Origin: Escherichia coli | Lineage (GTDB): Bacteria > Pseudomonadota > Gammaproteobacteria > Enterobacterales > Enterobacteriaceae | Reading direction: 5' to 3' (one strand) | Assembly (NCBI RefSeq): GCF_001677475.2 | Contig: NZ_CP015229.1 | DNA: 64,000 nucleotides | Shown here: piece by piece, positions 1 to 64,000 of the stretch | Numbering within the stretch: position 1 is the first letter of the stretch | Layout of the letters: each line of letters opens with the position of its first letter | The notes under the pieces: model-generated | The model's database searches: none | What the model was told of the DNA's origin: nothing | The model's input: the letters and a program-made list of their open reading frames with translations, nothing else | Made by a program: the position numbers and the translations under genes

Positions 1-1058
1 AAGCCAGCATAACCAATGGCGTACAGGAATCCGTTAGGAAACAGCAGGCCACCCACAACAGGCGGGGCAAAGGTCAGCAACGCTGTTTTCAAACGGCCCA
101 TAGCCGAGTCGTCGAAACCAAACAGATCTGCCAGATAGTCAAACAAACCCAGCGTTACGCCAAGGAACGAACTCGCTACCGCAAAGTTTGAGAACACGAC
201 CAGCAGAAGATCCAGGCTACGGCTGTTCAGCACGCCGCTTAACGCCTGTACCAGCACATCAATATTACCGCCCTTCTCGGCGATGCCGATAAACTCCGGA
301 CGAGGGATGTTTCCCATCGTCGCCAGCAACCAGATGGTATACAGCGCCAGCGCCATCAGCGTACCGTACACCAGGCATTTCACGATGGTTTTCGGATCTT
401 TGCCGTAATACTTCATCAGGCTCGGCACGTTACCGTGATAACCAAACGATGCCAGACAGAATGGCAGCGTCATCAGCAGATACGGTGCATAAGACGCATT
501 GCTTTCGGCGACGTTGAACAATGTCGCAGGCTGCACATGTCCCAGCAGGCTACCGAAGGTGAGGAAAAACGTAATGACTTTCGCCCCCAGCACAATCGCC
601 GTCATCCGGCTGACCGCTTTGGTGCTCAACCACACCACAAACGCCACCAGTAGTGCAAAACCAAATCCAGCTGCCCGTGCAGGGACGTTCAGCGACATCT
701 CCGCGAAGGTGTGATGCAGAATCGAACCGCTGGCAGAAATATAGGCGTAAGTCAGGATATAGAGCACAAAGGCAATGGAAATGCCGTTGACTACGTTCCA
801 GCCTTTGCCGAGCAGGTCTTTGGTGATGGTGTCAAAGCTAGAACCGATTCGATAATTCAGGTTAGCTTCCAGAATCATCAAGCCGGAATGCAGCATACAG
901 AACCAGGTAAAGATCAGCGCCGCCATTGACCAGAAGAACCACGCCCCGGACATGACCACAGGCAGAGAAAACATCCCTGCGCCAATAATGGTGCCGCCGA
1001 TAATCACCACGCCGCCAAGCAGCGACGGTGACGTTTGGGTGGTGGTTAGTGTTGCCAT
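1..1058 (-). CDS. mtr: Tryptophan-specific permease Mtr, N-terminal ~352 codons (3' end cut by window edge)
   Basis: Reverse complement from 1058 translates [43 protein letters not shown]..., matching Mtr; ATG is the complement of 1056..1058. Not in ORF track because truncated. Confidence 0.85.
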
Positions 1059-1140
1059 GAGGGCTTCTCTCCAGTGAAAAATAGTGCGACTGCGTTGTTA
1101 TGCATTGCACTGTACCAGTACACGAGTACAAAAGACAGAA

Positions 1141-1170
1141 AAAAAGCCCCGATGGTAAAAATCGGGGCTG
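1141..1170 (-). terminator. Intrinsic terminator downstream of deaD
   Basis: GC hairpin gccccgatggtaaaaatcggggc followed on the minus strand by a T-run (plus strand aaaaaaa at 1141..1147), 40 nt after the deaD stop. Confidence 0.6.
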
Positions 1171-1211
1171 TATATATTATTTTACAGATTGTGTTCGCTG
1201 TTTAGCGATGA

Positions 1212-3101
1212 TTACGCATCACCACCGAAACGACGACGACCGGTAGAGTCATCACGACGCGGAGCGCGGCCTTCACGACGTTCGCCGCTAAAACGACGAC
1301 CATCACCACGACCACCTTCACGGCGTTCACCGCTGAAGTTACGACCACCTTCACGACGTTCGCCACTGAAACCACGACCACCGCCACGACGCTCACCGCC
1401 AGTATGCGGCTGTGCATCGCCCAGTAACTGCATGTTCATCGGCTTGTTGAGAATGCGAGTGCGCGTAAAGTGTTGCAGCACTTCACCCGGCATACCTTTC
1501 GGCAGTTCGATGGTGGAGTGAGAAGCAAACAGCTTGATGTTACCGATGTAACGGCTGCTGATGTCGCCTTCGTTAGCAATCGCGCCAACGATATGACGAA
1601 CTTCAACACCATCATCGCGGCCCACTTCAATGCGGTACAGCTGCATATCGCCAACATCACGACGTTCACGACGCGGACGATCTTCACGGTCACCACGCGG
1701 GCCACGGTCGTTACGATCGCGCGGACCACGGTCATCACGGTCACGGAATTCACGTTTCGGACGCATCGGCGCATCTGGCGGAACAATCAGAGTACGTTCA
1801 CCCTGTGCCATTTTCAGCAGTGCGGCGGCCAGAGTTTCGAGATCCAGCTCTTCACCTTCTGCCGTCGGCTGAATTTTGCTCAGCAGTGCACGGTATTGAT
1901 CCAGATCGCTGCTTTCCAGCTGCTGCTGTACTTTAGCGGCGAATTTTTCCAGACGACGTTTGCCCAGCAGTTCTGCGTTCGGCAGTTCAACTTCCGGAAT
2001 GGTCAGCTTCATGGTGCGTTCAATGTTACGCAGCAGACGACGCTCACGGTTCTCAACGAACAGCAGCGCACGGCCAGCACGGCCCGCACGACCAGTACGA
2101 CCGATACGGTGAACGTAAGACTCAGAATCCATCGGGATATCGTAGTTAACTACCAGGCTGATACGCTCAACGTCCAGGCCACGGGCCGCAACGTCGGTCG
2201 CAATCAGGATGTCCAGACGACCATCTTTCAGTCGTTCCAGTGTCTGCTCACGCAGCGCCTGGTTCATGTCACCGTTCAGCGCGGCGCTGTTGTAGCCGTT
2301 ACGCTCAAGGGCTTCTGCCACTTCCAGAGTCGCGTTTTTGGTACGAACGAAGATAATCGCCGCATCAAAATCTTCCGCTTCCAGGAAACGTACCAGTGCT
2401 TCGTTTTTACGCATACCCCAGACAGTCCAGTAGCTCTGGCTGATGTCAGGACGGGTAGTCACGCTGGACTGAATGCGCACTTCCTGCGGCTCTTTCATAA
2501 AGCGGCGGGTAATGCGACGAATCGCTTCCGGCATGGTTGCAGAGAACAGAGCGGTCTGATGACCTTCCGGGATCTGCGCCATAATAGTTTCAACGTCTTC
2601 GATGAAGCCCATGCGCAGCATTTCGTCAGCTTCATCCAGAACCAGACCGCTCAGTTTAGAAAGGTCCAGAGTGCCACGTTTCAGGTGATCCAGCAGACGG
2701 CCCGGCGTACCGACAACGATCTGCGGCCCCTGACGCAGGGCGCGTAATTGCACGTCATAACGCTGGCCGCCGTACAGGGCAACCACGTTTACGCCGCGCA
2801 TGTGTTTAGAGAAATCCGTCATTGCCTCAGCAACCTGTACCGCCAGTTCGCGGGTCGGTGCCAACACCAGAATCTGTGGTGCTTTCAGCTCAGGATCAAG
2901 ATTCTGCAGCAGAGGTAAAGAGAATGCTGCAGTTTTTCCGCTCCCCGTCTGGGCCATACCCAGGACGTCGCGGCCATTCAGCAGATGTGGAATACACTCT
3001 GCCTGAATTGGAGATGGTTTTTCGTAACCCAGATCGTTAAGGGCTTCAAGGATAGGAGCCTTCAGGCCCAGATCTGCAAAAGTGGTTTCGAATTCAGCCA
3101 T
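1212..3101 (-). CDS. deaD: ATP-dependent DEAD-box RNA helicase DeaD/CsdA (629 aa)
   Basis: Translation [33 protein letters not shown]... with DEAD-box motifs ([25 protein letters not shown]). Track ORF (651 aa) over-extends; ATG at 3099..3101 gives the 629-aa product. Confidence 0.95.
1230..1420. repeat. Imperfect ~33-nt tandem repeats encoding the Arg/Gly-rich C-terminal tail of DeaD
   Basis: Three copies of cttcacgRcgttcRccRctgaa...acgaccac on the plus strand, giving the peptide repeats [10 protein letters not shown] in DeaD. Confidence 0.6.
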
Positions 3102-3174
3102 GTAGTACGTGTGCCTCAAAATTAATGGCGGCCAGTCTACATAACTCATCATGAAATTGATCAGCAATTTTCAT
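3094..3174 (-). CDS. yrbN: Small protein YrbN (26 aa) overlapping the deaD start
   Basis: Minus-strand ORF ATG(3172..3174) to TGA(3094..3096) translates [26 protein letters not shown]; matches my recollection of the annotated K-12 small protein between nlpI and deaD. Confidence 0.55.
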
Positions 3175-3280
3175 TGAAAAGTGTGAACCGGCTCAAAGTA
3201 GGTGTATTAACGAACAACAACGCCCTCACCCGTTAAGGTGATGGCAATCAAAAAAGATTACGGGCTGATGTGTACGTCAG

Positions 3281-4165
3281 CTATTGCTGGTCCGATTCTG
3301 CCAGGTCATCTTGGTCCTGGCCCAGGAGCGATAATTCCAACAATGCGTATCGGTGCTCAACAAAGTTATGAACGTTGTTGGCAACCGCCAGTTTGAACAG
3401 TGCCGTGGCGCTGTCCAAATCCCCCAGACTTAGGTAGTACTTACCTAAATAGAAGTTGGTTTCACTGAGATGCTCAGCGAGCGAGGTGTTATCCGTTGCG
3501 TCCGCCTTGAGCCTTTCCATTAACGTTTGTTCGCTAATGTTGCCCAGGTAGAACTCGACAATGTTCCATCCCCACTGTTCCTTATCCGATTTTTCGAAGT
3601 GCTGTTTCAACACTTCTTTAGCCTGCTTCTCATCGAGCTTCTGCTCGGCGAGATAAAGCCACAGACTACGGAAAGGATCATTGGGATCGTCTTGATAAAA
3701 CGCCAGCAGATCATCTTGCGCTAACTTGTCACGACCGCCGTAATATAATGCGATCCCGCGATTCAAGTGCGCGTAGTTGTAAGTTGGATCAAGCTCAAGT
3801 ACAGAATCAAACGCTTCATAGGCAGCATCAAAATTGCCTGCCTGCGTTAAATATATGCCTAAGTAATTGAATACTTCAGGCATATCCGGTCGGATTGCCA
3901 GCGCTTGCGAAAAATCGTTACGCGCTAATGCCCTCAGACCGAGACTATCATACAACACTCCGCGCTCATATAAAAGCTGTGCGCGTTCGTCATCGGTTAA
4001 AGCCCGACTGGCAAGGATTTGTTCCATACGTGCCAGAATCACTTCCTGCTGTAAAGTCGGTTGCAATGGTACCGCGAGGACTTCACTTTTACGCCAGGAA
4101 GTATTACTGCATCCTGCAAGCGTAAGTGCTGTCGCAACGAAACACCAGCGCAAAAAAGGCTTCAT
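3281..4165 (-). CDS. nlpI: TPR-repeat lipoprotein NlpI (294 aa)
   Basis: Translation [26 protein letters not shown]... with lipobox LAGC and TPR-like repeats; conserved position upstream of deaD. Confidence 0.95.
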
Positions 4166-4273
4166 TTCCCACTCCCGAAGACCACGGTTGAATGAACGTC
4201 CTGTTCCCGGTTGCTAACAAGGCGTCCTGCCCGGTTAAAAGCCCCCCGCCGCAGCGGAGGGCAAATGGCAACC

Positions 4274-6409
4274 TTACTCGCCCTGTTCAGCAGCCGGAGC
4301 TTCCGGTGCTGCAGCAGGTTGAGACTGCTCAGTCGCTTCTTTAATGCTCAGACGGATACGGCCCTGGCGATCAACTTCCAGAACTTTCACCGGTACTTCC
4401 TGACCCATCTGCAGGTAATCGGTCACTTTCTCAACGCGTTTGTCAGCGATCTGAGAGATGTGTACCAGACCTTCTTTACCGCCGCCGATGGCAACAAATG
4501 CGCCAAAGTCAACTATACGGGTCACTTTACCATTGTAGACGCGGCCCACTTCGATTTCTGCAGTGATCTCTTCGATACGACGAATAGCATGTTTCGCTTT
4601 CTCGCCGTCGGTCGCTGCGATTTTCACAGTACCGTCATCTTCGATTTCGATGGTGGTGCCAGTTTCTTCGGTCAGAGCACGGATAACAGAACCGCCTTTA
4701 CCGATAACGTCTTTGATCTTGTCCGGGTTGATCTTGATGGTATGGATACGCGGAGCGAACTCAGAGATATCGCCGCGCGGCGCGTTGATCGCCTGTTCCA
4801 TTACGCCCAGGATATGCAGACGCGCACCTTTAGCCTGGTTCAGTGCAACCTGCATGATCTCTTTGGTGATACCTTCAATTTTGATATCCATCTGCAATGC
4901 AGAGATACCGTCGCGGGAACCCGCAACTTTGAAGTCCATATCGCCCAGGTGATCTTCGTCGCCTAAAATGTCAGACAGTACAACGTAGTTGTCGCCTTCT
5001 TTCACCAGACCCATTGCGATACCCGCAACAGCAGCTTTGATCGGCACACCTGCGTCCATCAGCGCCAGAGACGCGCCGCACACGGAAGCCATAGAAGAAG
5101 AACCGTTGGATTCGGTGATTTCAGACACTACACGTACGGTGTACGGGAATTTGTCCATATCCGGCATGACTGCCAGCACGCCGCGCTTCGCCAGACGACC
5201 GTGACCAATTTCACGACGCTTCGGAGAACCGACCATGCCGGTTTCGCCTACGGAGTACGGAGGGAAGTTGTAGTGGAACAGGAAGGTGTCAGTACGTTCG
5301 CCCATCAGTTCATCAAGAACCTGCGCGTCACGAGCAGTACCCAGCGTTGCGGTAACCAGCGCCTGCGTTTCACCACGGGTGAACAGCGCAGAACCGTGAG
5401 TACGCGGCAGCACGCCAGTACGCACATCCAGACCACGGATCATATCTTTTTCACGACCATCGATACGCGGTTCGCCTGCCAGTACGCGGCTACGAACAAC
5501 GTTTTTCTCGATCGCGTGCAGAATTTCACCCAGTTCGTTTTCGTCCAGGGTTTCGTCTTCAGCAAGCAGCGTCGCGATGGTTTCAGATTTGATGACATCA
5601 ACCTGCGCATAACGCTCTTGTTTGTCGGTGATGCGGTAAGCATCACTCAGACGAGCTTCAGCCAGTGCAGCAACGCGCGCGTTCAGCGCTTCGTTTACCG
5701 GCTCCGGCTGCCAGTCCCAACGCGGTTTACCGGCTTCTTTCACCAGTTCATTGATGTTCTGAATAACAACCTGCTGTTGTTCATGACCGAACACTACTGC
5801 GCCCAGCATCTGGTCTTCACTCAGCAGTTCAGCTTCAGATTCAACCATCAGTACAGCGGCTTCAGTACCCGCAACAACCAGATCCAGTTTGCTCTCTTTC
5901 AGCTCGTCCTGAGTCGGGTTCAGTACGTACTGGTCATTGATGTAACCTACGCGGGCAGCACCAATCGGACCATTGAACGGAATACCAGACAGAGACAGTG
6001 CTGCGGAAGCACCAATCATCGCGACGATATCCGGGTTAACTTGCGGGTTAACAGAAACCACGGTGGCGATAACCTGAACTTCGTTGACGAAGCCTTCCGG
6101 GAACAGCGGGCGAATCGGGCGGTCAATCAGACGCGCGATCAGGGTTTCGCCTTCGCTTGGGCGGCCTTCACGACGGAAGAAGCTACCCGGGATACGACCA
6201 GCAGCGTAGGTACGCTCCTGATAGTTAACGGTCAGTGGGAAGAAGTCCTGACCTGGTTTGGCTTTTTTCTGGCCAACAACGGTAACAAATACCGCGGTGT
6301 CATCCATGCTAACCATAACAGCGGCAGTAGCCTGACGAGCCATCATGCCGGTTTCCAGAGTCACGGTGTGTTGGCCGTACTGGAATTTACGAACGATCGG
6401 ATTAAGCAA
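4274..6409 (-). CDS. pnp: Polynucleotide phosphorylase PNPase (711 aa), TTG start
   Basis: Translation (M)[30 protein letters not shown]... through KH/S1 C-terminus; start is TTG (complement of 6407..6409), as known for E. coli pnp. Track ORF (740 aa) over-extends. Confidence 0.95.
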
Positions 6410-6610
6410 TGTAATATCCTTTCTCTTTCTTAGACAGTACCTTACGGCACTGGTGTTAATACCCGATCTTCTGCGCATCCTCGCGACTAATGACAACCCT
6501 AACCCAGCTCTATGTGGGTAAAGCCTCTCATTAGCCGCGCGAACCTCTGCAACGGAAGATCATTCATAGCAACAATACATTAGTTTCCAGTGAATTGCTG
6601 CCGTCAGCTT

Positions 6611-6640
6611 GAAAAAAGGGGCCACTCAGGCCCCCTTTTC
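6611..6640 (-). terminator. rpsO intrinsic terminator (hairpin also usable from the plus strand)
   Basis: ggggccactcaggcccc hairpin flanked by A-run on plus and T-run on minus, 16 nt downstream of the rpsO stop. Confidence 0.7.
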
Positions 6641-6655
6641 TGAAACTCGCAAGAA

Positions 6656-7021
<366 letters not shown>

Positions 7022-7073
7022 TTAAGCGGCAGTATTCTACTCGTAGCGACCTGTTATCGCAAGACGGTTAACA

Positions 7074-8018
7074 TTACGCCGGGTATTCAACCACCAGGCG
7101 ACGAGGCGCAACGCGGCCTTCATCGTCAATTTCGCCCATACCGATAAATTTGCCGTTCTCACCTTCCGTGACGCGAACCAGTCCTTCCAGCGGCGCACCG
7201 GATGTACGAACCGGGTTACCATTTTTGAAGTAAACAGAAGACGTTAACGGAAGATTCACCACCGGATAGTCCGAAGCTGGACTGTCCATTGGCATCAGTA
7301 ATGGATCAAGTAACTCCGCAGCCGGAATATCCTGCTGTTCAGCTTGTTCGACCAGTTCACGCAGATGTTCCAGGGTCACCATCCGTTCAACTGGATATTT
7401 ACTTACCGCCAGACGACGCAGGTAAATAACATGCGCGCCACAACCGAGTTTTTCACCCAGGTCGTCAATGATAGTGCGGATATAAGTACCTTTTGAGCAG
7501 TGAATTTCCAGCTCCAGCTCATTGCCTTCATGGCGAATAAACAGCAATTCATAAACGGTAATCGGACGCGCTTCACGCGGAACTTCAATGCCCTGACGCG
7601 CGTATTCGTACAGTTTTTTGCCCTGATATTTCAGTGCTGAATACATCGAAGGGATCTGTTCGATATCGCCACGGAAGGTATCCAGCGCCGCCGCCAGTTG
7701 CTCTGCACTAAAGGTTACCGGACGTTCTTCAACGATTTGTCCATCGGCATCGGAAGTATCGGTACGCTGTCCAAGACGCGCAATCACCCGATAGCGTTTG
7801 TCGGAGTCCAGCAGATACTGGGAAAACTTCGTCGCTTCCCCGAGGCAAATCGGCAACATGCCAGTTGCCAGCGGGTCCAGCGCGCCGGTGTGTCCGGCAC
7901 GGTTGGCGTTATATATACGTTTCACTTTTTGCAGCGCATCGTTGCTGGACATACCCTGCGGTTTATCCAGCAACAAAACGCCGTTAATGTCGCGACCGCG
8001 ACGACGAGGACGACTCAT
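7074..8018 (-). CDS. truB: tRNA pseudouridine-55 synthase TruB (314 aa)
   Basis: Translation [53 protein letters not shown]... (TruB catalytic Asp motif). Confidence 0.95.
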
Positions 8019-8419
8019 TAGTCCTCCTTGCTGTCGTCCGGGTTAACACGACGTTCTTCGTCATGTTTGACCACGCTGGTCACCAGGTTTGACATGCGCA
8101 TCCCTTCAACCAGCGAGTTGTCGTAGAAGAAGGTCAGTTCCGGCACGATACGCAGGCGCATCGCTTTCCCCAGCAGGCTGCGGATGAAACCAGAAGCTTC
8201 CTGCAACGCTTTGATGCCCGCTTTAACCGCGTCTTCATCTTTGTCGTTGAGGAATGTCACATATACTTTGGCATACGCCAGGTCGCGAGACATTTCGACA
8301 CCGGAAACGGTGGTCATCATGCCCAGGCGAGGATCTTTAATTTCACGCTGCAGGATGAGAGCGATCTCTTTTTGCATTTCCTGCGCTACGCGCTGCGGGC
8401 GACCAAATTCTTTCGCCAT
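8018..8419 (-). CDS. rbfA: Ribosome-binding factor A RbfA (133 aa)
   Basis: Translation [56 protein letters not shown]...; ATG is the complement of 8417..8419; track ORF over-extended by 6 codons. Confidence 0.93.
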
Positions 8420-8445
8420 AATAAATTCTCCTGACAAAAAAGGGG

Positions 8446-8468
8446 CTGTTAGCCCCTTTTTAAAATTA
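8446..8468 (-). terminator. Hairpin plus U-tract between infB and rbfA (possible internal attenuator/terminator)
   Basis: Minus strand reads aggggctaacagcccct followed by ttttttt. Confidence 0.45.
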
Positions 8469-8505
8469 ATTTCAGGTGGAAGGGCTGTTCACGTTGGCCT
8501 GATAA

Positions 8506-8569
8506 GACGCGCCAGCGTCGCATCAGGCAATCCATGCCGGATGCGGCGTAAACGCCTTATCCCGCATGG
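8506..8569. repeat. REP/BIME-type palindromic units in the infB-rbfA spacer
   Basis: gcctgataagacgcgccagcgtcgcatcaggc and gccggatgcggcgtaaacgccttatcccgcatgg resemble E. coli REP consensus. Confidence 0.6.
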
Positions 8570-8582
8570 AACCCTAAAAACC

Positions 8583-11255
8583 TTAAGCGATGGTACGTTG
8601 GATTTCGATGATTTCGAATACTTCGATCACATCGCCAGTGCGGACGTCGTTGTAGTTCTTAACGCCGATACCACATTCCATACCGTTACGGACTTCGTTA
8701 ACGTCATCTTTGAAGCGGCGCAGGGACTCCAGCTCGCCTTCGTAGATAACCACGTTGTCGCGCAGAACGCGGATCGGGTTGTGACGTTTAACCACACCTT
8801 CGGTAACCATACAACCTGCGATGGCACCAAATTTCGGTGATTTGAATACGTCACGAACTTCCGCCAGACCGATAATCTGTTGTTTCAGTTCCGGAGACAG
8901 CATACCGCTCATTGCCGCTTTCACTTCGTCGATCAGGTTATAGATGACGGAGTAGTAACGCAGATCCAGGCTTTCCGCTTCAATCACTTTACGTGCAGAG
9001 GCATCAGCACGTACGTTGAAGCCAACCAGGATGGCGTTGGACGCCGCAGCCAGGGTAGCGTCGGTTTCGGTGATACCACCTACGCCAGAACCGATGATCT
9101 TCACTTTAACTTCGTCAGTAGACAGTTTCAGCAAGGAGTCGGAGATAGCTTCCACAGAACCCTGTACGTCTGCCTTCAGGACGATATTCACTTCGTGAAC
9201 TTCGCCTTCGGTCATGTTGGCGAACATGTTCTCGAGTTTAGATTTCTGCTGACGCGCCAGTTTAACTTCGCGGAATTTACCCTGACGATAGAGTGCAACT
9301 TCACGCGCTTTCTTCTCGTCACGTACAACGGTAACTTCATCACCCGCAGCCGGAACGCCGGACAGGCCGAGGATTTCCACCGGAATGGACGGACCCGCTT
9401 CCAGCACTTCCTGACCCAGTTCGTTACGCATCGCACGAACACGACCGTATTCGAAGCCACACAGAACGATATCGCCCTTGTGCAGAGTACCTTCACGTAC
9501 CAGAACGGTAGCAACCGGACCACGACCTTTATCGAGGAAGGATTCGATAACCGCACCGCTCGCCATGCCTTTACGTACCGCTTTCAGTTCCAGAACTTCC
9601 GCCTGCAGCAGGATAGCGTCCAGCAGCTCATCGATACCAGTACCCGCTTTCGCAGACACATGTACGAACTGGCTTTCACCGCCCCACTCTTCCGGCAGGA
9701 TGCCGTACTGGGAGAGTTCGTTCTTAACGCGATCCGGATCGGCTTCTGGTTTATCGATCTTGTTCACTGCAACGACCACCGGAACCTGCGCCGCTTTCGC
9801 GTGCTGGATTGCTTCGATGGTCTGCGGCATTACGCCGTCGTCGGCAGCAACAACCAGGACTACGATGTCCGTTGCCTGCGCACCACGAGCACGCATTGAA
9901 GTAAACGCGGCGTGCCCCGGGGTGTCCAGGAAGGTGATCATGCCGTTTTCAGTTTCAACGTGGTATGCACCAATGTGCTGGGTAATGCCGCCCGCTTCGC
10001 CAGAGGCCACTTTCGTTGAACGAATGTAGTCCAGCAGAGAGGTTTTACCGTGGTCAACGTGACCCATGATGGTCACAACCGGCGCGCGCGGTTCAGCCGC
10101 TGCCCCCGTGTCACGGTCGCTCATTACCGCTTCTTCCAGCTCGTTTTCACGACGCAGGATAACTTTGTGGCCCATCTCTTCAGCAACCAGCTGTGCGGTT
10201 TCCTGATCGATAACCTGGTTGATGGTTGCCATTGCGCCCAGTTTCATCATCGCTTTGATGACCTGAGAGCCTTTAACAGCCATCTTGTTCGCCAGTTCGC
10301 CAACGGTGATGGTTTCGCCGATCACAACGTCACGGTTAACGGCCTGAGCAGGCTTCTGGAAGCCTTGCTGCAGCGAAGAACCTTTACGTTTTCCGCCTTT
10401 ACCGCCACGTACTGCTGCGCGTGCTTCTTCACGATCAGCTTTTGATTCAGCGTGTTTGTTGCCTTTCTTCGGACGCGCAGCTTTCGCGTTACGACCACGG
10501 CCACGGCCGCCTTCGACTTCACGATCGCTTTCGTCTTCTGCCTGGCGAGCATGTTGAGAAGTAGTGACGTGATAATCGCTGGAATCTTCAGTCGGTTCCG
10601 CGTTATCAGTCCATTTGTTTTCTTCCGCCATACGACGTGCTTCTTCAGCAACGCGACGTGCTTCTTCTTCGAGTTTACGACGCGCTTCTTCTTCGGCTTT
10701 ACGCTTGAGCTCTGCAGCTTCCTGCTCACGGCGGGCTTTTTCAGCCTGGGCGTTTTTAGTCATATCGTCTTGTTGATTGCTCACTTTGTCTTTTTCCGCA
10801 GCTTCACGTTTCGCTTGTTCAGCAGCTTCACGCTTAGCTTGTTCTGCGGCCTCACGTTCAGCTTTTTGTTGCGCCTCGCGTTTAGCCGATTCTTCTGCCT
10901 CACGACGGGCTTGCTCTTCCGCTTCACGCTGCGCTTGCTCTTCCGCTGCAAGGCGTTCAGCCTCTTGCGGATCGCGTTTCACAAAGGTGCGTTTCTTGCG
11001 GACTTCGATTTGTACCGATTTGCTTTTTCCACCGGTACCAGGAATGTTAAGGGTGCTGCGTGTTTTACGTTGCAGCGTCAATTTGTCCGGGCCTGAATTT
11101 TTCTGATTCAGGTGGTCAATCAAAGTCTGTTTCTCTTGTGCGGACACAGAGTCGTCAGCAGACTTCCGGATACCTGCATCAGCAAATTGCTGTACCAGGC
11201 GTTCCACGGAGGTCTGTCGCTCTGCGGCCAGCGTTTTAATCGTTACATCTGTCAT
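8583..11255 (-). CDS. infB: Translation initiation factor IF-2 (890 aa, alpha form)
   Basis: Translation [31 protein letters not shown]... with G-domain ([21 protein letters not shown]); in-frame internal starts at codon 158 (GTG) and 165 (ATG) are present. Confidence 0.97.
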
Positions 11256-11279
11256 GCTGTTCCTTCCTGCTACAGTTTA

Positions 11280-12767
<1,488 letters not shown>

Positions 12768-12794
12768 CGCGGGCTTTTCACCTCATCCAGACTA

Positions 12795-13247
12795 TTAAAA
12801 GTGGGGAACCAGGTTCGCCTTCTGGATATTACTCAGCGCGAACACTTCATCTTTACCTTCGACGGTAACTGTGATCATTTCACCGTCTACCGCTTTGATA
12901 ACGCCCTGCCATTTGCGACGGTTTTGTACCGCCATACGGAGAACCAAAGTCACCTCTTCTCCGACAAAACGGGCGTAGTGTTCAGCCGTGAACAGTGGGC
13001 GATCGAGACCCGGTGAGGAGACTTCCAGGTTATAAGCAACGGTGATGGGATCTTCAACATCCAGCACAGCACTTACCTGGTGGCTCACATCAGCACAATC
13101 ATCAACATTGATGCCATCTTCACTATCAATATAGATGCGCAGTGTGGATGTGCGACCGCGAATAAATTCGATGCCAACCAGTTCAAAACCCAGGGCCTCA
13201 ACTGGCGCAGTAATCATCTCTGTTAATTTTTGCTCTAATGTGGACAA
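12795..13247 (-). CDS. rimP: Ribosome maturation factor RimP (150 aa), probable TTG start
   Basis: Translation (M)[44 protein letters not shown]...; the 154-codon track ORF starts at an upstream TTG; I place the start at the TTG at 13245..13247 from memory of the 150-aa product. Confidence 0.85.
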
Positions 13248-13263
13248 GCCCACCCCCAAGACA

Positions 13264-13329
13264 TAAAAAAAGGGCCTAAAGCCCAGTTATTCTGTAGTCA
13301 GATAACAAAAAACCCCGATAAATCGGGGC
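13264..13329 (-). terminator. Two tandem hairpin/U-tract terminators downstream of metY
   Basis: Minus strand: gggctttaggccc + ttttttt (13264..13283) and ccccgatttatcgggg + tttttt (13305..13329). Confidence 0.6.
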
Positions 13330-13453
13330 TTTATATAACTGAACCCTATAACCGCAACTGCGGTCTGGAGCACTTTCCAGAAGGATTTTTTCAAATCCCA
13401 CTACGAAGGCCGAAGTCTTCACAGTATATTTGAAAAAGGACTCTAAGGGAAAG

Positions 13454-13530
<77 letters not shown>

Positions 13531-13791
13531 CCTGAAACGTGGCAAATTCTACTCGTTTTGGGTAAAAAATGCAAATACTGCTGGGATTTGGTGTACCGAG
13601 ACGGGACGTAAAATCTGTAGGCATTATAGTGATCCATGCCACATTTTGTCAACGTTTATTGCTAATCACGTGAATGAATATCCAGTTCACTTTCATTTGT
13701 TGAATACTTTTGCCTTCTCCTGCTCTCCCTTAAGCGCATTATTTTACAAAAAACACACTAAACTCTTCCTGTCTCCGATAAAAGATGATTA

Positions 13792-13826
13792 AATGAAAAC
13801 TCATTTATTTTGCATAAAAATTCAGT
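13792..13826 (+). promoter_or_regulatory. Putative ArgR operator (two ARG-box-like half-palindromes) in the argG promoter region
   Basis: aaaTGAAAactcATTTAt and ttTGCATaaaaATTCAgt resemble TnTGAATwwwwATTCAnw; spacing is atypical, so low confidence. Confidence 0.35.
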
Positions 13827-13862
13827 GAGAGCGGAAATCCAGGCTCATCATCAGTTAATTAA

Positions 13863-15221
<1,359 letters not shown>

Positions 15222-15228
15222 TTCGACA

Positions 15229-16854
15229 TCAACCCTGCCCTTCAGGGGTGGGGTTACCTTGCTTATCCTCTGTAAACTCCTTTCTGAGCATCACATAATC
15301 GAAAACATCATGGTTTGCATCCACAACCCGTGAGTCTCCTTTATAGTGTGCAATCACTTCCTCAAGCGTTTGTGGCTGTTCCGGCTTTGTTACCCCCATC
15401 CACGCATTAATAAGGTAATTATTGTAAGCTGTCGAAAAGATGTTGTTTTCCGTTGTGCGATCCACGCCATCCCCAAGAACGGGGCTATACCAGATAAACA
15501 TCGGGACATGATATGCCTGCTGGCTAGCCTCCCTGCCTCCATGAAAATAGACGTTCTTCTTCGTAGGGTCACGTTCCAGGCCGTGGTCGGCAAAATACAT
15601 GACCGAGGCGCGGCGATCTTTTAATAATTCAAAAACCTGACCTAGCAAACTATCTGTGTAATGAATGGAGTTGTCATAGCAGGCATCCTGATCGTCCTGC
15701 GGTTGAAACACGGCGCTGGATTGCGGATAGGCGCTACAAGCCGGTTCATGGCTTCCATTTAAATGAAGAACAATCAGTTTCTTTTGCTGCATATTTTGCT
15801 GTAACGCTTGCGATAAATGCGGCAACAACAATTCATCAAATCCTCTGACATAGACTGTTTCCATGGCGCGCATGGCGATACTGGTAACTGCTGTACCATT
15901 CTGCCGAAAAGCGGATTGCGAGCTTAGCCAGAAAGTCTGAAATCCTGCCTGATTAGCCATATTAATAATGTTGTCGGGGTAATTATGAATGTCATGGCTC
16001 AAAACGGAATCAGCAGTTAAAGAAAGGGGAACCGACAGCGCAGTGTAAGGTGCACCGCTTATTGCTTGATTAAACAGTTTGATCTGTTTTCTTTGTGCTT
16101 CGACTTGCGGTGTCGTAGAGCGTGTATATCCATACAAAGACATATTGTCGACACGTACAGACTCCCCCACAATCAACACGTAGGTATCAATACCTGTATC
16201 CCTGACTGATAATTGAAAATACGGCACCGTGTTTGCAATTGAGAGTAATCTTTGATGCTCTTTCGCTGCTAAAGCAAAATAATTGAGATTGAAAAACGGA
16301 GTATAGGTAGCAAATCGCGACGCTAGTATATATGGACTGAATGCTTTTTTATTTTTTGCATCTTTATAAGCAAATTGACAAGCAGAAAATAAACTGCCCG
16401 AAATGACAATCAGCAATAATATTCCTGTCACTTTTTTTGTCGGTAAGGAAACATCATATTTTATTATTACTGCCAAAAAAAGAAGGGATAAAAAAGCAAA
16501 AGCACATAGATAAGGGATATACATCCCCAGCATTTTGACAACTTCATCCGGATCACTCTGGAGCACACTAATCGCAAATCCATCATTGAAAGTTGTACCA
16601 AAGGTACACCATGAATAGAGGCTAATACTCATGTCTGCCGCAGTCAGTAACACAAATGGTGCGGCAACAAGCAGGCGAAGCGGAAGGGGTGATATACGTT
16701 TAACAACCAGGATGGTCAGGACGAAGAACAGCAATCGCTGAACCATATGCGCTCCGGAAGAGGCGACTAAGTTCGTAATACCAAAAACAATAACACAAAG
16801 ATACAACAACCAATGAGATTTAAAACTTCTAGCAAATTTGTTGAATACTGTCAT
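15229..16854 (-). CDS. yhbX: Putative phosphoethanolamine transferase / sulfatase-family inner-membrane protein YhbX (541 aa)
   Basis: Translation MTVFNKFARSFKSHWLLYLCVIVFGITNLV... with N-terminal TM helices and a C-terminal sulfatase-like domain; AT-rich relative to neighbours. Start taken at the ATG at 16852..16854. Confidence 0.85.
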   Translation of the reverse strand: MTVFNKFARSFKSHWLLYLCVIVFGITNLVASSGAHMVQRLLFFVLTILVVKRISPLPLRLLVAAPFVLLTAADMSISLYSWCTFGTTFNDGFAISVLQSDPDEVVKMLGMYIPYLCAFAFLSLLFLAVIIKYDVSLPTKKVTGILLLIVISGSLFSACQFAYKDAKNKKAFSPYILASRFATYTPFFNLNYFALAAKEHQRLLSIANTVPYFQLSVRDTGIDTYVLIVGESVRVDNMSLYGYTRSTTPQVEAQRKQIKLFNQAISGAPYTALSVPLSLTADSVLSHDIHNYPDNIINMANQAGFQTFWLSSQSAFRQNGTAVTSIAMRAMETVYVRGFDELLLPHLSQALQQNMQQKKLIVLHLNGSHEPACSAYPQSSAVFQPQDDQDACYDNSIHYTDSLLGQVFELLKDRRASVMYFADHGLERDPTKKNVYFHGGREASQQAYHVPMFIWYSPVLGDGVDRTTENNIFSTAYNNYLINAWMGVTKPEQPQTLEEVIAHYKGDSRVVDANHDVFDYVMLRKEFTEDKQGNPTPEGQG

Positions 16855-17278
16855 CCAGAAATCCAAGTTCACAACCAATATAAACAATTATCAACAATGT
16901 TCAATTTTATATCAGACATGTTTTTCAACTCTGATCCATATCAGAACGAAACACTGTTAGTTTTTTCTTTTTAAATGATGCGGCCATTGCGTTCTCAGTA
17001 ATTAAATAACATTATCAATGCGTCTCTAAACATTACGCAGAACGTAGCCATCAGTAGTTATACTGACAGGAGCAGGATGGTTTATCGAGAAGTAAACATA
17101 TCCGTATTCGTACCGGAACTGGAGTTGACACAATAAAGTGCCAATTATGTCAGCAGAAGGGAAAAATTTATAACTAAGGCGTACCGGCACCATCGTTTCA
17201 AGGTACCAGCTACGAGTAAAGCAACTGGACGAGATACAGATACCTGACTACCATTCCTCAGACCAGGACCAAAACGAA

Positions 17279-17303
17279 AAAAGACGCTTTTCAGCGTCTC
17301 TTT
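17279..17303 (-). terminator. Intrinsic terminator downstream of leuU (end of secG-leuU unit)
   Basis: Minus strand agacgctgaaaagcgtct hairpin followed by tttttt. Confidence 0.6.
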
Positions 17304-17312
17304 TCTGGAATT

Positions 17313-17399
17313 TGGTACCGAGGACGGGACTTGAACCCGTAAGCCCTATTGGGCACTACCACCTCAAGGTAGCGTGTCTACCAATTCCACCACCTCGGC
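17313..17399 (-). tRNA. leuU: tRNA-Leu (GAG anticodon, 87 nt)
   Basis: Reverse complement reads GCCGAGGTGGTGGAATTGGTAGACACGCTACCTTGAGGTGGTAGTGCCCAATAGGGCTTACGGGTTCAAGTCCCGTCCTCGGTACCA; long variable arm; immediately downstream of secG. Confidence 0.95.
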
Positions 17400-17413
17400 A
17401 CGGATACTACTTT

Positions 17414-17746
17414 TTAGATCGGGATATCGCTGGTCGGCTTAGCCGGAGCAACTGGCTGAGTTTGTTCGGTTTTCGCCGGCGCACTCAGGTTTTCCCATTC
17501 GCTACCTTTATTGGTTTTATTGTTATTGATGTTACCCAGCACCAGACTGATGATGAAGAATAACGTTGCCAGCAGCGCCGTCATGCGGGTCATGAAGTTA
17601 CCAGAACCACTTGAACCAAACAGCGTAGCGGAAGCGCCTGCTCCGAAGGAGGCTCCCATATCAGCGCCTTTACCTTGCTGCAGCATGATCAGACCAACAA
17701 GGCCAATTGCCACAATAAGGAAAACTACTAAAAGAGCTTCGTACAT
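17414..17746 (-). CDS. secG: Protein-export membrane protein SecG (110 aa)
   Basis: Translation MYEALLVVFLIVAIGLVGLIMLQQGKGADMGASFGAGASATLFGSSGSGNFMTRM...; track ORF over-extended by 16 codons. Confidence 0.93.
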   Translation of the reverse strand: MYEALLVVFLIVAIGLVGLIMLQQGKGADMGASFGAGASATLFGSSGSGNFMTRMTALLATLFFIISLVLGNINNNKTNKGSEWENLSAPAKTEQTQPVAPAKPTSDIPI

Positions 17747-17926
17747 AATCAACCTGTTCCTTGCGGAGTTGCCGCGTACCAATGCTTCAACCAATAAAGC
17801 GGGAGTTTTTAATCTTTCCCACTGAAGCGGGTGTGAATACTAACCAAAGCGAATGACCTTCGCAAGGGCAATTTTATCGCATTGTATCAACTGCGGAAAA
17901 AAACAGCAAAACCGATGTGTTCGCTG

Positions 17927-17952
17927 AGAAAAAAGGCGACAATCGCCGCCTT
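17927..17952 (-). terminator. Intrinsic terminator downstream of glmM
   Basis: Minus strand aaggcggcgattgtcgcctt hairpin followed by ttttttc. Confidence 0.55.
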
Positions 17953-17973
17953 TTTAGCCAGTCATTTATCGTT

Positions 17974-19311
17974 TTAAACGGCTTTTACTGCATCGGCGAT
18001 ACGGTGTGCAAATTCAGTTACCTGCGCTTCGTCTTCACCTTCTACCATCACGCGAATTAACGGTTCGGTGCCGGATTTACGCAACAGCACACGTCCACGA
18101 CTACCCAGCGCCGCTTCAACTTCGGCGGTCACAGCTTTGACTGATTCATGCTCCAGTGGATCGCCGCTACCTGCGGTGTAACGCACGTTAACCAGAATCT
18201 GCGGGAACATTTTCATGCCGCTGCAAAGGTCGTGCAGGCTCATATGGTTACGTGCCATCGCCGCCAGCACCTGCAAGCCAGCAACGATGCCGTCACCGGT
18301 AGTGGTTTTATCCAGCAGGATCACATGACCGGAATTCTCTGCACCGATACGCCAGCCTTTCTCCTGCATTTTTTCCAGTACGTAGCGGTCACCCACTTTC
18401 GCGCGCGCAAATGGAATTCCTAACTGTTTCAGCGCCAGTTCAAGCCCCATGTTGCTCATCAATGTACCCACAGCGCCACCACGCAGCTGGCCCTGACGAA
18501 GACCTTCACGCGCGATGATATACATGATCTGATCGCCATCGACTTTATTGCCTTCATGGTCAACCATAATCACGCGATCGCCGTCGCCGTCAAAGGCGAT
18601 ACCGAGATCTGCTTTTTCAGCCAGTACGCGCGCCTGTAACGCACGAACATCAGTTGCGCCCACTTCGGCATTGATATTTACACCGTTCGGCTCACAACCG
18701 ATAGCGATAACGTTAGCCCCCAGTTCGCGCAGCACGTTCGGCGCGATGTGATAAGTCGCACCGTTTGCACAATCCACCACAATCTTCAGTTCACTGAGGC
18801 TAAGTTCGTTCGGGAACGTGGCTTTGCAAAACTCGATATAACGACCCGCGGCATCAACGATACGGCTGGCTTTACCCAGTTCTGCCGAATCAACGCAGCT
18901 GATCTCTTTTTCCATTTCCGCTTCGATGGCCTCTTCTACCGCATCTGGTAGTTTGGTGCCGTCGATAGAGAAGAATTTAATGCCATTATCGTAGAACGGG
19001 TTATGCGATGCAGATATCACAATGCCGGCCTCTGCGCGGAAGGTACGCGTCAGATAAGCCACGGCCGGTGTTGGCATCGGACCAGTGAAGAGTGCGGAAA
19101 GGCCCGCAGCCGCCAGACCCGCTTCCAGTGCTGACTCCAGCATATAGCCAGAAATACGCGTGTCTTTACCAATAATAATCTTACGGGAGCCGTGGCGCGC
19201 CAGCACTTTACCCGCGGCCCAACCCAGCTTAAGCACAAAATCAGGTGTGATCGGCGCATCCCCTACACGACCACGAATCCCATCGGTACCGAAATATTTA
19301 CGATTACTCAT
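17974..19311 (-). CDS. glmM: Phosphoglucosamine mutase GlmM (445 aa)
   Basis: Translation [34 protein letters not shown]... with active-site ASHNP motif. Confidence 0.97.
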
Positions 19312-20152
19312 AGCGTTTGTTTTCCTTTGCAGACAGAGTGGCTTCCACCACCCGCATCGCTTCTACGGTTTCTTTGACGTCATGAACACGAATGATGTGC
19401 GCGCCTTGCATTGCGGCAATGACCGCACAGGCCAGACTACCGCTCAGGCGCTCGGACGGCCCCACGTTCAGCAATTGCCCAATCATCGATTTTCGTGACA
19501 TACCCACCAACAGCGGCAGGTTGAAATGGTGAAATTCAGCCAGGCGCGCCAGTAATGAATAGTTATGGGAGAGATTTTTACCGAAACCGAATCCGGGGTC
19601 GAGCAACAATTTCTCTTTTGCGATACCCGCCTGCTCGCAACGTGCTATTTGCTCAATAAAGTAGCGATTCACTTCTGCAAAGACATCGTCATACTTCGGG
19701 GCTTCCTGCATGGTTTTTGGATTTCCCTGCATATGCATCAGGCAAACCGGCAAACCGGTCTCTGCAGCCGCCTCCAGAGCACCAGGTTCGGAAAGGGAGC
19801 GGATATCATTAATAATGTGAGCGCCAACTTTCGCTGACTCACGGATGACTTCTGGTTTGGATGTATCGACCGAGATCCAGACTTCGAAGCGTTGAGCAAT
19901 TGCCTCAACCACAGGAATGACACGTTGCAACTCTTCTTCAACGCTAACTTCCGCCGCCCCTGGGCGCGTGGACTCGCCACCAACGTCAATGATCGTCGCG
20001 CCAGCATTGATCATCAGATTCGCATGTTTCACCGCATCTATCAGCGAGTTATGCGTGCCACCATCCGAAAAGGAATCAGGCGTGACGTTGAGGATCCCCA
20101 TTACGTGAGGATGGCTAAGATCCAGTGAAGTACCCTGGGCAAAGAGTTTCAT
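19304..20152 (-). CDS. folP: Dihydropteroate synthase FolP (282 aa)
   Basis: Translation [65 protein letters not shown]...; overlaps the glmM start by 8 nt. Confidence 0.93.
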
Positions 20153-20180
20153 GATGTTATCCCTGGTATGAATTGATAAG

Positions 20181-20210
20181 AAAAAACCCCGGAGCACGCC
20201 CCGGGGTTTT
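20181..20210 (-). terminator. Intrinsic terminator downstream of ftsH
   Basis: ccccgg...ccgggg hairpin flanked by A-run (plus) and T-run (minus). Confidence 0.6.
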
Positions 20211-20241
20211 CGGTACAAATACAGTCATCTGATGCGGGAAC

Positions 20242-22176
20242 TTACTTGTCGCCTAACTGCTCTGACATGGTGTTACCCGGGTTCGGCGTACGCGGTTCAT
20301 CAACCGGACGAGGAGCCTTTGGACTACCATTGTCGCCAGAATTGTTAGAAGCGCCTGGTTCTTCCCAGCCCGCTGGCGGACGTACATCGCGACGTGCCAT
20401 CAGGTCATCAATCTGCGGTGCGTCGATAGTCTCATATTTCATGAGAGCATCTTTCATCGCATGCAGAATATCCATATTGTCGGTCAGAAGCTGACGCGCA
20501 CGATTATAGTTACGCTCAATCAGTGCTTTCACTTCCTGGTCGATGATACGTGCAGTTTCATCGGACATATGTTTCGCTTTCGCTACGCTACGGCCGAGGA
20601 ACACTTCACCTTCTTCTTCCGCGTACAGCAGTGGCCCCAATTTCTCAGAGAAGCCCCACTGAGTCACCATGTTACGTGCCAGGTTGGTCGCAACTTTAAT
20701 ATCGTTGGACGCACCGGTAGAAACATGTTCCGGCCCGTAGATGATCTCTTCTGCCAGACGACCACCGTACAGCGTAGAAATCTGGCTTTCCAGTTTCTGA
20801 CGGCTGGCGCTGATTGCGTCGCCCTCAGGCAAGAAGAAAGTCACACCCAGCGCACGACCGCGTGGGATAATCGTCACTTTGTGCACCGGATCGTGTTCCG
20901 GCACCAGGCGACCGATAATTGCGTGACCCGCTTCGTGGTAAGCCGTCGATTCTTTCTGCGCTTCCGTCATCACCATGGAGCGACGTTCCGCACCCATCAT
21001 GATTTTGTCTTTCGCTTTCTCGAACTCAACCATCGACACAACGCGTTTGTTTCCACGAGCAGCGAACAGTGCCGCTTCGTTCACCAGGTTCGCCAGGTCA
21101 GCACCGGAGAAACCAGGAGTACCACGGGCAATGATTGCCGCGTCGATATCGGGTGCCAATGGTACGCGACGCATGTGAACTTTCAGGATCTGCTCACGAC
21201 CGCGAACATCTGGCAAGCCAACCACAACCTGACGGTCGAAACGGCCAGGACGCAGCAGCGCTGGGTCGAGAACGTCCGGACGGTTAGTCGCGGCGATAAC
21301 GATGATACCTTCGTTACCTTCGAAGCCATCCATCTCAACCAGCATCTGGTTCAGAGTCTGTTCACGTTCATCGTGACCACCGCCCAGACCAGCGCCACGC
21401 TGGCGGCCTACGGCGTCGATTTCATCGATAAAGATGATGCACGGTGCCGCTTTCTTCGCCTGTTCGAACATGTCACGAACACGGGATGCACCCACACCGA
21501 CGAACATTTCTACGAAGTCAGAACCGGAGATAGTAAAGAACGGAACTTTCGCTTCGCCTGCAATCGCTTTCGCCAGCAGCGTTTTACCGGTACCCGGAGG
21601 ACCGACCATCAGGACGCCTTTCGGGATCTTACCGCCGAGTTTCTGGAAGCGGCTCGGCTCGCGCAGATACTCAACCAGTTCAGCAACTTCTTCTTTTGCT
21701 TCGTCGCAGCCCGCAACGTCAGCAAAGGTCGTTTTGATCTGATCTTCCGTCAGCATGCGCGCTTTGCTCTTACCAAACGACATGGCACCTTTGCCACCGC
21801 CGCCCTGCATTTGACGCATGAAGAAGATCCAGACACCAATCAGCAACAGCATCGGGAACCAGGAGATGAAGATAGAAGCCAGCAGGCTTGGTTCTTCAGG
21901 CGGTTCACCGACAACCTTGACGTTCTTGGTCAACAGGTTATCCAGTAATTTCGGATCCTGAACCGGAATGTAAGTGGTATAACGGTTACTATCTTTCTTG
22001 GTAACGTTGATTTCACGTCCGTTGATACGCGCTTCACGAACCTGGTCGTTATTGACCTCTTGTAGGAAGGTAGAGTAATCCACCTTACGGCCATTAGACT
22101 CGCTGGGCCCAAAGCTCTGGAATACTGACATCAGCACAACGGCAATGACCAGCCAGAGTATTAGGTTTTTCGCCAT
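20242..22176 (-). CDS. ftsH: ATP-dependent zinc metalloprotease FtsH/HflB (644 aa)
   Basis: Translation [41 protein letters not shown]... with Walker A GPPGTGKT and HEAGH zinc motif. Confidence 0.95.
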
Positions 22177-22275
22177 GTCACTCAAGGGATTAACCTCTTA
22201 TTACAACTGTGTTAAAAACAGCGTCAGGATACTCTATATCCAGCATCTTTCAAACTTTCGTCTGAAATCTCCCGG

Positions 22276-22905
22276 TTAGGGTTTACGCCCGGTCGCTACA
22301 ATATACACTTCCCGCGAACGTGCACGAGAAGAGTCCGGCTTACGAACTTTGACCTTCGTAAACAGGGAGCGAATTTCCCTTAGATACTCATCGAAACCTT
22401 CGCCCTGGAACACCTTCACTACAAAACTGCCACCTGGCGCTAATACATCACGACACATTTCTAGCGCCAGTTCCACCAGATACATGGCACGGGGGATATC
22501 CACCGCCGGTGTTCCGCTCATGTTTGGTGCCATATCGGACATGACAACCTGGACTTTGCTGTCGCCAACGCGCTCCAGCAGTGCTTTCATCACCAGTTCA
22601 TCACGAAAATCGCCCTGAAGAAAGTCCACACCAACGATAGGATCCATAGGTAAAAGATCGCAAGCGATGATGCGGCCTTTGCCGCCAATTTGGGTGACCA
22701 CATATTGTGACCAACCACCCGGAGCAGCACCAAGGTCGACAACCGTCATTCCCGGTTTAAAGAGTTTGTCACTTTGCTGTATTTCATCAAGTTTAAACCA
22801 GGCACGGGAACGTAACCCCTTTTTCTGTGCCTGTTGAACATATTTATCGCTAAAGTGTTCCTGAAGCCAGCGGCTGGAGCTGGCAGAACGCTTCTTACCT
22901 GTCAT
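22276..22905 (-). CDS. rlmE: 23S rRNA 2'-O-ribose U2552 methyltransferase RlmE/FtsJ (209 aa)
   Basis: Translation [68 protein letters not shown]... Confidence 0.95.
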
Positions 22906-23030
22906 TTAACTTTCCCATGGGGATAACTCATCGTAACCAATTGCGTAAATTTTTACGCGCCTATTTGGTGATATATGGGAGATGGCGGTAGAATGACCCG
23001 TTTTCAATCCCAACGTAAGCAAAAAATACG

Positions 23031-23324
23031 ATGAATCTGAGTACTAAACAAAAACAGCACCTGAAAGGTCTGGCACATCCGCTCAAGCCAGTTGTTCTGC
23101 TTGGCAGTAATGGTTTGACCGAAGGGGTGCTGGCCGAGATTGAACAAGCGTTAGAGCACCATGAACTCATCAAGGTGAAAATCGCCACCGAAGATCGCGA
23201 AACTAAAACCTTGATCGTGGAAGCTATCGTGCGCGAAACCGGCGCCTGTAATGTACAGGTCATCGGTAAAACGCTGGTGCTTTATCGCCCAACTAAAGAA
23301 CGTAAAATCTCGCTGCCACGCTAA
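23031..23324 (+). CDS. yhbY: CRM-domain RNA-binding protein YhbY (97 aa)
   Basis: Translation MNLSTKQKQHLKGLAHPLKPVVLLGSNGLTEGVLAEIEQALEHHELIKVKIATEDRETK...; divergent from rlmE. Confidence 0.93.
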   Translation: MNLSTKQKQHLKGLAHPLKPVVLLGSNGLTEGVLAEIEQALEHHELIKVKIATEDRETKTLIVEAIVRETGACNVQVIGKTLVLYRPTKERKISLPR

Positions 23325-23412
23325 GATTATCCTAAAGTTACACACATTTGCTGTGTAAAACGAGGGGTTTTCCGCAGGCAGGAGAGCAAAATGCCACGCT
23401 CTGTTCGTTGAT

Positions 23413-23438
23413 AAAAGGCCGCATAGCGGCCTTTTTCC
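23413..23438. terminator. Bidirectional intrinsic terminator between yhbY (+) and greA (-)
   Basis: ggccgcatagcggcc hairpin flanked by aaaa upstream and ttttt downstream. Confidence 0.6.
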
Positions 23439-23479
23439 TTTCTTTACAATACATCAACATCTTGAGTATTGGGTAATTC

Positions 23480-23956
<477 letters not shown>

Positions 23957-24048
23957 TTGTTATACCTCTTGAATATTCCTGATGGGGCAAGTCTTCACCC
24001 ACCCCGGCTGTTCGGCCTGCCCGGCATAACTCCTCACCGGGACCAGAA

Positions 24049-24092
24049 GCAAAAAAATACCGACCCGGGTACAAGTCCCAGGTCAGCTACAA
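24049..24092 (-). ncRNA. graL: greA leader terminated by an intrinsic terminator (GraL-like short leader RNA)
   Basis: Minus strand GACCUGGG-ACUUGUA-CCCGGGUC hairpin followed by GGUAUUUUUUU, about 40 nt downstream of the predicted promoter and upstream of the greA start codon; 5' end is inferred. Confidence 0.45.
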
Positions 24093-24099
24093 TTCACAT

Positions 24100-24127
24100 T
24101 TTGATAGTCATTTTACCCTGAAGTTCC
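24100..24127 (-). promoter_or_regulatory. Sigma-E-type promoter (GGAACTT-N16-TCAAA) overlapping a sigma-70 -10 (TAAAAT) upstream of greA
   Basis: Minus strand reads GGAACTT cagggtaaaatgacta TCAAA; a close match to the sigma-E consensus with 16-nt spacing. Confidence 0.55.
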
Positions 24128-24203
24128 CGAAGGGTCATCGTTTACTTTATAGGGCGTTGCGCCGTAGTATGACGGCTCGATTCCAGGTTGTTAGCGCGAG
24201 ATT

Positions 24204-25637
24204 ATGCGATTTTCCAGATTTATCATCGGATTGGCCAGCTGTATAGCGTTCAGTGTTCAGGCCGCAAATGTTGATGAGTACATTACTCAACTCCCCGCTG
24301 GTGCCAACCTTGCCCTGATGGTGCAAAAAGTCGGCGCGTCGGCCCCCGCTATTGATTACCACAGTCAGCAGATGGCGCTGCCCGCCAGTACGCAGAAAGT
24401 GATTACTGCGCTGGCGGCGTTGATTCAACTCGGCCCCGATTTTCGTTTTACCACGACGCTTGAAACCAAAGGCAATGTGGAAAACGGCGTACTTAAGGGT
24501 GACTTAGTGGCGCGATTTGGTGCCGATCCGACGTTAAAACGTCAGGATATTCGCAATATGGTCGCGACTTTGAAAAAATCTGGCGTCAACCAAATCGATG
24601 GCAATGTGTTTATAGATACCTCCATTTTCGCCAGCCACGATAAAGCCCCCGGCTGGCCATGGAATGACATGACACAATGCTTTAGCGCTCCGCCTGCCGC
24701 CGCCATAGTTGACCGCAACTGTTTCTCCGTCTCGCTCTACAGTGCCCCAAAACCTGGTGATATGGCTTTTATACGCGTGGCATCTTATTACCCCGTTACG
24801 ATGTTCAGCCAGGTACGCACCCTCCCCCGTGGTTCTGCCGAAGCGCAATACTGCGAACTGGATGTGGTGCCAGGCGACCTGAACCGCTTTACGCTGACGG
24901 GATGCCTGCCACAACGTTCTGAGCCGCTCCCGTTGGCTTTTGCCGTGCAGGATGGAGCCAGCTATGCCGGTGCAATTCTGAAAGATGAGTTAAAACAGGC
25001 GGGTATCACCTGGAGCGGAACACTGCTGCGCCAGACTCAGGTTAACGAACCTGGAACGGTAGTTGCCAGTAAACAGTCGGCCCCGCTGCACGATCTGCTT
25101 AAGATTATGCTGAAAAAGTCGGACAACATGATCGCCGATACGGTTTTCCGCATGATAGGCCATGCGCGCTTCAATGTGCCTGGAACATGGCGGGCCGGGT
25201 CGGACGCCGTGCGTCAGATCCTGCGCCAGCAAGCCGGTGTCGATATTGGAAACACCATTATTGCCGATGGTTCAGGGCTTTCGCGGCATAACCTGATTGC
25301 CCCCGCTACCATGATGCAGGTGCTGCAATACATTGCCCAACACGACAATGAACTTAACTTTATCTCCATGCTGCCGCTGGCGGGCTATGACGGCTCTTTG
25401 CAGTACCGTGCAGGTCTGCATCAGGCGGGCGTGGATGGAAAAGTCTCAGCGAAAACCGGTTCGTTGCAGGGGGTATATAACCTGGCGGGATTCATTACCA
25501 CAGCGAGCGGGCAACGAATGGCGTTTGTGCAATATCTTTCTGGCTATGCCGTAGAGCCGGCGGATCAGCGTAATCGCCGTATTCCGTTAGTGCGTTTTGA
25601 AAGCCGTTTGTATAAAGATATTTATCAGAATAATTAG
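24204..25637 (+). CDS. dacB: D-alanyl-D-alanine carboxypeptidase/endopeptidase DacB (PBP4, 477 aa)
   Basis: Translation MRFSRFIIGLASCIAFSVQAANVDEYITQLPAGANLALMVQKVGASAPAIDYHSQQMALPASTQK... (signal peptide, STQK motif). Confidence 0.97.
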   Translation: MRFSRFIIGLASCIAFSVQAANVDEYITQLPAGANLALMVQKVGASAPAIDYHSQQMALPASTQKVITALAALIQLGPDFRFTTTLETKGNVENGVLKGDLVARFGADPTLKRQDIRNMVATLKKSGVNQIDGNVFIDTSIFASHDKAPGWPWNDMTQCFSAPPAAAIVDRNCFSVSLYSAPKPGDMAFIRVASYYPVTMFSQVRTLPRGSAEAQYCELDVVPGDLNRFTLTGCLPQRSEPLPLAFAVQDGASYAGAILKDELKQAGITWSGTLLRQTQVNEPGTVVASKQSAPLHDLLKIMLKKSDNMIADTVFRMIGHARFNVPGTWRAGSDAVRQILRQQAGVDIGNTIIADGSGLSRHNLIAPATMMQVLQYIAQHDNELNFISMLPLAGYDGSLQYRAGLHQAGVDGKVSAKTGSLQGVYNLAGFITTASGQRMAFVQYLSGYAVEPADQRNRRIPLVRFESRLYKDIYQNN

Positions 25638-25647
25638 TCTAAAGAGA

Positions 25648-25672
25648 AACCCCGGCACATGGCCGGGGTTTT
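25648..25672. terminator. Bidirectional terminator between dacB (+) and obgE (-)
   Basis: ccccggcacatggccgggg hairpin with flanking A/T runs. Confidence 0.65.
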
Positions 25673-25677
25673 GCTGA

Positions 25678-26865
<1,188 letters not shown>

Positions 26866-27831
26866 TCATTCGCCTGCGCGGGGTTGCGATACCACCGTTG
26901 TATGCTTACGTAATCCGCCCCAAATACGATGACCAATGGCGGAATACATCGCGCCCGCAACCACGACAAACGCACCGAGATAACCTAAAAGGTTTAACAT
27001 CGGTCTGGCGAAGAAATCGGGCCAGGCCAGTGATAAAAGATCTGAAAAAAACAGCGTAAACAGTGGGGTGAGCGTGATGATCGCGCTCACCTGCGCTGCC
27101 TGCCAGCGAGCCATCGCTTCCGCCAGGGCGCCATATCCTACCAATGTATTCAGTCCGCAAAAAATTAAACATGCGAGCTGCCAGTGGCTAAGCTGCGCTA
27201 TCACTCCTGGCTTTGCCAGAGGGAAGAGCGCGATTGTACACAAAGTGTACAGTAAAAACAGGATCTGCGGTGAGGCCAGCCGACGCAATAAAACCTTTTG
27301 CGCCACGCCATAACTCACCCAAACCGTCGCAGCACCGACCCCAAAGATAACTCCCCAGGTGTAATCGGTTAGCTTTGTAAATATCTCGACCAGACTGGTG
27401 TTAAAAAACATCACCAGGCCGCTCAGGAGCATCAATGCCCCTACAACCTGAGTGCTGCGCATTTTCTCTTTCAGGATAAATACGCTGGCAACCATCATGC
27501 CAACTGGCGAGAGTTGCCCAATCACCTGCGAAGCGGTCGGACTCAGGTATTGCAAGGATGAGCTGAACAGGATGAAGTTCCCAAACAGCCCGGCGGTCGC
27601 CACTGCCAACAAAATCAACCAGCGTGGCTTACGAAACACGCGTAATGGCGGCAACCTCTTCTTCACCGCAAGAATGGCACCAAGGCCAATACTCGCCATC
27701 AAGAAACGGTAAAACACGATTGTCGGAGGTTCCATCACCTCCAGCACCTGCTTCATTGCGATTGGCAACGCCCCCCAGCAAATTGCTGTGGTGAGCGCCA
27801 AAAGAATGCCAATGCCTGCCTGCTGCTTCAT
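26866..27831 (-). CDS. yhbE: EamA/DMT-family inner-membrane transporter YhbE (321 aa)
   Basis: Translation MKQQAGIGILLALTTAICWGALPIAMKQVLEVMEPPTIVFYRF..., 10-TM hydrophobic profile. Confidence 0.93.
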   Translation of the reverse strand: MKQQAGIGILLALTTAICWGALPIAMKQVLEVMEPPTIVFYRFLMASIGLGAILAVKKRLPPLRVFRKPRWLILLAVATAGLFGNFILFSSSLQYLSPTASQVIGQLSPVGMMVASVFILKEKMRSTQVVGALMLLSGLVMFFNTSLVEIFTKLTDYTWGVIFGVGAATVWVSYGVAQKVLLRRLASPQILFLLYTLCTIALFPLAKPGVIAQLSHWQLACLIFCGLNTLVGYGALAEAMARWQAAQVSAIITLTPLFTLFFSDLLSLAWPDFFARPMLNLLGYLGAFVVVAGAMYSAIGHRIWGGLRKHTTVVSQPRAGE

Positions 27832-27902
27832 ACCGTATTCCCTGCAAAGCGCATTTGCGGATTAACGTCGCACCATGCGCATTTTTACCGGTTATCGAAT
27901 GT

Positions 27903-27932
27903 AAAAAGCCCCGCAACGTGTTGCGGGGCTTT
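27903..27932 (-). terminator. Intrinsic terminator downstream of rpmA
   Basis: gccccgcaacgtgttgcggggc hairpin followed on the minus strand by ttttt. Confidence 0.65.
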
Positions 27933-27957
27933 CATCCGTTACCGGGACGCGAAAAAC

Positions 27958-28583
<626 letters not shown>

Positions 28584-28805
28584 TCAGAGTGCGCTATAAA
28601 TATTCACAATAGGGCGCGAATATTACGCAAAACGCACGCCTTTGACAAGTGCTACAGTCAATACACGAAGAAAAAAAACACAACTTGTACGGTAACGTTT
28701 ATCTGTGCCATTTTTTCAGTACAATCACCCTATATTCCTAACCATAAACCCTAAGTTGCCTTTGTTCACAGTAAGGTAATCGGGGCGAAAAGCCCGGCTT
28801 TTGCG

Positions 28806-29777
28806 ATGAATTTAGAAAAAATCAATGAGTTAACCGCGCAAGATATGGCGGGTGTTAATGCGGCAATCCTTGAGCAGCTTAATTCCGACGTCCAACTGAT
28901 CAATCAGTTAGGCTATTACATCGTCAGCGGCGGCGGTAAACGTATTCGTCCGATGATTGCTGTACTGGCTGCACGAGCTGTTGGCTATGAGGGAAATGCG
29001 CATGTCACCATTGCTGCCCTGATCGAGTTTATCCACACGGCGACTCTGCTACACGACGACGTTGTGGATGAATCAGATATGCGCAGGGGTAAAGCTACAG
29101 CCAACGCCGCATTTGGCAATGCCGCCAGCGTGCTGGTAGGCGATTTTATTTATACCCGCGCGTTCCAGATGATGACCAGCCTCGGTTCTCTCAAAGTGCT
29201 GGAAGTCATGTCAGAAGCCGTAAACGTCATCGCAGAAGGTGAAGTTCTGCAACTGATGAACGTTAACGATCCGGACATCACTGAAGAAAACTACATGCGC
29301 GTTATCTATAGCAAAACCGCGCGTCTGTTTGAGGCTGCCGCGCAGTGTTCCGGGATTCTGGCTGGCTGTACGCCGGAGGAGGAGAAAGGCCTGCAGGATT
29401 ATGGGCGCTATCTCGGCACTGCTTTCCAGTTGATCGACGATTTACTCGATTACAATGCCGATGGCGAACAGTTAGGTAAAAACGTCGGCGACGATCTGAA
29501 CGAAGGTAAACCGACGCTGCCGCTGCTGCATGCGATGCATCATGGCACACCAGAACAGGCACAGATGATTCGTATCGCCATCGAACAGGGTAACGGTCGC
29601 CATCTTCTGGAACCGGTTCTGGAAGCAATGAACGCTTGTGGATCTCTTGAATGGACGCGTCAGCGTGCCGAGGAAGAAGCAGACAAAGCCATCGCAGCGT
29701 TACAGGTGCTCCCGGACACCCCTTGGCGAGAAGCACTCATCGGCCTCGCACACATCGCTGTTCAACGCGATCGTTAA
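28806..29777 (+). CDS. ispB: Octaprenyl diphosphate synthase IspB (323 aa)
   Basis: Translation MNLEKINELTAQDMAGVNAAILEQLNSDVQLINQLGYYIVSGGGKRIRP... with DDxxD motifs (LLHDDVVDESD, LIDDLLDY). Confidence 0.97.
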   Translation: MNLEKINELTAQDMAGVNAAILEQLNSDVQLINQLGYYIVSGGGKRIRPMIAVLAARAVGYEGNAHVTIAALIEFIHTATLLHDDVVDESDMRRGKATANAAFGNAASVLVGDFIYTRAFQMMTSLGSLKVLEVMSEAVNVIAEGEVLQLMNVNDPDITEENYMRVIYSKTARLFEAAAQCSGILAGCTPEEEKGLQDYGRYLGTAFQLIDDLLDYNADGEQLGKNVGDDLNEGKPTLPLLHAMHHGTPEQAQMIRIAIEQGNGRHLLEPVLEAMNACGSLEWTRQRAEEEADKAIAALQVLPDTPWREALIGLAHIAVQRDR

Positions 29778-30004
29778 TCCCCTCCCCTCATCCCGCGCAG
29801 TGCGCGGGATGATTCCAGTAAATTCCATAAAAACACTTATTCAGCTCTATAACACCTGAAAAACAGGGCTATGCATCTTTATATATTCTGAATATTCACA
29901 CTCTTTACAGGAACTTTTTAGAGCAATAGGCCATCAGGAGTATAGTGATGCTCGACAGAAGAAGTGTTCTGAATGAAAGCGACTAACTTAAGGAGTGAGG
30001 AAAG

Positions 30005-30283
30005 ATGGAAAGTAATTTCATTGACTGGCATCCCGCTGACATCATTGCGGGTTTGCGCAAGAAAGGAACGTCAATGGCGGCGGAATCTCGCAGAAATGGT
30101 TTGAGTTCCTCAACGCTGGCGAATGCATTATCGCGCCCATGGCCGAAAGGAGAGATGATTATTGCGAAAGCCCTGGGAACTGACCCCTGGGTTATCTGGC
30201 CATCACGCTACCATGATCCGCAGACTCATGAGTTTATCGACAGAACGCAGTTAATGCGTAGCTACACTAAACCGAAAAAATGA
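30005..30283 (+). CDS. sfsB: Ner-like DNA-binding regulator SfsB/Nlp (92 aa)
   Basis: Translation MESNFIDWHPADIIAGLRKKGTSMAAESRRNGLSSSTLANALSRPWPKGEMIIAKALGTDPWVIWPSRYHDPQTHEFIDRTQLMRSYTKPKK. Confidence 0.9.
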   Translation: MESNFIDWHPADIIAGLRKKGTSMAAESRRNGLSSSTLANALSRPWPKGEMIIAKALGTDPWVIWPSRYHDPQTHEFIDRTQLMRSYTKPKK

Positions 30284-30330
30284 GTGGTCTGGCGGTAGCC
30301 CCGCGAACGGGGCTGCCAGCTCTCAGACGA

Positions 30331-31590
<1,260 letters not shown>

Positions 31591-31644
31591 TTAGTTTGTT
31601 CTCAGTTAACAATTCATATCCGCTACCGGCGAATCGCCCATAGC

Positions 31645-31899
31645 TCAAAAGCCGTTCAGTTTGCGATCGCGCGCCCACTCCGCAGGGGTATACGCTTTGA
31701 TCGACACAGCATGAATGCGGTTATCCGCAATATATTCCATCAGCGGGCCATAGACCGTCTGCTGTTTTTTAACCCGACTCATGCCGTCAAACAACTCACC
31801 CACGGCAATAACCTGAAAGTGGCTGCCATCGCCGGAAACGTGGACTTCCTGGAGGGAGAGAGCGTTCATCAACACGCTCTGAATTTCATTATTTTCCAT
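31645..31899 (-). CDS. ibaG: BolA-family acid-stress protein IbaG/YrbA (84 aa)
   Basis: Translation [84 protein letters not shown]; track ORF over-extended by 5 codons. Confidence 0.9.
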
Positions 31900-32058
31900 G
31901 GGATCTTCAATCATCAGTTAATAAACCAGCGAAACATCTTAGAGCAAAGTTGCGCTGGCATAAATAAGCAAAAAGCCTCGCTGATAAATCAGACAAGGCT
32001 CGACTTGCAGGCAGGTTTGCCGGACAGGCGGTTAACGCCATATCCGGCCTGAAAAAAT

Positions 32059-32351
32059 TTAACGAGGCAGAACATCAGCAGGCAAATTATACAATTTCGC
32101 CAGGGTATACACTTTATCGTTTACCCCCTGAAGCGTCACGTTGTTGCCCTGCTTTTTCGCCAGATCGATAAGATGGAGCAGCAGTGCCAGTCCACCCGTA
32201 TCCACGCGGGACACACGGCTAAGATCGATGCAGGTAATCCCCTTCACCGCTTCCTCACGCATTTCCCAAAGCGGTAGCAGAACGTCCTGATCCAGCTCTC
32301 CGGATAGCGCCAGCGTGTCACCCGTCTGCATCCAGCTCAGTGACTCGCTCA

Positions 32352-32352
<1 letters not shown>
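32059..32352 (-). CDS. mlaB: Phospholipid ABC transporter STAS-domain subunit MlaB (97 aa)
   Basis: Translation MSESLSWMQTGDTLALSGELDQDVLLPLWEMREEAVKGITCIDLSRVSRVDTGGLALLLHLIDLAKKQGNNVTLQGVNDKVYTLAKLYNLPADVLPR; track ORF over-extended. Confidence 0.9.
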
Positions 32353-33005
<653 letters not shown>

Positions 33006-33557
33006 TTATTTCGTTGTACCCACAGGTTCAGTGGTTTCATTATTACCTGGCGCAGCAGCTGGCGCATCGCCACTATTCTTATTGTCATCGCCTTTACTAC
33101 CGTAAAGGAACTGACCAATGAGATCTTCCAGCACCATCGCAGACTTAGTGTCCTGAATTGTATCGCCATCCTTCAGGATAGCAGTCCCCAGTTCCGGGTC
33201 TTCAAAACCGACGTTTAATGCCAGATATTGTTCCCCCAGCAGGCCGGAAGTACGAATGCTCAGCGAACTGGTATCAGGAATGTGGTTATAACGTTGTTCA
33301 ATTTCCAGCGTTACGCGCGGCAGATAGGTTTTCGGGTCCAGCGTAATATCCGCCACCCGGCCCACAACAACACCACCAATGCTGACCGGAGAGCGCGCTT
33401 TCAGGCCGCCAATGTTATCGAACGTCGCATAAAGCGTGTAGGTCGGTTCAGTACGTATGGACGTCACGTTCGCCGCCTTCAGGCAAACAAACAGCGCCGC
33501 CAGTAGTGCTGCTAATAAAAAGATACCCACCCAAATTTCATTTTTTTTCGTTTGCAT
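33006..33557 (-). CDS. mlaD: MCE-domain phospholipid transport subunit MlaD (183 aa)
   Basis: Translation MQTKKNEIWVGIFLLAALLAALFVCLKAANVTSIRTEPTYTLYATFDNIGGLKARSPVSIGGVVVGRV... Confidence 0.93.
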   Translation of the reverse strand: MQTKKNEIWVGIFLLAALLAALFVCLKAANVTSIRTEPTYTLYATFDNIGGLKARSPVSIGGVVVGRVADITLDPKTYLPRVTLEIEQRYNHIPDTSSLSIRTSGLLGEQYLALNVGFEDPELGTAILKDGDTIQDTKSAMVLEDLIGQFLYGSKGDDNKNSGDAPAAAPGNNETTEPVGTTK

Positions 33558-33561
33558 GAAC

Positions 33562-35161
<1,600 letters not shown>

Positions 35162-35370
35162 AATTCACCCTTCGTCTTGCGTTGATTTTCTAAGCATGGC
35201 GCTCAATTTAACCTTGAACCCAACATATTTACAGAATATTACCCGCCGTGGTTAGCGAAAGCTGGCATTTGTTTTACTTTTTAGCCGCATAAAGTCAAAA
35301 TTAAGAATCCGTTACGGCTTTCTGAAAATCTTCAGCGGACCGGCGAGTATACCTGAAGAAAGGACGTTAG

Positions 35371-36348
35371 ATGCTTTTAGCTACGGCACTGTTAATTGTT
35401 GGTTTACTTTTGGTCGTTTACAGTGCCGACCGCCTGGTTTTTGCCGCGTCTATTCTTTGCCGAACCTTTGGCATCCCGCCGCTAATCATCGGCATGACGG
35501 TGGTCAGTATTGGTACATCGTTACCAGAAATCATCGTCTCGCTTGCCGCGTCTCTGCACGAACAACGCGATTTAGCCGTTGGTACAGCCCTCGGCTCAAA
35601 CATTATCAATATATTGCTGATCCTCGGTCTGGCTGCGCTGGTTCGTCCTTTTACCGTCCATTCTGATGTTCTACGCCGTGAATTACCCTTAATGTTGTTG
35701 GTCAGCGTGGTGGCCGGTTCCGTACTCTATGACGGACAACTTAGTCGCAGCGATGGTATCTTTCTCCTCTTTCTGGCTGTGCTATGGCTGCTGTTCATTG
35801 TTAAACTTGCACGTCAGGCTGAACGTCAGGGGACTGACAGCCTGACCAGAGAGCAGCTTGCAGAGCTGCCTCGTGACGGCGGATTGCCCGTCGCGTTTTT
35901 ATGGCTCGGCATTGCGCTTATCATCATGCCAGTGGCCACGCGGATGGTGGTTGATAACGCCACGGTGCTGGCGAATTACTTTGCCATCAGCGAGTTGACG
36001 ATGGGTTTGACGGCAATTGCTATCGGAACCAGCCTGCCGGAACTGGCAACCGCAATAGCGGGGGTTCGCAAAGGTGAAAACGACATTGCTGTCGGAAATA
36101 TCATTGGCGCAAACATTTTTAATATTGTCATCGTGTTGGGTTTACCCGCGCTGATAACGCCAGGAGAGATTGATCCACTGGCGTACAGTCGTGACTACAG
36201 CGTGATGTTGCTGGTGAGCATTATTTTTGCGTTGCTGTGCTGGCGGCGCTCCCCGCAACCGGGCCGTGGTGTAGGGGTATTATTAACTGGCGGATTTATC
36301 GTATGGCTGGCGATGTTGTACTGGTTATCGCCAATACTCGTTGAATAA
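35371..36348 (+). CDS. yrbG: CaCA-family (Na+/Ca2+ exchanger-like) inner-membrane protein YrbG (325 aa)
   Basis: Translation MLLATALLIVGLLLVVYSADRLVFAASILCRTFGIPPLIIGMTVVSIGTSLPEIIVSLAASL... with duplicated GTSLPE alpha-repeat motifs. Confidence 0.93.
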   Translation: MLLATALLIVGLLLVVYSADRLVFAASILCRTFGIPPLIIGMTVVSIGTSLPEIIVSLAASLHEQRDLAVGTALGSNIINILLILGLAALVRPFTVHSDVLRRELPLMLLVSVVAGSVLYDGQLSRSDGIFLLFLAVLWLLFIVKLARQAERQGTDSLTREQLAELPRDGGLPVAFLWLGIALIIMPVATRMVVDNATVLANYFAISELTMGLTAIAIGTSLPELATAIAGVRKGENDIAVGNIIGANIFNIVIVLGLPALITPGEIDPLAYSRDYSVMLLVSIIFALLCWRRSPQPGRGVGVLLTGGFIVWLAMLYWLSPILVE

Positions 36349-36361
36349 CTGGAAACGCATT

Positions 36362-37348
36362 ATGTCGCACGTAGAGTTACAACCGGGTTTTGACTTTCAG
36401 CAAGCAGGTAAAGAAGTCCTGGCGATTGAACGTGAATGCCTGGCGGAGCTTGATCAATACATCAATCAGAATTTCACACTTGCCTGTGAAAAGATGTTCT
36501 GGTGTAAAGGGAAAGTTGTCGTCATGGGGATGGGGAAATCGGGGCATATTGGGCGAAAAATGGCGGCAACGTTTGCCAGCACCGGTACACCTTCATTTTT
36601 TGTCCATCCTGGTGAAGCAGCGCATGGTGATTTAGGCATGGTCACCCCACAGGATGTGGTGATTGCTATCTCTAACTCAGGTGAATCCAGCGAAATCACG
36701 GCCTTAATTCCAGTGCTTAAGCGTCTTCACGTACCGTTAATCTGCATCACCGGTCGCCCGGAGAGCAGCATGGCGCGCGCCGCAGATGTGCATCTGTGTG
36801 TTAAAGTAGCGAAAGAAGCCTGTCCGTTAGGGCTGGCACCAACCAGCAGCACCACCGCCACGCTGGTTATGGGCGATGCCCTCGCTGTCGCGCTGTTAAA
36901 AGCACGCGGCTTTACTGCTGAAGATTTTGCGCTCTCACACCCAGGCGGCGCACTGGGTCGTAAACTTCTGCTGCGCGTAAACGATATTATGCATACGGGC
37001 GATGAGATCCCGCATGTTAAAAAAACGGCCAGTCTGCGTGACGCATTGCTGGAAGTTACCCGCAAAAATCTTGGTATGACTGTCATTTGCGATGACAATA
37101 TGATGATTGAAGGCATCTTTACCGACGGTGATTTACGCCGTGTCTTCGATATGGGCGTGGATGTTCGTCAGTTAAGTATTGCCGATGTGATGACGCCGGG
37201 GGGAATACGTGTGCGCCCTGGCATTCTGGCCGTTGAGGCACTGAACTTAATGCAGTCCCGCCATATCACCTCCGTGATGGTTGCCGATGGCGACCATTTA
37301 CTCGGTGTGTTACATATGCATGATTTACTGCGTGCAGGCGTAGTGTAA
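36362..37348 (+). CDS. kdsD: D-arabinose 5-phosphate isomerase KdsD (328 aa)
   Basis: Translation MSHVELQPGFDFQQAGKEVLAIERECLAELDQYINQNFTLACEKMFWCKGKVVVMGMGKSGHIGRK... SIS plus tandem CBS domains; track ORF over-extended by 7 codons. Confidence 0.93.
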   Translation: MSHVELQPGFDFQQAGKEVLAIERECLAELDQYINQNFTLACEKMFWCKGKVVVMGMGKSGHIGRKMAATFASTGTPSFFVHPGEAAHGDLGMVTPQDVVIAISNSGESSEITALIPVLKRLHVPLICITGRPESSMARAADVHLCVKVAKEACPLGLAPTSSTTATLVMGDALAVALLKARGFTAEDFALSHPGGALGRKLLLRVNDIMHTGDEIPHVKKTASLRDALLEVTRKNLGMTVICDDNMMIEGIFTDGDLRRVFDMGVDVRQLSIADVMTPGGIRVRPGILAVEALNLMQSRHITSVMVADGDHLLGVLHMHDLLRAGVV

Positions 37349-37368
37349 AGATTCAAGGATAAACAATA

Positions 37369-37935
37369 ATGAGCAAAGCAGGTGCGTCGCTTGCGACCTG
37401 TTACGGCCCTGTCAGCGCCGACGTTATAGCAAAAGCAGAGAACATTCGTCTGCTGATCCTCGACGTTGATGGCGTACTGTCAGATGGCCTGATTTATATG
37501 GGCAATAACGGCGAAGAGCTGAAAGCGTTCAATGTTCGTGACGGTTATGGCATTCGTTGTGCGCTCACCTCTGATATTGAAGTCGCTATCATTACCGGGC
37601 GAAAGGCTAAACTGGTAGAAGATCGTTGTGCCACATTGGGGATCACTCACTTGTATCAGGGGCAGTCAAACAAACTGATCGCCTTTAGCGATCTGCTGGA
37701 AAAACTGGCGATTGCCCCGGAAAATGTGGCCTATGTCGGCGATGATCTCATCGACTGGCCGGTAATGGAAAAAGTGGGTTTAAGCGTCGCCGTGGCCGAT
37801 GCGCATCCACTGTTGATCCCGCGCGCCGATTACGTGACGCGCATTGCTGGCGGTCGTGGCGCAGTGCGAGAAGTTTGCGACTTATTACTCCTGGCGCAGG
37901 GCAAACTGGATGAAGCCAAAGGGCAATCGATATGA
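37369..37935 (+). CDS. kdsC: KDO 8-phosphate phosphatase KdsC (188 aa)
   Basis: Translation MSKAGASLATCYGPVSADVIAKAENIRLLILDVDGVLSDGLIYMGNNGEELKAFNVRDGYGIRC... (HAD DxDGV motif). Confidence 0.95.
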   Translation: MSKAGASLATCYGPVSADVIAKAENIRLLILDVDGVLSDGLIYMGNNGEELKAFNVRDGYGIRCALTSDIEVAIITGRKAKLVEDRCATLGITHLYQGQSNKLIAFSDLLEKLAIAPENVAYVGDDLIDWPVMEKVGLSVAVADAHPLLIPRADYVTRIAGGRGAVREVCDLLLLAQGKLDEAKGQSI

Positions 37936-38507
37936 GTAAAGCCAGACGTTGGGTTATCATTGTGCTATCACTGGCGGTTCTGGTGATGATCGGCATTAAT
38001 ATGGCCGAAAAAGACGATACCGCCCAGGTGGTCGTCAACAACAATGATCCCACCTATAAAAGCGAGCATACGGACACGCTCGTCTATAACCCAGAAGGGG
38101 CACTAAGCTATCGATTGATTGCTCAACACGTTGAATATTATTCCGATCAGGCCGTTTCGTGGTTTACGCAGCCGGTACTTACCACGTTTGATAAGGATAA
38201 AATCCCGACATGGTCCGTAAAAGCAGATAAAGCCAAGCTGACCAATGACCGGATGCTCTATTTATATGGACACGTTGAAGTCAACGCACTTGTGCCGGAC
38301 TCTCAACTTCGCAGAATCACGACGGATAACGCGCAGATCAATCTGGTGACGCAGGATGTTACCTCTGAAGACCTCGTCACGTTATACGGAACAACATTTA
38401 ACTCCAGCGGTCTGAAAATGCGCGGCAACTTACGCAGCAAGAACGCCGAGCTGATTGAAAAGGTTAGAACATCCTATGAAATTCAAAACAAACAAACTCA
38501 GCCTTAA
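37932..38507 (+). CDS. lptC: LPS export inner-membrane-anchored protein LptC (191 aa)
   Basis: Translation MSKARRWVIIVLSLAVLVMIGINMAEKDDTAQVVVNNNDPTYKSEHTDTLVYNPEGALSYRL...; overlaps kdsC stop by 4 nt. Confidence 0.95.
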   Translation: MSKARRWVIIVLSLAVLVMIGINMAEKDDTAQVVVNNNDPTYKSEHTDTLVYNPEGALSYRLIAQHVEYYSDQAVSWFTQPVLTTFDKDKIPTWSVKADKAKLTNDRMLYLYGHVEVNALVPDSQLRRITTDNAQINLVTQDVTSEDLVTLYGTTFNSSGLKMRGNLRSKNAELIEKVRTSYEIQNKQTQP

Positions 38508-39033
38508 TCTTGTGCTTGCCAGCTCACTTCTGGCCGCCAGCATTCCGGCATTTGCCGTAACCGGAGACACTGATCAGCCGATCCACATTGAATCGGACCA
38601 GCAATCTCTTGATATGCAAGGCAACGTGGTTACCTTTACCGGTAATGTCATCGTCACCCAGGGCACCATCAAAATTAATGCCGACAAAGTGGTCGTTACC
38701 CGTCCGGGCGGCGAACAAGGTAAAGAAGTGATTGACGGCTACGGTAAACCGGCAACGTTCTACCAGATGCAGGACAACGGTAAACCCGTTGAAGGTCACG
38801 CTTCCCAGATGCACTACGAACTGGCAAAAGATTTTGTCGTTCTGACGGGTAATGCTTATCTGCAGCAGGTCGATAGCAACATTAAGGGCGATAAGATCAC
38901 TTACCTGGTGAAAGAGCAGAAAATGCAGGCTTTCAGCGACAAAGGCAAGCGCGTAACCACCGTTCTGGTGCCATCGCAGCTGCAGGACAAAAACAATAAA
39001 GGCCAGACCCCGGCACAGAAGAAGGGTAATTAA
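38476..39033 (+). CDS. lptA: Periplasmic LPS transport protein LptA (185 aa)
   Basis: Translation MKFKTNKLSLNLVLASSLLAASIPAFAVTGDTDQPIHIESDQQSLDMQGNVVTFTGNVIVTQGTIK...; start overlaps the lptC 3' end by 32 nt. Confidence 0.92.
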   Translation: MKFKTNKLSLNLVLASSLLAASIPAFAVTGDTDQPIHIESDQQSLDMQGNVVTFTGNVIVTQGTIKINADKVVVTRPGGEQGKEVIDGYGKPATFYQMQDNGKPVEGHASQMHYELAKDFVVLTGNAYLQQVDSNIKGDKITYLVKEQKMQAFSDKGKRVTTVLVPSQLQDKNNKGQTPAQKKGN

Positions 39034-39039
39034 TTCGTT

Positions 39040-39765
39040 ATGGCAACATTAACTGCAAAGAACCTTGCAAAAGCCTATAAAGGCCGTCGCGTGGTAGAAG
39101 ACGTCAGCCTGACCGTCAACTCCGGGGAAATTGTCGGCCTGCTGGGGCCAAACGGTGCCGGTAAGACCACCACTTTCTATATGGTTGTAGGCATTGTGCC
39201 GCGCGATGCGGGCAACATCATTATTGATGATGACGATATCAGTTTGCTGCCTCTGCATGCACGCGCGCGCCGCGGTATCGGCTATCTGCCACAGGAAGCC
39301 TCCATTTTCCGTCGCCTCAGCGTTTACGATAACCTGATGGCGGTACTGCAAATTCGTGACGACTTGTCTGCTGAACAACGTGAAGACCGCGCGAACGAGC
39401 TGATGGAAGAGTTTCACATTGAGCACCTGCGTGACAGCATGGGGCAGTCACTCTCCGGGGGTGAACGTCGCCGTGTAGAAATTGCCCGCGCACTGGCTGC
39501 GAATCCGAAATTTATTCTGCTCGACGAACCGTTTGCCGGGGTTGACCCGATCTCGGTTATCGACATTAAACGCATCATTGAGCACCTGCGCGACAGCGGC
39601 CTGGGCGTGCTGATCACTGACCACAACGTGCGTGAAACACTGGCGGTTTGTGAACGCGCTTATATCGTCAGTCAGGGGCATTTGATCGCCCACGGCACGC
39701 CTACAGAAATCTTACAAGACGAACACGTTAAGCGTGTATACCTTGGGGAAGACTTCAGACTCTGA
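39040..39765 (+). CDS. lptB: LPS export ABC transporter ATPase LptB (241 aa)
   Basis: Translation [68 protein letters not shown]... Confidence 0.97.
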
Positions 39766-39812
39766 TAGGGTAGAAGTTTGCGACGTTTTAGCAGGAGAGT
39801 ACGATTCTGAAC

Positions 39813-41246
39813 ATGAAGCAAGGTTTGCAACTCAGGCTTAGCCAACAACTGGCGATGACGCCACAGCTCCAACAGGCAATTCGTCTGTTGCAGTTGTCGA
39901 CGCTGGAACTTCAGCAGGAGCTACAGCAGGCGCTGGAGAGTAATCCGCTGCTTGAGCAAATCGACACTCATGAAGAAATCGACACCCGCGAAACGCAAGA
40001 CAGTGAAACACTGGACACCGCCGACGCGCTCGAACAAAAAGAGATGCCGGAAGAGCTGCCGCTCGATGCCAGCTGGGACACCATTTACACCGCTGGTACA
40101 CCATCCGGCACCAGCGGTGACTACATTGACGACGAGCTGCCGGTATACCAGGGCGAAACGACGCAGACCTTGCAGGATTACCTGATGTGGCAGGTCGAGC
40201 TGACACCGTTTTCCGATACTGACCGCGCTATTGCTACCTCTATCGTCGATGCCGTTGATGACACCGGTTATCTGACTGTACCGCTGGAAGATATTCTCGA
40301 AAGTATGGGCGATGAAGAGATCGACATCGACGAAGTTGAAGCCGTCCTTAAGCGGATCCAACGGTTTGATCCGGTCGGTGTGGCGGCAAAAGATCTGCGT
40401 GACTGCCTGCTGATCCAACTCTCCCAATTCGATAAAACCACGCCGTGGCTGGAAGAGGCCAGACTGATTATTAGCGATCATCTCGATCTGTTAGCCAATC
40501 ACGACTTCCGCACTTTAATGCGCGTCACGCGTCTGAAAGAAGATGTGCTGAAAGAAGCCGTCAATCTGATCCAGTCGCTCGATCCGCGCCCCGGGCAGTC
40601 GATCCAGACTGGCGAACCTGAGTATGTCATTCCAGATGTGCTGGTGCGTAAGCATAACGGTCACTGGACGGTAGAACTCAACAGTGACAGCATTCCGCGT
40701 CTGCAAATCAACCAGCACTACGCCTCGATGTGCAATAACGCGCGCAACGATGGTGACAACCAGTTTATCCGCAGCAATCTGCAGGATGCCAAATGGTTGA
40801 TCAAGAGTCTGGAAAGCCGTAACGATACGCTCCTGCGCGTGAGTCGCTGTATCGTTGAACAGCAGCAAGCCTTCTTTGAGCAAGGTGAAGAATATATGAA
40901 ACCGATGGTACTGGCCGATATCGCCCAGGCTGTCGAAATGCATGAATCGACGATATCTCGCGTGACCACGCAAAAATACCTGCATAGTCCACGAGGCATT
41001 TTTGAACTGAAGTATTTCTTTTCCAGTCACGTCAATACCGAGGGCGGCGGCGAAGCTTCCTCCACGGCGATTCGTGCGCTGGTGAAGAAATTAATCGCGG
41101 CGGAAAACCCAGCGAAACCGTTGAGCGACAGCAAGTTAACCTCTTTGCTGTCGGAACAAGGTATCATGGTGGCACGCCGCACTGTTGCGAAGTACCGAGA
41201 GTCTTTATCCATTCCGCCGTCAAACCAGCGTAAACAGCTCGTTTGA
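39813..41246 (+). CDS. rpoN: RNA polymerase sigma-54 factor RpoN (477 aa)
   Basis: Translation [49 protein letters not shown]... with C-terminal RpoN box ([10 protein letters not shown]). Confidence 0.97.
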
Positions 41247-41268
41247 CCCAACCGATAAGGAAGACACT

Positions 41269-41556
41269 ATGCAGCTCAACATTACCGGAAATAACGTCGA
41301 GATCACCGAGGCACTGCGCGAATTTGTTACAGCCAAATTTGCCAAACTTGAGCAATATTTTGACCGAATCAACCAGGTCTATGTTGTTCTGAAAGTGGAG
41401 AAAGTCACCCACACCTCAGATGCAACACTGCATGTAAACGGTGGTGAAATTCATGCCAGCGCGGAAGGTCAGGACATGTACGCTGCCATTGATGGCTTAA
41501 TTGATAAGCTGGCACGCCAGTTGACCAAACATAAAGATAAACTGAAACAACACTAA
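41269..41556 (+). CDS. hpf: Ribosome hibernation promoting factor Hpf/YhbH (95 aa)
   Basis: Translation MQLNITGNNVEITEALREFVTAKFAKLEQYFDRINQVYVVLKVEKVTHTSDATLHVNGGEIHASAEGQDMYAAIDGLIDKLARQLTKHKDKLKQH. Confidence 0.93.
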   Translation: MQLNITGNNVEITEALREFVTAKFAKLEQYFDRINQVYVVLKVEKVTHTSDATLHVNGGEIHASAEGQDMYAAIDGLIDKLARQLTKHKDKLKQH

Positions 41557-41673
41557 TTGTCCGGGCAATTAGCATGTGCATGGCGGCCTGTTGTGCGGCA
41601 CAACGGGCCATTTGTACGGTTAATGCTCCGAGCCTGTTCCACTGTTTGAGTGGGCAGGTTCTTAGGTGAATTT

Positions 41674-42165
41674 ATGACAAATAATGATACAACTCTACAG
41701 CTTAGCAGTGTTCTTAACAGGGAATGTACGCGAAGCCGCGTCCACTGTCAGAGCAAAAAACGCGCCCTGGAAATCATCAGCGAGCTGGCGGCGAAACAAC
41801 TTAGCCTGCCGCCTCAGGTGGTTTTTGAAGCTATCCTGACGCGGGAAAAAATGGGCAGTACCGGTATCGGCAATGGTATTGCCATTCCGCATGGCAAACT
41901 GGAAGAAGATACTCTGCGTGCCGTTGGCGTTTTCGTTCAGCTCGAAACGCCTATAGCTTTCGATGCCATCGACAACCAACCGGTGGACTTACTTTTTGCC
42001 CTGCTGGTGCCGGCAGACCAAACTAAAACGCACCTGCATACTCTGTCACTGGTGGCGAAACGTCTGGCGGACAAAACCATCTGCCGCCGTTTACGCGCAG
42101 CCCAGAGCGATGAAGAGCTGTATCAAATCATTACGGATACCGAAGGTACTCCGGATGAAGCGTAG
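41674..42165 (+). CDS. ptsN: Nitrogen-related PTS enzyme IIA-Ntr PtsN (163 aa)
   Basis: Translation MTNNDTTLQLSSVLNRECTRSRVHCQSKKRALEIISELAAKQLSLPPQVVFEAILTREKMGSTGIGNGIAIPHGKL... Confidence 0.93.
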   Translation: MTNNDTTLQLSSVLNRECTRSRVHCQSKKRALEIISELAAKQLSLPPQVVFEAILTREKMGSTGIGNGIAIPHGKLEEDTLRAVGVFVQLETPIAFDAIDNQPVDLLFALLVPADQTKTHLHTLSLVAKRLADKTICRRLRAAQSDEELYQIITDTEGTPDEA

Positions 42166-42210
42166 TTATTCGGTAATGTCTCTTTTAGACGTTGTGAGGA
42201 GAAACAGTAC

Positions 42211-43065
42211 ATGGTACTGATGATCGTCAGCGGACGTTCAGGTTCAGGTAAATCTGTCGCCCTGCGTGCGCTGGAAGATATGGGTTTTTACTGCGTGGAT
42301 AACCTTCCCGTAGTGTTGTTACCCGATCTGGCTCGAACTCTGGCCGATCGCGAGATTTCTGCCGCCGTCAGCATTGATGTTCGTAATATGCCGGAGTCAC
42401 CAGAAATATTCGAACAGGCGATGAGTAACCTGCCTGACGCTTTCTCACCGCAACTCCTGTTCCTGGATGCCGACCGTAATACCTTAATTCGTCGTTACAG
42501 TGACACGCGCCGACTGCATCCGCTTTCCAGCAAAAACCTGTCGCTGGAAAGTGCTATCGACAAAGAAAGCGATTTGCTGGAGCCTCTGCGTTCGCGAGCG
42601 GATCTGATTGTCGATACCTCAGAAATGTCCGTTCACGAGCTGGCTGAAATGCTGCGTACCCGTCTGCTGGGTAAACGTGAACGCGAACTGACAATGGTCT
42701 TTGAGTCTTTCGGCTTCAAACACGGTATCCCTATCGATGCAGATTACGTCTTTGACGTGCGCTTCTTGCCGAACCCGCACTGGGATCCGAAACTGCGTCC
42801 AATGACAGGTCTTGATAAGCCCGTCGCCGCGTTCCTCGACCGCCACACAGAAGTACACAATTTTATCTACCAGACGCGAAGCTATCTTGAGCTATGGTTA
42901 CCTATGCTGGAAACCAACAACCGTAGCTACCTGACGGTTGCCATTGGTTGTACCGGCGGGAAGCACCGTTCGGTGTATATTGCAGAGCAACTGGCAGACT
43001 ACTTCCGCTCGCGCGGTAAAAACGTCCAGTCACGCCATCGTACGCTGGAAAAACGTAAACCATGA
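42211..43065 (+). CDS. rapZ: RNase adaptor protein RapZ/YhbJ (284 aa)
   Basis: Translation [44 protein letters not shown]... (Walker A GRSGSGKS). Confidence 0.95.
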
Positions 43066-43334
43066 CCGTCAAGCAAACTGTTGAAATCACAAACAAGCTG
43101 GGCATGCATGCCCGGCCTGCAATGAAGCTGTTTGAATTAATGCAGGGTTTTGACGCTGAAGTGCTGTTACGTAATGACGAAGGCACCGAGGCTGAAGCCA
43201 ACAGCGTTATTGCACTGCTGATGCTGGATTCTGCCAAAGGACGGCAGATTGAAGTTGAAGCCACCGGTCCACAGGAAGAGGAAGCACTGGCCGCCGTTAT
43301 CGCCCTCTTTAATTCTGGTTTTGATGAAGATTAA
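43062..43334 (+). CDS. npr: Phosphocarrier protein NPr/PtsO (90 aa)
   Basis: Translation [90 protein letters not shown]. Confidence 0.95.
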
Positions 43335-43479
43335 TCTTCATCACTTTGACATTCAAATCCCTTCAAGCTCCCCCGACAATAAGAAAAGCGCGTACTGAAA
43401 TCGTTCTCAATCAACGTCATTTGTACATTTTGTGCGCTTTTCACTTTCAGAAGAACCTTAAGAAAACCTTAAGAGGCAT

Positions 43480-43496
43480 TGTTTAGGTTTTGTTTA
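43480..43496 (+). promoter_or_regulatory. PhoP box (TGTTTA-N5-TGTTTA direct repeat) with downstream -10-like CATACT, upstream of yrbL
   Basis: Exact TGTTTAggtttTGTTTA at 43480..43496; -10-like hexamer at 43508..43513; yrbL ATG at 43547. Confidence 0.6.
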
Positions 43497-43546
43497 AGTT
43501 AATCGACCATACTGGAGATCGTCAGAAAATATTTCCAGGAGATGGC

Positions 43547-44179
43547 ATGATTCGCTTATCTGAACAAAGTCCCCTGGGCACCGGAAGACATCGGAAATGT
43601 TATGCGCATCCGGAAGATGCCCAACGCTGTATCAAGATTGTCTACCATCGTGGCGATGGTGGCGATAAAGAGATCCGCCGTGAGTTAAAGTATTACGCGC
43701 ATCTTGGTCGCCGGTTAAAAGACTGGAGTGGAATACCGCGCTATCACGGTACCGTTGAGACGGATTGCGGAACCGGTTATGTCTACGATGTGATTGCAGA
43801 TTTTGACGGCAAGCCCTCCATTACGCTGACCGAATTTGCTGAACAATGCCGTTACGAAGAAGACATTGCACAACTGCGCCAGTTACTGAAACAGCTGAAG
43901 CGTTATTTGCAGGATAACCGTATCGTGACGATGTCGCTGAAGCCGCAGAATATCCTCTGTCACCGCATCAGTGAGTCAGAGGTTATCCCCGTCGTCTGCG
44001 ACAACATTGGTGAAAGCACATTGATTCCACTGGCGACCTGGTCGAAGTGGTGTTGTCTGCGTAAGCAAGAGCGGTTATGGAAACGATTTATCGCCCAACC
44101 GGCGCTGGCTATTGCCCTGCAGAAAGATCTGCAACCTCGTGAAAGCAAAACGCTGGCCCTCACTTCGCGCGAAGCTTAA
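43547..44179 (+). CDS. yrbL: PhoP-regulon protein YrbL (210 aa)
   Basis: Translation [60 protein letters not shown]...; the track ORF start (43490) lies inside the PhoP box, so the downstream ATG is preferred. Confidence 0.88.
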
Positions 44180-44904
44180 TCCAGCTGGTGTTGTTGCATA
44201 AACGACTCACCGCCTAACTGATACATCTGCCGTAAAATCCACGCCTGACGGCTACGCACGTAGCCCGATGGCGCGGAGACTTTGAAACGAAGTGGATTAG
44301 GTAATACAGCTGCCAGTAATGCAGCTTCCGACCGGGTAAGTTTGCTCGCGGGTTTGTGGAAATAACGTTGTGCCGCAGCTTCGACGCCAAACACACCGTC
44401 GCCAAATTCGGCGATATTCAGGTAAACCGTCAGGATACGCTTTTTGCTCCAGACCGTTTCTATCCCCAGCGTTAATCCGGCTTCTAGCCCTTTTCGAACC
44501 CAGCTACGCCCATCCCATAAAAAGAGATTTTTGGCCGTCTGCTGAGAAATCGTTGATGCACCGCGAATACGGTTTTCATTGCGCTCGTTGTGCGCCAGGG
44601 CTTTCTCAATGGAAGCGACATCAAAGCCCCAGTGCTCAGGAAATTTCTGATCTTCTGCGGCAATCACCGCCAGTCCCATCCACGGCGAGATTTGATCCAT
44701 ACTGACCCAGTCAGAATGTGCCACGTAACGAAAATTGCCATGCAGCCAGGCGCTGACCTGTCGCTCGACCATTACCGCTGAGAAAGGAACAGGCGCAACG
44801 CTAAACAACGCAATGCCCCCGCCCCAGAAAACGGCGAGGACAACCATTAACCGCAGAAGAAAACGGCGAACGAAACTAAACACCGTTAAGCGGCTTTTAC
44901 TCAT
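44176..44904 (-). CDS. mtgA: Monofunctional peptidoglycan glycosyltransferase MtgA (242 aa)
   Basis: Translation [73 protein letters not shown]... Confidence 0.95.
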
Positions 44905-45554
44905 TCAGCCAGAACCAGCACGCGGGAAACCAGCTTATCAATGCCGTTCGCCGCTTCCGCAATGTTCTGTGCCAACATATAAGCTGGTGTAGTGACAATC
45001 TTATTGTCTTCATCAACCACGATATCATCGACAGGACATGGCACATGCTCCGCGCCCATCTCTTCCAGCACTTCTGCGGTATCGATATCAGTACCGATGG
45101 TCAAACGCAGCGGGAAATCGAAAATTTTCGGCAGCATCGCCGGGGCAATACACACAAAACCAAGCGGTTTTCCGGCCTGATGCATCGCTTGTGCCAGCGC
45201 CTTTAATTCACGGTCAACGGTGCATTCGCTACCAAGACTGGCAAAATTGCTTAAATTCTTCGCCGCGCCAAACCCCCCCGGCACAATCAACGCATCCAGT
45301 TCAGCGGCATCGGCCTGGGCCAGAGGACGGATTTCACCGCGCGTTATTCGTGCCGCTTCAATCAGCACATTGCGCGTTTCCGTCATCGCTTCGCCAGTTA
45401 AATGGTTGATAACATCAACCTGCTGCTTATCCGGTGCAAAGCAGACCGCCTGCGCACCGCTGCGTGAAATAGCTAACAACGTCAACACCGCTTCATGAAT
45501 TTCAGAACCGTCATAGACGCCGCATCCGCTCAGAATTACGCCAATTTTCTTCAT
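44901..45554 (-). CDS. elbB: DJ-1/PfpI-family glyoxalase ElbB/YhbL (217 aa)
   Basis: Translation [64 protein letters not shown]...; overlaps the mtgA start by 4 nt. Confidence 0.92.
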
Positions 45555-45671
45555 TGTGATCATCCTTTCGCAATTGACTGAAACACATTAATTTTTTTAA
45601 TAAAAATGCTACGCATCACACATTTAACTGATTCATGTAACAAATCATTTAAGTTTTGCTATCTTAACTGC

Positions 45672-45792
45672 GTGCGGCCTGAAAAACAGTGCTGTGCCCT
45701 TGTAACTCATCATAATAATTTACGGCGCAGCCAAGATTTCCCTGGTGTTGGCGCAGTATTCGCGCACCCCGGTCTAGCCGGGGTCATTTTTT
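45672..45792 (+). ncRNA. arcZ: ArcZ (SraH/RyhA) Hfq-dependent small RNA, about 121 nt
   Basis: GTGCGGCCTGAAAAACAGTGCTGTGCCCTTGTAACTCATCATAATAATTTACGGCGCAGCCAAGATTTCCCTGGTGTTGGCGCAGTATTCGCGCACCCCGGTCTAGCCGGGGTCATTTTTT matches my recollection of ArcZ; 3' terminator hairpin plus U-run overlaps the arcB stop codon. Confidence 0.85.
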
Positions 45793-48120
45793 AGTGGCTT
45801 TTGCCACCCACGCTTTCAGTACTTCTACGTCGTGACGCCACTCTTCTTTCATCTCTTCAATCCATTCACCGACGTTATCTTCCCAGGCGGGAAGGTCAGG
45901 AGACTGAATTTGCTGACCCAGCTGTTGCAGATGGCGTAACCCCACTGACCCCGCCGCACCTTTAATTTTATGTCCTTCCTCAACAATGCCTTTTTTATCC
46001 TGCGCCGTCAGATTCGACTCCAGCACGCTGACATAGCCCGGCATCATCTTCTCAAACACCGCTAACCCGTCGGTGATCAGCTTCGGTCCTACAAGTTCGA
46101 GATACTGTTCCAGCATGGGAATATCGAGCAATGCTTCTGATTTACTGTTCTCTTCTGTCGTCACCGTACTCTCCTCATCATCCTGGGTATCCCAGAATTT
46201 CTTGATCATCGCGGTTAGCGCCGGAACAGAAAGCGGCTTACTCAGCACATCATCCATTCCAGCATTGAGGTACTCTTGTTTGTCTTTCAACACGTTAGCG
46301 GTTAAGGCCACCAGCGGCGGTAAATCCTCGCGCGGATAACGCTTCGTCAGTTCACGAGAGATATCCAGCCCGGTCATATCTGGCAACTGAATATCCAGCA
46401 ACACCAGGTCGTATTCGCCCGGTTTAAACATTTCCAGCGCCGCCTTGCCGGTCATGGCGACATCAACGCTGTTACCTAATTTTTCCAGCACAGAGCGTGC
46501 GACAATCACGTTCAGTTCAATATCTTCCACCAGCAGCACATTCAGCGCCGGTAAAGGCATATCGTCTTCATCAAACGCATCATCAACCTCTTCTGCTACC
46601 GACGGTGCGTGGATCGTCAACGTAAAGGTTGAACCTTTGCCCTGTTCGCTGGTAACCGTAATATCGCCGCCCATATTTTTCGCCAGACGACGAGAAACGG
46701 CCAGACCAATACCGGTGCCGGTGGCAGGTTTACCGCCATGACTGTCTTTCACTTGGTAATACATGGCGAAGATTTTATCCAGCTCATCTTGCGGAATGCC
46801 GATACCAGAGTCTTCCACTTCAAAATGCAGCATATCGCCTTCATCGTAGCGCACGCGCACGGTAACCTGGCCTTGCTGGGTGAATTTGACGGCGTTACTG
46901 ATGAGATTCCACAGGATCTGCCGTAAACGCGTCCCGTCGGTAATGACCTGATGCGGTAATGGCAGCGTCGGCTCCAGATTAAAGCGCAATCCTTTCTGTT
47001 GCGCCTGCAATGCGGAGAGATTTTCCAGATCGGCAAGGAAGCTGGTGAAATCAACCGGCTGATTATCAAGCTGGACCTTGCGCCGTTCCATCTTATCCAT
47101 GTCGATAATATCGTTGAAGATATTCCCCAGCGTGACGGCCGAAACATGGATGGTTTTGAGATATTTTTCCTGCTCGGCGGTGAGTTCGGTATCCAGTAGG
47201 ATGCGGCTCAGGCCGACGATACCGTTCAGCGGTGTACGCAATTCGTGACTGATGGTGGAGATAAACGTCGTTTTGTCGCGGCTGGCCCGTTCAAGCGCAT
47301 CCTGATACCGCTTACGCTCGGTAATGTCGCGACCAAAGCCCATCAAACCGTGACGTTTACCCACGCGGTCGTAGTACGGCACTTTACGAATTTCAAAGCA
47401 GGCTTTGCGTCCGTCGGGATAATCCAGCCACTGCTCATAGGTCAGTGACACATTATGACGGAACACTTTTTCATCGGTTTCAATGACTTTCGCAGCGGCT
47501 TCCGGTGAGTAAACATCAGCAGGTTTCAGATGAACCAGTTGTTTTTCGCTTTTTCCGGTCAGCAGCTCCATCGCGCGGTTACAGCCGGAAAACTCTTTAT
47601 CTTCGTTACGATAAAAAACCAGGTCGGGTGAAGCATCAAGGAAGGAACGTAAGAATGAGGATTGCTGCTCGAGCTGAATTTGTGTCTCTTCGCGCTCTTT
47701 GATTTCAATTTTCAGTTGGCCGAAGGTTTCCTGCAGTTCTGCTTCCGCTTTTTCACGAACGGCAATTTCCTGATTTAGCTGGGCAATATTATCTTTTAAC
47801 TGAACGTTGAGGCTCAAATCGCGCTCGCGCATCTCCTCCAGTTTTTGCACCAGCCGTGACAGACGTTGTCGTGACTCCTCCAGTTGCTCGACGACCACCG
47901 ATAGAAAGTAGACCGCCCACGGCGTAATCAGCAAACCAAAGAAGATAGAACGAATAACATCAATGCTTTCGACCTGACCATGCAGCACCATGGTTACCGC
48001 CATTTGTACCACAATGGCAAGAACGACGAGGGCCAGCGCCAGCAACATTGAGAAGCGCACCAGACCTAACTTCATCATCAGGTCAACATAATACTGCGCC
48101 AGCAGACGAATTTGCTTCAT
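45784..48120 (-). CDS. arcB: Aerobic respiration control sensor kinase ArcB (778 aa)
   Basis: Translation MKQIRLLAQYYVDLMMKLGLVRFSMLLALALVVLAIVVQMAVTMVLHGQVESIDVIRSIFFGLL... with PAS, HisKA (SHELRTPLN), receiver and Hpt domains. Confidence 0.97.
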   Translation of the reverse strand: MKQIRLLAQYYVDLMMKLGLVRFSMLLALALVVLAIVVQMAVTMVLHGQVESIDVIRSIFFGLLITPWAVYFLSVVVEQLEESRQRLSRLVQKLEEMRERDLSLNVQLKDNIAQLNQEIAVREKAEAELQETFGQLKIEIKEREETQIQLEQQSSFLRSFLDASPDLVFYRNEDKEFSGCNRAMELLTGKSEKQLVHLKPADVYSPEAAAKVIETDEKVFRHNVSLTYEQWLDYPDGRKACFEIRKVPYYDRVGKRHGLMGFGRDITERKRYQDALERASRDKTTFISTISHELRTPLNGIVGLSRILLDTELTAEQEKYLKTIHVSAVTLGNIFNDIIDMDKMERRKVQLDNQPVDFTSFLADLENLSALQAQQKGLRFNLEPTLPLPHQVITDGTRLRQILWNLISNAVKFTQQGQVTVRVRYDEGDMLHFEVEDSGIGIPQDELDKIFAMYYQVKDSHGGKPATGTGIGLAVSRRLAKNMGGDITVTSEQGKGSTFTLTIHAPSVAEEVDDAFDEDDMPLPALNVLLVEDIELNVIVARSVLEKLGNSVDVAMTGKAALEMFKPGEYDLVLLDIQLPDMTGLDISRELTKRYPREDLPPLVALTANVLKDKQEYLNAGMDDVLSKPLSVPALTAMIKKFWDTQDDEESTVTTEENSKSEALLDIPMLEQYLELVGPKLITDGLAVFEKMMPGYVSVLESNLTAQDKKGIVEEGHKIKGAAGSVGLRHLQQLGQQIQSPDLPAWEDNVGEWIEEMKEEWRHDVEVLKAWVAKATKK

Positions 48121-48215
48121 TAGGGAATTCCTTCACGACAACCTGCCCCAATAATACCCAATTCTGACAGTTACGTTATAAATTGTGTGAGAAATGCGGA
48201 ATTCCCCTCAACGAC

Positions 48216-49145
48216 CTACTCCGTTGGAGGTAGCCACGGACGTCCCAGCGCCGATCCCTGTACGCCATGTTCATTCAGATAGCGATCCAGCTCGACCATT
48301 CCCGTCCATCGATTTTCGCACCACAGAGGAGCAAGCAGCGTCGGGCGACGGGCGCTGGCGGAAATGCGGTGGTAGATCACTTCCGGTGGCGTATGGCGAA
48401 TCATTTCTCCGGCAGTGAGCGTGTAATCCTCCAGTTCAATACCGTTCAAACGCCCCGCTTCCCAGGCTTTCGCCATAATGCTGCCTTTCACAATATGCAG
48501 CGGATGCAGCTTTATGCCGTCCACGCCGGTTTCAACCACTCGCTCCAGCGTTTGTAAACATTCAGCCTGCCCTTCGCCAGGCAGGCCGACAATTAAGTGG
48601 GAACACACCTTCAGCCCGCGCTGACGTGCCAGCTGGGTTGTACGCTGATAACAGGCAAAATCATGGCCGCGGTTGATGCGATGCAGTGTTTTGTCGTGGG
48701 CGGTTTGTAGCCCCAGCTCCAGCCACACTTCGTAACCCTGGTCCTTATATTCGCAAAGCAGATCCAGCACCGCATCCGGCACGCAGTCCGGGCGGGTACC
48801 AACACACAAACCGACAATATTGGCCTGGCTCACCGCCTGCTGATACATAGAACGCAGCACCTGAACTTCCGCAAAGGTGCTGGTATACGCCTGAAAGTAG
48901 GCCAGATAGCGTTTAGCGCGGTTAACTAAATTCGCCTGGTGCGCCAGTTGCTCGGCAATGGAACGATGCTGCTGCGCTTCATCGGCAAACGAGGCCACAT
49001 TACAGAATGTGCAGCCACCACGCCCGATGGTACCGTCACGGTTAGGGCAGCTAAAACCGCCGTGCAGCGTCAGCTTATGCACCTTTTGCCCATAACGACG
49101 GGTGAGATCACCACCAAACATATTGACTAATTTCTGTAACTGCAT
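48216..49145 (-). CDS. yhcC: Radical-SAM family protein YhcC (309 aa)
   Basis: Translation MQLQKLVNMFGGDLTRRYGQKVHKLTLHGGFSCPNRDGTIGRGGCTFCNVASF... (CxxxCxxC-like Cys cluster). Track ORF starts at an upstream TTG. Confidence 0.9.
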   Translation of the reverse strand: MQLQKLVNMFGGDLTRRYGQKVHKLTLHGGFSCPNRDGTIGRGGCTFCNVASFADEAQQHRSIAEQLAHQANLVNRAKRYLAYFQAYTSTFAEVQVLRSMYQQAVSQANIVGLCVGTRPDCVPDAVLDLLCEYKDQGYEVWLELGLQTAHDKTLHRINRGHDFACYQRTTQLARQRGLKVCSHLIVGLPGEGQAECLQTLERVVETGVDGIKLHPLHIVKGSIMAKAWEAGRLNGIELEDYTLTAGEMIRHTPPEVIYHRISASARRPTLLAPLWCENRWTGMVELDRYLNEHGVQGSALGRPWLPPTE

Positions 49146-49819
49146 AATCTGATAGACCGCGCCTTGAAAAGAGGCCAAAGCCTGCCATTTTTAGCTCAAT
49201 TCGGCGATGACCTGGATCAATCGTCCCGGCCTGCTTTTATCAACTGCATAATCAATCAAAATTACCGAAATTTCATGCATAATCACATAAATCACTTTTG
49301 CTTATCTTGTGTCAGATTTTTTTATCTCCTTATGGATTTTAGGCAAAAACAGTAGCATGAAACGTCATTACCAATTAAGGCAGTATAAAATGCTGGCTTT
49401 CTCGTCAGTTCAAGGCAGGATAAGGGTTAACACGCCTTTATGACAGTCAGGAATTGGCTGTTTCTCTAACGACGCCCCTTTTAGCCTTAATTAGAAAATC
49501 TATTTTAATTTCAGTCAATTAATAAAGAATTTTGCGCTAAAGCACATTTCTGTACCAATAAGCTTGCCATTTGACCTGTATCAGCTTTCCCGATAAGTTG
49601 GAAATCCGCTGGAAGCTTTCTGGATGAGCAGCCTGCTCATCATATTTATGCAGTAATTGAGATCCCCTCTTCACCGTATTAACCGATGCGAAAAGGACAA
49701 CAAGGGGGCGAATGCGAGGCGCGCGTATGACACGCAAACCCCGTCGCCATGCTCTTTCTGTGCCCGTGCGCAGCGGTTCGGAAGTGGGGTTCCCGCAGAG
49801 CCTGGGGGAGGTTCACGAT

Positions 49820-52800
49820 ATGTTGTACGATAAATCCCTTGAGAGGGATAACTGTGGTTTCGGCCTGATCGCCCACATAGAAGGCGAACCTAGCCACAAG
49901 GTAGTGCGTACTGCAATACACGCACTGGCCCGCATGCAGCACCGTGGCGCGATTCTCGCCGATGGTAAAACCGGTGACGGTTGCGGCTTGCTGTTACAAA
50001 AACCGGATCGCTTTTTTCGCATCGTTGCGCAGGAGCGCGGCTGGCGTTTAGCGAAAAACTACGCCGTCGGGATGCTATTCCTGAATAAAGATCCTGAACT
50101 CGCCGCTGCCGCACGCCGCATCGTTGAAGAAGAGCTGCAACGCGAAACCTTGTCGATTGTGGGCTGGCGTGATGTCCCCACTAACGAAGGCGTGTTGGGT
50201 GAAATCGCCCTCTCCTCTCTGCCACGCATTGAGCAAATTTTTGTGAACGCCCCGGCAGGCTGGCGTCCGCGCGATATGGAGCGCCGTCTGTTTATCGCCC
50301 GCCGCCGCATTGAAAAGCGTCTCGAAGCCGACAAAGACTTCTACGTCTGTAGCCTGTCGAATCTGGTGAACATCTATAAAGGTCTGTGTATGCCGGCGGA
50401 TCTGCCGCGCTTTTATCTGGATCTTGCGGACCTGCGTCTGGAATCGGCCATTTGCTTGTTCCACCAGCGCTTCTCCACGAACACCGTACCGCGCTGGCCG
50501 CTGGCGCAGCCGTTCCGCTATCTGGCGCATAACGGTGAAATCAACACCATCACCGGTAACCGCCAATGGGCGCGTGCGCGTACCTATAAATTCCAGACGC
50601 CGCTTATCCCTGATCTGCACGACGCCGCACCGTTCGTCAACGAAACCGGCTCTGACTCCAGTTCGATGGATAACATGCTGGAACTGCTGCTGGCAGGCGG
50701 GATGGATATCATCCGCGCCATGCGCCTATTAGTACCACCCGCCTGGCAGAACAACCCGGATATGGACCCGGAACTGCGTGCCTTCTTTGACTTTAACTCC
50801 ATGCATATGGAGCCGTGGGATGGCCCGGCGGGCATCGTGATGTCCGATGGTCGTTTTGCCGCCTGTAACCTCGACCGTAACGGTCTGCGTCCGGCGCGCT
50901 ACGTCATCACCAAAGATAAGCTCATCACCTGCGCCTCTGAAGTCGGTATCTGGGATTATCAGCCTGACGAAGTGGTCGAAAAAGGCCGCGTCGGGCCAGG
51001 CGAACTGATGGTTATCGACACCCGCAGTGGGCGTATTCTGCACTCGGCAGAAACCGATGACGATCTGAAAAGCCGCCACCCTTATAAAGAGTGGATGGAG
51101 AAAAACGTCCGCCGCCTGGTACCGTTTGAAGATCTGCCCGATGAAGAAGTGGGTAGCCGCGAACTGGACGACGACACGCTTGCCAGCTACCAGAAACAGT
51201 TTAACTACAGCGCGGAAGAGCTGGACTCCGTAATTCGCGTACTGGGCGAAAACGGTCAGGAAGCGGTCGGATCGATGGGCGATGATACCCCATTCGCCGT
51301 GCTCTCCAGTCAGCCGCGCATTATTTACGACTACTTCCGCCAGCAGTTTGCTCAGGTGACTAACCCGCCAATCGACCCGCTGCGTGAAGCGCATGTTATG
51401 TCGCTCGCCACCAGCATTGGTCGTGAAATGAACGTCTTCTGTGAAGCAGAGGGCCAGGCGCACCGTTTAAGCTTTAAATCGCCGATTCTGCTCTACTCCG
51501 ATTTCAAACAGCTCACGACGATGAAAGAGGAGCACTACCGCGCAGATACGCTGGATATCACCTTTGACGTCACTAAAACCACGCTCGAAGCGACAGTCAA
51601 AGAGCTGTGCGACAAAGCCGAAAAAATGGTACGTAGCGGCACCGTGTTGCTGGTGCTCTCCGACCGGAATATCGCTAAAGATCGCCTGCCGGTTCCGGCT
51701 CCGATGGCGGTTGGCGCGATCCAGACCCGTCTGGTCGATCAAAGCCTGCGCTGCGATGCCAACATCATCGTCGAAACCGCCAGCGCCCGCGATCCGCACC
51801 ATTTCGCCGTGTTGCTGGGCTTCGGTGCGACGGCTATTTATCCGTACCTTGCCTATGAAACGCTGGGCCGTCTGGTAGACACCCACGCGATTGCCAAAGA
51901 TTATCGTACCGTGATGTTGAACTACCGTAACGGCATCAACAAAGGCTTGTACAAAATCATGTCCAAAATGGGCATCTCCACCATCGCCTCTTACCGCTGC
52001 TCGAAACTGTTTGAAGCGGTCGGTCTGCACGATGATGTAGTGGGCCTGTGCTTCCAGGGAGCGGTCAGTCGCATTGGTGGGGCGAGCTTTGAAGACTTCC
52101 AGCAGGATCTGCTGAATCTCTCGAAACGTGCCTGGCTGGCGCGTAAGCCCATCAGCCAGGGCGGCCTGCTGAAATATGTGCACGGCGGCGAATACCACGC
52201 CTACAACCCGGACGTGGTGCGCACGCTGCAACAGGCGGTACAGAGCGGCGAGTATAGCGACTATCAGGAATACGCGAAGCTGGTTAATGAGCGTCCGGCA
52301 ACCACGCTACGCGATCTGCTGGCAATTACGCCGGGTGAAAACGCGGTCAACATTGCTGATGTTGAACCGGCAAGCGAACTGTTTAAACGCTTCGATACCG
52401 CTGCGATGTCTATCGGCGCGTTAAGCCCGGAAGCCCACGAGGCGCTGGCTGAAGCGATGAACAGCATCGGCGGTAACTCGAACTCCGGTGAAGGCGGTGA
52501 AGACCCGGCGCGCTACGGCACTAACAAAGTGTCGCGCATCAAGCAGGTGGCGTCAGGTCGCTTCGGTGTTACTCCGGCGTACCTGGTCAATGCTGACGTC
52601 ATTCAGATTAAAGTCGCCCAGGGCGCGAAGCCGGGCGAAGGCGGTCAGTTGCCAGGTGATAAAGTCACGCCTTACATCGCCAAACTGCGCTATTCGGTGC
52701 CGGGCGTGACGCTGATCTCCCCGCCGCCGCACCATGATATCTACTCTATCGAGGACTTAGCGCAGCTTATTTTCGACCTCAAGCAGGTTAACCCGAAAGC

Positions 52801-54280
52801 GATGATCTCCGTGAAGCTGGTTTCCGAACCGGGCGTAGGCACCATCGCGACTGGCGTGGCAAAAGCTTATGCCGATTTAATCACCATCGCAGGCTATGAC
52901 GGCGGCACCGGCGCAAGTCCGCTTTCATCGGTGAAATACGCAGGCTGTCCGTGGGAACTCGGCCTGGTGGAAACCCAACAGGCGCTGGTTGCCAACGGTT
53001 TACGTCATAAAATTCGTTTGCAGGTTGATGGCGGCCTGAAAACGGGCGTTGATATCATCAAAGCGGCGATTCTCGGCGCAGAAAGCTTCGGCTTCGGCAC
53101 TGGCCCAATGGTCGCGCTCGGTTGTAAATATCTGCGAATTTGCCACCTGAACAACTGCGCCACGGGTGTAGCAACTCAGGATGACAAACTGCGTAAGAAT
53201 CACTATCACGGCCTGCCGTTCAAAGTGACTAATTACTTTGAGTTTATCGCCCGTGAAACCCGCGAACTGATGGCACAGCTGGGCGTAACGCGTCTGGTGG
53301 ATCTGATTGGTCGCACCGACCTGCTGAAAGAGCTGGACGGTTTCACCGCCAAACAGCAGAAACTGGCGCTGTCGAAGCTGCTGGAAACCGCCGAACCGCA
53401 TGCAGGTAAGGCGCTCTACTGTACCGAAAACAATCCGCCGTTTGATAACGGCCTGCTGAACGCGCAGTTGCTGCAACAGGCGAAACCGTTTGTCGATGAA
53501 CGCCAGAGCAAAACCTTCTGGTTCGATATCCGCAACACCGACCGTTCTGTCGGCGCGTCGCTTTCAGGCTATATCGCCCAGACGCACGGCGATCAGGGGC
53601 TGGCAGCCGATCCTATCAAAGCGTACTTCAACGGCACCGCAGGCCAGAGTTTCGGTGTGTGGAACGCGGGCGGCGTGGAACTGTACCTGACCGGGGATGC
53701 CAACGACTATGTCGGTAAAGGCATGGCGGGCGGCTTAATCGCCATTCGTCCTCCGGTTGGTTCCGCCTTCCGCAGCCATGAAGCAAGTATTATCGGCAAC
53801 ACCTGCCTGTATGGCGCGACCGGTGGTCGTCTGTATGCCGCAGGCCGCGCGGGTGAACGTTTCGGCGTGCGTAACTCCGGTGCTATCACCGTGGTAGAAG
53901 GCATTGGCGACAACGGCTGTGAATATATGACGGGTGGTATCGTCTGTATTCTGGGTAAAACCGGCGTTAACTTCGGCGCGGGCATGACCGGCGGCTTCGC
54001 TTACGTTCTCGATGAAAGCGGCGATTTCCGCAAACGCGTTAACCCGGAACTGGTCGAGGTCTTAAGCGTTGACGATCTGGCGATCCATGAAGAGCATCTG
54101 CGTGGTCTTATCACCGAGCATGTTCAGCATACTGGCTCTCAGCGCGGTGAAGAGATTCTGGCGAACTGGTCAACCTTCGCCACTAAATTTGCGCTGGTTA
54201 AACCGAAGTCCAGTGATGTAAAAGCACTGCTGGGTCACCGTAGTCGTAGCGCAGCAGAGTTGCGCGTGCAGGCGCAGTAA
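49820..54280 (+). CDS. gltB: Glutamate synthase (NADPH) large subunit GltB (1486 aa)
   Basis: Translation [44 protein letters not shown]... through the FMN and glutamate-synthase C-terminal domains. Alternative in-frame upstream starts exist (49712, 49727); the propeptide is removed to expose Cys in CGFGL. Confidence 0.93.
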   Translation: [1486 protein letters not shown]

Positions 54281-55711
<1,431 letters not shown>

Positions 55712-55894
55712 GCTCTGTCCCAGCGCCGCCTCCTCAGAAAAGAGTCGGCGCTGAAATTCTCCTTTCTTTCTGGAAAGCGCCTCGCATAATCTGAAGAAAA
55801 CCAATGTAATACGCTCATCTGGATTGTTACCGGTAGATGCCCGGCGTATAGCTGATTCCATTATTCAACGCAGCGCCATATAAAGGGACAGATA

Positions 55895-57022
55895 ATGGAA
55901 TCGCTCTCAGAGAGAACCTCAACAGGCTACCAGCAAATCCACGACGGTATTATTCATCTGGTCGATAGCGCACGGACGGAAACGGTACGTAGCGTTAACG
56001 CGCTGATGACCGCGACATACTGGGAAATTGGCCGACGAATTGTCGAATTTGAACAAGGTGGCGAGGCCAGGGCTGCGTATGGTGCGCAGCTAATCAAGCG
56101 ACTATCAAAGGATTTAAGTCTAAGGTATAAGCGTGGGTTCTCTGCAAAAAACTTACGCCAAATGAGGCTTTTTTACCTCTTTTTTCAACATGTTGAAATT
56201 CGCCAGACAGTGTCTGGCGAATTAACACCATTGGGAATTCCGCAGACACCATCTGCAGAATTCCCATCGGCAAAGATTTGGCAGACGCTGTCTGCCAAAT
56301 CTTTCCCCCTGCCCTGGTCCACCTACGTCCGTTTACTTTCCGTTAAAAACGCTGACGCCCGCAGCTTTTATGAAAAAGAGACGCTCCGCTGTGGCTAGTC
56401 TGTTCGCCAGCTAGAACGGCAAATTGCGACCCAATTTTATGAGCGAACACTACTGTCACATGACAAATCAGCCATGCTGCAACAACATGCTCCTGCCGAG
56501 ACGCATATTCTTCCGCAACAGGCGATACGCGATCCTTTTGTGCTTGAATTTCTGGAGTTGAAAGATGAATACTCAGAATCCGATTTTGAGGAGGCGCTGA
56601 TCAACCACCTGATGGATTTCATGCTGGAACTTGGGGATGATTTTGCCTTTGTTGGTCGACAGCGAAGGTTACGCATTGATGACAACTGGTTTCGTGTCGA
56701 TCTGCTGTTTTTCCACCGCCGTTTACGCTGCCTGCTAATCGTCGATCTAAAAGTGGGCAAATTCAGCTATAGCGATGCCGGACAGATGAATATGTATCTC
56801 AACTACGCCAAAGAGCACTGGACGCTACCGGATGAAAATCCGCCCATCGGTCTGGTTCTCTGTGCAGAGAAAGGAGTCGGAGAAGCGCATTATGCACTGG
56901 CTGGTTTGCCTAACACCGTTCTGGCGAGTGAATATAAGATGCAACTACCTGATGAAAAACGACTCGCGGATGAACTCGTTCGAACACAGGCGGTGTTAGA
57001 GGAAGGCTATAGACGCCGTTAA
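55895..57022 (+). pseudogene. yhcG: yhcG (DUF1016, PD-(D/E)xK nuclease-fold family) interrupted by an in-frame TAG at 56396..56398
   Basis: Track fragments 55895..56398 and 56474..57022 share one frame; read-through gives a 375-codon ORF. C-terminal part carries a D...DxK-like motif (VDLLFF...IVDLKVGK). Confidence 0.8.
56201..56304. repeat. Three adjacent palindromes with a CAGAC..GTCTG core inside yhcG (a fourth lies at 57038..57062 after the stop)
   Basis: cgCCAGACAgTGTCTGGcg (56201..56219); gggaattccGCAGACaccatCTGCAGaattccc (56233..56265, one mismatch); aaagatttgGCAGACgctGTCTGCcaaatcttt (56272..56304, perfect 15-bp arms). Confidence 0.7.
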
Positions 57023-57081
57023 TTTCAGCGGTTTCGAATTCTCCAGACACTGTCTGGAGAATCTTTAAAACGAACTAAATT

Positions 57082-58414
<1,333 letters not shown>

Positions 58415-58418
<4 letters not shown>

Positions 58419-59104
58419 AGCACCGCCTTTTTCATCGCTGTGTTGTACCACTGACAAATGTGTTCAAGACGCGTAATGGCAGAACCGACCGTCACCGCCC
58501 ACGCGCCGTGGCGCATCGCATCTGCCGCCTGAGCAGGCGTGTTGTAACGCCCTTCGGCAATCACCCGACATCCGGCGTCGCTCAACGTTTTCACCAGCGC
58601 CAGATCCGGCTCTTCTGGCGTTTCAGGCGTGGTATAGCCAGAAAGCGTAGTGCCAATAATTTCGGCTCCCAGCTTTTGGCATGCCAGGCCGTCTTCCGGC
58701 GTTGAGCAGTCGGTCATCGCCAGTAAACCGTGATGGTGAATACGTGCCAGCAACGTTTCAACAGGCACCGGACGCGGGCGGTCGGTGCCGTCAATGGCGA
58801 TAATGTCCGCGCCCGCCTGCGCCAGCGCATCAACATCTTCAATATAGGCCGTGATGCGTACCGGAGAATCCTCCAGATCGCGTTTCACAATTCCAATAAT
58901 CGGCACGCTCACCACCGCACGCGTGGCTTGCAGATTTGCCACACCTTCAATACGAATGGCGACCGCGCCCGCCTGCTCTGCCGCTAATGCCATGGCAGCG
59001 ACGATTTCGGGTTTATCGAGCGGGCTGTCCGGAACCGGCTGGCAGGAGACAATCAGGCCACCGTTAGCAGCGATTTTTTGATCCAGTTGTGCAAGTAACG
59101 ACAT
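58415..59104 (-). CDS. nanE: N-acetylmannosamine-6-phosphate 2-epimerase NanE (229 aa)
   Basis: Translation [76 protein letters not shown]... Confidence 0.93.
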
Positions 59105-59151
59105 ACATCTTCCCTTAGCGAAAGGCCCGGTACAGAGACCGGGCAACAGGA

Positions 59152-60642
59152 TTAACTTTTGGTTTTGACTAAATCGTTTTTGGCGCTGCCAAACGGCACG
59201 GCACCGCTGAATGGTTTACCGTCGATAGCGTCATGAGTACGCAACGCTTCCGGGCGCAACCAACGCTGAACACGAGAAGGCATATCCAGACCAATCAGCA
59301 GGATCACCACAAATGTCAGACTGAACGAGAGCGATGCCAGCGCCGTCCCCAGATCCAGACGTTGAGCGATCAACGCGCCGATGATTGGGGCCAGTGCGCC
59401 ACCCAATGCGCCAACGTTATAGGTAAAGCCCAGGCCCGCTGCACGCTGGTCGGTATCGAAATAACCGCCAATCAGTTTCGGTAAGATCCCGGCGATCCCT
59501 TGTCCAAGCATTTGCTGGAAGAACAGTAACAGACCGAGCACCCAGACGTTTGCGCCGCCAATCGCAAATACCGGAATAATCAGCAGCTGCGAGGCCAGCA
59601 GGCTACAAACGTACGCTTTGCGGGTTCCCAGCCAGTCACCGAGGAAGCCACCTACGCAGCATCCCACCGCCGCGCCAAAGCCACTAAAGAACAGCACATT
59701 GGCGACAGTATGCGGGTTATAAGCCAGATCGGTTTTCAGATACGTTGGCAGCAGCGCCTGAATCGGCCATGAGTAGAGGAAAGCAAACAACACGACCACC
59801 ATCAGCATTACGCCCGTTGGCCAGCGTTTGCCCGTACTTTGCACCATAAAGCTGATAAAGATTGCGGCGCATAACAGCCCAAGAACAGCGACGATCGCGG
59901 CATTTTGCAGGTTACCGGCGAAGCAAAACCACAGCGCAGTAGCCGCCGCCAGTGTCATTACGATATTGGCAATGCGATGTTCACCCCGGTAGAGAATATC
60001 TACCATCGTGCGTACTGGTGCTTTACCAGCATGTTTCTCTTTCCAGTCTTCCGCTTCCGGGATGTTTTTACGCAGCCAGAGAGCAAAGATGATTGGCAAA
60101 ATGCCGATAAAGAACAGCGCACGCCAGCCCCAGACCGGAACCACCAGGCTATAGACCTGAGCGGCAACGACGGCCCCCACAGAGAAGCCGGAAATCAGAA
60201 AACCACTGGCTTTATTACGCAGATGTTTTGGCCAGCTTTCAATGACATAGGTGGCGCTGGAACCGTATTCACCCGCCATCCCCATGCCGATGACCAGACG
60301 AGCGATAAACATGGTGATGTAGCCTGGCGCAAAGCCGCAGGCCAGCGTCCCGGCCGAGAAGAGAACGATGCTGGTGACCATTGCCAGACGACGCCCGTAG
60401 CGGTCACCCATAGCGCCGAGCATCAGGCCGCCGAACCAGCGAGAGATAAAGGCTGCGGAGATCAGACTTGCCGCCTGCACCGTCGTCAGCCCGAATTCAC
60501 CTTGTACTTCGGTGAGTACCAGGGCGATTAAAACGAAATCAAAACCGTCAAGCAGATATCCCAACCAGGCAGCGGAAAATGCCCGCCATTGTGCACGATT
60601 GAGATGGCGATACCACGGGATATTCTGGGTTGTAGTACTCAT
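59152..60642 (-). CDS. nanT: Sialic acid transporter NanT (MFS, 496 aa)
   Basis: Translation [72 protein letters not shown]... Confidence 0.93.
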
Positions 60643-60750
60643 TGTGAGTCTCCCGCGGTGGGCGATGCCCACACGCTTTGGTATGAAAATTGTAGGGTAC
60701 AGATGCGTTTATTTCCCCTCACCCGGTAGGGGCGAGCGAGGGGAAACAAC

Positions 60751-61644
60751 TCACCCGCGCTGTTGCATCAACTGCTGGGCCAGCGCCTTCAGTTCTGGCA
60801 GATATTTTTCATCTACCGGTCCAAACGGTTTGCGGCACAGCGGCACAGAAACGACATCCATATAATGGAGGACAGTTTTCAGGCCGCGAAATACGCCCGT
60901 TTTGATCAGTAAATCAATGACTTTATTGCACTCAGTTTGCAGTTTCTGCGCGGTCTGGATATCGCCTTCTTTCAGCGCCTTAACAATGCCCTGATAACGC
61001 CAGCCCATGATGTTGTAGGTACTACCGATACCACCATCAGCGCCCGCCAGAAGACCAGAGGCGAAGATTTCGTCGTAACCGTTATAGAGCACCAGATCAG
61101 GATGTTCACGACGGATCTGTTCCATCTGATAGAGATCGCCAGAAGTCTGTTTCAGCGCACCGACGCCAGGCAACGTAACAAGTGTGTTGATCTGATCCAG
61201 GGTCAGTTTTACCCCACTCAGGGCTGGAATGTTGTACACCACCATCGGCAACCCATCCGCTGAATCAATAATTGCCCGATAGTGATCGCAGTGTTCTTCA
61301 AAGCTGAAAGGATAGTAGAACGGCGTAACGGCAGAGACGGCATCGAAGCCATAACGTTTAGCCGATGCCGCAAGTTGTTGGCTTTCAGCAGTGCTGACGC
61401 AACCTACGTGAGCGATGAGTTTAATCTTGCCTTTCGCCTCTTCGGCGACGATTTCCAGTACCTGTTCACGCTCGGAAAGGCTTTGTACAAAGGCTTCGCC
61501 GGTAGAACCACCCACGTATAAACCGTCGATGCCCTGCTGAATATTGAACTGAACCAGGCGACGCAGACTCGCTTTATCCAGTGCTTGTTGTTGATCAAAA
61601 GGAGTCAGGAGTGCGGCCATTACGCCACGTAAATTCGTTGCCAT
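60751..61644 (-). CDS. nanA: N-acetylneuraminate lyase NanA (297 aa)
   Basis: Translation [81 protein letters not shown]... Confidence 0.97.
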
Positions 61645-61679
61645 AAATACCTCTGAAGTGATGCTTGTCTGATAAACGA

Positions 61680-61702
61680 TATACCTTTATACCTGTTATA
61701 CC
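61680..61702 (-). promoter_or_regulatory. NanR operator: three tandem GGTATA repeats in the nanA promoter
   Basis: Minus strand reads GGTATAacaGGTATAaaGGTATA about 40 nt upstream of the nanA ATG. Confidence 0.6.
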
Positions 61703-61765
61703 AGATCAATTAAGCAACACCCCATACAGAAAGCTTATAATGCGATCTGCTTCACTAAAGTGGCA

Positions 61766-62557
61766 TTATTTCTTTTTGTTGGTGCTCTGACCGAAGGCAT
61801 GCCAGGTAGCAGAGACGCTGTTGAGATGCGATTGCAACGCGCGATCGGCTTCATCGGGATCGTGGCGGCGGATCGCGTCAACGATCGCAATATGCTGTTG
61901 ATAGCTAACGTTGTTATGCTCGTGCAGAGCCTGATCAGCCACGGTTGGACGTGCGGCGATTAGCCAGTCGAGCAGGGCAACGTGGATCGCCATGAAGATT
62001 GGGTTACCTGGGATCTCCGCCAGCACGCGGTGGAAATCAACGTCTGAGCGAATGAATGCCGCGTTGTTATCCAGCGACTGACTGTTGATTTCCAGTGCTT
62101 TTGCCAGCAAATCGATTTGCTCATCGGTGGCGTGTTCAGCCGCATAGCGCACCAGGCTGGATTCAAAGAACAGACGTAATTGTTCGAAATGGGCAATCCC
62201 ACCTGGATGAGAAAGGAAATCTTTCGCCATGCCGGAAAGCTCGCCGATGATGGTGTCCGCAGAAGGTCGAGAGACACGAGCGCGTTCGCCGTTGTTTATT
62301 TGCACCAGACCTTTGCGTTTTAACGCTGCCAGCGCTTCACGCACAGAAGGACGCCCGACGTTAAAGAACGCCATCAGTTCGCGTTCAGACGGTAATTGTT
62401 CACCTTCGCCAAATTCACGACGGCGGATCATCTGTTCCAGCTCTTCTTCCACCATTTCGGAGAGTTTTTTACGCGCCAGCGGGCGGCTGCGCAAGTTGCG
62501 ACCAATTGCAGGTGAAGAATCTTCGGTTTGCGAATCAAATGCGTTCATAAGGCCCAT
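61766..62557 (-). CDS. nanR: GntR/FadR-family transcriptional repressor NanR (263 aa)
   Basis: Translation [79 protein letters not shown]... Confidence 0.95.
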
Positions 62558-62936
62558 TCTGTAAGGTCAGTGTGATTAACATCATCAGTGACATCCTATC
62601 ACAGGATTGAAAGTAGGGGAAAATGGCAGGGTTTTCTCTTTGTGCCTCATCATTACCATAATTAATGGAATAATTAACTATTGCGGAAAATTAATGTAAC
62701 GCAGATAAAAACATCCCGATTGAATTATTTATAAGACTATTCACGAGCATTATGAATATTATGAATGTGTTCTTACAAAATAATCATAAGCGCATATTTT
62801 TTAATGAAAAATCACCTCACCCACAATTAAAAACACGACATCCGCACCATAAATAGACTTGCAAAAAATATAACATCATTGTTTTCAATCTGCCGTTTAT
62901 GGGATTGACCGTTTTCTTTTGACACGGAGTTCAACA

Positions 62937-64000
62937 ATGTTCGGCATAATTATATCTGTCATCGTATTAATTACGATGGGCTATTTGATCCTGAAAAACT
63001 ACAAACCTCAGGTGGTGCTGGCTGCCGCAGGTATCTTCCTGATGATGTGCGGTGTCTGGTTAGGGTTCGGTGGTGTACTCGATCCCGCCAAAAGCAGCGG
63101 CTACTTGATCGTCGATATTTATAATGAAATCCTGCGTATGCTGTCCAACCGCATTGCCGGATTGGGGCTGTCGATTATGGCGGTGGGCGGTTATGCCCGC
63201 TACATGGAGCGCACAGGAGCCAGTCGCGCGATGGTGAGCTTGTTAAGCCGCCCGTTAAAACTCATTCGCTCGCCGTATATTATTCTGTCGGCAACTTATG
63301 TCATCGGCCAAATCATGGCGCAGTTTATTACCAGCGCCTCCGGTCTGGGTATGTTGCTGATGGTCACCTTATTTCCGACGCTGGTGAGTCTGGGAGTAAG
63401 TCGCCTCTCTGCGGTGGCGGTTATCGCAACCACGATGTCCATTGAGTGGGGGATTCTGGAAACGAACTCCATTTTTGCTGCCCAGGTAGCGGGAATGAAA
63501 ATTGCCACATACTTCTTCCACTACCAGCTTCCGGTCGCCTCTTGCGTCATTATCTCGGTGGCGATCTCCCACTTTTTCGTGCAACGCGCTTTTGACAAAA
63601 AAGATAAAAATATCAATCACGAACTGGCAGAGCAAAAAGCTCTCGATAATGTCCCGCCGCTCTATTACGCCATTTTACCTGTGATGCCATTAATCCTGAT
63701 GCTCGGCTCGCTGTTCCTCGCCCACGTCGGGTTGATGCAGTCAGAACTGCATCTGGTGGTGGTGATGTTACTGAGTTTGACGGTGACGATGTTTGTTGAG
63801 TTCTTCCGCAAGCATAACTTGCGCGAAACAATGGACGATGTGCAGGCGTTTTTTGACGGCATGGGTACGCAGTTTGCCAACGTGGTAACGCTGGTGGTCG
63901 CGGGTGAAATATTTGCGAAAGGCTTAACGACGATTGGCACTGTTGATGCGGTTATCAGGGGTGCGGAGCATTCTGGTCTGGGCGGTATTGGCGTGATGAT
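62937..64000 (+). CDS. dcuD: Putative C4-dicarboxylate transporter DcuD, N-terminal part (3' end cut by window edge)
   Basis: ATG at 62937 then [46 protein letters not shown]...; polytopic membrane protein; not in ORF track because truncated. Confidence 0.88.

Follow-up and report, generated by a model that had tools for sequence, protein, structure and literature searches.

We estimate a probability of roughly 0.55 that yrbN, the small gene that overlaps the start of the helicase gene deaD in Escherichia coli, is a translated leader ORF acting in cis, whose translation would unmask the deaD start and couple to it, and that it does not work through the peptide it encodes, which is probably a by-product. 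As judged from comparison across species, selection appears to act on the nucleotides and on the open frame rather than chiefly on the peptide. A protein-type pattern of selection is contradicted by three features of the gene: (i) the synonymous sites of codons 10–16 are frozen; (ii) codons 3–6 and 17–19 are free to change; and (iii) the C-terminal third of the peptide has been lost in some Erwiniaceae.

The gene lies on the minus strand at 3094–3174 of the window, by which we mean the whole 64,000-nt stretch of DNA that was analyzed, and reads from an ATG at 3174–3172 through 26 sense codons to a TGA at 3096–3094. The initial annotation had described a 26-codon minus-strand ORF at this position, ending 8 nt inside deaD in a different frame, and had named it YrbN. 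Its description of the ORF and of the overlap is confirmed, the translation being identical to the peptide given there, and the name is borne out by several sources. RefSeq annotates exactly the same ORF, between nlpI and deaD, as 'yrbN: protein YrbN' (WP_010723222.1); in the protein collection, YRBN_ECOLI is the name of an identical sequence; and the NCBIfam equivalog model NF033440 (small_YrbN) scores it at 76.3 bits against a cutoff of 33, with residues 1–26 aligned to profile positions 1–26. The position is also that of the family, between nlpI and deaD and overlapping the deaD start, and the same layout is found in 83 loci of other species. A local Pfam-A search with the YrbN peptide returned no family; since the Erwinia and Pantoea orthologues nevertheless carry the label PF28071:YrbN among precomputed Pfam hits, the PF28071 model is probably newer than the local copy.

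The yrbN gene of E. coli K-12 (b4685, NF033440, PF28071; UniProt accession of the product C1P618 (PMC13339815)) has the same sequence, position and overlap and is the gene itself, with no difference between the two. In the MG1655 feature table it occupies 3307853–3307933 (YP_002791258.1), again with an 8-nt deaD overlap, its ATG being at 3,307,933 and that of deaD at 3,307,860. A 381-nt region was matched in 5425 of 5426 complete E. coli genomes, with an identity of at least 99% in 5424, and the annotation in the listed top matches runs deaD, 'yrbN: protein YrbN', nlpI. The gene is thus already known: it has been part of the E. coli K-12 and RefSeq annotation for years, and it was discussed within the deaD leader in a 2021 preprint, which describes a 26-codon gene with 8 overlapping nt inside the 838-nt csdA/deaD 5'UTR and credits Hemm et al. 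2008 with its discovery as a 26-codon ORF via sequence-conservation models (10.1101/2021.03.08.434349). The database status of YrbN is 'uncharacterized'. A length of 26 codons is unremarkable in itself, given the 87 ORFs of 20 aa or more that overlap the window's first 6 kb, and it is conservation, not size, that raises this ORF above chance. Hemm et al. reportedly detected YrbN in 2008 by epitope tagging. A candidate piece of evidence for cold induction, the label 'yrbN_PAIR_0' in a Figure 2 legend concerning cold-shock accumulation, was rejected, since the text assigns that panel to YnfR, which adjoins cspI in the Qin prophage (PMC6001520); it is probably a leftover working label.

Downstream of yrbN, deaD occupies 1212–3101 on the minus strand (629 codons and a stop; RefSeq), starting with ATGGCTGAATTCGAAACC (MAEFET...) at 3101. 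The two genes share the 8 nt ATGGCTGA (3094–3101, minus), made up of the deaD start codon (3101–3099) through to the yrbN stop codon (3096–3094). Upstream lies nlpI (3281–4165, minus), whose 3' part belongs to the deaD leader, transcription of deaD starting mainly 838 nt upstream; this long leader is subject to Rho-dependent termination, and the 720-nt region needed for DeaD autoregulation is upstream of yrbN (PMC7430678). The constructs used in that study of the leader all retain its last 100 nt, which contain yrbN, and yrbN is unmentioned there (PMC7430678). A simple scan of 2950–3450 found no promoter-like or terminator-like site, and in RNA-seq of E. amylovora, expression of yrbN increases along with that of the adjoining DEAD-box helicase gene (PMC9371280). 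Co-transcription of yrbN and deaD is well supported, and the two have the arrangement of a coupled pair, in which a single transcript has the stop of the first gene only a few nucleotides away from the start of the second: an 8-nt overlap, neither promoter nor terminator between them, and a leader of 838 nt.

Other parts of the leader are conserved as well. In the last 60 codons of nlpI (3284–3463, minus), synonymous sites are unusually conserved: of the 14 four-fold sites whose amino acid is invariant, 5 have the same third base in all 77 species, versus 0 of 27 in deaD, a pattern that fits the 3' part of nlpI doubling as regulatory deaD leader. The hexamer CTGACG (3275–3280, minus), directly after the nlpI stop, is non-coding yet invariant in 77 of 77 unique sequences. 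A conserved hairpin follows 36 nt after the same stop (3222–3245, minus), with the sequence GCCAUCACC-UUAAC-GGGUGAGGGC and then GUUGUUGUUCGUU; it shows a few compensatory changes (A-U to G-C once, C-G to U-A three times) and was not called by the simple terminator scan. A 22-codon GTG ORF at 3161–3229 (minus), which runs over the yrbN start and the invariant block upstream of it, is not a conserved gene, as 1-nt indels in several genera (alignment columns 134 and 138) break its frame.

Conservation of the yrbN frame was assessed in 80 loci collected via NlpI, with one genome per species, together with Yersinia, E. amylovora and Pantoea. The comparison comprises 83 leader-bearing loci with 77 unique sequences and samples Enterobacteriaceae, Erwiniaceae and Yersinia only; the genome scan retained only NlpI relatives of at least 89% identity, and two NlpI protein searches, the second with a profile, returned almost only Erwiniaceae. 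Loss of the frame in relatives, which the initial annotation had named beforehand as the observation that should tell against the ORF, was not seen: an ATG-started ORF of 26, 25 or 18 codons is intact in 83 of 83 loci from the three families, encoding 43 distinct peptides.

Within yrbN, length changes are of 3 nt only, whereas the upstream intergenic DNA contains indels of 1, 2 and 4 nt. Because the deaD frame is also open upstream, 3-nt indels are uninformative as to which frame matters, and it is the stop codons that discriminate. The hypervariable codons 3–6 (3157–3168, minus), which are predicted to form a hairpin loop, always measure 12 nt and never contain an in-frame stop; the 31 distinct variants of this segment have no stops in the yrbN frame, whereas 11 of them contain one when read in the deaD frame and 13 when read in the remaining frame. 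Composition-preserving shuffles of codons 3–6 gave a mean of 9.7 in-frame stops, and none of 5000 reached zero, although the variants are related and this comparison overstates their independence; its direction is nevertheless clear.

The second hypervariable segment, codons 17–19 (3118–3126, minus), is the predicted loop of a hairpin, referred to below as hairpin B, and measures 9 or 6 nt; in Pantoea, Mixta and Winslowiella, codon 19 is TAA. In these three, yrbN ends 17 nt before the deaD ATG, directly before the sequence GAGG, and drops the last eight residues of the peptide, which elsewhere are encoded by the deaD ribosome-binding region. Both hypervariable segments change at all three codon positions, and mostly non-conservatively. 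The overlapping TGA is kept in 76 of the 77 unique sequences, and its T, which is the third base of deaD codon 2, is invariant despite being a four-fold site. Winslowiella combines the early yrbN stop with loss of the overlapping TGA.

The sequence just after the deaD ATG varies among these loci. An 18-nt insertion, which makes the DeaD N-terminus longer, is present in the Buttiauxella group (L045, L047, L063, L065, L066 and L070) and in Winslowiella (L081); the Buttiauxella-type insert is the repeat-like ATCATCGAGACTACTACT, while that of Winslowiella is a different 18 nt. The Cedecea group has a shorter insertion, of 3 nt, at the same place.

In three distant deaD loci, which were picked from DeaD cluster representatives (DeaD identities of 72%, 56% and 56%), an HMM built from the 43 YrbN peptides found no YrbN homologue above noise. 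Locus L085, a metagenome contig with a GC content of 26%, pnp-nlpI-deaD synteny and a DeaD that is 72% identical, contains an ORF at 2402–2488 that ends 13 nt before deaD. This ORF of 28 codons, MFCYFLGELYYSLRKLALLVVNNCIYAV, was considered as a YrbN homologue and rejected, since it is alike by eye but has a noise-level score with the YrbN HMM. Leader ORFs may recur ahead of deaD even where their sequences are not homologous.

Between the two hypervariable segments lies an invariant core, GAGTTATGTAGACTGGCCGCC, which corresponds to yrbN codons 10–16 (3127–3147, minus) and is conserved at all three codon positions. Across the 77 unique sequences from three families, these codons (GAG TTA TGT AGA CTG GCC GCC) are essentially invariant at every position. 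The deaD genes of the same genomes provide a yardstick: at all 27 four-fold sites where the amino acid never changes, the third base varies, with a major-allele frequency of 0.40–0.91. We also scanned metagenome contigs, leaving all synonymous positions of the M-K-x4-core motif free and requiring that codon 15 not be GCC. The 21 stretches found (20 of Yersinia type and one of Erwiniaceae type) have canonical codons throughout, except for GCC to GCT at codon 15. This C-to-U change is the sole synonymous change seen, and it retains a G-U pair in the predicted hairpin (pair 184–199).

The start signals of the two genes were examined by their predicted duplexes with the anti-Shine-Dalgarno sequence. 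No Shine-Dalgarno sequence was found for yrbN, the best duplex in the 25 nt upstream (−3.9 kcal/mol) being equalled by 29% of random 25-mers from the window. For deaD, a Shine-Dalgarno-like GAGG lies within yrbN codons 20–21 (3114–3117, minus); it is invariant in the 77 sequences, forms a duplex of −5.6 kcal/mol, and stands 12 nt ahead of the AUG, a spacing that is 9 nt in Yersinia. A Shine-Dalgarno sequence that is distant, weak and possibly masked is as expected of a start that relies on coupling.

Two alternative RNA folds, both plausible as predictions, involve the core. In the minimum-free-energy fold of the E. coli segment 3200–3085, codons 11–16 form the 5' arm of hairpin B, AUGUAGACUGGCC (3130–3142, minus), and are predicted to pair with the deaD ribosome-binding region. 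The predicted 3' arm, GGCACACGUACUACAU (3100–3115, minus), covers part of the deaD Shine-Dalgarno sequence as well as the AU of the deaD AUG, and the partner of codons 11–16 includes GGCAC..GUACUACAU, with AUGUAG opposite CUACAU. The predicted probability that the deaD AUG is unpaired is only 0.04–0.09, and the potential to form hairpin B is widespread, with 93.5% of cells paired across the 77 sequences. RNAalifold, applied to the alignment, prefers structure A, in which the same core is paired with the invariant upstream block TTTGAGCCGGTTCACA (3182–3197, minus), the predicted pairing being between GCCGGUU (3186–3192) and GACUGGC (3131–3137). When either fold is forced, structure B is favored over A by about 2.3 kcal/mol at 10–37 °C. 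Common to both folds is a predicted inner hairpin (3144–3182, minus) that buries the yrbN AUG (3172–3174) and has codons 3–6 as its loop. Both variable segments of the peptide match predicted loops, while the invariant segments match predicted stems.

No covariation was seen for either fold across the 77 sequences, the stems being free of any variation. Folded singly, the sequence shows no exceptional stability (z = −1.48), and the Rfam 15 covariance models, searched against both strands of 2900–4300 at E ≤ 10, gave no family match, the only hits being three chance-level microRNA/snoRNA matches, none of them in 3085–3200.

Coupling to deaD translation, which the initial annotation had raised as a possibility, would fit the conserved overlapping stop, the weak and distant deaD Shine-Dalgarno sequence and the predicted masking hairpin. 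We propose the following mechanism. The ribosome-binding region of deaD, which has only the GAGG 12 nt from the AUG to offer, would be masked by its predicted pairing with yrbN codons 11–16. A ribosome translating yrbN would melt this hairpin and terminate at the UGA, 5 nt past the deaD AUG, after which deaD could be started by the same or by a fresh ribosome, so that coupling would consist of both unmasking and re-initiation. The invariant block upstream of yrbN would serve as the alternative partner of the core, and the resulting two nearly isoenergetic folds could set the degree to which deaD depends on yrbN translation. The analysis shows which gene this is, the overlap, the conserved frame and the constraint on the nucleotides of the core; the two folds and the coupling, as well as any link to temperature or to DeaD itself, we infer.

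Several points weigh against coupling. Without a Shine-Dalgarno sequence and with an AUG that is predicted to be paired, yrbN may be translated only weakly, and the invariant yrbN ATG could be conserved as part of a stem. In the preprint, moreover, GFP repression was equal whether the construct carried only the first 738 nt of the 5'UTR, without yrbN, or the full 838 nt, yrbN included, and this reporter gives no sign of a positive yrbN effect (10.1101/2021.03.08.434349). The same preprint calls the YrbN peptide a possible leader peptide (10.1101/2021.03.08.434349).

One of the other explanations is that YrbN is a free-standing small protein acting in trans on a target such as DeaD, the ribosome or the degradosome, with the overlap only ensuring co-expression. 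Such a protein would agree with a frame that is kept open, with a conserved 10-residue core in 43 distinct peptides, and with the existence of curated families (NCBIfam NF033440, and Pfam PF28071 in the precomputed hits). However, selection at the protein level leaves unexplained why the core is frozen at its synonymous sites too; the N- and C-terminal thirds vary non-conservatively, the last 8 residues being dropped in three Erwiniaceae; and the HMM of the 43 peptides stays at noise in the three distant deaD loci. We therefore regard a trans-acting protein as improbable. It is doubtful, too, that the region serves solely as RNA, whether as a structure or as a binding site within the deaD leader, with an incidental open frame whose translation has no role. 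Three blocks that are invariant at the nucleotide level, variable segments that fall into predicted loops, the lack of a Shine-Dalgarno sequence before yrbN and the predicted pairing of its AUG would all suit such an element. Yet the absence of in-frame stops from the first loop (0 of 31, versus 11 and 13 in the other frames) and its fixed length of 12 nt, the restriction of length changes in the second loop to 3 nt, and the conservation of the TGA inside deaD through an otherwise free third codon position all speak against this view; according to the preprint, moreover, it was as a small-protein gene that Hemm et al. 2008 found yrbN (10.1101/2021.03.08.434349).

Stop codons also bear on the idea that the conserved stretch extends DeaD at its N-terminus. 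Upstream of the ATG, this frame stays open to a TTG at 3167, giving a 651-aa ORF at 1212–3167, and 3-nt indels preserve this frame as well; however, RefSeq starts DeaD at the ATG at 3101, and stops in the deaD frame in 11 of the 31 first-loop variants of other species refute the extension, to which we assign practically no likelihood. Finally, and only tentatively, the 'YrbN protein family' could be the trace left at the deaD start by a conserved RNA switch with two states, with an ORF that only needs to be read through by ribosomes. Pairing of the core (codons 10–16) with the deaD ribosome-binding site would then be the off state and pairing with the invariant upstream block the on state, a reading that we consider possible but not probable.

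Interpreted as a translated leader ORF acting in cis, yrbN can be set beside several known systems. Translational coupling by unmasking operates in the coat-replicase pair of the RNA phage MS2 and in many overlapping operon genes. As in those pairs, the upstream stop lies at or over the downstream start, and the downstream ribosome-binding site is predicted to pair within the upstream ORF, so that translation would open it; unlike in those pairs, the yrbN ORF is only 26 codons long, has no Shine-Dalgarno sequence and no known functional protein, and the dependence of deaD on it is something that we infer. Leader ORFs also control Rho-dependent termination or attenuation, as do mgtL in the mgtA leader, trpL and pheL. 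Like these, yrbN is a short ORF in a long regulatory leader under Rho-dependent termination (PMC7430678), and alternative predicted folds involve the ORF. Unlike these, it occupies the extreme 3' end of the leader, where it runs into the start of the regulated gene, contains neither a regulatory codon run nor a known arrest motif, and has the 720-nt DeaD-autoregulation region upstream of it. The thermosensor of the cspA 5'UTR (Rfam cspA thermoregulator) is alike by analogy only, being a cold-shock leader with alternative structures that affect access to the start; it differs in that cspA has no leader ORF, and the deaD leader (2900–4300) has no Rfam match.

Since yrbN has long been annotated, the gene itself adds nothing as a finding, and the secondary point is that a 'protein family' resembles a translated RNA switch at the deaD start. 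The value of the comparative pattern is modest: it suggests that the 'uncharacterized protein YrbN' is better seen as a regulatory leader ORF that is translated and fused with an RNA structure, and it offers a simple design by which deaD translation could be gated. Published studies of this leader have dealt with transcription, mRNA stability and Rho-dependent termination, and a gating of deaD translation lies outside that scope. If the two-state switch is real, yrbN would be a cis-acting translational control device for the cold-shock helicase, possibly responsive to temperature or to unwinding by DeaD.

Follow-up and report, generated by a model that had tools for sequence, protein, structure and literature searches.

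DEAD-box proteins can carry basic, disordered tails, for which non-specific tethering of RNA and a supporting role in annealing or condensate formation have been reported (PMC10193013, PMC3814787, PMC11260450). In E. coli, these proteins have basic C-terminal extensions, and it has been proposed that such extensions bind RNA non-specifically as secondary sites (PMC1616957). DeaD, also called CsdA, is a dimeric DEAD-box helicase of the Hera/CshA type, and we rely on the literature for its ATP-dependent RNA unwinding and the cold-sensitive phenotype of its deletion (PMC1616957, PMC7566566). Its ATP-independent annealing activity probably resides, or is proposed to reside, in the basic C-terminal domain (PMC3590231), and the protein forms foci in cells and droplets or condensates in vitro (PMC7414142, PMC12758526). 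PMC10193013 and PMC11850223 cite Xu et al. 2017 for the binding or tethering of RNA by the C-terminal regions of CsdA, which are critical for binding, and for the RNA-binding domain as the main RNA anchor. PMC11850223 also describes CsdA lacking the tail but retaining the RRM, with ATPase and unwinding activities still above those of the dimeric core. Because this tail-less construct remains active, the tail is dispensable for catalysis in vitro.

The window analysed here is a stretch of 64,000 nt from an E. coli genome, and its deaD/csdA coding sequence occupies positions 1212-3101 on the minus strand (629 aa plus stop; ATG at 3101, TAA at 1212-1214), as identified from the open reading frame listing, Pfam, RefSeq and the PDB. 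The protein matches five Pfam families. DEAD (PF00270, aa 30-196, E=3e-52) and Helicase_C (PF00271, aa 232-340, E=2.5e-32) make up the helicase core, and DeaD chains of PDB entries 5GJU and 5GI4 match the window protein at E=1e-130 or better, so that the RecA-like core is found by both routes. DeaD_dimer (PF25399, aa 374-443) is followed by the DbpA RNA-binding domain (PF03880, aa 489-558), and 5B88 covers aa 482-564 of the same region. The fifth family is DeaD_C (PF12343), the "DeaD helicase C-terminal disordered region", which matches aa 568-629 over profile positions 1-62 of 62 with 45.7 bits against a cut-off of 23.3.

The genomic setting is also that of DeaD. The window reading frames place deaD between mtr and nlpI with pnp nearby, and together with RefSeq features they give the order mtr-deaD-nlpI-pnp, the orthologous position. 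RefSeq loci of E. coli that are 98-100% identical to the window carry the deaD and mtr annotation, according to Rfam, SraG and the S15 leader come directly after pnp, downstream of deaD, and a hairpin with a T-run resembling an intrinsic terminator lies 3′ of the deaD stop (1145-1169, minus strand). Judged by these matches, every DeaD-defining feature that can be tested from sequence is present, and the gene is DeaD itself. The first-pass annotation had named the gene deaD from the sequence alone, a call borne out by the Pfam families and by the annotation of the near-identical loci. Length (629 aa), domain order and genomic neighbours are those of K-12 DeaD, and a 500-nt region of MG1655 is 98.6% identical to the window. 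The tail DNA differs from K-12 by four substitutions, one of them Gly579Ser and the other three silent third-position changes, with no structural difference.

The region of interest is the Gly/Arg-rich disordered C-terminal tail, encoded at 1215-1409 on the minus strand (aa 565-629, about 65 codons) and attached to the end of the DbpA-type RNA-binding domain (1410-1658, minus strand; aa 482-564), which is nearly invariant across genera. The 64 residues from H566 include 19 Arg, 19 Gly and 11 Asp or Glu, with Gly and Arg at about 30% each. Solved DeaD structures span aa 6-210, 218-445 and 482-564 only (5GJU, 5GI4, 5B88), and the tail lies outside all of them. In an AlphaFold2 model of aa 481-629, the RNA-binding domain is folded, while aa 563-629 have no secondary structure and a pLDDT of 40-49. 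The model thus predicts a disordered tail, as do the Pfam match and the absence of the tail from the solved structures. Because it is missing from those structures and unstructured in the model, the region in question is the known disordered tail of DeaD/CsdA, a curated Pfam family. The discovery value is correspondingly small, the more so as DeaD is among the bacterial helicases that have been studied best.

Among described tails, those of Mss116p, CYT-19, Dbp2, RhlB and RhlE come closest, in that all are flexible, positively charged extensions past the helicase core, as in DeaD. By analogy, the DeaD tail may work as they do. It differs from them in following folded domains for dimerization and DbpA-type RNA binding. 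It also consists of a mixed-charge GERREGGR repeat (19 Arg versus 11 Asp or Glu) and not of a purely basic stretch, and there is no sequence homology. Eukaryotic RGG/RG boxes offer a second likeness, sharing the Gly and Arg content, the disorder and the location in an RNA-binding protein. To count as an RGG/RG box, a region needs two or three RGG (or RG) motifs with 0-4 residues between them, under the tri-RGG and di-RGG rules. In contrast, the DeaD tail has one RGG triplet (in RRGGGRG) and three or four RG dipeptides. Glu and Phe break up its repeat, and the dipeptides are 9-11 residues apart, with FSGERREG between them. To our knowledge, the arginine methylation that regulates RGG/RG boxes is absent from bacteria. 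"RG-rich" is therefore a loose label for the DeaD tail, which is not a canonical RGG box.

The tail is repetitive at both the DNA and the peptide level. Tandem Repeats Finder reported a 33-nt period at 1305-1399 (2.9 copies, 77% matches) and a second, overlapping 45-nt period at 1270-1357, and a repeat-family search found three copies at 1270-1312, 1315-1357 and 1348-1390, with identities of 79-88% and spacings of 45 and 33 nt. Translation in the deaD frame resolves these periods into head-to-tail, in-frame units with the consensus F-(S/G)-G-E-R-R-E-G-G-R across 1260-1403 on the minus strand. The first of them, U0 (11 aa, 1371-1403), is degenerate. It is followed by U1 (11 aa, 1338-1370), by U2 (1293-1337, a 45-nt unit made of 11 aa at 1305-1337 plus DGRR at 1293-1304) and by U3 (11 aa, 1260-1292). 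The repeat described in the first-pass annotation is thus present where it was placed. Its three 33-nt copies correspond to the three clear FSGERREG units, U1 to U3; the degenerate fourth unit upstream is additional, and the spacings are 33, 33 and 45 nt, the last not being 33.

This repetition goes beyond what the composition of the tail yields. A whole-tail shift statistic was only weakly significant, with 118 of 5000 codon shuffles reaching the observed value; since the tail is of low complexity, the statistic was replaced by tests of local self-match and of exact peptide repeats. The best local DNA self-match scored 28, against 12.6 +/- 2.1 (maximum 22) for 1000 codon shuffles of the tail, none of which reached it. 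The longest peptide that recurs without any change has 10 aa, where the maximum in 1000 codon shuffles was 8.

The repeat in the DNA, by contrast, is mostly a shadow of the peptide repeat and of codon bias. Identical residues in U1, U2 and U3 use the same codon in 16 of 26 cases, and deaD codon usage alone would give 0.42-0.65 per residue, or about 0.55-0.6 per position. Because codon identity between units equals this expectation, nothing points to units that were recently duplicated or homogenised, and we rejected a recent duplication of units on this ground. Codon 579, in U1, reads AGT (Ser) in the window and GGT (Gly) in K-12 and other genera. As other genera read FGG in U1, Ser579 is derived, and Gly579Ser makes U1 read FSG like U2 and U3. 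All three repeat-internal differences from K-12 bring U1 and U2 of the window closer together. Gene conversion between units was considered and dropped as unneeded; the Ser579 codon, AGT against AGC in U2, fits a single point mutation.

We consider it very probable that the periodicity of 33/45 nt at 1260-1403 reflects, in the coding sequence, a peptide repeat that is old and degenerate and lies in the disordered DeaD/CsdA tail, and this judgement includes the proposals on slippage and RNA tethering made below. A different reading would have the repeat kept for a role at the level of the nucleic acid (an mRNA structure, a regulatory element, or an overlapping or antisense gene) and not for the peptide. 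Two long reading frames do lie open across the tail. One is antisense (1189-1521, plus strand), 110 aa long and rich in Pro, Arg and Ser; the other is Val-rich (71 aa, 1202-1417, minus strand) and lies in another frame of the deaD strand. The first-pass annotation had set both down as spurious antisense frames. Both exist and the Pro/Arg-rich one is antisense, but the Val-rich one shares its strand with deaD. Neither matched any Pfam family. Among the window, K-12 and CFSAN061763, three of the four SNPs are third-position changes that are silent in the deaD frame, and all three alter residues of the Val-rich frame (V/A, V/A, T/I). Over the three antisense frames taken together, each of them changes residues in two and is silent in the third. 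Three database "proteins" (P0001, P0043 and P0113) are frameshifted deaD fragments that continue through the open Val-rich frame. Both alternative frames are by-products of CGT/GGT/GAA-rich coding, because such codons seldom create stops in other frames, and both can be dismissed in annotation. With codon identity between units at the level of codon bias, and with GERREGGR preserved across genera as peptide while length and spacing shift freely, a nucleic-acid-level role is hardly credible.

Tails from other genera bear on the age of this peptide repeat. A search with the 144-aa C-terminus returned mostly gene fragments and few full-length orthologues, and these were used for tail comparison only. 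Fragments labelled Klebsiella, Serratia, Yersinia, Hafnia and others have an RNA-binding domain that hardly varies and, after it, tails that range from 38 to 89 aa, contain 1-4 GERR motifs and differ by many indels. On this sequence comparison, expansion and contraction of the array is a long-running process in the family.

The array also varies within E. coli. The sample consisted of 5,426 complete genomes, with the locus found in 5,425 by a 500-nt query and likewise by a 206-nt query. Variants were first spotted from unusual match spans and then counted with short queries specific to each junction, to which the reference allele gives no match. These queries relied on megablast with an exact 28-mer and K-12-type sequence and therefore miss alleles that differ in size or sit on another background. 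The resulting genome counts are lower bounds for alleles and, since clones inflate them, upper bounds for events. The first-pass annotation had suggested comparing the C-terminal length of DeaD across E. coli genomes, and the lengths do differ (by -33, -78, -132, +12, +15 and +30 nt), contrary to an identical repeat number in all strains. The seven length classes are 585, 603, 618, 629 (reference), 633, 634 and 639 aa, and all are in frame. A non-reference length occurs in at least 231 of the 5,426 genomes (4.3%), with about 96% at the reference length.

Gains involve sub-repeats. The 633-aa allele (158 genomes) carries a 12-nt duplication of CGTGAAGGYGGT (REGG), the duplicated segment being CGTGAAGGTGGT (REGG) at 1344-1355 on the minus strand. 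The 634-aa allele (48 genomes) carries a 15-nt duplication of TGGCGGTGAGCGTCG between two TGGCGGTG octamers (GGERR), and the 639-aa allele (2 genomes) has three copies of this 15-nt unit. The site of this copy-number variation, the unit TGGCGGTGAGCGTCG followed by the second TGGCGGTG, lies at 1379-1401 (minus strand) and shows one, two or three GGERR copies in E. coli. The junction shared by the two alleles was found in 50 genomes, with three copies in 2 of the 50. Many of the genomes with the 15-nt gain are named ST361 or 361, and the two with the 30-nt gain, which share the same 639-aa protein, are isolates from Poland and Canada.

Losses are larger. In the 603-aa allele (21 genomes), 78 nt are missing and U1 is joined to U3 at a perfect identity of 17-18 nt. 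The two copies of this identity, GGCGAACGTCGTGAAGG, lie upstream in U1 (1348-1364) and downstream in U3 (1270-1286), both on the minus strand, and extend over 17 nt in the window and 18 nt in K-12. One unit of 33 nt is lost in the 618-aa allele (one genome, K56-43-un). In the 585-aa allele (one genome, FXCREC035), the whole array of 132 nt is lost between two GCGTCGTG octamers, an upstream microhomology of 8 nt at 1385-1392 and a downstream one at 1253-1260 (both minus strand).

In the alignments, every within-species breakpoint falls at short direct repeats of 6-18 nt. The C-terminal 15 residues are kept in all alleles and all changes are multiples of 3 nt. Junction queries for gains of whole units (two versions of +33, one each of +45 and +78) found none in the 5,426 genomes; the U2-type query for the 33-nt loss and one of the +33 queries aligned to reference alleles over their full length but with mismatches, and had no exact full-length match. 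The gains are thus of 12- and 15-nt sub-repeats, and most variant genomes are of this kind and do not differ by a whole 33-nt unit. The suggestion in the first-pass annotation that the repeat is a site of slippage-driven length variation holds as far as length varies and breakpoints lie in direct repeats, and needs amending in that the changes are mostly in 12- or 15-nt sub-repeats, along with losses of units. With the 15-nt unit at 1-3 copies and losses of 33, 78 and 132 nt, the number of units does differ from strain to strain, as in a coding tandem repeat.

Length variants in a GC-rich repeat might arise as sequencing or assembly artefacts, leaving an E. coli tail that is effectively invariant. 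Two of the alleles (-33 and -132) are singletons that could be assembly errors, and the database does hold clearly frameshifted deaD fragments (P0120 in addition to the three named above). However, the 12-nt and 15-nt gains, the 78-nt loss and the 30-nt gain each turn up in more than one complete genome, and these genomes differ in laboratory, host and country of origin. No variant departs from an exact multiple of 3 nt, and the junctions at direct repeats are clean, while random errors would mostly cause frameshifts. We regard a purely artefactual origin as very unlikely, and length differences of -44 to +10 aa in deaD among E. coli strains are better read as natural in-frame alleles than as annotation errors.

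At the other extreme, the tail could be a hypermutable contingency locus, its repeat number often switched to tune or toggle DeaD. The one, two or three copies of the 15-nt unit, and the identical 639-aa protein in the Polish and Canadian isolates, would fit such a locus. Contingency loci switch through frameshifting or promoter spacing, yet the C-terminus is intact in all seven alleles here, whose lengths differ by multiples of 3 nt, and with unit sizes that are multiples of three on/off switching is impossible. Long perfect tracts are also missing; the longest identity between units is 17 nt (18 nt in K-12), and the units are 67-88% identical. The predominance of a single length and the one recurring protein accession for each variant sampled more than once suggest inheritance rather than frequent switching. 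Frequent switching at this locus is, in our judgement, highly improbable. Because the counts reflect clonal inheritance, the independent events may be as few as six or seven.

Bacterial coding minisatellites (VNTRs) are a closer likeness, sharing the in-frame copy-number polymorphism of a 15-nt unit at 1-3 copies and the block losses of 33 and 78 nt. The DeaD tail differs from them in its very few copies, its degenerate units, its polymorphism of about 4%, its location in a protein that is not surface-exposed or engaged in host interaction, and the lack of any sign of rapid switching. It acts as a weak coding minisatellite and not as a contingency locus, because there is no frameshifting and there are no long perfect tracts.

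The indels probably result from replication slippage (slipped-strand mispairing) or from short-homology recombination between the direct repeats. Selection would purge out-of-frame products, and length changes would be tolerated because the tail presumably works through bulk properties, charge and flexibility, and not through a fixed fold. Against slippage, units of 67-88% identity with perfect runs of at most 17 nt are poor substrates, and about 96% of genomes are unchanged. The larger deletions (-78 and -33) might instead stem from RecA-dependent unequal homologous exchange. In the 78-nt deletion, the join between U1 and U3 coincides exactly with the longest identity that the two units share, and a spacing of 78 nt is long for simple slippage. 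Efficient RecA pairing usually takes roughly 20-30 nt of identity, but the identities here are 6-18 nt, and the small duplications resemble classical slippage. Slippage and RecA-dependent unequal exchange look the same in the alleles themselves, and we hold the latter to be possible but rather unlikely. It concerns the mechanism only and is compatible with the main reading given above.

As to function, the tail may be a basic and flexible tether, lending the DbpA-type RNA-binding domain next to it additional, non-specific affinity for RNA. It probably also has a share in the annealing and the condensate formation that have been described for DeaD. We infer this specific contribution of aa 565-629 from studies that concern larger C-terminal regions. 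A stronger proposal would make tail length a tuned trait, with lineage alleles that alter RNA tethering, the condensate threshold or ribosome biogenesis in the cold and so adapt clones to their niches; we find this improbable. The alleles named under that proposal are (GGERR)2-3 in an ST361-like clone, a gain of EGGR in about 3% of genomes and the 26-aa deletion.

A literature search for earlier reports of deaD tail polymorphism turned up none that was relevant, in a weak search given the ambiguity of "dead" as a term. The tail itself being already known, the allelic series is possibly a small, perhaps unreported, population-genetic addition. The natural series from 585 to 639 aa provides ready tail-length variants for work on RNA binding, annealing, condensates and growth in the cold.

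Codon 579 of deaD (window 1365-1367), in the Gly/Arg-rich tail of the RNA helicase, reads AGT (Ser) in the window and GGT (Gly) in K-12, most of the sampled E. coli and other genera. As a result of this serine, tail repeat unit U1 reads FSG, matching U2 and U3. In the complete-genome search, the exact 206-nt tail allele of the window was also found in E. coli strain 104, which came from chicken. Across the 500-nt deaD region, the closest complete genome is 99.6% identical to the window, and K-12 is 98.6% identical.

Three copies of the 15-nt tail unit TGGCGGTGAGCGTCG are present in genomes L010 (NZ_CP146585.1) and L011 (NZ_CM143727.1), which encode one identical 639-aa DeaD protein, WP_338779341.1. 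One of the two isolates was recovered from urine in Poland and the other from food in Canada. In searches of 5,426 complete E. coli genomes with the 3′ part of deaD, one genome gave no hit, one match fell on a record labelled as a plasmid, and one record beyond FXCREC035, the carrier of a 132-nt tail deletion, had query coverage below 80%.

The tail is not the only part of deaD with low complexity. A second such stretch (1659-1772, minus strand) is a linker rich in Arg, Asp and Pro that joins the dimerization domain to the RNA-binding domain and contains a 24-nt direct repeat (1696-1719 and 1720-1743, minus strand; copies 79% identical). In an alignment of DeaD proteins between genera, the linker is rich in indels. 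Four database protein entries, P0001, P0043, P0113 and P0120, are deaD fragments with a frameshift, and these run through open Val-rich or Arg-rich off-frames of the linker or tail before they regain frame or end. The frameshifts are probably sequencing errors, and the entries illustrate how open off-frames can mask frameshifts from gene callers.

At the 3′ end of the gene, 43 nt past the deaD stop, a GC-rich hairpin with a 9-bp stem runs into TTTTTTCTGT (1145-1169, minus strand). It lies upstream of mtr, which starts at 1058. This hairpin is likely the intrinsic terminator of deaD; its palindrome was called on the plus strand as well. At the 5′ end, the mechanical ORF of deaD has 651 aa, with 22 extra codons upstream that begin at a TTG at 3167 (3102-3167, minus strand). 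The RefSeq start in matching genomes is the ATG at 3101, giving a 1890-nt CDS and a 629-aa product.

Elsewhere in the window, RNA elements called at the Rfam gathering threshold were SraG (6468-6639), the S15 leader (6869-6983), naRNA4 (8496-8566), the rimP leader (13265-13365), two tRNAs (13457-13530 and 17316-17399), the greA leader (24052-24173) and ArcZ (45672-45779). These matches fit the E. coli chromosomal region running mtr-deaD-nlpI-pnp-rpsO, then greA and then arcZ.

Follow-up and report, generated by a model that had tools for sequence, protein, structure and literature searches.

Overlapping control elements between rpsO and pnp in an Escherichia coli chromosome: the PNPase start codon, an RNase III hairpin, a shared terminator and the antisense RNA SraG

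Introduction

The spacer that separates rpsO from pnp in Escherichia coli raises the question as to how a terminator, the leader of the mRNA for a major exoribonuclease and an antisense RNA are fitted into the same few hundred base pairs, and which of the two strands the conserved structures in that DNA are kept for. We addressed this question for the window, a 64,000-nt stretch of E. coli chromosome in which nlpI, pnp, rpsO, truB and rbfA all lie on the minus strand and in which the rpsO stop codon and the pnp TTG are separated by 246 bp (6410..6655). An original prediction, made from the letters of the window and a list of its open reading frames, had proposed a start codon for pnp, a leader hairpin, a two-way terminator and an antisense RNA for this spacer. 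Here we place these elements base by base, compare them across the Enterobacterales and combine them with what has been published for K-12.

Results

The spacer is identical to that of K-12

K-12 MG1655 positions 3311139-3311459 and window positions 6380-6700 are 100% identical in a DNA alignment. Over pnp, the spacer and rpsO together (4274-6925) the window differs from K-12 by 30 substitutions, every one of them within pnp and downstream of 6287, and two of these alter the protein (Q194E and T626N); there are no differences in the 246-bp spacer, in rpsO or in the first 120 nt of pnp. When 461 bp around the spacer were used as the query, 5425 of 5426 complete E. coli genomes gave a match, 5385 of them at an identity of at least 99%. 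Judged by this comparison of sequences, the non-coding spacer is constrained at least as strongly as the coding sequence. We are almost certain that the region is the intergenic rpsO-pnp control region of E. coli, the same as in K-12. Because the spacer is identical to that of K-12, experiments on K-12 hold base for base here, and the transcript facts given below are K-12 (or K-12/N3433) data carried over to this strain by sequence identity. The features of the locus are collected in Table 1.

Table 1. Features of the rpsO-pnp region in window coordinates, with the basis for each placement.
Feature	Position	Strand	Basis and details
pnp CDS (PNPase, 711 aa)	4274..6409	-	ORF and translation; RefSeq CDS in K-12 and O157; PDB chains; TTG conserved in Enterobacterales
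Artefactual 5' extension of the pnp ORF	6410..6478	-	In-frame ATG 6478..6476; mechanical ORF back to TTG at 6496 (4274..6496)
SraG promoter -10, TAATAT (probable)	6412..6417	+	Position derived from the mapped start; 6 nt upstream of 6424
pnp Shine-Dalgarno region, GAAAGGA	6417..6423	-	Sequence; GGA 6419..6417, 7 nt upstream of TTG; about 100 species have AAGGA at this distance
SraG (PsrO) primary transcript, 216 nt	6424..6639	+	K-12 ncRNA b4449 via 100% identical alignment; Rfam; cRT-PCR and Northern blot in K-12
Long imperfect hairpin 'R', RNase III substrate	6465..6561	-	Fold, covariation, K-12 cleavage; apex loop 6514..6507
Putative pnp promoter P2	6564..6577	-	Start near 6564; -10-like TATTGT 6577..6572
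Bidirectional intrinsic terminator (rpsO T1 on -, SraG terminator on +)	6612..6640	both	Sequence, scan and folds; core 6618..6634
rpsO CDS (ribosomal protein S15, 89 aa)	6656..6925	-	ORF and RefSeq; stop codon 6658..6656

Other RNA elements lie elsewhere in the window. An S15 leader, next to SraG, is matched by Rfam above its gathering score at 6869-6983 (-), and further matches above gathering score are naRNA4 (CssrE), a rimP leader, two tRNAs, a greA leader and ArcZ; together with the S15 leader, the seven matches other than SraG occupy 6869-6983 (-), 8496-8566 (-), 13265-13365 (-), 13457-13530 (-), 17316-17399 (-), 24052-24173 (-) and 45672-45779 (+). Directly past the pnp stop codon, a G/C-rich hairpin, GCCCTCCGC-TGCG-GCGGGGGGC followed by TTTT (4237-4262, -), is presumably the pnp terminator T2.

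PNPase is translated from a conserved UUG

The TTG at 6409..6407 stands in the minus-strand sequence ...GAAAGGAUAUUACA-UUG-CUU-AAU-CCG..., and this codon had been put forward in the original prediction as the pnp start, with the longer ATG-initiated reading frame dismissed as an artefact. Both statements hold. RefSeq pnp begins at window position 6409 and encodes 711 aa in K-12 and in an O157:H7 strain, and in a survey of 110 usable rpsO-pnp loci the homologous start codon is TTG in 101 and GTG in two, with AAGGA 7-9 nt upstream. The remaining seven loci have other start codons and S15 scores of 323-336 (those listed are Pseudidiomarina, Idiomarina and a Gammaproteobacteria MAG), below the cutoff of 345 used for Enterobacterales; among the roughly 100 Enterobacterales species, only two depart from TTG. 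The same start is seen experimentally in K-12, where a toe-print requiring both 30S subunits and tRNAfMet lies 15 nt from the UUG and where a TTG to TGA change served as the pnp translation mutant (Fontaine et al. 2016; PMC5029454). By this published toe-print on an identical sequence, the initiation complex of the present strain, too, is taken to form at the pnp UUG.

In the E. coli PNPase structures 7OGK, 3GCM and 3H1C, as in most E. coli chains in the PDB, the first residue corresponds to the TTG codon. The chains of 3CDI and 3CDJ begin with six residues encoded by the leader, KRKDIT (window 6410-6427, -), followed by LLNPIV, the first Leu of which is the TTG; the old long-ORF annotation thus seems to have reached a crystallised construct.

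If PNPase instead began at the upstream ATG (6478..6476), it would have 734 aa and the TTG would encode an internal Leu. The frame is indeed open from that ATG in E. coli, GAGG stands ahead of it, and 3CDI and 3CDJ do carry leader-encoded residues. The ATG is, however, part of a conserved GAGGATG motif on the paired 3' arm of the RNase III hairpin described below, with zero spacing between GAGG and ATG. Of 100 distinct Enterobacterales spacers, 61 have the ATG in another frame, 20 have a stop after it and 13 lack it; only the remaining six keep the frame open, against 94 with a closed or shifted one. Together with the TTG start in current RefSeq and in most PDB chains, and with the toe-print and translation mutant at the UUG (PMC5029454), these counts leave the upstream start with practically no probability, and we regard it as effectively refuted.

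The pnp leader folds into a conserved RNase III hairpin

Upstream of the UUG start, the 176-nt leader on the minus strand has a minimum free energy of -61.2 kcal/mol (z=-3.6), and none of 200 shuffled sequences folds as well. The fold is dominated by a 97-nt hairpin running from 6561 to 6465, which accounts for -47.8 kcal/mol when folded alone (6460..6561, -), and a single-hairpin fold is recovered for all 97 distinct hairpin sequences. In an alignment of 95 hairpin sequences, 89.6% of cells are paired, compared with 34-48% for controls in which the partner columns were slid; 20 of the 37 pairs are compensatory, i.e. changed on both sides, and none of 500 shuffles reaches any of the observed measures. 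At columns 18 and 104, for example, a GC pair in 54 sequences is replaced by AU in 31 others. The core of the hairpin (UUCGCGCGGCUAAUGAGAG / UGUCAUUAGUCGCGAGGAUG) is nearly invariant, and its base and apex vary with compensation. An RNase III autoregulatory stem-loop had been anticipated in the leader, and these data locate it: the structure is stable, it covaries, and cleavage at two sites is documented for K-12. The accompanying figure of 246 bp for the leader is correct as the length of the spacer, the P2 transcript having a leader of about 155 nt.

This length comes from published mapping. The pnp RNA of Fontaine et al. 2016 (PMC5029454) comprises positions 1-234 from the start, its 3' end being set by a primer complementary to nt 62-79 of the ORF; an RNA of 234 nt that ends at ORF nt 79 has a P2 leader of 155 nt and therefore a P2 start near 6564. 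TATTG of the putative P2 -10 is conserved in the spacer alignment. A consensus promoter scan of 5950-7150 detected neither P2 nor the promoter of SraG, and its sole candidate is rpsO-proximal (7062..7034); the placement of both promoters therefore rests on the literature and on arithmetic. Measured from the P2 start, RNase III cuts the pnp leader at 39 and 77 nt, and it makes mirror-image cuts in SraG (Fontaine et al. 2016; PMC5029454), so that, with 6564 as the start, the sites RIII1 and RIII2 would fall at about 6525 and 6487 (±3 nt). Placed in this way, the cuts miss the ideal 2-nt stagger across the predicted helix by about 5 nt, and we therefore treat P2 or the cut positions as uncertain by about 3 nt.

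The leader is the one known from earlier work on RNase III and PNPase in E. coli (Portier, Regnier, Jarrige and Carzaniga; summarised in PMC5029454), from which it does not differ in sequence: a long imperfect hairpin lies upstream of the UUG and the Shine-Dalgarno sequence has a GGA motif, likewise here. As documented for the identical K-12 sequence, it is accordingly expected to be cleaved by RNase III on both arms and then to undergo PNPase-dependent decay. A search of Rfam, which had been proposed as a check for both the PNPase leader and SraG, succeeded for the latter; on the minus strand no pnp leader family scored above gathering score, and only the mirror-image SraG family covers this DNA.

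One hairpin ends rpsO and the antisense RNA

Twenty nucleotides after the rpsO stop codon lies a hairpin with the core GGGGCC-ACTCA-GGCCCC (plus strand), i.e. six G-C pairs closed by a 5-nt loop. On the plus strand, AAAAAA (6612-6617) stands before it and a C (6635) and TTTT (6636-6639) after it, so that the T-runs are unequal, with six Ts for rpsO on the minus strand and four for SraG on the plus strand. The fold is likewise asymmetric, at -21.2 kcal/mol on the minus strand and -15.7 kcal/mol on the plus strand. A hairpin between an A-run and a T-run, able to end rpsO in one direction and an antisense RNA in the other, had been predicted at 6617..6636; the element is real, with the correction that the G/C core is 6618..6634 and that the predicted span is this core plus one or two flanking bases. 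For K-12, T1 of rpsO and T of sraG are described as one bidirectional terminator, and the major SraG 3' ends lie at this terminator, with some read-through and some clones that extend further downstream (Fontaine et al. 2016; PMC5029454). As in the known rpsO T1, a G/C stem between an A-run and a T-run is shared by convergent transcripts; the element is asymmetric, with six U towards rpsO termination and four towards that of SraG. Given the reports for K-12, the 3' ends of both convergent transcripts are mapped to this terminator in an identical sequence, and the same is expected of the present strain.

A core-motif search finds the core in 98 of 100 Enterobacterales spacers; a T-rich tail in the rpsO direction accompanies all 98 cores, and at least three consecutive As are present on the other side in 74 of them. 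The latter count bears on whether the hairpin could terminate rpsO only, with the SraG 3' ends near 6639 arising by processing or by stalling of an exonuclease at the stem. The short plus-strand tract (just UUUU and then C), the weaker hairpin on that strand, the SraG clones that run further downstream and the finding that RNase III also cuts the SraG terminator in vitro (PMC5029454) would all fit such an origin. Against it stand the major SraG 3' end at the terminator (PMC5029454), the A-tracts upstream of the core in those 74 species and the terminator scan, which the plus-strand hairpin passes. The scan in fact reported the hairpin on the plus strand only, as the minus-strand stem extends through the A/T runs and absorbs the T-tail. 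We consider termination of rpsO alone very unlikely and retain the bidirectional terminator.

The distance between rpsO and the terminator varies. In 20 of the 98 loci (e.g. L045, L093 and L110; examples include Pantoea stewartii), with spacers of about 300-318 bp, the terminator lies 71-87 nt past the rpsO stop codon, against the usual 19-22 nt, and an extra segment of about 65 nt separates rpsO from the terminator. Some species (L014, L035, L036, L083 and L096, with spacers of 346-399 bp) have insertions of 100-150 bp; L096 has the 3' arm of the terminator replaced directly after GGGGCC, and L083 is without the GGGGCC core. For Yersinia pestis, Fontaine et al. 2016 (PMC5029454) note an insertion element at the same place.

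SraG covers the leader in antisense

The antisense RNA had been named as SraG (PsrO) on the plus strand of the spacer, its ends being left unplaced. Its identity is supported by Rfam, by the K-12 annotation and by two papers that give PsrO as an alias of SraG, and its ends can now be set at 6424 (5') and 6639 (3'): K-12 sraG (b4449; 3311183..3311398) aligns to 6424..6639, and all 216 nt are 100% identical, with the same position, strand and terminator as in the RNA described by Argaman 2001 and Fontaine 2016. RF00082 matches the plus strand of the spacer between pnp and rpsO, both of which are on the minus strand, at 6468..6639 with 164.3 bits (gathering score 50, E=5.4e-30) over the full model, 1-177. 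The Rfam model represents the older 174-nt form of SraG, and the match consequently begins 44 nt inside the primary transcript. The 216-nt primary RNA was mapped by cRT-PCR and Northern blot, with a start 42 nt upstream of the old 5' end, at which no clone began (Fontaine et al. 2016; PMC5029454). In agreement with that study, base 6424 is a T. The SraG fold has a z of -3.6. By identity to the mapped K-12 gene, SraG is probably made in this strain.

Six nucleotides ahead of the start, TAATAT is the probable -10 box of SraG, and it overlaps, on the opposite strand, the spacer between the pnp Shine-Dalgarno sequence and the TTG. In K-12, mutation of a -10 described as 'close to but not overlapping' the Shine-Dalgarno sequence abolishes the 216-nt RNA (Fontaine et al. 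2016; PMC5029454). A different promoter candidate, TAGACA-N17-GTTAAT just upstream of 6468, was rejected; it would serve the old 174-nt start, at which there are no primary 5' ends, the true start being 42 nt upstream. Fontaine et al. 2016 (PMC5029454) also mention a prediction of a longer antisense transcript that begins within pnp, 339 nt ahead of the SraG promoter (about 6085, +); scanning 5950-6480 for consensus promoters gave no candidate.

With respect to function, the duplex between SraG and pnp ends just short of the Shine-Dalgarno sequence, adjoining it; full-length SraG removes the 30S toe-print and the short SraG-S does not; a new RNase III site arises in the duplex; and the SraG promoter mutant has 1.3-fold more pnp mRNA and PNPase (Fontaine et al. 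2016; PMC5029454). Overproduction of SraG lowers pnp expression. The RNA is poorly expressed, and other targets have not been found for it.

The hairpin is kept for the mRNA strand

Since the SraG covariance model and the pnp leader hairpin describe the same DNA read from opposite strands, we compared the two senses. Every one of the 97 distinct sequences folds more stably as mRNA (mean -47.2 kcal/mol) than as SraG (mean -30.1 kcal/mol), and the mRNA-sense hairpin contains on average 5.2 G.U pairs, the SraG-sense one 0.65. Since G.U pairs turn into C-A mismatches when the opposite strand is read, we conclude that the hairpin is kept for the pnp mRNA. The hexamer TAATAT of the SraG -10 is found unchanged in 31 of 100 species, and 38 of 100 have a -10-like sequence, yet RF00082 matches 14 of 16 diverse loci, some of them without the -10. 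Pantoea (L045) and Dickeya (L044), for instance, score 129-132 bits with RF00082 and do not conserve the E. coli SraG -10; in loci of this kind the pnp hairpin and the rpsO terminator may by themselves account for the match. The spacer of Enterobacter (L005) is also without the SraG -10. In a Dickeya RNA-seq study, PsrO/SraG alone among 23 annotated sRNAs went undetected, which its authors attribute to growth conditions.

It is thus quite possible, though short of probable, that outside Escherichia and some other genera an RF00082 'SraG' is a reverse-complement shadow of the pnp hairpin and the rpsO terminator, with no sRNA gene. This suggestion follows from an mRNA sense that is about 17 kcal/mol more stable and eight-fold richer in G.U pairs, and from a -10 present in only about one third of Enterobacterales species; for many SraG homologues the strand data allow such a shadow and do not prove it.

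A related reading would have the plus-strand RNA as real but a by-product, with little regulation in E. coli itself and no independent gene in most Enterobacterales, the elements that match RF00082 being kept for the leader and for rpsO termination. The strand asymmetry, the uneven -10 set against widespread RF00082 matches and the missing Dickeya RNA all point this way, as do the mere 1.3-fold effect of the promoter mutant, the lack of other targets and the poor expression. The defined E. coli promoter, whose -10 mutation removes the 216-nt RNA (PMC5029454), the specific block of the 30S toe-print by full-length SraG and the lowered pnp expression upon overproduction argue the other way; moreover, the Dickeya result is put down to growth conditions by its authors, and the A/U-rich spacer between Shine-Dalgarno sequence and start codon could keep or lose a -10 for unrelated reasons. 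On balance we find the by-product reading unlikely and keep SraG as an antisense RNA acting on pnp in E. coli.

Discussion

Taken together with the K-12 literature, the elements placed here suggest the following model. Most rpsO transcripts from P1 would stop at T1 (core 6634..6618 plus six U), and the pnp leader would be carried by transcripts that read through T1 and by those from the internal P2. The leader would then fold into the 97-nt imperfect hairpin, RNase III would cut both of its arms and PNPase would remove the small 5' fragment of the cut leader. The processed pnp mRNA would be unstable and poorly translated, and could be bound by CsrA, one CsrA site overlapping the Shine-Dalgarno sequence. 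Translation of pnp would begin at the UUG, 7 nt past the GGA of that sequence. On the plus strand, a weak promoter whose -10 overlaps the spacer between Shine-Dalgarno sequence and UUG would start SraG, which would cross the whole P2 leader in antisense and end at the same G/C hairpin followed by UUUU. By pairing with the leader up to the Shine-Dalgarno sequence, SraG would block 30S binding, create an RNase III site and modestly lower PNPase.

Antisense RNAs opposite pnpA and next to rpsO are also described in Firmicutes, namely RliD of Listeria and ref41 of Enterococcus (PMC5029454); their likeness to SraG, compared by description, is one of position, and no sequence similarity is reported.

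For annotation, pnp should continue to begin at its TTG, and the longer ATG ORF should be dropped. PGAP left sraG unannotated in the one non-K-12 record examined; in the present strain it can be placed at 6424..6639. More generally, the strand-asymmetry test indicates that a covariance-model match to an antisense sRNA can rest wholly on structure selected on the opposite strand. All elements of this locus are already known for E. coli, and the window adds no new biology to them; what it contains is a textbook example of how a major exoribonuclease is controlled after transcription in several layers, by RNase III, PNPase itself, CsrA and an antisense RNA.

Methods

Identity, positions, structure and conservation come from the present analysis, and transcripts, cleavages, the toe-print and terminator use from the literature on the same sequence; the window positions of P2, RIII1/2 and the SraG -10 are derived to within a few nt. 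For the start-codon survey, one genome per species was scanned for pnp codons 8-17, giving the 110 usable rpsO-pnp loci. The MAFFT alignment of whole spacers, at 950 columns, was too gappy for structure, and the hairpin was cut out and realigned for the covariation measures.

Significance

In E. coli, the rpsO-pnp spacer thus places RNase III, PNPase, CsrA and an antisense RNA on a single mRNA leader.

Follow-up and report, generated by a model that had tools for sequence, protein, structure and literature searches.

Production of several IF2 isoforms from the infB gene is a classic example of how one bacterial gene can give rise to several proteins. In the literature, the infB starts are given as codons 1, 158, and 165 (bioRxiv 10.1101/2021.11.18.469101), the last two being described as the starts of IF2-2 (IF2-beta) and IF2-3 (IF2-gamma), respectively (PMC3334882, PMC12297416). 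The short forms arising from these internal codons were shown in both K-12 and B strains (10.1101/520783, PMC3334882, PMC13245402). Madison et al. (2012, PMC3334882) demonstrated that the long and short forms are near-equimolar and that the short ones are abolished by point mutations: g474c eliminates IF2-2 and t494c eliminates IF2-3, and IF2-1 stays functional in the mutants for codons 158 and 165. In addition, N-terminal peptides were detected for AUG1, GUG158, and AUG165 (PMC13245402), and Ribo-RET peaks were found at the known infB internal site (bioRxiv 10.1101/520783). Domain I, which comprises 157 aa and is specific for IF2-alpha, binds NusA (PMC12297416), and IF2-beta loses phase separation (10.1101/2025.02.02.631968). 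According to PMC1780047, which cites Laursen et al. (2002), an internal in-frame start located between two IF2N domains leads to a short isoform.

The analysed window, a 64-kb stretch of an E. coli chromosome, contains the infB coding sequence at 8583..11255 (minus strand, as for all features below unless indicated otherwise). According to the ORF listing and translation, it consists of 890 codons plus a stop, and the 890-aa IF2 product is 100% identical to that of K-12 MG1655. The nucleotide sequence differs from K-12 infB at 34 positions, all of them synonymous and none within CDS nt 115-560. The Pfam domains of the product include two copies of IF2_N, IF2_assoc, GTP_EFTU, and IF-2, among others, and the flanking ORFs represent the gene order rimP-nusA-infB-rbfA-truB-rpsO-pnp, matching the K-12 synteny. 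With its IF2 domain architecture and nusA-infB-rbfA context the gene is an infB orthologue, a label that the annotation gives to this gene in 5,425 E. coli genomes. The primary start of IF2-alpha (IF2-1) is the ATG at 11253..11255, equal to the K-12 CDS start 3316014, and its Shine–Dalgarno (SD) sequence CAGGAAGGA occupies positions -14..-6 (11261..11269) with an anti-SD duplex of -6.5 kcal/mol, the best among all 44 in-frame start-type codons of infB. The segment coding for Domain I, found in IF2-alpha only, comprises codons 1-157 (10785..11255) and includes the N1 subdomain (codons 2-50); PDB entry 1ND9 matches IF2 residues 2-50.

An earlier note on this DNA pointed to two in-frame internal codons as the known starts of the shorter isoforms. 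Both were found where the note had placed them, in frame: the GTG of codon 158 (IF2-beta/IF2-2) at 10782..10784 and the ATG of codon 165 (IF2-gamma/IF2-3, also called beta') at 10761..10763. In the K-12 RefSeq annotation, three infB CDSs begin at codons 1, 158, and 165, the internal ones (YP_010283915.1 and YP_010283916.1) starting at 3315543 and 3315522, so the assignment agrees with the annotated CDS starts as well as with the published mutagenesis, Ribo-RET, and N-terminomics. The alignment with K-12 infB, proposed in the note as a check, showed that the internal GTG and ATG are retained and the surrounding sequence is identical. Taken alone, these two codons have no statistical weight because infB possesses 44 in-frame ATG/GTG/TTG codons, among them 10 neighbouring pairs not more than 7 codons apart; their significance arises from the identity of the sequence to K-12. 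By this identity, short IF2 isoforms are presumably produced from codons 158 and 165 in the present strain also. The observation is correct, but the internal starts of infB are already textbook biology.

The internal initiation region, which has the lowest synonymous entropy of the first 800 codons, extends from 32 nt 5' of GTG158 to +15 of ATG165 (10749..10816). It is intact, including at least 32 nt 5' of the GUG, being identical to K-12; it is A-rich (45% A) and predicted to be unpaired. When naked RNA was folded thermodynamically in 240-nt contexts, codon 165 ranked first and codon 158 second in predicted unpaired probability among the 44 in-frame start-type codons, and the region is predicted to be more accessible than its flanks in 72 of 73 species. 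The invariant GCGGAAA at -15..-9 of GTG158 (10793..10799), seven adjacent alignment columns without variation in 73 unique sequences, contains GGA as a weak SD-like element. A search for an SD ahead of the GTG, also suggested in the earlier note, did reveal such a match, but a weak one: the best anti-SD duplex of GUG158, CGGAA:CUCCU at -14..-10, reaches -3.5 kcal/mol, and that of AUG165 reaches -1.9 to -2.3 kcal/mol, varying with the upstream window scanned. Neither codon has a canonical SD, i.e., strong anti-SD pairing 5-9 nt upstream, and the contribution of SD-like pairing is uncertain because it is weak and located 10 nt away from the GUG. We infer that the internal site is a start of the weak-SD type that depends on accessibility.

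Several other elements were sought in this part of the gene. The local single-sequence fold around the internal start is not significant (z = -1.07), the species alignment gave no covarying helix there, and comparison with Rfam gave no match within infB. A conserved RNA structure was rejected since RNAalifold gave a weak consensus (-8.9) whose pairs fall almost exclusively on invariant coding positions, with no compensatory changes. The E. coli CCGCAG/CUGCGG hairpin has two pairs that are kept in only 59-71% of species. An internal promoter was discarded also, with no sigma-70-like site across 10500..11300 and terminator-like matches at the chance level. The long antisense ORFs (e.g., 10452..11096, plus strand) have no Pfam match and were rejected as genes; they are attributed to GAA/GCN-rich codons, which read free of stops in antisense.

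To compare codon usage at the internal starts, we used the 80 closest enterobacterial species (81 sequences). GTG158 is kept as GTG in 81/81 sequences, including Erwinia, Pantoea, and Chimaeribacter, and is among the only two codon-invariant columns out of 60 conserved Val columns. ATG165 is represented by ATG in 73 of the 81 sequences and is missing in four genera of this set, Trabulsiella, Yokenella, Mangrovibacter, and Atlantibacter; its absence from 8 sequences means that the gamma start is not a universal requirement. Within the first 800 codons, synonymous variation drops most deeply over codons 147-165: of the 772 windows of 15 codons, the lowest begins at codon 147, and its synonymous entropy is 0.186, the mean being 0.455 (sd 0.10). 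Codons 153-161 hold 6 of the 54 codons invariant in all species, GCG153 and GAA154 (81/81 sequences) being among the invariant ones. Within the species, 5,294 of the 5,425 complete E. coli genomes contain an exact copy of the 84 nt around the internal starts.

We consider it very likely that the locus is a standard E. coli infB with the known tandem (intracistronic) translation. On a single infB mRNA, ribosomes would begin at ATG1, preceded by a good SD, or some 470 nt further into the ORF, at GTG158 or ATG165. The first start would yield the full-length IF2-alpha of 890 aa, and the internal ones would yield IF2-beta (733 aa) and IF2-gamma (726 aa), both shortened at the N-terminus and devoid of Domain I. 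For the internal starts, the ribosome-binding region would represent approximately 70 nt of A-rich RNA with little predicted structure, bearing the weak SD-like GGA within GCGGAAA. As selection holds the synonymous sites fixed, this stretch would both code for protein and act as a start site. The 24-nt repeats upstream of it encode R-E-x-x-E-x-x-K/R units, and the upstream and downstream repeat zones together are predicted to form a long charged single alpha-helix tying the NusA-binding N1 to the rest of IF2.

The constraint on codons 147-165 might alternatively come mainly from another RNA feature (e.g., an RNase E target, an sRNA site, or a conserved helix), the start role being secondary. 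RNase E prefers A-rich single-stranded sequence, and the stretch is both A-rich and predicted to be unpaired. Tandem IF2 expression is reported to be better in RNase E-deficient cells, according to the title of reference 69 in PMC13245402. However, the invariant codons cover -15 to +12 around the GTG, which is the size of a ribosome-binding site, the third base of this GTG is invariant, and g474c abolishes IF2-2 (PMC3334882), and the searches revealed neither a covarying helix around the internal start nor an Rfam match within infB. We regard a mainly different RNA function as very unlikely, though some other overlapping feature could be partly responsible for the synonymous trough.

Upstream of the internal starts, codons 102-157 (10785..10952) form a tandem array of six to seven units of 24 nt (8 aa), supported by Tandem Repeats Finder (TRF), by the repeat register, and by shuffle tests. 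TRF detected two period-24 arrays, one at 10790..10864 with 3.1 copies and 82% matches and the other at 10891..10947. Amino-acid autocorrelation at lag 8 amounts to 0.69, compared with 0.20 for shuffled sequences (z = 8.9). At the DNA level, the identity at a 24-nt lag reaches 0.72, compared with 0.38 after codon shuffling (z = 8.0), and the identity of the units is 14-20/24 (58-83%). The earlier note had described three REAAEQAK copies directly upstream of the starts. The repeat is real and its location correct, but the exact motif occurs twice (codons 134-141 and 142-149), the third copy, REAAEKDK (codons 150-157), agrees in 6 of 8 residues, and the array is larger than claimed, its register extending further upstream to include the unit LAAEEQAQ. 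The two exact units differ at 5 of 24 nucleotides, all synonymously, and in other genera the variable positions are occupied by K or D; on these grounds, a recent DNA duplication was rejected as the origin of the exact pair, for which a point change is more likely than duplication or gene conversion. A second short repeat zone, present in all isoforms, lies 3' of the internal starts (10620..10703; TRF periods 24 and 21).

The upstream array is a coding VNTR: its 24-nt unit is a multiple of 3, and its copy number differs between strains. In addition to the 890-aa form, E. coli has IF2 length alleles of 898 aa (one unit more, 570 contigs), 882 aa (one unit less, 39 contigs), and 858 aa (four units less, 1 contig), the counts being of contigs in the protein collection. 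One extra unit was found in Phytobacter, Kosakonia, Mangrovibacter, and Atlantibacter. With a repeat-containing 206-nt query (10785..10990), identity reached 99% or more in 4,918 of the 5,425 genomes; this and the 58-83% identity of the units suggest that the copy-number changes may be rare events rather than high-frequency slippage of a contingency locus.

The possibility that this repeat is a cis-acting element required for internal initiation, for example by keeping the mRNA open or by pausing ribosomes, so that the repeat and the starts make one functional unit, has a very small probability in our estimation. It is favoured by the direct adjacency of the repeat and the starts, by the position of the last unit (codons 150-157) within the constrained region, where it bears GCGGAAA, and by the last units being intact in every natural copy-number variant. 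However, the del1 allele, deleted from -14 of ATG1 to -32 of GUG and therefore deprived of all units except for the last ~1.3, still expresses IF2-2 and IF2-3 (PMC3334882), so that the repeat beyond the last ~32 nt is dispensable for internal initiation. Moreover, units 1-5 show an average level of synonymous variation (0.37-0.54), and natural alleles are known that have one unit more, one less, or four less. Of all the units, only the last extends into the internal ribosome-binding region, and the repeat adjoins the internal starts because they sit at the Domain I/II boundary within the predicted helix.

This helix was obtained with AlphaFold2 as a model only: a single continuous charged alpha-helix of 118 residues, codons 96-213 (10617..10970), containing both repeat zones and both internal starts. 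With a 37-sequence alignment, block-mean pLDDT was 88-94 over residues 101-150 and 67-75 over residues 151-170, and pTM was 0.26. The repeat units follow the pattern R-E-A-x-E-x-A-K, with the oppositely charged R and E placed at i and i+4. Being E/R/K-rich, having a period of 8 rather than 7 with no heptad hydrophobic seam, and predicted as continuously helical, the segment would qualify as an ER/K-type single alpha-helix (SAH), and the model is consistent with the repeats being a single-helix spacer. IF2 is presumably listed in published SAH surveys; our literature search found no paper that presents IF2 as a single alpha-helix case. Elsewhere, the IF2 linker region was called flexible or disordered with some helicity (PMC12297416; 10.1101/2025.02.02.631968), and this region was treated as an IDR driving phase separation (10.1101/2025.02.02.631968).

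It is extremely unlikely that GTG158 and ATG165 are ordinary Val and Met codons which are in frame by chance and do not initiate translation. The commonness of in-frame start-type codons and of their close pairs, as well as the weakness of the SD match, agree with this suggestion; against it, the sequence is that of K-12, where codons 158 and 165 are annotated and experimentally verified starts, GTG158 is exact in all 81 sequences while other Val codons vary freely, and the synonymous trough is centred on the two codons. The historical alternative that the shorter forms result from proteolysis of IF2-alpha in a flexible linker, with which the published descriptions of flexibility or disorder (PMC12297416, 10.1101/2025.02.02.631968) and the drop of model confidence at residues 151-170 are compatible, is next to impossible and is already refuted in K-12, where point mutations in both codons remove the short forms with IF2-1 functional (PMC3334882) and initiation-arrested ribosomes map to the internal site (10.1101/520783).

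With tandem translation retained as the preferred reading of the starts, one can tentatively suggest, as a rather unlikely extension, that the unit copy number (858, 882, 890, or 898 aa in E. coli/Shigella and an extra unit in Phytobacter, Kosakonia, Mangrovibacter, and Atlantibacter) represents a natural “length dial”. In IF2-alpha, the NusA-binding N1 subdomain would be separated from the ribosome-binding body by a rigid single-helix spacer, whose length would change with the copy number by ~12 A per unit; the last unit would stay fixed owing to its second role as the internal ribosome-binding site. If true, this may lead to strain differences in transcription–translation coupling, cold adaptation, or condensate formation, and the natural length variants are ready alleles for testing the effect of linker length.

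The internal starts in this window bring no new biology and confirm the standard arrangement for this E. coli. Modestly beyond the known are three points: in the 80 closest species, synonymous constraint within the first 800 codons is strongest at the internal start region, the gamma start is lost in four genera, and natural E. coli populations are polymorphic for the length of the adjacent repeat.

The closest known system is the tandem translation of K-12 infB, with which the locus shares the protein, the nucleotides of the repeat and starts, the starts themselves (1, 158, and 165), and the operon context; the 34 synonymous differences lie elsewhere in the gene, and a functional difference is not expected. 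The infB genes of enterobacteria (Laursen et al. 2002, Genes Cells 7:901) and the alpha/beta forms of Bacillus subtilis IF2 are likewise internally initiated. The predicted helix resembles the ER/K-type SAH spacers, e.g., the charged helix of eIF3A (PMC10602382), in being E/R/K/A-rich, in the i and i+4 placement of R and E, in its predicted long and uninterrupted course, and in having a length that varies between taxa and strains. It differs from them in that the IF2 helix is a model prediction and that recent work regards the segment as an IDR (10.1101/2025.02.02.631968). More generally, clpB, mrcB, clpA, and speA of E. coli also provide at least two N-terminal proteoforms per ORF via internal initiation (10.1101/520783, PMC13245402). 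Their proteins are unrelated to IF2, and infB is distinguished from them by two closely spaced internal starts and by the near-equimolar amounts of its forms.

The window is E. coli chromosomal DNA. On its minus strand, infB (8583..11255) encodes an 890-aa product with a complete set of IF2 domains in Pfam (two IF2_N domains, IF2_assoc at residues 56-94, GTP_EFTU at 393-549, EF-G_D2, IF-2 and GTP_EFTU_D2). Flanking ORFs and Rfam matches follow the K-12 order metY-rimP-nusA-infB-rbfA-truB-rpsO-pnp. An 801-nt query across the repeat and internal starts had matches in 5,425 of 5,426 complete E. coli genomes; identity was 100% in many of them, and the matched features were annotated infB and nusA without exception; the infB 5' region had no match in one genome, one matching place on a plasmid, and up to five matching places in a single genome. 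The Rfam elements of the window are SraG (6468..6639, plus strand), the S15 leader (6869..6983, minus), the rimP leader (13265..13365, minus), two tRNAs (13457..13530 and 17316..17399, both minus), the greA leader (24052..24173, minus), ArcZ (45672..45779, plus) and, in the infB-rbfA spacer, naRNA4 (nucleoid-associated ncRNA 4; 8496..8566, minus, 77 bits); no Rfam family matched inside infB.

The two in-frame codons proposed in the earlier note as starts of the shorter IF2 isoforms, GTG158 (10784..10782; IF2-beta, or IF2-2) and ATG165 (10763..10761; IF2-gamma, or IF2-3), occur exactly at these positions. Alone they prove nothing; infB contains 44 in-frame ATG/GTG/TTG codons, with ten adjacent pairs no more than 7 codons apart. 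They gain weight from the agreement with K-12. The IF2 protein is identical to that of K-12 MG1655, and the genes differ at 34 positions, all synonymous and none within CDS nt 115-560, so that the repeat and internal-start region is DNA-identical and the internal codons are kept. The K-12 RefSeq record holds three infB CDSs (starts 3316014, 3315543 and 3315522) corresponding to codons 1, 158 and 165, and the same start codons are given in two papers (10.1101/2021.11.18.469101; PMC12297416), which bears out the reading of both codons as known starts. Ribo-RET yields specific peaks at the known internal site of infB (bioRxiv 10.1101/520783). Madison et al. (PMC3334882) demonstrated that IF2-2/3 expression survives a deletion (del1) whose ends lie 14 nt before the IF2-1 start and 32 nt before the IF2-2 start, which confines the required upstream sequence to at most 32 nt, made up of the final repeat unit and eight further bases. 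By its identity with K-12, the strain studied here is likewise expected to produce the isoforms.

The Shine-Dalgarno match ahead of GTG158 is weak: the best anti-SD duplex, CGGAA:CUCCU at -14..-10, reaches -3.5 kcal/mol, as compared with -6.5 kcal/mol for the primary start and -1.9 to -2.3 kcal/mol for ATG165, varying with the upstream window scanned. Among the 44 in-frame start-type codons, codon 165 ranks first (0.62) and codon 158 second (0.58) in predicted unpaired probability over -20..+14; the internal-start stretch contains 45% A versus 27% in the whole gene, and predicted openness is higher in the start region than in its flanks for 72 of 73 unique species sequences. No significant fold was found in the 181-nt context of the internal starts (z = -1.07), no compensatory changes in any helix around them, and no promoter-like site nearby. 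We suggest that the internal start probably depends on an accessible A-rich entry site in which a GGA makes a weak contact, and which would be held by selection on synonymous sites.

Conservation was analysed in a codon alignment of 81 sequences, the window plus the 80 enterobacterial loci listed at one genome per species (79 other taxa, including Citrobacter, Salmonella, Klebsiella, Enterobacter, Buttiauxella, Kosakonia, Erwinia, Pantoea and Chimaeribacter, and E. coli E69, CP089930.1). The E69 locus covers IF2 residues 1-246 and carries a Ser-to-Leu change turning the unit REAEESAK into REAEELAK. All 81 sequences have GTG at codon 158; GCG153, GAA154 and CAA161 are also invariant, and AAA157 and AGC159 are the sole codons wherever their residue is conserved (77/81 each). 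Across all species, 54 conserved residues use a single codon, six of them within codons 153-161, and among 60 Val-conserved columns only codons 85 and 158 do so. Codon 85 (GTC, 11001..11003, minus) is thus the sole other Val codon identical across all 80 species listed; several further invariant codons are grouped within codons 3-25 (11181..11249), adjoining the primary start. The lowest normalised synonymous entropy among 772 sliding 15-codon windows (0.186; mean 0.455, sd 0.10) belongs to the window starting at codon 147, and 11 usable codons drawn at random give a value this low with P ~0.0008. The constrained bases extend from about -15 to +12 relative to GTG158, the size of a ribosome-binding site, with GCGGAAA invariant at -15..-9 (10799..10793), and 5,294 of 5,425 E. 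coli genomes carry the 84 nt around the internal starts without a change.

ATG165 is less constrained than GTG158, being present in 73/81 sequences. At the position aligned to 10761..10763, Trabulsiella and Yokenella have AAA instead, Mangrovibacter has CAA, and Atlantibacter and a record labelled C. freundii M-21 have GCA (loci L051, L054, L081, L058, L062, L064, L074 and L078). Since GTG158 is kept in every locus that lost the gamma start, these genera probably make two isoforms only.

A tandem repeat lies directly upstream, as had been noticed from the sequence: TRF detects a period of 24 with 3.1 copies at 10790..10864 and another array at 10891..10947. The description REAAEQAK x3 holds in part, because two copies are exact, the third matches at 6/8 residues, and the array runs to six or seven units, not three. 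Codons 102-157 (10785..10952, minus) read LAAEEQAQ / REAEEQAR / REAEESAK / REAQQKAE / REAAEQAK / REAAEQAK / REAAEKDK, followed by V158. This periodicity is far above the composition expectation (lag-8 amino-acid identity 0.69 versus 0.20 in shuffles, z = 8.9; 24-nt lag identity 0.72 versus 0.38 in codon shuffles, z = 8.0). The DNA units are identical at 14-20 of 24 positions. Five synonymous differences in 24 positions argue against a recent duplication as the origin of the two exact units.

The copy number of the 24-nt unit (10785..10952, minus) varies within E. coli: strain BS74R-D gains one unit (898 aa), whereas E5 is one unit short (882 aa) and N68 four (858 aa). All these changes are in frame and leave the final units and the stretch from GTG to ATG untouched. 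In a large protein collection these alleles occur on 570 contigs (including Shigella), 39 contigs and one contig, respectively, so at least the 898-aa and 882-aa alleles are genuine population variants and not assembly errors. One extra unit is the norm in Phytobacter, Kosakonia, Mangrovibacter and Atlantibacter (loci L033, L058, L062, L064, L072-L076 and L078), where it is KRDAEERA/KREAEEKA-like and aligns to ~10857..10880. On the strand opposite the repeat zone there are long ORFs at 10452..11096 (plus, 214 aa) and 10777..11106 (plus, 109 aa); the 214-aa ORF, the one scanned, had no Pfam match, and the simplest explanation for both is that GAA/GCN-rich codons leave the antisense reading free of stops.

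In an AlphaFold2 model from 37 enterobacterial sequences, residues 96-213 are predicted to form a single uninterrupted helix, with block-mean pLDDT of 88-94 over 101-150, 67-75 over 151-170 and 81-84 beyond; the dip at 151-170 coincides with the 13-residue segment containing both internal starts. In each 8-residue unit the first residue is R and the fifth is E, so that opposite charges alternate at i/i+4. Together with the non-heptad period, this pattern in the sequence and predicted model points to an ER/K-type single alpha-helix rather than a coiled coil. A second short repeat zone (10620..10703, minus; periods 24 and 21) follows the internal starts and is therefore common to all three isoforms; the model places it within the same long helix. 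Between the N1 subdomain (residues 2-50; PDB 1ND9) and the repeat helix, the model gives a long two-stranded beta-hairpin overlying IF2_assoc (residues 58-92; 10980..11084, minus; strands 58-71 and 79-92; block-mean pLDDT 68-86). Since N1 lies upstream of the repeat helix and binds NusA (PMC12297416), the predicted helix would be the connector present in full only in IF2-alpha. The repeat region has been described as a flexible linker or IDR driving cold-induced phase separation, a property lost by the beta form (PMC12297416; 10.1101/2025.02.02.631968).

The relation between the repeat and the starts is positional: the starts mark the Domain I/II boundary within the predicted helix built from the repeats, and of the units only the last also belongs to the internal ribosome-binding site. 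According to PMC1780047, citing Laursen et al. 2002, the isoforms are conserved in Enterobacteriaceae and in B. subtilis. The observation is confirmed, and the evidence supports its interpretation: the feature corresponds to the textbook case of infB tandem translation in E. coli and is already part of the RefSeq annotation.

Follow-up and report, generated by a model that had tools for sequence, protein, structure and literature searches.

Results

Layout and boundaries of the argG-leuU interval

The window, by which we mean the whole 64-kb stretch of DNA that was analysed, carries yhbX between argG and the tRNA gene leuU. The features of the locus are listed below.

13878..15221, plus strand: argG, the conserved left flank (annotation), convergent with yhbX, the stop codons lying 7 bp apart
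15222..17269, unstranded: putative foreign cassette made up of yhbX, its own 3' hairpin and the upstream region, from the argG stop codon to the leuU terminator
15229..16854, minus strand: yhbX, 541 aa (RefSeq annotation), start ATG at 16854
15231..15255, unstranded: eleven-pair, G-U-containing hairpin overlapping the last yhbX codons (RNA fold)
16042..16044, minus strand: predicted nucleophile codon, Thr271 (alignment to NmEptA T280)
16855..17269, minus strand: upstream (promoter and regulatory) region of yhbX, AT-rich (GC 38.5%), with no recognisable gene
16877..16904, minus strand: candidate sigma-70-like promoter, TTGAAC, 16-nt spacer, TATATT (9/12 in a consensus scan)
17276..17305, minus strand: intrinsic (bidirectional) terminator of leuU (both-strand terminator scan)
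17313..17399, minus strand: leuU, tRNA-Leu(GAG), the right flank (ARAGORN, Rfam RF00005, annotation)

The boundaries of the islet are sharp, at 15213-15221 on the left and at 17270 on the right. Identity to E. fergusonii drops from 95-98% to 55-70% at the last argG codons and returns to 100% at 17270. The right boundary is common to E. fergusonii, to an E. coli allele carrying a cassette with a helix-turn-helix (HTH) gene and to the genera in which the site is empty. The leuU terminator at 17276-17305 is conserved across all genera compared; it is core sequence that marks the right edge from outside the islet, and the foreign part ends near 17269. At the left junction, the terminal argG codons read GQ-stop here, AK-stop in E. 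fergusonii and Citrobacter, and VK-stop in the HTH allele. No other structure lies downstream of the argG stop codon than the hairpin at 15231..15255 (centroid -17.1 kcal/mol by RNA fold, with no U-tract), which belongs to the cassette as its own 3' element. In E. fergusonii, the 43-bp spacer contains a hairpin related to it, CCCTGCCC...GGGCAGGG. The canonical argG terminator found in Citrobacter and in the HTH allele, which keeps the ancestral form, is missing at the yhbX-carrying locus.

No integrase or transposase ORF was found at the cassette, nor any significant att-type direct repeat or tRNA remnant. A 20-nt match to leuU at 17186-17205 was considered as a remnant or att duplication and rejected, its Smith-Waterman score of 18 comparing with 16.4 +/- 2.2 for shuffled sequences, 25% of which scored as well. 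Since mobility genes and repeats are lacking, the claim of an integrative element is weakened; that of foreign origin is not.

Base composition of yhbX and its surroundings

The GC content is 51.7% for the window and 43.0% for the yhbX coding sequence (15229-16854), with 38.6% for 16855-17310 and 38.5% for 16855-17275. The corresponding values for argG, secG and glmM are 52.4%, 49.5% and 53.5%, which bears out the statement of an earlier note on this DNA that yhbX and its upstream region are more AT-rich than these flanking genes. In a sliding-window comparison, the 15229-17310 interval (2082 bp, GC 42.0%) lay at the minimum for all segments of that length in the 64 kb; the lowest, starting at 15241, had 41.9% GC, and 0.13% of segments were equally low. 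The GC3 of yhbX (0.424) was the lowest among 50 long ORFs of the window (mean 0.554, sd 0.047), at about -2.8 sd, and its synonymous-codon log-likelihood ranked third from the bottom of the same set.

These values could in principle reflect a native, vertically inherited gene whose AT-richness stems from a hydrophobic membrane protein and low expression, with ordinary AT-rich intergenic DNA upstream. The AT-richest part of yhbX is indeed the 5' half encoding the membrane domain (GC 34-45%), and the upstream region falls only about 1.3 sd below the mean GC content of the window's 20 intergenic regions (44.4%, sd 4.7), two of which have a lower GC content. Moreover, yhbX occurs in 95% of E. coli genomes and its diversity is core-like. 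Against this, GC3 in the remaining four phosphoethanolamine-transferase paralogs of E. coli, whose membrane architecture is the same, is 0.56-0.61, similar to the 0.55 of the window rather than the 0.42 of yhbX; the skew is therefore not due to amino-acid composition, and YhbX is the sole compositionally foreign member among the five. Together with the syntenic sites that do not hold yhbX in the non-Escherichia genera examined (among the matches listed), the alternative cassettes in the slot within E. coli and the patchy, non-syntenic homologs described below, this makes a native origin hardly credible.

The upstream region itself, at 38.5% GC, is unremarkable for intergenic DNA. The AT-rich stretch singled out by the earlier note is thus real in its base composition but ordinary among intergenic regions, and its far end is the leuU terminator. 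The comparative data, and not GC content by itself, show that this region is foreign.

Occupancy of the slot in other genera and in the E. coli population

Among the matches listed, yhbX was absent from the syntenic site in all non-Escherichia genera examined. At ten Enterobacteriaceae loci among these matches (nine named and one from a metagenome-assembled genome), the argG-leuU gap is only 117-570 bp and has no tblastn match to YhbX. Junctions lacking yhbX occur in Citrobacter youngae, C. werkmanii, Enterobacter spp., Phytobacter, Superficieibacter and Pseudocitrobacter, and the slot is filled by unrelated cargo in Kluyvera, Pluralibacter, Escherichia sp. ESNIH1 and RIT691. The empty syntenic sites, the lowest GC3, the sharp boundaries and the patchy relatives all support the view put forward earlier that this is a compositionally foreign islet.

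The yhbX cassette is present in 5165 of 5426 complete E. coli genomes (95%), and about 95% have a full-length 541-aa ORF. In 237 of the 5426 (4.4%), the slot holds the non-homologous HTH gene (37% GC). Some lineages have lost yhbX or have it disrupted, through IS1 or IS1203 insertions or cassette replacement. Within E. coli, the synonymous diversity (pS) of yhbX is 0.060, compared to 0.087 for argG and 0.114 for glmM. As it is not above that of the flanks, there is no local hypermutation.

Divergence between the E. coli and E. fergusonii alleles

The corresponding slot of E. fergusonii also contains a yhbX, likewise oriented, whose product is 69% identical in amino-acid sequence. Between the two species, yhbX has a pS of 0.748 (saturated) and a pN of 0.189, compared to pS values of 0.056-0.212 in six genes of the flanks. 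No alignment of the upstream region is possible with that of E. fergusonii or with the genera in which the site is empty. In a search of 5.8 billion proteins, the E. coli type, at 70%, was the closest relative of the E. fergusonii-type YhbX among the matches listed, and these matches included neither an intermediate nor a donor lineage for either type. The E. fergusonii-type allele was found in nine genomes labelled E. coli. The flanks of the allele carriers are 99% fergusonii-like over 17.6 kb, and we draw no inference of a recent transfer from E. fergusonii to E. coli.

One explanation for this pattern is a single acquisition of yhbX in the Escherichia ancestor followed by fast divergence in place, for example under relaxed constraint on silent, H-NS-bound DNA, which would make the two alleles true orthologs. 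The shared slot and orientation, the near-identical boundaries, the related 3' hairpin and the status of the two types as mutual closest relatives (69-70%, no intermediate among the matches listed) are in its favour, and H-NS has been proposed to aid diversification of transferred DNA (PMC4720273). However, it needs a rate acceleration of 10-fold or more, while the synonymous diversity of yhbX within E. coli does not exceed that of its flanks, and it has to accommodate both a saturated pS of 0.75 beside adjacent genes at 0.06-0.21 and an upstream region that cannot be aligned. The left junctions also differ, argG ending in GQ-stop in E. coli and in the ancestral AK-stop in E. fergusonii, and a third deep lineage of the family is demonstrably mobile. 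We regard a single acquisition as unlikely. Our preference, held with some reserve, is that recombination in the conserved flanks has exchanged entire cassettes in the slot, and that yhbX of E. coli and yhbX of E. fergusonii are xenologs of deep divergence.

Mobile and patchily distributed relatives of YhbX

YhbX-type proteins form their own clade with three deep lineages. In 446 genomes, YhbX2, with 63-65% identity to YhbX and 44% GC, adjoins a P4-type integrase at tRNA-Phe; it is present on a plasmid too. The nearest other relatives among the matches listed are 41-48% identical and come from Buttiauxella, Pectobacterium, Mixta and the betaproteobacterium Microvirgula; all of these copies are at non-syntenic, unrelated loci. 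The Buttiauxella copy is likewise AT-rich (42.6% GC compared to 51.1% for its flanks). Hence both the divergence of yhbX (pS 0.75, flanks 0.06-0.21) and its distribution, with patchy relatives, are incongruent with the core genome. A phage origin was considered and rejected, as no relative of YhbX was found in IMG/VR and the PHROG matches were solely to families of unknown function. A defence function was also rejected: YhbX had no PADLOC match, and the protein of the HTH cassette had matches only at the helix-turn-helix level.

YhbX belongs to the phosphoethanolamine-transferase family

The earlier note described YhbX as an EptA/OpgE-like sulfatase-family membrane protein, and the protein-level comparisons agree. 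Residues 224-467 match Pfam PF00884 (Sulfatase) with an E-value of 3.3e-56. The top Foldseek matches were 6a82 (EcEptC), 5fgn (NmEptA), 9nww (MCR-1) and 4kav, with E-values of 1e-16 to 1e-19, and YhbX aligns with full-length NmEptA (5fgn, residues 56-489) and EcEptC (5zzu). Its hydrophobic segments span about residues 13-164, where AlphaFold2 predicts, at low pLDDT, long helices at 13-31, 36-52, 57-85, 102-132 and 140-168. By alignment, T271, E231, D423, H424, H369 and H449 of YhbX correspond to T280, E240, D452, H453, H383 and H465 of NmEptA. Five of these, E231, T271, H369, D423 and H424, are invariant across the YhbX lineages and EptA, EptB, EptC and OpgE (eight family members).

YhbX thus shares with the EptA/MCR-1, EptB, EptC (CptA) and OpgE groups a two-domain architecture, with helices in the membrane and a sulfatase fold in the periplasm, and keeps the threonine nucleophile and the Zn-site residues. 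In sequence as in fold, it matches EcEptC, NmEptA and MCR-1 best. It differs from EptA, EptB, EptC and OpgE of E. coli in that it is only 24-32% identical to them, forms its own clade and is encoded by a compositionally foreign gene. All curated NCBIfam cut-offs for EptA, EptB and EptC/CptA were missed, with best scores of 155 bits (cut-off 500), 142 (404), 121 (561), 104 (493) and 95 (660), and the scores against all MCR models were far under their cut-offs. These sequence and model comparisons support the prediction that YhbX is an intact inner-membrane enzyme of the phosphoethanolamine-transferase family, in a distinct subfamily outside the EptA, EptB, EptC and OpgE orthologous groups. [quoted passage not shown]

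By analogy with EptA and MCR-1, phosphatidylethanolamine would donate phosphoethanolamine to Thr271 at the Zn site (E231, D423 and H424, together with H369 and H449), and YhbX would hand it to an acceptor facing the periplasm.

The upstream region and H-NS binding

The earlier note had called the roughly 420 bp upstream of yhbX a long AT-rich leader with no ORFs. No Pfam-recognisable ORF is present, in agreement with that description, but the 420 bp are probably untranscribed upstream DNA and not a leader, the promoter candidate lying at 16877-16904. Two small ORFs, of 55 aa (17026-17193, minus strand) and 53 aa (16813-16974, plus strand), had no Pfam match and were rejected as small proteins; the K-12 annotation is empty across both. 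The region had no Rfam match at E<=1, and an RNA element was rejected. TpA steps are twice as frequent as the window average. A promoter island was also rejected, since promoter-like sites were not in excess (6 compared to an expected 5.0 +/- 2.4). In K-12, a weak sigma-70 ChIP-seq peak falls at about position 16815 of the window by our mapping, about the yhbX start codon.

H-NS binding at this locus is documented in K-12. In the ChIP-chip data of Myers et al. 2013 (PMC3688515), a patch of H-NS begins at the argG stop codon and runs over yhbX and its upstream region into secG. The regions reported in old K-12 coordinates, 3318000-3320779 and 3318628-3320878 (PMC3688515 Table S3), correspond to about 15219-17998 (aerobic) and 15847-18097 (anaerobic) of the window, with a coordinate offset that we inferred for these K-12 data (PMC3688515). 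H-NS regions therefore cover both yhbX and its upstream region (PMC3688515). In addition, a yhbX FNR ChIP peak and O2-dependent yhbX expression are observed only in an hns stpA double mutant (PMC3688515 Tables S7 and S11). The published H-NS supplementary data examined do not record direct derepression of yhbX in hns mutants. Hence, for the earlier suggestion of an H-NS-silenced locus, the binding is borne out by the K-12 ChIP-chip data (PMC3688515), and the evidence for silencing is indirect, from the FNR peak and O2 response of the double mutant. This evidence is from K-12 and is carried over to the present strain, where the cassette is presumably silenced as well. The H-NS nucleation motif TCGATAAATT had 4 sites (up to 2 mismatches) compared to 2.4 expected; it was not enriched and is uninformative.

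H-NS coating, the weak sigma-70 signal, the lack of a phenotype or function in the literature found and the loss or disruption of yhbX in some lineages would also be expected of a functionless, decaying relic, silenced and kept because it is neutral. This is very unlikely, given the full-length 541-aa ORF in about 95% of 5426 genomes and the conservation of all catalytic residues. Furthermore, yhbX is under purifying selection, with a pN/pS of 0.09 within E. coli and a dN/dS of about 0.05 relative to the E. fergusonii allele, and the upstream region is about five-fold more conserved within E. coli (pi 0.011) than yhbX synonymous sites (pS 0.06).

Discussion

Collectively, we consider it likely, at roughly 80%, that 15222-17269 is a small horizontally acquired, H-NS-coated cassette that carries an intact YhbX enzyme in a recurrently refilled slot. 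On arrival, the cassette, with yhbX, its AT-rich upstream region and its 3' hairpin, would have displaced the ancestral argG terminator and REP-type repeat sequences. Because its DNA is AT-rich, H-NS, with StpA, would coat the whole cassette and leave its weak promoter near-silent in laboratory conditions. Being foreign, coated by H-NS and silent, yhbX may have kept its function hidden from laboratory screens.

A small AT-rich, H-NS-bound islet beside a tRNA gene is a textbook, ordinary kind of feature. In common with H-NS/StpA xenogeneic silencing in E. coli and Salmonella, the locus has an AT-rich acquired segment, an H-NS ChIP region of roughly 2.3-2.8 kb, and transcription factor binding and regulated expression that are unmasked in an hns stpA mutant. 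It differs from typical silenced loci in its very small size of one gene, in having no known counter-silencer and in showing no enrichment of the high-affinity motif or of promoter-like sites. The P4-type integrase islands at pheV and pheU likewise lie beside a tRNA gene, and YhbX2 is the cargo of such an island. In contrast, the yhbX cassette has neither an integrase nor a duplicated tRNA 3' end, and begins past the terminator of the tRNA gene, not inside it.

What is new here is the argG-leuU slot as a probable site of cassette replacement, with different cassettes in different lineages. In replacement-type flexible genomic islands, such as O-antigen loci, alternative non-homologous cassettes occupy one locus between conserved flanking genes. 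The argG-leuU slot likewise has at least three alternative contents, sharp shared boundaries and conserved flanks. These three contents are yhbX of the E. coli type, yhbX of the E. fergusonii type and the HTH gene, with other cargo in other genera. Unlike the multi-gene clusters of the O-antigen type, its cassettes consist of one gene each and measure about 1-2 kb.

yhbX is one of five E. coli phosphoethanolamine-transferase paralogs and the only one without a known acceptor. Its relatives EptA and MCR confer polymyxin/colistin resistance, and others modify the LPS core, periplasmic glucans, flagella and pili. The alternative cassettes, and the paralogs on an integrase island and on a plasmid, make the family a candidate mobile envelope-modification trait. 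More speculatively, argG-leuU may be a replacement hot spot for single-gene cassettes and YhbX a fifth, mobile class of enterobacterial phosphoethanolamine transferases that decorates an envelope acceptor. Phages, host defences or cationic peptides would then exert diversifying selection on the cell surface and be reflected in the turnover of alleles, which are also carried by a P4-type island and a plasmid.

Layout and composition of the yhbX islet

The window is E. coli-type chromosome, with 98-99% identity to thousands of E. coli genomes. The local gene order is as follows.

rimP, - strand, first in the local order
13454-13530, metY tRNA gene, between rimP and argG
13878-15221, + strand, argG
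15229-16854, - strand, yhbX, 541 aa, ATG at 16854
yhbX-leuU spacer, 458 bp
17276-17305, leuU intrinsic terminator, inside the yhbX-leuU spacer
17313-17399, - strand, leuU tRNA-Leu(GAG) gene
secG and glmM, beyond leuU

A rimP leader is expected ahead of the rimP-nusA-infB operon, and the family RF01770 gave a full-length match (102 bits) upstream of it at 13265-13365 (- strand).

The earlier note had singled out yhbX and its upstream region as an AT-rich, compositionally foreign islet, and the observation was confirmed. The GC content is 43.0% for yhbX and 38.5% for 16855-17275, compared to 51.7% for the window, 52.4% for argG and 53.5% for glmM; the 2082-bp interval comprising both has essentially the lowest GC among stretches of that length within the 64 kb. 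The codon usage of yhbX also differs from that of its neighbours: its synonymous codon use is atypical, and its GC3 of 0.424 is the minimum of 50 ORFs (0.554 +/- 0.047). The paralogous phosphoethanolamine-transferase genes eptA, eptB, eptC and opgE of E. coli have a host-typical GC3 of 0.56-0.61 and their products share the membrane architecture of the yhbX product, so amino-acid composition is not the cause of the skew. The upstream region is AT-rich relative to the flanking genes but not exceptional among the intergenic regions of the window (mean 44.4% GC, sd 4.7); its foreignness rests on cross-genome comparison, not on GC. Among the window's intergenic regions, 62558-62936 is the most AT-rich (33% GC), and the lowest-GC 456-bp stretch begins at ~62531.

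The assignment of YhbX as an EptA/OpgE-like sulfatase-family protein held. YhbX matches Pfam Sulfatase (3e-56), aligns both with EptC of E. coli and with full-length EptA of Neisseria, and keeps all active-site residues (E231, T271, H369, D423, H424 and H449). The AlphaFold2 model is moderate (pLDDT 66, pTM 0.71), with EcEptC, NmEptA and full-length MCR-1 as its best structural matches. YhbX shares only 24-32% identity with the four paralogs of E. coli, forms its own clade and scores below each of the curated ortholog cut-offs of NCBIfam. Purifying selection acts on the gene (pN/pS 0.09). By analogy with EptA and MCR-1, YhbX is expected to use phosphatidylethanolamine as donor and to move its phosphoethanolamine group onto an acceptor that faces the periplasm. 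The literature found, PMC4013655 included, reports no function for YhbX, in line with the remark that its substrate is not established. Among the paralogs, eptB (K-12 3708616-3710475) lies directly beside the tRNA gene proK, though its composition is host-like.

The argG-leuU slot in other genera

The argG loci of other genera were compared, and YhbX, SecG, GlmM and tRNAs were located in each. In Citrobacter youngae/werkmanii, Phytobacter, Superficieibacter, Pseudocitrobacter and several Enterobacter, only 117-570 bp separate the argG stop from leuU; these gaps hold the canonical argG terminator, REP-type repeats and the same leuU terminator, and no YhbX-like sequence. Unrelated cargo of 1.7-3.6 kb occupies the site in Kluyvera, Pluralibacter, Escherichia sp. 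ESNIH1 and strain RIT691. On the right, homology of other genera to the window restarts exactly at the leuU terminator (~17270). The cassette extends over 15222-17269, and it displaced the ancestral argG terminator. Citrobacter youngae/werkmanii (L002 8962-12836; L003) also carry ~3.9 kb of extra DNA between secG and glmM, a second variable spot of the same conserved gene block.

The stop codons of the convergent argG and yhbX genes are 7 bp apart (window 15219-15260). The canonical argG terminator (GGCCGC-N4-GCGGCC plus U-run) is lost in yhbX-carrying E. coli and kept in Citrobacter and in E. coli with the helix-turn-helix cassette described below; past the argG stop only an 11-pair hairpin is left, which lacks a U-tract and lies inside the last yhbX codons. 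Since the terminator is lost, the genes converge and the pair is given as an 'excludon' (PMC12288877), argG transcripts may read through into yhbX in antisense.

Divergent cassettes within Escherichia

Among 5426 complete E. coli genomes, 5165 contain 80% or more of the length of the yhbX cassette. In 237 others the slot is taken by another AT-rich cassette, of 37% GC; it codes, on the strand opposite to yhbX, for a 317-aa helix-turn-helix protein, keeps the ancestral argG terminator and has the same right boundary. This protein is XRE-type, with known-family matches confined to its N-terminal 40-60 residues (E. coli 31B19CPO010B, L082 3123-4290; L083). IS1 or IS1203 disrupts yhbX in a few genomes. 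In E. coli O111:H8 99.1145, IS1203 truncates the yhbX 3' end, and IS3, DUF4942 and DUF957 island-type genes lie at the expected argG position.

In E. fergusonii the slot holds a YhbX homolog of 531 aa, encoded in the same orientation.

Divergence between the window and E. fergusonii
nusA, rimP, argG, secG, glmM, folP, ftsH: aa identity 97-100%, pS 0.056-0.212
yhbX: aa identity 69%, pS 0.748 (saturated), pN 0.189

Within the last argG codons, a nucleotide identity of 95-98% gives way to one of 55-70%, the upstream region is unalignable, and 100% identity is regained at 17270. A locally raised mutation rate cannot explain this gap, because synonymous diversity within E. coli is no higher in yhbX (0.060) than in argG (0.087) or glmM (0.114). 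The simplest reading is that E. coli and E. fergusonii carry deep-diverged xenologous cassettes. One ancestral insertion followed by extraordinary divergence would account for the common slot and orientation, for the related 3' hairpins of both alleles and for the lack of a donor or intermediate lineage among the sampled sequences, but we consider this weaker alternative unlikely given the excess of yhbX pS over the flanks without raised diversity in E. coli. Nine complete genomes labelled E. coli (NZ_CP098223.1 and eight RefSeq records) are ~99% identical to E. fergusonii over 17.6 kb here; either the label is wrong or they contain a large recombinant segment.

Mobility of the YhbX family

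At the yhbX cassette itself there is neither an integrase nor a transposase, and no att repeat or tRNA remnant was found. The gene of a third lineage, YhbX2 (557 aa, 63-65% identity, 44% GC), adjoins a P4-type integrase beside tRNA-Phe on an island that also codes for an H-NS-family protein (L091 1752-2213). YhbX2 was found in 446 of the 5426 E. coli genomes, and also on a plasmid of 62 kb. It is the terminal cargo gene of the tRNA-Phe island (L091 1-9770; L092), which further encodes a protein with a WYL domain and several unknown ones. An exhaustive profile search returned only 121 clusters at E<=1e-30. The closest outside Escherichia (Buttiauxella, Pectobacterium, Mixta and the betaproteobacterium Microvirgula) are 41-48% identical and are solitary genes at unrelated loci; the Buttiauxella copy is AT-rich relative to its flanks (42.6% vs 51.1% GC). 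No YhbX homolog is given for Salmonella LT2 or Citrobacter rodentium (PMC4013655). Judged from these sequences, the family distribution is incongruent with the core genome.

This incongruence and the absence of yhbX from the syntenic site of other genera support the interpretation as a foreign islet. The feature is of a known kind: in a well-annotated genome, an AT-rich, horizontally acquired islet of one gene that is bound by H-NS and lies next to a tRNA gene. Two aspects are less expected: the slot is probably a cassette-replacement site with deep-diverged yhbX xenologs and a non-homologous alternative, and members of the YhbX subfamily are also carried by an integrase island and a plasmid.

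H-NS binding and transcription

Published H-NS ChIP-chip regions of MG1655 (3318000-3320779 aerobic, 3318628-3320878 anaerobic; Myers et al. 2013, PMC3688515) overlie yhbX and its upstream region. The offset to NC_000913.3 was inferred to be ~1978 bp from the labelling of peak 3320105 as within leuU (PMC3688515) and from the K-12 annotation, which places these K-12 regions at window ~15219-17998 and ~15847-18097, respectively. With this mapping, the aerobic patch begins at the argG stop and spans yhbX with its upstream region as well as leuU and secG. Only an hns stpA mutant showed a new FNR ChIP peak at yhbX (0.42 to 0.70) and O2-dependent yhbX expression (PMC3688515).

The upstream region had also been described as a long AT-rich leader. 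It is AT-rich, but a weak sigma-70 ChIP-seq peak maps near the yhbX start codon, in agreement with the best promoter-like site (16877-16904), suggesting that the 415 bp are mostly upstream DNA and not a transcribed leader. Its diversity among E. coli strains is low (pi 0.011), and this ~five-fold higher conservation than at yhbX synonymous sites hints at a regulatory function. In a genomic SELEX study of minor sigma factors, the yhbX-leuU spacer has a peak of low level (3.2), listed under heat-shock sigma promoters (PMC5493296), at K-12 old coordinate 3319952, or window ~17171.

Follow-up and report, generated by a model that had tools for sequence, protein, structure and literature searches.

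The closest described systems for overlapping genes are termination-reinitiation pairs, in which stop and start codons overlap by 1 nt (TAATG), 4 nt (ATGA) or 8 nt (PMC12548453; PMC10666635). According to a 2025 review, three spacings, -1, -4 and -8 nt, are enriched and associated with translational coupling, and in the reporter work of Tian and Salis discussed there coupling fell as the overlap grew and was absent at -25 nt (PMC12548453). Reinitiation is described as steeply distance-dependent (PMC10666635). A further described arrangement is a ribosome-binding site that lies within the 3′ end of the preceding gene, where synonymous change is suppressed. For the lpt genes themselves, the lptC/lptA overlap is already described in print, together with two minor promoters within lptC upstream of lptA, the sigma-E-dependent lptAp1 and lptAp2; the same work shows that lptAB is still expressed, from the sigma-E promoter within lptC, once lptC has been turned off, and that the lptC-depleted strain is rescued by lptC in trans (PMC4986956). 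The 32-nt lptC/lptA overlap analysed here is an already known, textbook-known feature.

The window, i.e., the whole 64,000-nt stretch of E. coli DNA that was analysed, comes from an Escherichia chromosome and is collinear with K-12 between mtr and nanR. The junction lies in the well-known Escherichia operon yrbG-kdsD-kdsC-lptC-lptA-lptB, with the following features:

37369..37935, + strand: kdsC, with its TGA stop overlapping the lptC start codon (ATGA, 37932-37935, 4 nt)
37932..38507, + strand: lptC coding sequence, 191 aa, TAA at 38505-38507 (open reading frame list, K-12 mapping and Pfam)
38476..39033, + strand: lptA coding sequence, 185 aa, ATG at 38476-38478 (open reading frame list, K-12 mapping and Pfam PF03968)
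38476..38507, + strand: lptC/lptA dual-coding overlap, 32 nt
38476..38556, + strand: LptA signal-peptide coding region, 27 aa, MKFKTNKLSLNLVLASSLLAASIPAFA
39040..39765, + strand: lptB, which begins 6 nt past the lptA stop

The first-pass annotation had placed the lptA start 32 nt inside lptC, which is borne out with the exact coordinates 38476-38507 and has the same layout in K-12. There, lptC (yrbK, b3199; 3342836-3343411) and lptA (yhbN, b3200; 3343380-3343937) share the starts, the stops and the 32-nt overlap with the window at DNA identities of 99.8% and 99.5%, respectively; the junction itself is identical, and strain differences lie elsewhere (the gltF-yhcADEF block and the probable yhcG pseudogene). 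The frame of lptA is one base downstream of that of lptC, and its ATG falls within the Tyr182-Glu183 codon pair of lptC (tATGaa), past which lptC continues for eight further codons to its TAA. The overlap reads Y182-E-I-Q-N-K-Q-T-Q-P-stop in the lptC frame and M-K-F-K-T-N-K-L-S-L-N in the lptA frame. On the LptC side, it covers the final two residues of the Pfam domain (PF06835, E=7e-55, residues 9-183 of 191), Tyr182 and Glu183, plus an eight-residue tail; on the LptA side, it takes in codons 1-10 and the first two bases of codon 11, at the beginning of the signal peptide. The translated LptA N-terminus has an n/h/c layout ending in AFA, residues 27-185 align with PDB 2r19 (“Protein yhbN”), and all solved LptA chains start at residue 27-29; these chain starts, together with the usual A-x-A rule at signal-peptide cleavage sites, place the inferred cleavage site. 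The overlap joins two permissive segments, the LptC C-terminal tail past the Pfam domain and the charged n-region with which the LptA signal peptide begins.

To compare this junction with others in the window, K-12 and O55:H7 annotated genes were mapped onto it, each of which keeps its start and stop codons there. All eight other overlaps listed in the first-pass annotation are present (1, 8, 1, 4, 4, 4, 4 and 4 nt). One is the kdsC/lptC junction above; the others are given here together with two that were absent from that list:

8018, - strand: rbfA stop and truB start, 1 nt (TAATG)
19304..19311, - strand: folP stop and glmM start, 8 nt
32352, - strand: mlaC stop and mlaB start, 1 nt (TAATG)
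43062..43065, + strand: rapZ stop and npr start, 4 nt (ATGA)
44901..44904, - strand: elbB stop and mtgA start, 4 nt (ATGA)
57543..57546, - strand: nanK stop and nanQ (yhcH) start, 4 nt (ATGA)
58415..58418, - strand: nanE stop and nanK start, 4 nt (ATGA)
3094-3101, co-directional: yrbN/deaD, 8 nt, absent from the earlier list
44176-44179, convergent, stop-on-stop: yrbL/mtgA, 4 nt, absent from the earlier list

The description of such overlaps as routine for these operons is right, and so is their use for fixing start codons, as all implied starts coincide with the curated K-12/RefSeq starts. The longest open reading frame often opens upstream of the curated start, e.g., at TTG 38455 for lptA and TTG 58457 for nanK; longest-frame calls would misplace the starts of lptA, nanK, nanE, folP, rbfA and elbB, which the overlaps pin.

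The suggestion that these overlaps reflect translational coupling stands in part. The eight 1-, 4- and 8-nt junctions match the termination-reinitiation pairs exactly in spacing, so coupling is reasonable there, and they can reasonably be taken as the ordinary kind associated with termination-reinitiation. In contrast, lptC/lptA at -32 nt lies outside the enriched spacings of -1, -4 and -8 nt that define such a pair, and the suggestion is weak for it. The predicted accessibility of start regions points in the same direction. Start regions of genes downstream of 1-, 4- and 8-nt overlaps are predicted to be markedly more structured, with a median predicted opening energy of 12.9 versus 8.3 kcal/mol (9 overlap-pair genes versus 48 other window genes; Mann-Whitney p=0.005), and these closed start regions fit a dependence on upstream translation. 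Structured start regions are predicted in this group at truB, mlaB, deaD, mtgA, nanK and nanQ, whereas lptA represents the opposite extreme: its region from -18 to +12 is 50% A, and an opening energy predicted at 4.0 kcal/mol makes it the third most accessible of 58 window genes.

Our favoured reading, which we consider probable, is that this is the known lpt-operon overlap with lptA translated mainly by independent (de novo) initiation. It is inferred from the absence of coupling already at -25 nt in the reporter work, the expression of lptAB with lptC switched off, the open start region and the scarcity of synonymous change in lptC just ahead of it. Most likely, lptA starts translation independently rather than by hand-over from lptC, and strict dependence on upstream lptC translation is argued against by the published lptAB genetics. 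Ribosomes would load within the final ~45 nt of lptC, on an A-rich stretch that lacks structure and has a weak AAGG 12 nt ahead of the ATG. This region would serve both the long operon mRNA and the shorter mRNAs from the minor promoters lptAp1 (sigma-E) and lptAp2, and little would come from hand-over of ribosomes that terminate at the lptC stop, which lies 30 nt beyond the lptA ATG. The junction folds no better than shuffled sequence (minimum free energy z = -1.35 and -0.98), a predicted UUGAA/UUCAA pairing in it is broken by a common ATT>ATC change, and an Rfam search of the junction gave no match; a structured RNA at the junction was rejected on these results. Neither lptA nor lptC appears in the INRI-seq and riboproteogenomics supplements.

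Variation within lptC marks where such an initiation region may lie:

38430..38468, + strand: lptC block of low synonymous variation, -46 to -8 from the lptA ATG, 39 nt (normalised synonymous entropy)
38460..38463, + strand: AAGG, weak Shine-Dalgarno-like sequence 12 nt upstream of the lptA ATG

In the Enterobacteriaceae alignment, the median normalised synonymous entropy is 0.065 over the 13 codons of the block versus 0.78 over 90 upstream lptC codons (Mann-Whitney p=4e-6), and the codons TTA and AGA, both rare in E. coli, are kept inside it. The two lptC codons between the block and the lptA ATG vary freely, variation is again low inside the overlap (median 0.05), and lptA-frame synonymous variation resumes right after the lptC stop. 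Variable columns in the overlap are lptC wobble positions, i.e., second codon positions of lptA, so that these variants change the signal-peptide n-region (Phe to Ser, Lys to Arg, Thr to Ile) and leave the LptC tail the same. The predicted duplex of AAGG with the 16S 3′ end is only -3.4 kcal/mol (rank 47 of 58 genes), yet AAGG-N12-ATG is invariant across the Enterobacteriaceae compared and is retained in Pantoea sp. Aalb. In one reduced, AT-rich symbiont, lptC ends 21 nt short of the lptA ATG and the block is thus non-coding, yet AAAAGG-N12-ATG is still kept. This pattern of variation suggests that block 38430-38468 is the lptA translation initiation region embedded in lptC. It resembles the ribosome-binding sites embedded in the 3′ ends of upstream genes, where synonymous change is suppressed as it is in lptC from -46 to -8; unlike a bare Shine-Dalgarno site, the constrained stretch is longer (~39 nt) and holds only the weak AAGG 12 nt from the ATG.

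The overlap is widely conserved. A scan of species-representative genomes yielded 80 Enterobacteriaceae loci with LptA 80-100% identical, and the lptA ATG is kept in all of them. Overlap length was counted in 80 sequences (79 loci plus the window), every one of which has an lptC/lptA overlap, of 32 nt in 75, 20 nt in three and 17 nt in two, the 20- and 17-nt forms stemming from earlier lptC stops. In E. coli, 5303 of 5425 complete genomes carry exactly the same 81-nt junction. Together, the kept ATG, the kept overlap and this junction identity argue that the overlap is no chance feature. A protein word-index search for LptA returned only Enterobacteriaceae among the best 120 matches; more distant relatives (38-53% identity) were taken from the representative search and from contig look-ups. 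In these distant Gammaproteobacteria, the overlap spans 8-32 nt, and every length is 2 mod 3, indicating that the relative frame of lptC and lptA is conserved. It measures 20 nt in Grimontia (Vibrionaceae), 29 nt as called or 14 nt with a 175-aa start in Aeromonas, 8 nt in Candidatus Providencia siddallii, 26 nt in Pantoea sp. Aalb, and 14, 20, 20 and 32 nt in other gammaproteobacteria; in one further gammaproteobacterium, it is 44 nt as called but would be 17 nt if lptA began at the Met of the homologous TATGAA context. Many lineages have the lptA ATG within an LptC Tyr/Asn-Glu codon pair (tATGaa or aATGaa). The lptC/lptA overlap is very old: it occurs in Enterobacterales, in Vibrionaceae and in Aeromonas, each time in a constant relative frame. 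On contig LN890288.1, from the reduced genome of the symbiont Serratia symbiotica, the genes run lptC-lptB-lptA and ~190 nt separate lptB from lptA, i.e., the junction has been broken by rearrangement.

The strongest alternative, which we regard as unlikely, is translational coupling, in which ribosomes that finish lptC at 38505-38507 would remain on the mRNA, move ~30 nt back and reinitiate at the lptA ATG, tying LptA output to that of LptC. LptC and LptA do bind each other as partners in one machine, the Lpt bridge, and retention of the overlap in 80 Enterobacteriaceae sequences and in distant Gammaproteobacteria counts in favour of coupling. The weak Shine-Dalgarno match of lptA counts against independent initiation, as it might also be expected of a gene that depends on upstream translation. 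Coupling is enriched, moreover, among interacting-partner gene pairs, and overlapping pairs among complex subunits (PMC10666635). However, the overlap exceeds the length at which coupling was lost in the reporter constructs and has none of the enriched spacings (PMC12548453), and lptAB from promoters inside lptC supports growth with lptC untranscribed and supplied in trans (PMC4986956). The predicted open start of lptA also leaves no structure for upstream ribosomes to melt. Independent initiation thus remains the best reading.

A second alternative concerns the promoters inside lptC, for which the primary paper on the lptAp1 and lptAp2 positions is reportedly Martorana 2011. With GGAACTT-N16-TCTGA/TCAAA as the sigma-E consensus, the best + strand site in the kdsC 3′/lptC region is the following:

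38388..38415, + strand: sigma-E consensus match GGAACAA-N16-TCTGA inside lptC, score 16 of 18

Its sequence makes it likely that this site is the published lptAp1, in which case transcription would be predicted to start near 38423, ~50 nt before the lptA ATG. Outside Escherichia, the motif varies at its wobble bases, a pattern that would suit an ancillary promoter specific to this lineage. Over the whole window, the loose sigma-E pattern occurs 5 times versus 5.2 expected, i.e., with no enrichment. Among the other matches, GGAACTT-N16-TCAAA lies upstream of greA (24100-24127, - strand), and GGAACTT-N17-TCTGA lies antisense at the ftsH 3′ end (20237-20265, + strand), where it may mean nothing because the whole-window count is at chance. 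In the accessible part of Rhodius 2006, GreA expression is described as enhanced by sigma-E, and the only mention touching the lpt genes is of a validated sigma-E promoter far upstream of yhbG (lptB).

It is improbable, though compatible with independent initiation, that block 38430-38468 is a DNA-level element such as the promoter lptAp2, possibly with a very short or absent leader. Two promoters are reported in lptC and only one good sigma-E match was found, and a weak sigma-E-like AGAACGC-N17-TTAGA does lie inside the block (38440-38468), where the variable bases -5 and -2 would fall between a -10 element and the transcription start; however, most non-Escherichia sequences have A in place of the G of its AGAAC, and a search of 37900-39100 gave no sigma-70 consensus promoter. 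The persistence of AAGG-N12-ATG in reduced AT-rich symbiont genomes also speaks against a DNA element, and the block fits the footprint of an initiating ribosome, whose contacts span roughly -35 to +19. A more speculative and, in our view, rather improbable idea is that the LptA:LptC ratio is set by a conserved cis-regulatory module spanning roughly -46 to +32 relative to the lptA ATG. By one route, ribosomes translating lptC would occlude de novo lptA initiation on the operon mRNA, from which the short sigma-E transcripts would escape; by another, an RNA or protein partner would bind there, tying LptA supply to envelope stress.

The last alternative places the lptA start elsewhere, which would make the 32 nt an annotation artefact:

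38452..38457, + strand: lptA-frame TGA stop (38452-38454) and, directly after it, TTG 38455, the sole alternative in-frame start

Initiation at this TTG (53-nt overlap, 192-aa precursor) or at another codon is very improbable: TTG 38455 is the first possible start past the in-frame TGA and is invariant in all 80 sequences, and public LptA entries of 191-197 aa exist, but its invariance is accounted for by the lptC codons ATT GAA and the surrounding conserved block, no Shine-Dalgarno-like sequence precedes it, the lptA-frame codons from TTG to ATG undergo radical replacements (His to Pro/Arg/Leu, Pro to His/Leu/Arg) since their variable bases coincide with lptC wobble positions, in seven of nine distant lineages an in-frame stop lies 2-11 codons before the ATG and there is no alternative start, and downstream no Met occurs before mature LptA (solved chains from residue 27-29). 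TTG 38455 was rejected on the lack of a Shine-Dalgarno sequence, the radical codon changes and the upstream stops in distant lineages. Conservation of the ATG in 80 of 80 loci and these distant upstream stops indirectly support the annotated ATG 38476 as the lptA initiation codon. Public LptA entries of 191, 192 and 197 aa stand beside the 185-aa form; the 191-192-aa lengths fit the upstream TTG and would be a start mis-call caused by the overlap.

Outside the junction, the window shows some strain-specific features. Of 5426 complete E. coli genomes, 5425 contain a match to the 3-kb lpt region, with identities reaching 99.6%, and lptC and lptA are more than 99% identical to K-12, whereas mtr (1-1058) and gltD (54293-55711) are 94.6% and 95.2% identical, respectively; for the nan region (54000-64000), the best match among the 5426 genomes is 97.8%. 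This patchy divergence suggests, from sequence identity, that the strain belongs to a divergent lineage (Escherichia or Shigella-like) or that some segments have recombined. The K-12 gltF-yhcA-yhcD-yhcE-yhcF block is missing between gltD and yhcG, as in O55:H7/O157:H7-type genomes, and yhcG (55895-57022) carries an in-frame TAG at 56396 and is probably a pseudogene. A coordinate-offset shift at the dacB-obgE spacer (25637-25678) shows that K-12 is ~145 bp longer there, probably owing to a repeat element present only in K-12.

The lptC/lptA overlap has little importance beyond annotation. What the present analysis adds is its phylogenetic depth, its constant relative frame, and a synonymous-constraint block marking the putative embedded lptA start region. 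LptA is essential and a current antibiotic target; in lptC deletion, tagging or codon optimisation, ~38430-38507 should be kept intact, as LptA expression would otherwise likely change. More generally, the junction carries the caution that an overlap need not mean coupling, since the 32 nt of lptC/lptA exceed the 25 nt at which coupling was lost in reporter experiments and are accompanied by internal promoters and an open, conserved start.

Follow-up and report, generated by a model that had tools for sequence, protein, structure and literature searches.

The PhoP-activated, PmrA-repressed promoter of Escherichia coli yrbL, its start codon and a conserved upstream block

We conclude, with very little doubt, that the feature at 43480-43546 of the window (the whole 64-kb stretch of Escherichia coli DNA analysed here; the parts of the control region and yrbL are on the plus strand) is the PhoP-activated, PmrA-repressed low-Mg2+ promoter of yrbL, a core member of the PhoP regulon, and that the TTG codon inside its PhoP box is not a start codon. 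In the mechanism we propose, PhoQ would sense low Mg2+ or other known PhoQ signals, upon which a phosphorylated PhoP dimer would bind TGTTTA-N5-TGTTTA. This box would take the place of the -35 element, one helical turn (11 nt) upstream of the hexamer CATACT, and PhoP would recruit RNA polymerase to a promoter that is probably too weak otherwise, in a class II-type manner that we infer for yrbL. Transcription would begin a few nucleotides past CATACT and yield a leader of approximately 31 nt that carries AGGAG, and translation would proceed from the ATG at 43547. Phosphorylated PmrA (BasR) would bind CTTAAG-N5-CTTAAG, located 6 bp upstream on the same helical face, and repress the promoter, presumably through some form of interference with PhoP.

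The yrbL box, its -10 element and its repression by PmrA are already known, and the finding is correct but ordinary. Biologically, the PhoP promoter brings nothing new, and a conserved block further upstream is the sole forward-looking point of the region. Sequence, spacing, statistics, conservation, annotation and family assignment come from the present analysis, and PhoP binding and dependence, the Salmonella transcription start and PmrA repression come from the literature, which for the E. coli start and footprints means citing papers only.

The PhoP and PmrA boxes and the core promoter

The PhoP box (43480-43496; TGTTTAggtttTGTTTA) consists of two TGTTTA half-sites at 43480-85 and 43491-96, separated by the spacer ggttt at 43486-90, and overlaps the -35 position. 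It matches exactly the published direct-repeat consensus (T/G)GTTTA-N5-(T/G)GTTTA (PMC3335776, PMC5775216), so that the exact box placed at these coordinates by an earlier sequence-only reading is confirmed; the 19-mer around it, 43479-43497, reads tTGTTTAggtttTGTTTAa. In an alignment (A1) of 14 upstream regions from Escherichia, Citrobacter and Salmonella, obtained from a scan of species-representative genomes, the half-site cores are kept as (T/C)GTTTA and (G/A)TTTA. The pattern GTTTA...TTTA and the 11-nt gap that follows it are retained in Escherichia, Citrobacter, Salmonella and Superficieibacter (alignments A1 and A3), and the box is degenerate in Pluralibacter.

The -10 hexamer CATACT (43508-43513) lies 11 nt after the box and is invariant in all 14 sequences of A1, none of which has an indel between the two elements. 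A poor -35 hexamer, TAGGTT (43484-43489), is located inside the PhoP box and is separated from the -10 by an 18-nt spacer. No sigma-70 consensus promoter was detected in 43200-44300, which fits a promoter that depends on an activator. The promoter thus has the features of architecture I, namely a single direct box, 11-12 nt from the -10 and overlapping a poor -35. The sequence-only reading had recognised the architecture of PhoP-activated promoters in the position of CATACT, and the same values are tabulated for yrbL in the Salmonella literature (PMC3335776).

In that study (Zwir et al. 2012, PMC3335776), Salmonella yrbL is listed under architecture I with the single direct PhoP box TCGTTTAGGTTTTGTTTAA, 11 nt between box and the -10 CATACT, and a -35 TAGGTT with an 18-nt spacer. 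Phosphorylated PhoP protected the Salmonella yrbL promoter from DNase I, and S1 mapping revealed a single start, seen in the wild type at low Mg2+ only, with a -10 to +1 distance of 2 and an mRNA 5' leader of 32 nt (PMC3335776). The mapped Salmonella start lies after the -10, and no start upstream of 43480, which would have contradicted the sequence-only reading, was seen. Class II activation was demonstrated for mgtA and predicted for yrbL (PMC3335776). In Shigella flexneri, the predicted PhoP site of yrbL is a 19-mer identical to that of the window, a promoter fragment containing it was shifted by phosphorylated PhoP in EMSA, and deletion of phoPQ left yrbL expression at 0.02-fold, i.e. 50-fold lower (PMC5775216). 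E. coli yrbL has been used as a PhoP reporter and responds to PhoP induction, with a weak, noisy and low-sensitivity response (PMC13215669), and in Salmonella yrbL is the earliest but weakest among PhoP targets (PMC4196223). PhoP-dependent expression, which the sequence-only reading had named as a check on its proposal, is therefore on record for Salmonella, Shigella and E. coli (PMC3335776, PMC5775216, PMC13215669). A paper on AtoC mentions yrbL only within a list of response-regulator targets.

Judging from homology to the Salmonella S1 mapping, the E. coli transcript would start within 43514-43521. The distance from CATACT to the ATG is 33 nt in E. coli and 34 nt in Salmonella and Citrobacter amalonaticus, and together with the Salmonella values for the start and the leader this places the probable E. 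coli start near A43516, with a leader of approximately 31 nt. A start 2 nt past the -10 is unusually close, which points either to an error of a few nucleotides in the Salmonella mapping or to an imperfect assignment of the hexamer. We found no match to the E. coli yrbL start in the Kim 2012 supplement in either coordinate system (PMC3415461). The Shine-Dalgarno sequence AGGAG (43538-43542) ends 4 nt before the ATG; Escherichia and C. amalonaticus keep CCAGGAG, S. enterica keeps CCAGGA, CCA-GAG stands in three Citrobacter sp., and S. arizonae differs.

[quoted passage not shown] A scan of 43500-44179 for the elemental pause consensus GG-N6-TGYG returned no match. No intrinsic terminator was detected in the window between npr and yrbL (43335-43420), and in E. 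coli transcription may read through from the rpoN operon into yrbL. In Siccibacter and Pluralibacter, a canonical GC hairpin followed by a T-run is present between the two genes.

The PmrA/BasR box CTTAAG-aaaac-CTTAAG (43457-43473; CTTAAGaaaacCTTAAG), which the sequence-only reading did not mention, is located 6 bp upstream of the PhoP box. It is an exact match to the direct repeat YTTAAK-N5-YTTAAK, is conserved in A1, and has a second half-site that is invariant in 14 of 14 sequences. The box occurs once in the window, where 0.06 occurrences are expected at up to one mismatch. The four hexamers of the two boxes start at 43457, 43468, 43480 and 43491, that is, in steps of 11, 12 and 11 nt, which implies that both dimers would bind the same helical face with 6 bp between them. 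Repression of yrbL by PmrA (PMC3335776, PMC4196223) and its co-regulation by PhoP and PmrA (PMC2681069, PMC4196223) have been reported, and the two sites were described as lying approximately 24 bp apart in the E. coli and Salmonella yrbL promoters, in a "bi-fan" motif (PMC2681069). In Erwinia sp. and Cedecea colo the PmrA box reads CTTAAGgttttCTTAAG or CTTAAGgttttATTAAG, with a spacer that is the reverse complement of the E. coli spacer, which gives the box an inverted appearance; the Cedecea box is at -125, much more distant from the ATG.

A conserved block upstream of the boxes

A 21-bp block, TTGTACATTTtGTGCGCTTTT, with the core TGTAC-N5-GTGC, is located at 43421-43441 (K-12 coordinates 3348326-3348346), approximately 75-95 nt upstream of the inferred transcription start. 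It was absent from the sequence-only reading. No other invariant stretch of the intergenic region is as long as the block, which is more conserved than either the PmrA or the PhoP box; it is nearly invariant across Escherichia, Citrobacter and Salmonella, within flanks that cannot be aligned, and it is also kept by divergent E. coli alleles that differ in their flanks.

Further orthologues, gathered by protein search and contig look-ups, indicate how far this arrangement extends. S. enterica keeps the core and the order block-PmrA-PhoP, with one base fewer after the PmrA box (alignment A3). Superficieibacter keeps the core, with TGTAC placed 58 nt before the first PhoP hexamer, and both the core and the same 58 nt are found in a second yrbL copy of Enterobacter hormaechei, which encodes a 60% identical protein and lies beside neither npr nor mtgA. 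The block is partial in Siccibacter and Pluralibacter, one base further from the PmrA box in the former, and is absent in Erwinia sp. and Cedecea colo. Because the distance between block and npr varies, the block appears to belong to yrbL and to travel with it.

It is possible, although in our estimate somewhat short of an even chance, that a third DNA-binding protein uses this block and acts together with PhoP and PmrA from a fixed distance, which would add to the main explanation rather than replace it. The invariance of the block, its retention among divergent E. coli alleles, its movement with yrbL and the identical 58-nt distance in Superficieibacter and in the translocated Enterobacter copy all speak for such a protein, as does the lack of indels between block, boxes and -10 across the 14 sequences from Escherichia, Citrobacter and S. 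arizonae. On the other hand, the block is missing from the Erwinia sp. and Cedecea promoters, it may already have been described, and the Salmonella study, which describes a single PhoP box, makes no mention of the block (PMC3335776). The more specific proposal, which we regard as tentative and rather unlikely, is that the block is an undescribed operator for a third yrbL regulator, held 58 nt away from the PhoP box as part of a rigid module of approximately 95 bp that moves with the gene, even to the new Enterobacter location.

The block was also compared, informally and by eye, with known sites, and none of these comparisons assigned a binding protein to it, which counts against a third regulator; those with OmpR/RstA, Ada, marbox, CRP and sigma-54 sites each fail in at least one defining position. 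For an RstA box, the first half and the spacer fit and the second half fails, and as an OmpR half-site the block fails in a defining position or in spacing. An Ada box can be read on the minus strand as AAAGCGCA but lacks the AAT element; a marbox would have its second element off by 1 bp and unconserved in Pluralibacter. The spacing is wrong for CRP, a sigma-54 site would lack its GG, and the resemblance to a Fis site is too degenerate to be meaningful. A hairpin or terminator in which the block would form the 3' arm, paired with AAAAGCGCG (43383-91), was also rejected, as this partner is not the same even in K-12 and is missing elsewhere, and no terminator was found in the scan. An Rfam search of 43250-43650 returned sub-threshold eukaryotic noise only, and the 64-kb window holds no other copies of the block motif beyond chance. 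If the block does bind a further regulator, this might help to explain why yrbL differs from other PhoP targets, being early and weak in Salmonella and noisy and insensitive in E. coli.

The yrbL start codon and locus

The mechanical list of open reading frames gives yrbL as 43490-44179, a frame of 229 aa with a TTG start. This TTG precedes the ATG at 43547 by 19 codons and lies inside the region of the second PhoP half-site, and the sequence-only reading had already argued that the listed start falls within the box and that the ATG is the true one. Both points hold: the TTG is just the first start-type codon after a stop, and the ATG is the start annotated in K-12 and in strain 042 and is invariant in the 14 orthologues of A1. 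The TTG start is an artefact of a rule that opens a frame at the first ATG, GTG or TTG following a stop, and was called because no stop codon happens to intervene before the ATG.

The 19-codon extension (43490-43546) is spurious and non-coding, as indicated by the lack of conservation of the TTG, by stop codons in orthologues and by the mapped mRNA start, since the extension lies upstream of the PhoP-dependent start mapped in Salmonella (PMC3335776). One could suppose that the TTG is a real alternative start, giving a 229-aa YrbL isoform (which would contain MFKLIDHTGDRQKIFPGDG) from transcripts that read through from npr; the frame is indeed open from 43490 to 43547, and with no intrinsic terminator detected between npr and yrbL, read-through RNA over the TTG is conceivable. 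We nevertheless consider this very improbable. Within E. coli itself, the O157:H7 and EC28 alleles have TTC instead of this codon, and Citrobacter, Escherichia sp. MOD1 and Salmonella have TTC or TTA in its place (A1). In E. albertii, C. amalonaticus and S. arizonae, the extension is closed by in-frame stops located 15, 15 and 4 codons before the ATG; no start codon stands between stop and ATG, which leaves the ATG as the sole possible start. Three Citrobacter strains carry compensating single-base indels within the extension, and the distance from CATACT to the ATG differs by one base in Salmonella and C. amalonaticus. Furthermore, the TTG has no Shine-Dalgarno sequence at a usable distance, the Pfam model begins at residue 2 of the 210-aa protein, and RefSeq uses the ATG. 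For annotation, this means that the rule of taking the first start-type codon misplaces the start of yrbL by 19 codons and puts it within a transcription-factor site, and the ATG at 43547 should be used.

The downstream gene had been named yrbL in the sequence-only reading, and sequence match, Pfam PF10707 and RefSeq all agree with that name. The yrbL CDS spans 43547-44179 (210 aa plus stop), as supported by Pfam, RefSeq coordinates and the protein cluster, and the gene order in the window, from sequence match and RefSeq annotation, is rapZ-npr-yrbL/mtgA-elbB. The segment 43400-43561 is 100% identical to K-12 MG1655, and within it the K-12 coordinate is obtained by adding 3,304,905 to the window position; the RefSeq yrbL start in strain 042 and in K-12 (b3207, 3348452) maps to the ATG at 43547. 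At the other end of the gene, yrbL and the convergent mtgA overlap by 4 nt at 44176-44179, with interlocked stop codons, and the pair is among the "excludon" candidates based on RNA-seq (PMC12288877).

The yrbL control module was found in 5425 of 5426 complete E. coli genomes. The gene is unusually polymorphic within the species: over 951 bp (43300-44250), 353 of the 5425 genomes are at least 99% identical to the window and 5072 are at 95-99%, and the protein of the species-representative E. coli genome is only 93% identical to the YrbL of the window. Some E. coli yrbL promoter alleles are closer to E. whittamii than to K-12, a pattern that suggests recombination at the promoter. Two strains carry insertion sequences in the region. 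In E. coli Ecol_AZ161, the IS66-family element ISEc23 is inserted directly after CATAC of the -10 (about position 2598 of the locus examined, L027) and splits the yrbL control region from the downstream DNA, and in strain 2009C-3133 an IS1 lies inside the npr-yrbL-mtgA region.

The 210-aa protein matches Pfam PF10707 (YrbL-PhoP_reg) with E = 2e-67 over residues 2-185 and model positions 1-184 of 185, with a score of 226.9 bits for a gathering cut-off of 31.5, which places it in the family. A protein 100% identical to it heads a cluster of 2869 sequences named YrbL, E. coli. YrbL is a PhoP-regulated kinase-like protein. A 420-bp contig of Tannerella forsythia ATCC 43037 (contig135) encodes a fragment 99% identical to the YrbL of the window and is almost certainly E. 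coli contamination of that assembly. More distant YrbL homologues, of approximately 50% identity, were found on three metagenome contigs (L022, L023 and L024), 14-25 nt after dnaE and next to O-antigen ligase-like, glycosyltransferase and Kdo-kinase-family genes, with a second YrbL-family gene on L023. The PhoP box is absent at these three yrbL loci, and their gene neighbourhood gives a hint that the family may have a kinase role related to LPS/LOS.

Chance expectation and comparison with known systems

The exact PhoP pattern occurs once in the 64-kb window. None of 100 dinucleotide-preserving shuffles contained any match, and a composition model with independent, identically distributed bases predicts 0.006 exact copies per 64 kb. 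When up to two mismatches are allowed, 3 matches are found and 3.9 are expected, so that the relaxed pattern is no rarer than chance would give, and therefore the informative points are only the exact match, where it stands with respect to the -10 and the gene, and how it is conserved. That the repeat matches the PhoP consensus by accident, as AT-rich intergenic DNA with no regulatory role, would be in keeping with the chance-level count of relaxed matches, but has next to no credibility given the rarity of the exact form, its correct placement and orientation with respect to an invariant -10, its conservation across genera, and the PhoP binding and dependence published for identical or orthologous sequence (PMC3335776, PMC5775216).

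As a PhoP-activated, PmrA-repressed promoter, the yrbL control region can be set beside several known systems. With the architecture I promoters (mgtA, phoP, slyB, pmrD and yrbL; PMC3335776) it shares the single direct box, which overlaps a poor -35 and stands one helical turn upstream of the -10. The pmrD promoter, which is likewise PhoP-activated, PmrA-repressed and part of a bi-fan motif (PMC2681069), also has its PmrA box upstream of its PhoP box, although the separation from start to start is approximately 38 bp in Salmonella pmrD and approximately 23 bp in yrbL as measured here (approximately 24 bp in PMC2681069). The YrbL protein of the window matches PF10707, a family with a protein kinase-like fold, over its full length, and we saw no difference from it. 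The closest comparison is with Salmonella yrbL itself, from which the E. coli promoter departs in its first hexamer (TGTTTA in E. coli, CGTTTA in Salmonella) and in the spacing to the ATG (33 nt as against 34 nt). The feature in the window is the E. coli orthologue of this listed architecture I member, and nothing of substance differs between the two.

Follow-up and report, generated by a model that had tools for sequence, protein, structure and literature searches.

The window analysed here, a stretch of 64,000 nucleotides from an Escherichia coli chromosome (NZ_CP015229.1), carries at 45672..45792 of its plus strand the gene of the small RNA ArcZ (arcZ, also named sraH or ryhA), in the extent of its full-length, 121-nt primary transcript. 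The segment starts with GTGCGGCCTGAAAAACAGTG, ends with GGGGTCATTTTTT and is identical at 121/121 nt to arcZ of MG1655 (b4450, NC_000913.3 3350577..3350697), which is annotated in the K-12 reference as a 121-nt ncRNA with arcB (3350689..3353025) on the opposite strand. A search of the whole window with Rfam covariance models matched the ArcZ family, RF00081, at 45672..45779 (+) with 120.8 bits against a gathering threshold of 66 (E-value 4.1e-27), and the match spans the full model (positions 1-106 of 106). As this model ends within the 3' arm of the ArcZ terminator, the terminator was checked separately. The E-value of the covariance model and the exact match to the reference gene together settle the identity, and nothing was found that speaks against it; the locus is arcZ of E. 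coli, a gene already described and annotated in the reference genome. An initial annotation of the same DNA had placed ArcZ at these positions of the plus strand and named a covariance-model search as the check, to be refuted by the lack of a match; the search bears the identification out, and every coordinate that it gave is correct. Its remark that a six-frame track of open reading frames misses ArcZ is true and, for a non-coding RNA, trivial.

The neighbouring genes are those expected around arcZ. On the minus strand, the open reading frame at 45784..48120 encodes ArcB (778 aa), the hybrid sensor kinase of the ArcAB two-component system, with a match to the equivalog model NF008302 at 1483 bits (cut-off 838), and arcZ is thus convergent to arcB, as had been proposed. 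On the other side lies elbB (44901..45554, minus strand; NF008747 at 356 bits, coordinates carried over from the K-12 annotation). Its transcription diverges from that of arcZ; it shares the strand of arcB, lies downstream of that gene and is followed by mtgA. The order elbB-arcZ-arcB is the same as in the K-12 annotation. The window differs from K-12 by 45 substitutions over the 4 kb surrounding the locus and by 0 in the 121 nt of arcZ. Within arcB, 30 SNPs were counted in 2328 nt (45793..48120), all of them synonymous, leaving ArcB identical at 778/778 aa, and the spacer between elbB and arcZ holds a single difference, at 45609, 63 nt upstream of the arcZ start.

The 121 nt of arcZ are likewise present in 5416 of 5426 complete E. 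coli genomes, with at least 99% identity in 5395. Ten of the 5426 genomes have no match, one genome has matches at two places, and one match is on a plasmid. RefSeq PGAP records of E. coli such as NZ_CP023820.1 (L002) list arcB and elbB at this place and have no arcZ feature; an annotation-based scan of such records would miss the gene. Besides ArcZ, Rfam matches above gathering in the window were the SraG sRNA, the rpsO (S15) leader, naRNA4, the rimP leader, two tRNAs and the greA leader (6468..6639 (+), 6869..6983 (-), 8496..8566 (-), 13265..13365 (-), 13457..13530 (-), 17316..17399 (-) and 24052..24173 (-)), none of which is surprising in this region of the E. coli chromosome.

Upstream of the RNA, the promoter block from -56 to -1 (45616..45671, plus strand) is almost invariant when 22 promoters from at least seven genera, including Escherichia, Salmonella, Citrobacter, Enterobacter, Leclercia, Lelliottia and Silvania, are aligned with MAFFT, and is far better conserved than the 5' half of the RNA itself. 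The promoter was placed from the annotated start and this phylogenetic footprint. A putative extended -10 element (TGc followed by TATCTT, 45657..45665) ends 7 nt before the annotated 5' end, and a -35-like hexamer, GTAACA (45637..45642, 4/6 to TTGACA), lies 17 bp upstream of the -10; both are invariant among the aligned promoters. A sigma-70 consensus scan reported no promoter at arcZ at its threshold of 9/12, since this -35/-10 pair scores 8/12. Position 45654 (-18) is T in the window and in K-12 and A in all 20 other aligned promoters, among them two further genomes labelled E. coli (L049 and L072). Reviews state that phosphorylated ArcA binds the arcZ promoter (PMC11331407), and with this the ChIP-seq study of Park et al. 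2013 disagrees, as it found no ArcA site upstream of arcZ. By-eye matches to an ArcA box in 45616..45671 were weak (about 10/15, against a provisional consensus), and this candidate was dropped.

The two halves of ArcZ differ strongly in their conservation. In an alignment of 39 sequences, one per genus, the 5' half varies freely and with indels, and an invariant block begins at positions 55-56 of the first sequence, which correspond to 45737-45738 and to nt 66 of ArcZ; position 55 (45737) is itself nearly invariant. This boundary between genera coincides with the published RNase E site. In the window, the site GA|UUU (45735..45739), which fits the RN|WUU motif, predicts a cut at 45736/45737, between nt 65 and 66 of ArcZ, and such a cut would leave exactly 56 nt up to 45792. 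The seed CCCUGGUGUUGGCGCA (45740..45755) follows immediately 3' of GA|UUU. These positions agree with what has been described for ArcZ of E. coli, where 121-nt and 56-nt forms occur, pairing with targets such as rpoS, flhDC, tpx, sdaC and mutS is by the 56-nt fragment only, and the sequence CCCUGGUGUUGGCGCA directly after the RNase E site is required for unique cleavage (PMC11331407). Passages of the same review that refer to Chao et al. 2017 attribute the 56-nt 3' fragment to an Hfq-guided RNase E cut at RN|WUU. The processed, Hfq-bound active RNA would therefore correspond to 45737..45792, an extent suggested by conservation and a function known from the literature.

The 3' end of ArcZ is formed by a Rho-independent terminator with the stem-loop ACCCCGG UCUAG CCGGGGU at 45766..45784 and a U-tract at 45787..45792. 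A terminator scan of 45300..46100 reported one site, on the plus strand, with its stem at 45766..45784 (8 pairs, 6 of them G-C, and a 3-nt loop) and the tail CATTTTTT; folding of the 121-nt RNA returned the same hairpin followed by an unpaired tail (minimum free energy -42.3 kcal/mol, z = -2.7). One terminator-like pattern in 800 bp against 0.7 expected is not significant when taken alone. What makes the terminator convincing is rather its conservation with compensatory base changes across genera: in the alignment of 39 genera, two pairs of its stem show compensatory changes from GC to AU on both sides in 6/39 and GU intermediates in 5/39. The RNAalifold consensus of these genera consists of a 7-bp terminator stem and the internal hairpin GCGC-AGUAUUC-GCGC (45751..45765, plus strand; also part of the Rfam consensus structure), and nothing else. 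The internal hairpin is invariant because the loci had been selected by that very sequence, and it gives no covariation information; covariation was read from the terminator stem, the variable 5' stem-loop being not alignable in MAFFT.

Between the terminator stem and the U-tract lies the stop codon of arcB. The plus-strand letters of 45784..45786 are TCA and thus TGA on the minus strand, T45784 being also the last base of the stem, so that the terminator of ArcZ covers the arcB stop just as the initial annotation had described. The U-tract is complementary to the final two codons of arcB, AAA AAA (Lys-Lys): 45784..45792 reads TCATTTTTT on the plus strand and AAA AAA TGA on the minus strand, where ArcB ends in KATKK. 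The 3' end of arcZ and the coding sequence of arcB hence overlap on opposite strands by 9 bp (45784..45792), the same overlap as in K-12 (arcB from 3350689, arcZ to 3350697).

This arrangement extends far beyond E. coli. An exact-match scan of species representatives (one genome per species) with the 27-nt core CCTGGTGTTGGCGCAGTATTCGCGCAC (45741..45767) found at least 120 loci. Among the matches listed, core-exact loci include Escherichia, Salmonella, Citrobacter, Enterobacter, Klebsiella/Raoultella, Yersinia and Rahnella, and also Erwinia, Pantoea, Photorhabdus, Xenorhabdus, Proteus, Providencia and Morganella. The listing is not exhaustive and the loci were chosen through the conservation of this core; the bases flanking the core, which lie outside the search pattern, are likewise invariant. 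Enough downstream sequence for placing the arcB stop was available in 111 sources, namely the window and 110 other Enterobacterales species, and true arcB stops were located by tblastn with the ArcB C-terminus followed by codon-wise extension. Among the matches listed, all 111 have a convergent, adjacent ArcB homologue, and in all 111 the core is followed by a G+C-rich hairpin, the triplet T(C/T)A and a T-run of 5-9. In 95 of these 111 listed sources the arcB stop (TGA or TAA) stands directly after the stem and ArcB ends in Lys-Lys, with an overlap of 9 bp in 13, 10 bp in 39 and 11 bp in 43 of the listed matches. The overlap shrinks to just 0-2 bp in 7/111 and is replaced by a gap of 4-58 bp in 9/111 (several Pantoea, Mixta and Chimaeribacter), again among the matches listed. 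Both the 95 and the 9 listed loci agree with the description of an overlap of usually about ten bases that is absent in Pectobacterium carotovorum (PMC11331407). As the coding overlap is missing in 9/111 sampled species and in P. carotovorum, it cannot be indispensable to the ArcZ family.

The T(C/T)A triplet between stem and T-run was kept in 111/111 of the listed matches, including the 16 in which it is not the arcB stop (L013, L016, L031, L034, L038, L042, L051, L053, L060, L062, L066, L073, L074, L075, L085 and L102). Because it is retained in 16 sources without a stop there, a role as stop codon cannot account for its retention, which may be due to phylogenetic inertia, or to a need for the triplet at the ArcZ 3' end. 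In one species, Kluyvera genomosp. 3 (L091), the arcB frame is broken by a stop about 60 codons before its end; either a pseudogene or an error in sequencing could underlie this. Of 12 distant loci with exact core, terminator and convergent arcB, 7 had no RF00081 match at the gathering threshold (L018, L021, L019, L085, L017, L013 and L062, from Proteus, Photorhabdus, Erwinia, Morganella, Xenorhabdus, Mixta and Chimaeribacter). The divergent 5' half seems to push their score below 66 bits, and Rfam-based annotation would thus undercall ArcZ outside the Enterobacteriaceae.

The literature describes ArcZ and arcB as negatively coupled. Statements in PMC11331407 that cite Mandin & Gottesman 2010 have ArcZ repressing arcB, and speculate that the arcB mRNA is an antisense RNA that destabilises ArcZ; a passage of PMC10948607, citing the same study, describes the two transcripts as regulating each other negatively. 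In the sections of reviews that refer to this work, ArcZ is presented as a cis-acting 3'-end antisense RNA by a mechanism that is still speculative. The claim of coupling made here stands on three secondary sources that all cite Mandin & Gottesman 2010. The initial annotation had called the arrangement one that is known to couple the expression of ArcZ and arcB; this agrees with the literature (PMC11331407), in which the mechanism of the cis coupling is called speculative.

Caution also applies to the idea that the convergent transcripts share their 3' ends. The overlap of 9 bp between ArcZ and the arcB coding sequence is firm, and shared ends would be a step beyond it, as no U-tract follows the hairpin on the minus strand. 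Beyond the arcB stop, the minus strand contains the terminator hairpin and then another one, antisense to the ArcZ core, and a U-run is lacking; in 45300..46100 the scan reported no terminator on this strand. An alternative minus-strand terminator from the antisense of ArcZ stem-loop 1 and a U5 run (45682..45686) was rejected, its A/U-run being not conserved in Enterobacter, Leclercia and Salmonella. A literature search for mapped 3' ends of arcB and ArcZ (Term-seq, bidirectional terminator) returned nothing relevant. Judging from the sequence, transcription of arcB plausibly continues antisense through arcZ towards elbB on the same strand. The mRNA of arcB must be complementary to the 3' end of ArcZ over at least 9 nt, as the terminator spans the last arcB codons, and it is probably complementary over much more, since the hairpin that follows the stop on the minus strand lacks a U-tract. 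Read-through of this kind would be compatible with RNA-RNA pairing as well as with transcriptional interference.

From these elements a feedback switch can be proposed. According to the literature, arcZ is transcribed from a sigma-70-type promoter under aerobic conditions and in stationary phase as a 121-nt RNA, which is bound by Hfq and cut by RNase E at GA|UUU to release the 56-nt 3' fragment as the active regulator; this fragment pairs in trans with targets such as rpoS, which it activates, and flhDC, tpx, sdaC and mutS, which it represses. The convergent, cis-antisense geometry may contribute to a mutual repression in which ArcZ lowers arcB, and arcB transcription or mRNA lowers ArcZ, a step that the literature treats as speculative. 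ArcAB-dependent repression of arcZ at low oxygen would add to this cis effect, and the combination could act as a feedback switch linking redox sensing to RpoS. As a whole, arcZ together with this proposed switch with arcB is, with high confidence, the best explanation of the locus.

A more specific version of the cis step deserves mention. The terminal Lys-Lys-stop of ArcB is the complement of the UCA or UUA and the U-tract of ArcZ, and the overlap might be a selected dual-coding element and no mere packing, with antisense read-through from arcB serving as the actual means by which ArcB represses ArcZ in cis; this is put forward tentatively, and is judged unlikely to hold. If dual coding were true, the lineages that lost the overlap (some Pantoea, Mixta, Chimaeribacter) would be natural experiments with a weakened cis feedback in which the triplet U(C/U)A is kept. 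If repression by read-through were true, it could help to explain the missing ArcA ChIP-seq site at arcZ.

Other explanations of the overlap have to be weighed against a switch with an antisense component. Perhaps the coupling in cis is real and operates through transcriptional interference instead of RNA-RNA pairing, with polymerase from arcB reading into arcZ and its promoter and causing collision or occlusion, and the reverse. Reviews indeed word the effect as arcB 'transcription' repressing ArcZ (PMC11331407). The minus strand within 45300..46100 also offers no intrinsic terminator signal for arcB, and beyond the stop a polymerase would pass two hairpins without a U-run and the antisense of arcZ before it meets the arcZ promoter about 120 bp away. 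Transcription of arcB is expected to be weak compared with that of an abundant sRNA, which counts against interference, and reviews favour the antisense RNA model. Interference is given clearly less than an even chance. The overlap may instead be simple compact packing of genes, the feedback operating wholly in trans through ArcAB at the arcZ promoter and ArcZ on other mRNAs. The 9 bp shared with the coding sequence would fit this view, as they sit in the structured terminator and U-tail of ArcZ and are poorly available for pairing, as would the exact ArcZ core that is kept in P. carotovorum and in the 9/111 sampled species, among the matches listed, without a coding overlap, and the description of the antisense mechanism as speculative (PMC11331407). 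Packing alone sits less easily with a convergent, adjacent arcB in 111/111 and a stop that abuts the stem in 95/111 of the matches listed, from Enterobacteriaceae to Morganellaceae and Yersiniaceae, or with the mutual repression of the transcripts reported in the review passages that cite Mandin & Gottesman 2010; moreover, without a U-tract on the minus strand, transcription of arcB likely runs antisense through arcZ. Packing as the whole explanation is considered unlikely.

Two further readings carry still less weight. The hairpin at 45766..45784 could be a bidirectional intrinsic terminator for both genes, in which case the transcripts would overlap by its length only. In favour of this is a single G+C-rich hairpin situated exactly between the two convergent genes and preceded, on the minus strand, by an A-run that is complementary to the U-tract of ArcZ; bidirectional terminators likewise have one hairpin between convergent units, the A-run of one strand being the U-tract of the other. 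The ArcZ hairpin differs from these in having a U-tract on the arcZ strand only: on the minus strand the sequence next to it is GCGCGAAUACUGCGCC, which lacks a U-run, and the site reported by the scan is on the plus strand alone. Nor can a U-tract evolve 3' of the hairpin on the minus strand, because the sequence there is the invariant core of ArcZ. The hairpin is thus not a canonical bidirectional terminator, and such a function appears improbable. Finally, an ATG-initiated open reading frame of 62 codons (45606..45794, plus strand) spans the arcZ promoter and gene and could encode a small protein instead of, or besides, the ncRNA. Its start lies 66 nt upstream of the ArcZ 5' end, within the promoter; E. 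albertii and E. whittamii have lost the start codon, the frame is interrupted by stops in Salmonella, Citrobacter and Raoultella, and the 5' half of ArcZ carries indels between genera. The frame is not conserved and was rejected as a gene, a coding function being extremely improbable.

The proposed feedback switch between ArcZ and arcB remains the preferred reading. ArcZ ranks among the most thoroughly studied sRNAs of enterobacteria, and descriptions of its overlap with arcB go back to 2001-2010, so that the result changes little; it does illustrate that a non-coding gene such as arcZ is recognisable to the exact base from raw sequence. Modest refinements are the placement of the stop in 95/111 sources, the dual coding of Lys-Lys and U-tract, the lineages that lost the overlap (all among the matches listed) and the missing U-tract on the minus strand. 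A further small addition is that RF00081 at its gathering score misses ArcZ in 7/12 distant loci.

Among known systems, the closest is ArcZ of K-12 itself, with which the locus shares 121/121 nt, the full covariance-model match, the elbB-arcZ-arcB synteny, the terminator, the 9-bp overlap, the RN|WUU site and the seed; there is no difference in the RNA, while the host strain of the window is not K-12. MicL, which is named beside ArcZ in PMC11331407, is similar in that it loses a variable 5' part, the stable active species being made of a conserved 3' seed and the terminator. It differs in being cut from the transcript of a coding region, whereas ArcZ is intergenic and has its own promoter. The conservation profile of ArcZ shows the same boundary between a variable 5' and a conserved 3' part as RNase E-processed Hfq sRNAs. 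With regard to the overlap, the comparison is with cis-encoded antisense sRNAs of the GadY/gadX type, whose gene is convergent with a regulator gene and overlaps its 3' end, the RNAs being complementary and having mutual effects on stability. ArcZ shares this geometry, with arcB as the regulator gene. GadY acts chiefly on its cis partner and stabilises it, whereas ArcZ is mainly a trans-acting Hfq sRNA with a seed outside the 9 bp of coding overlap, and is reported to affect arcB negatively.
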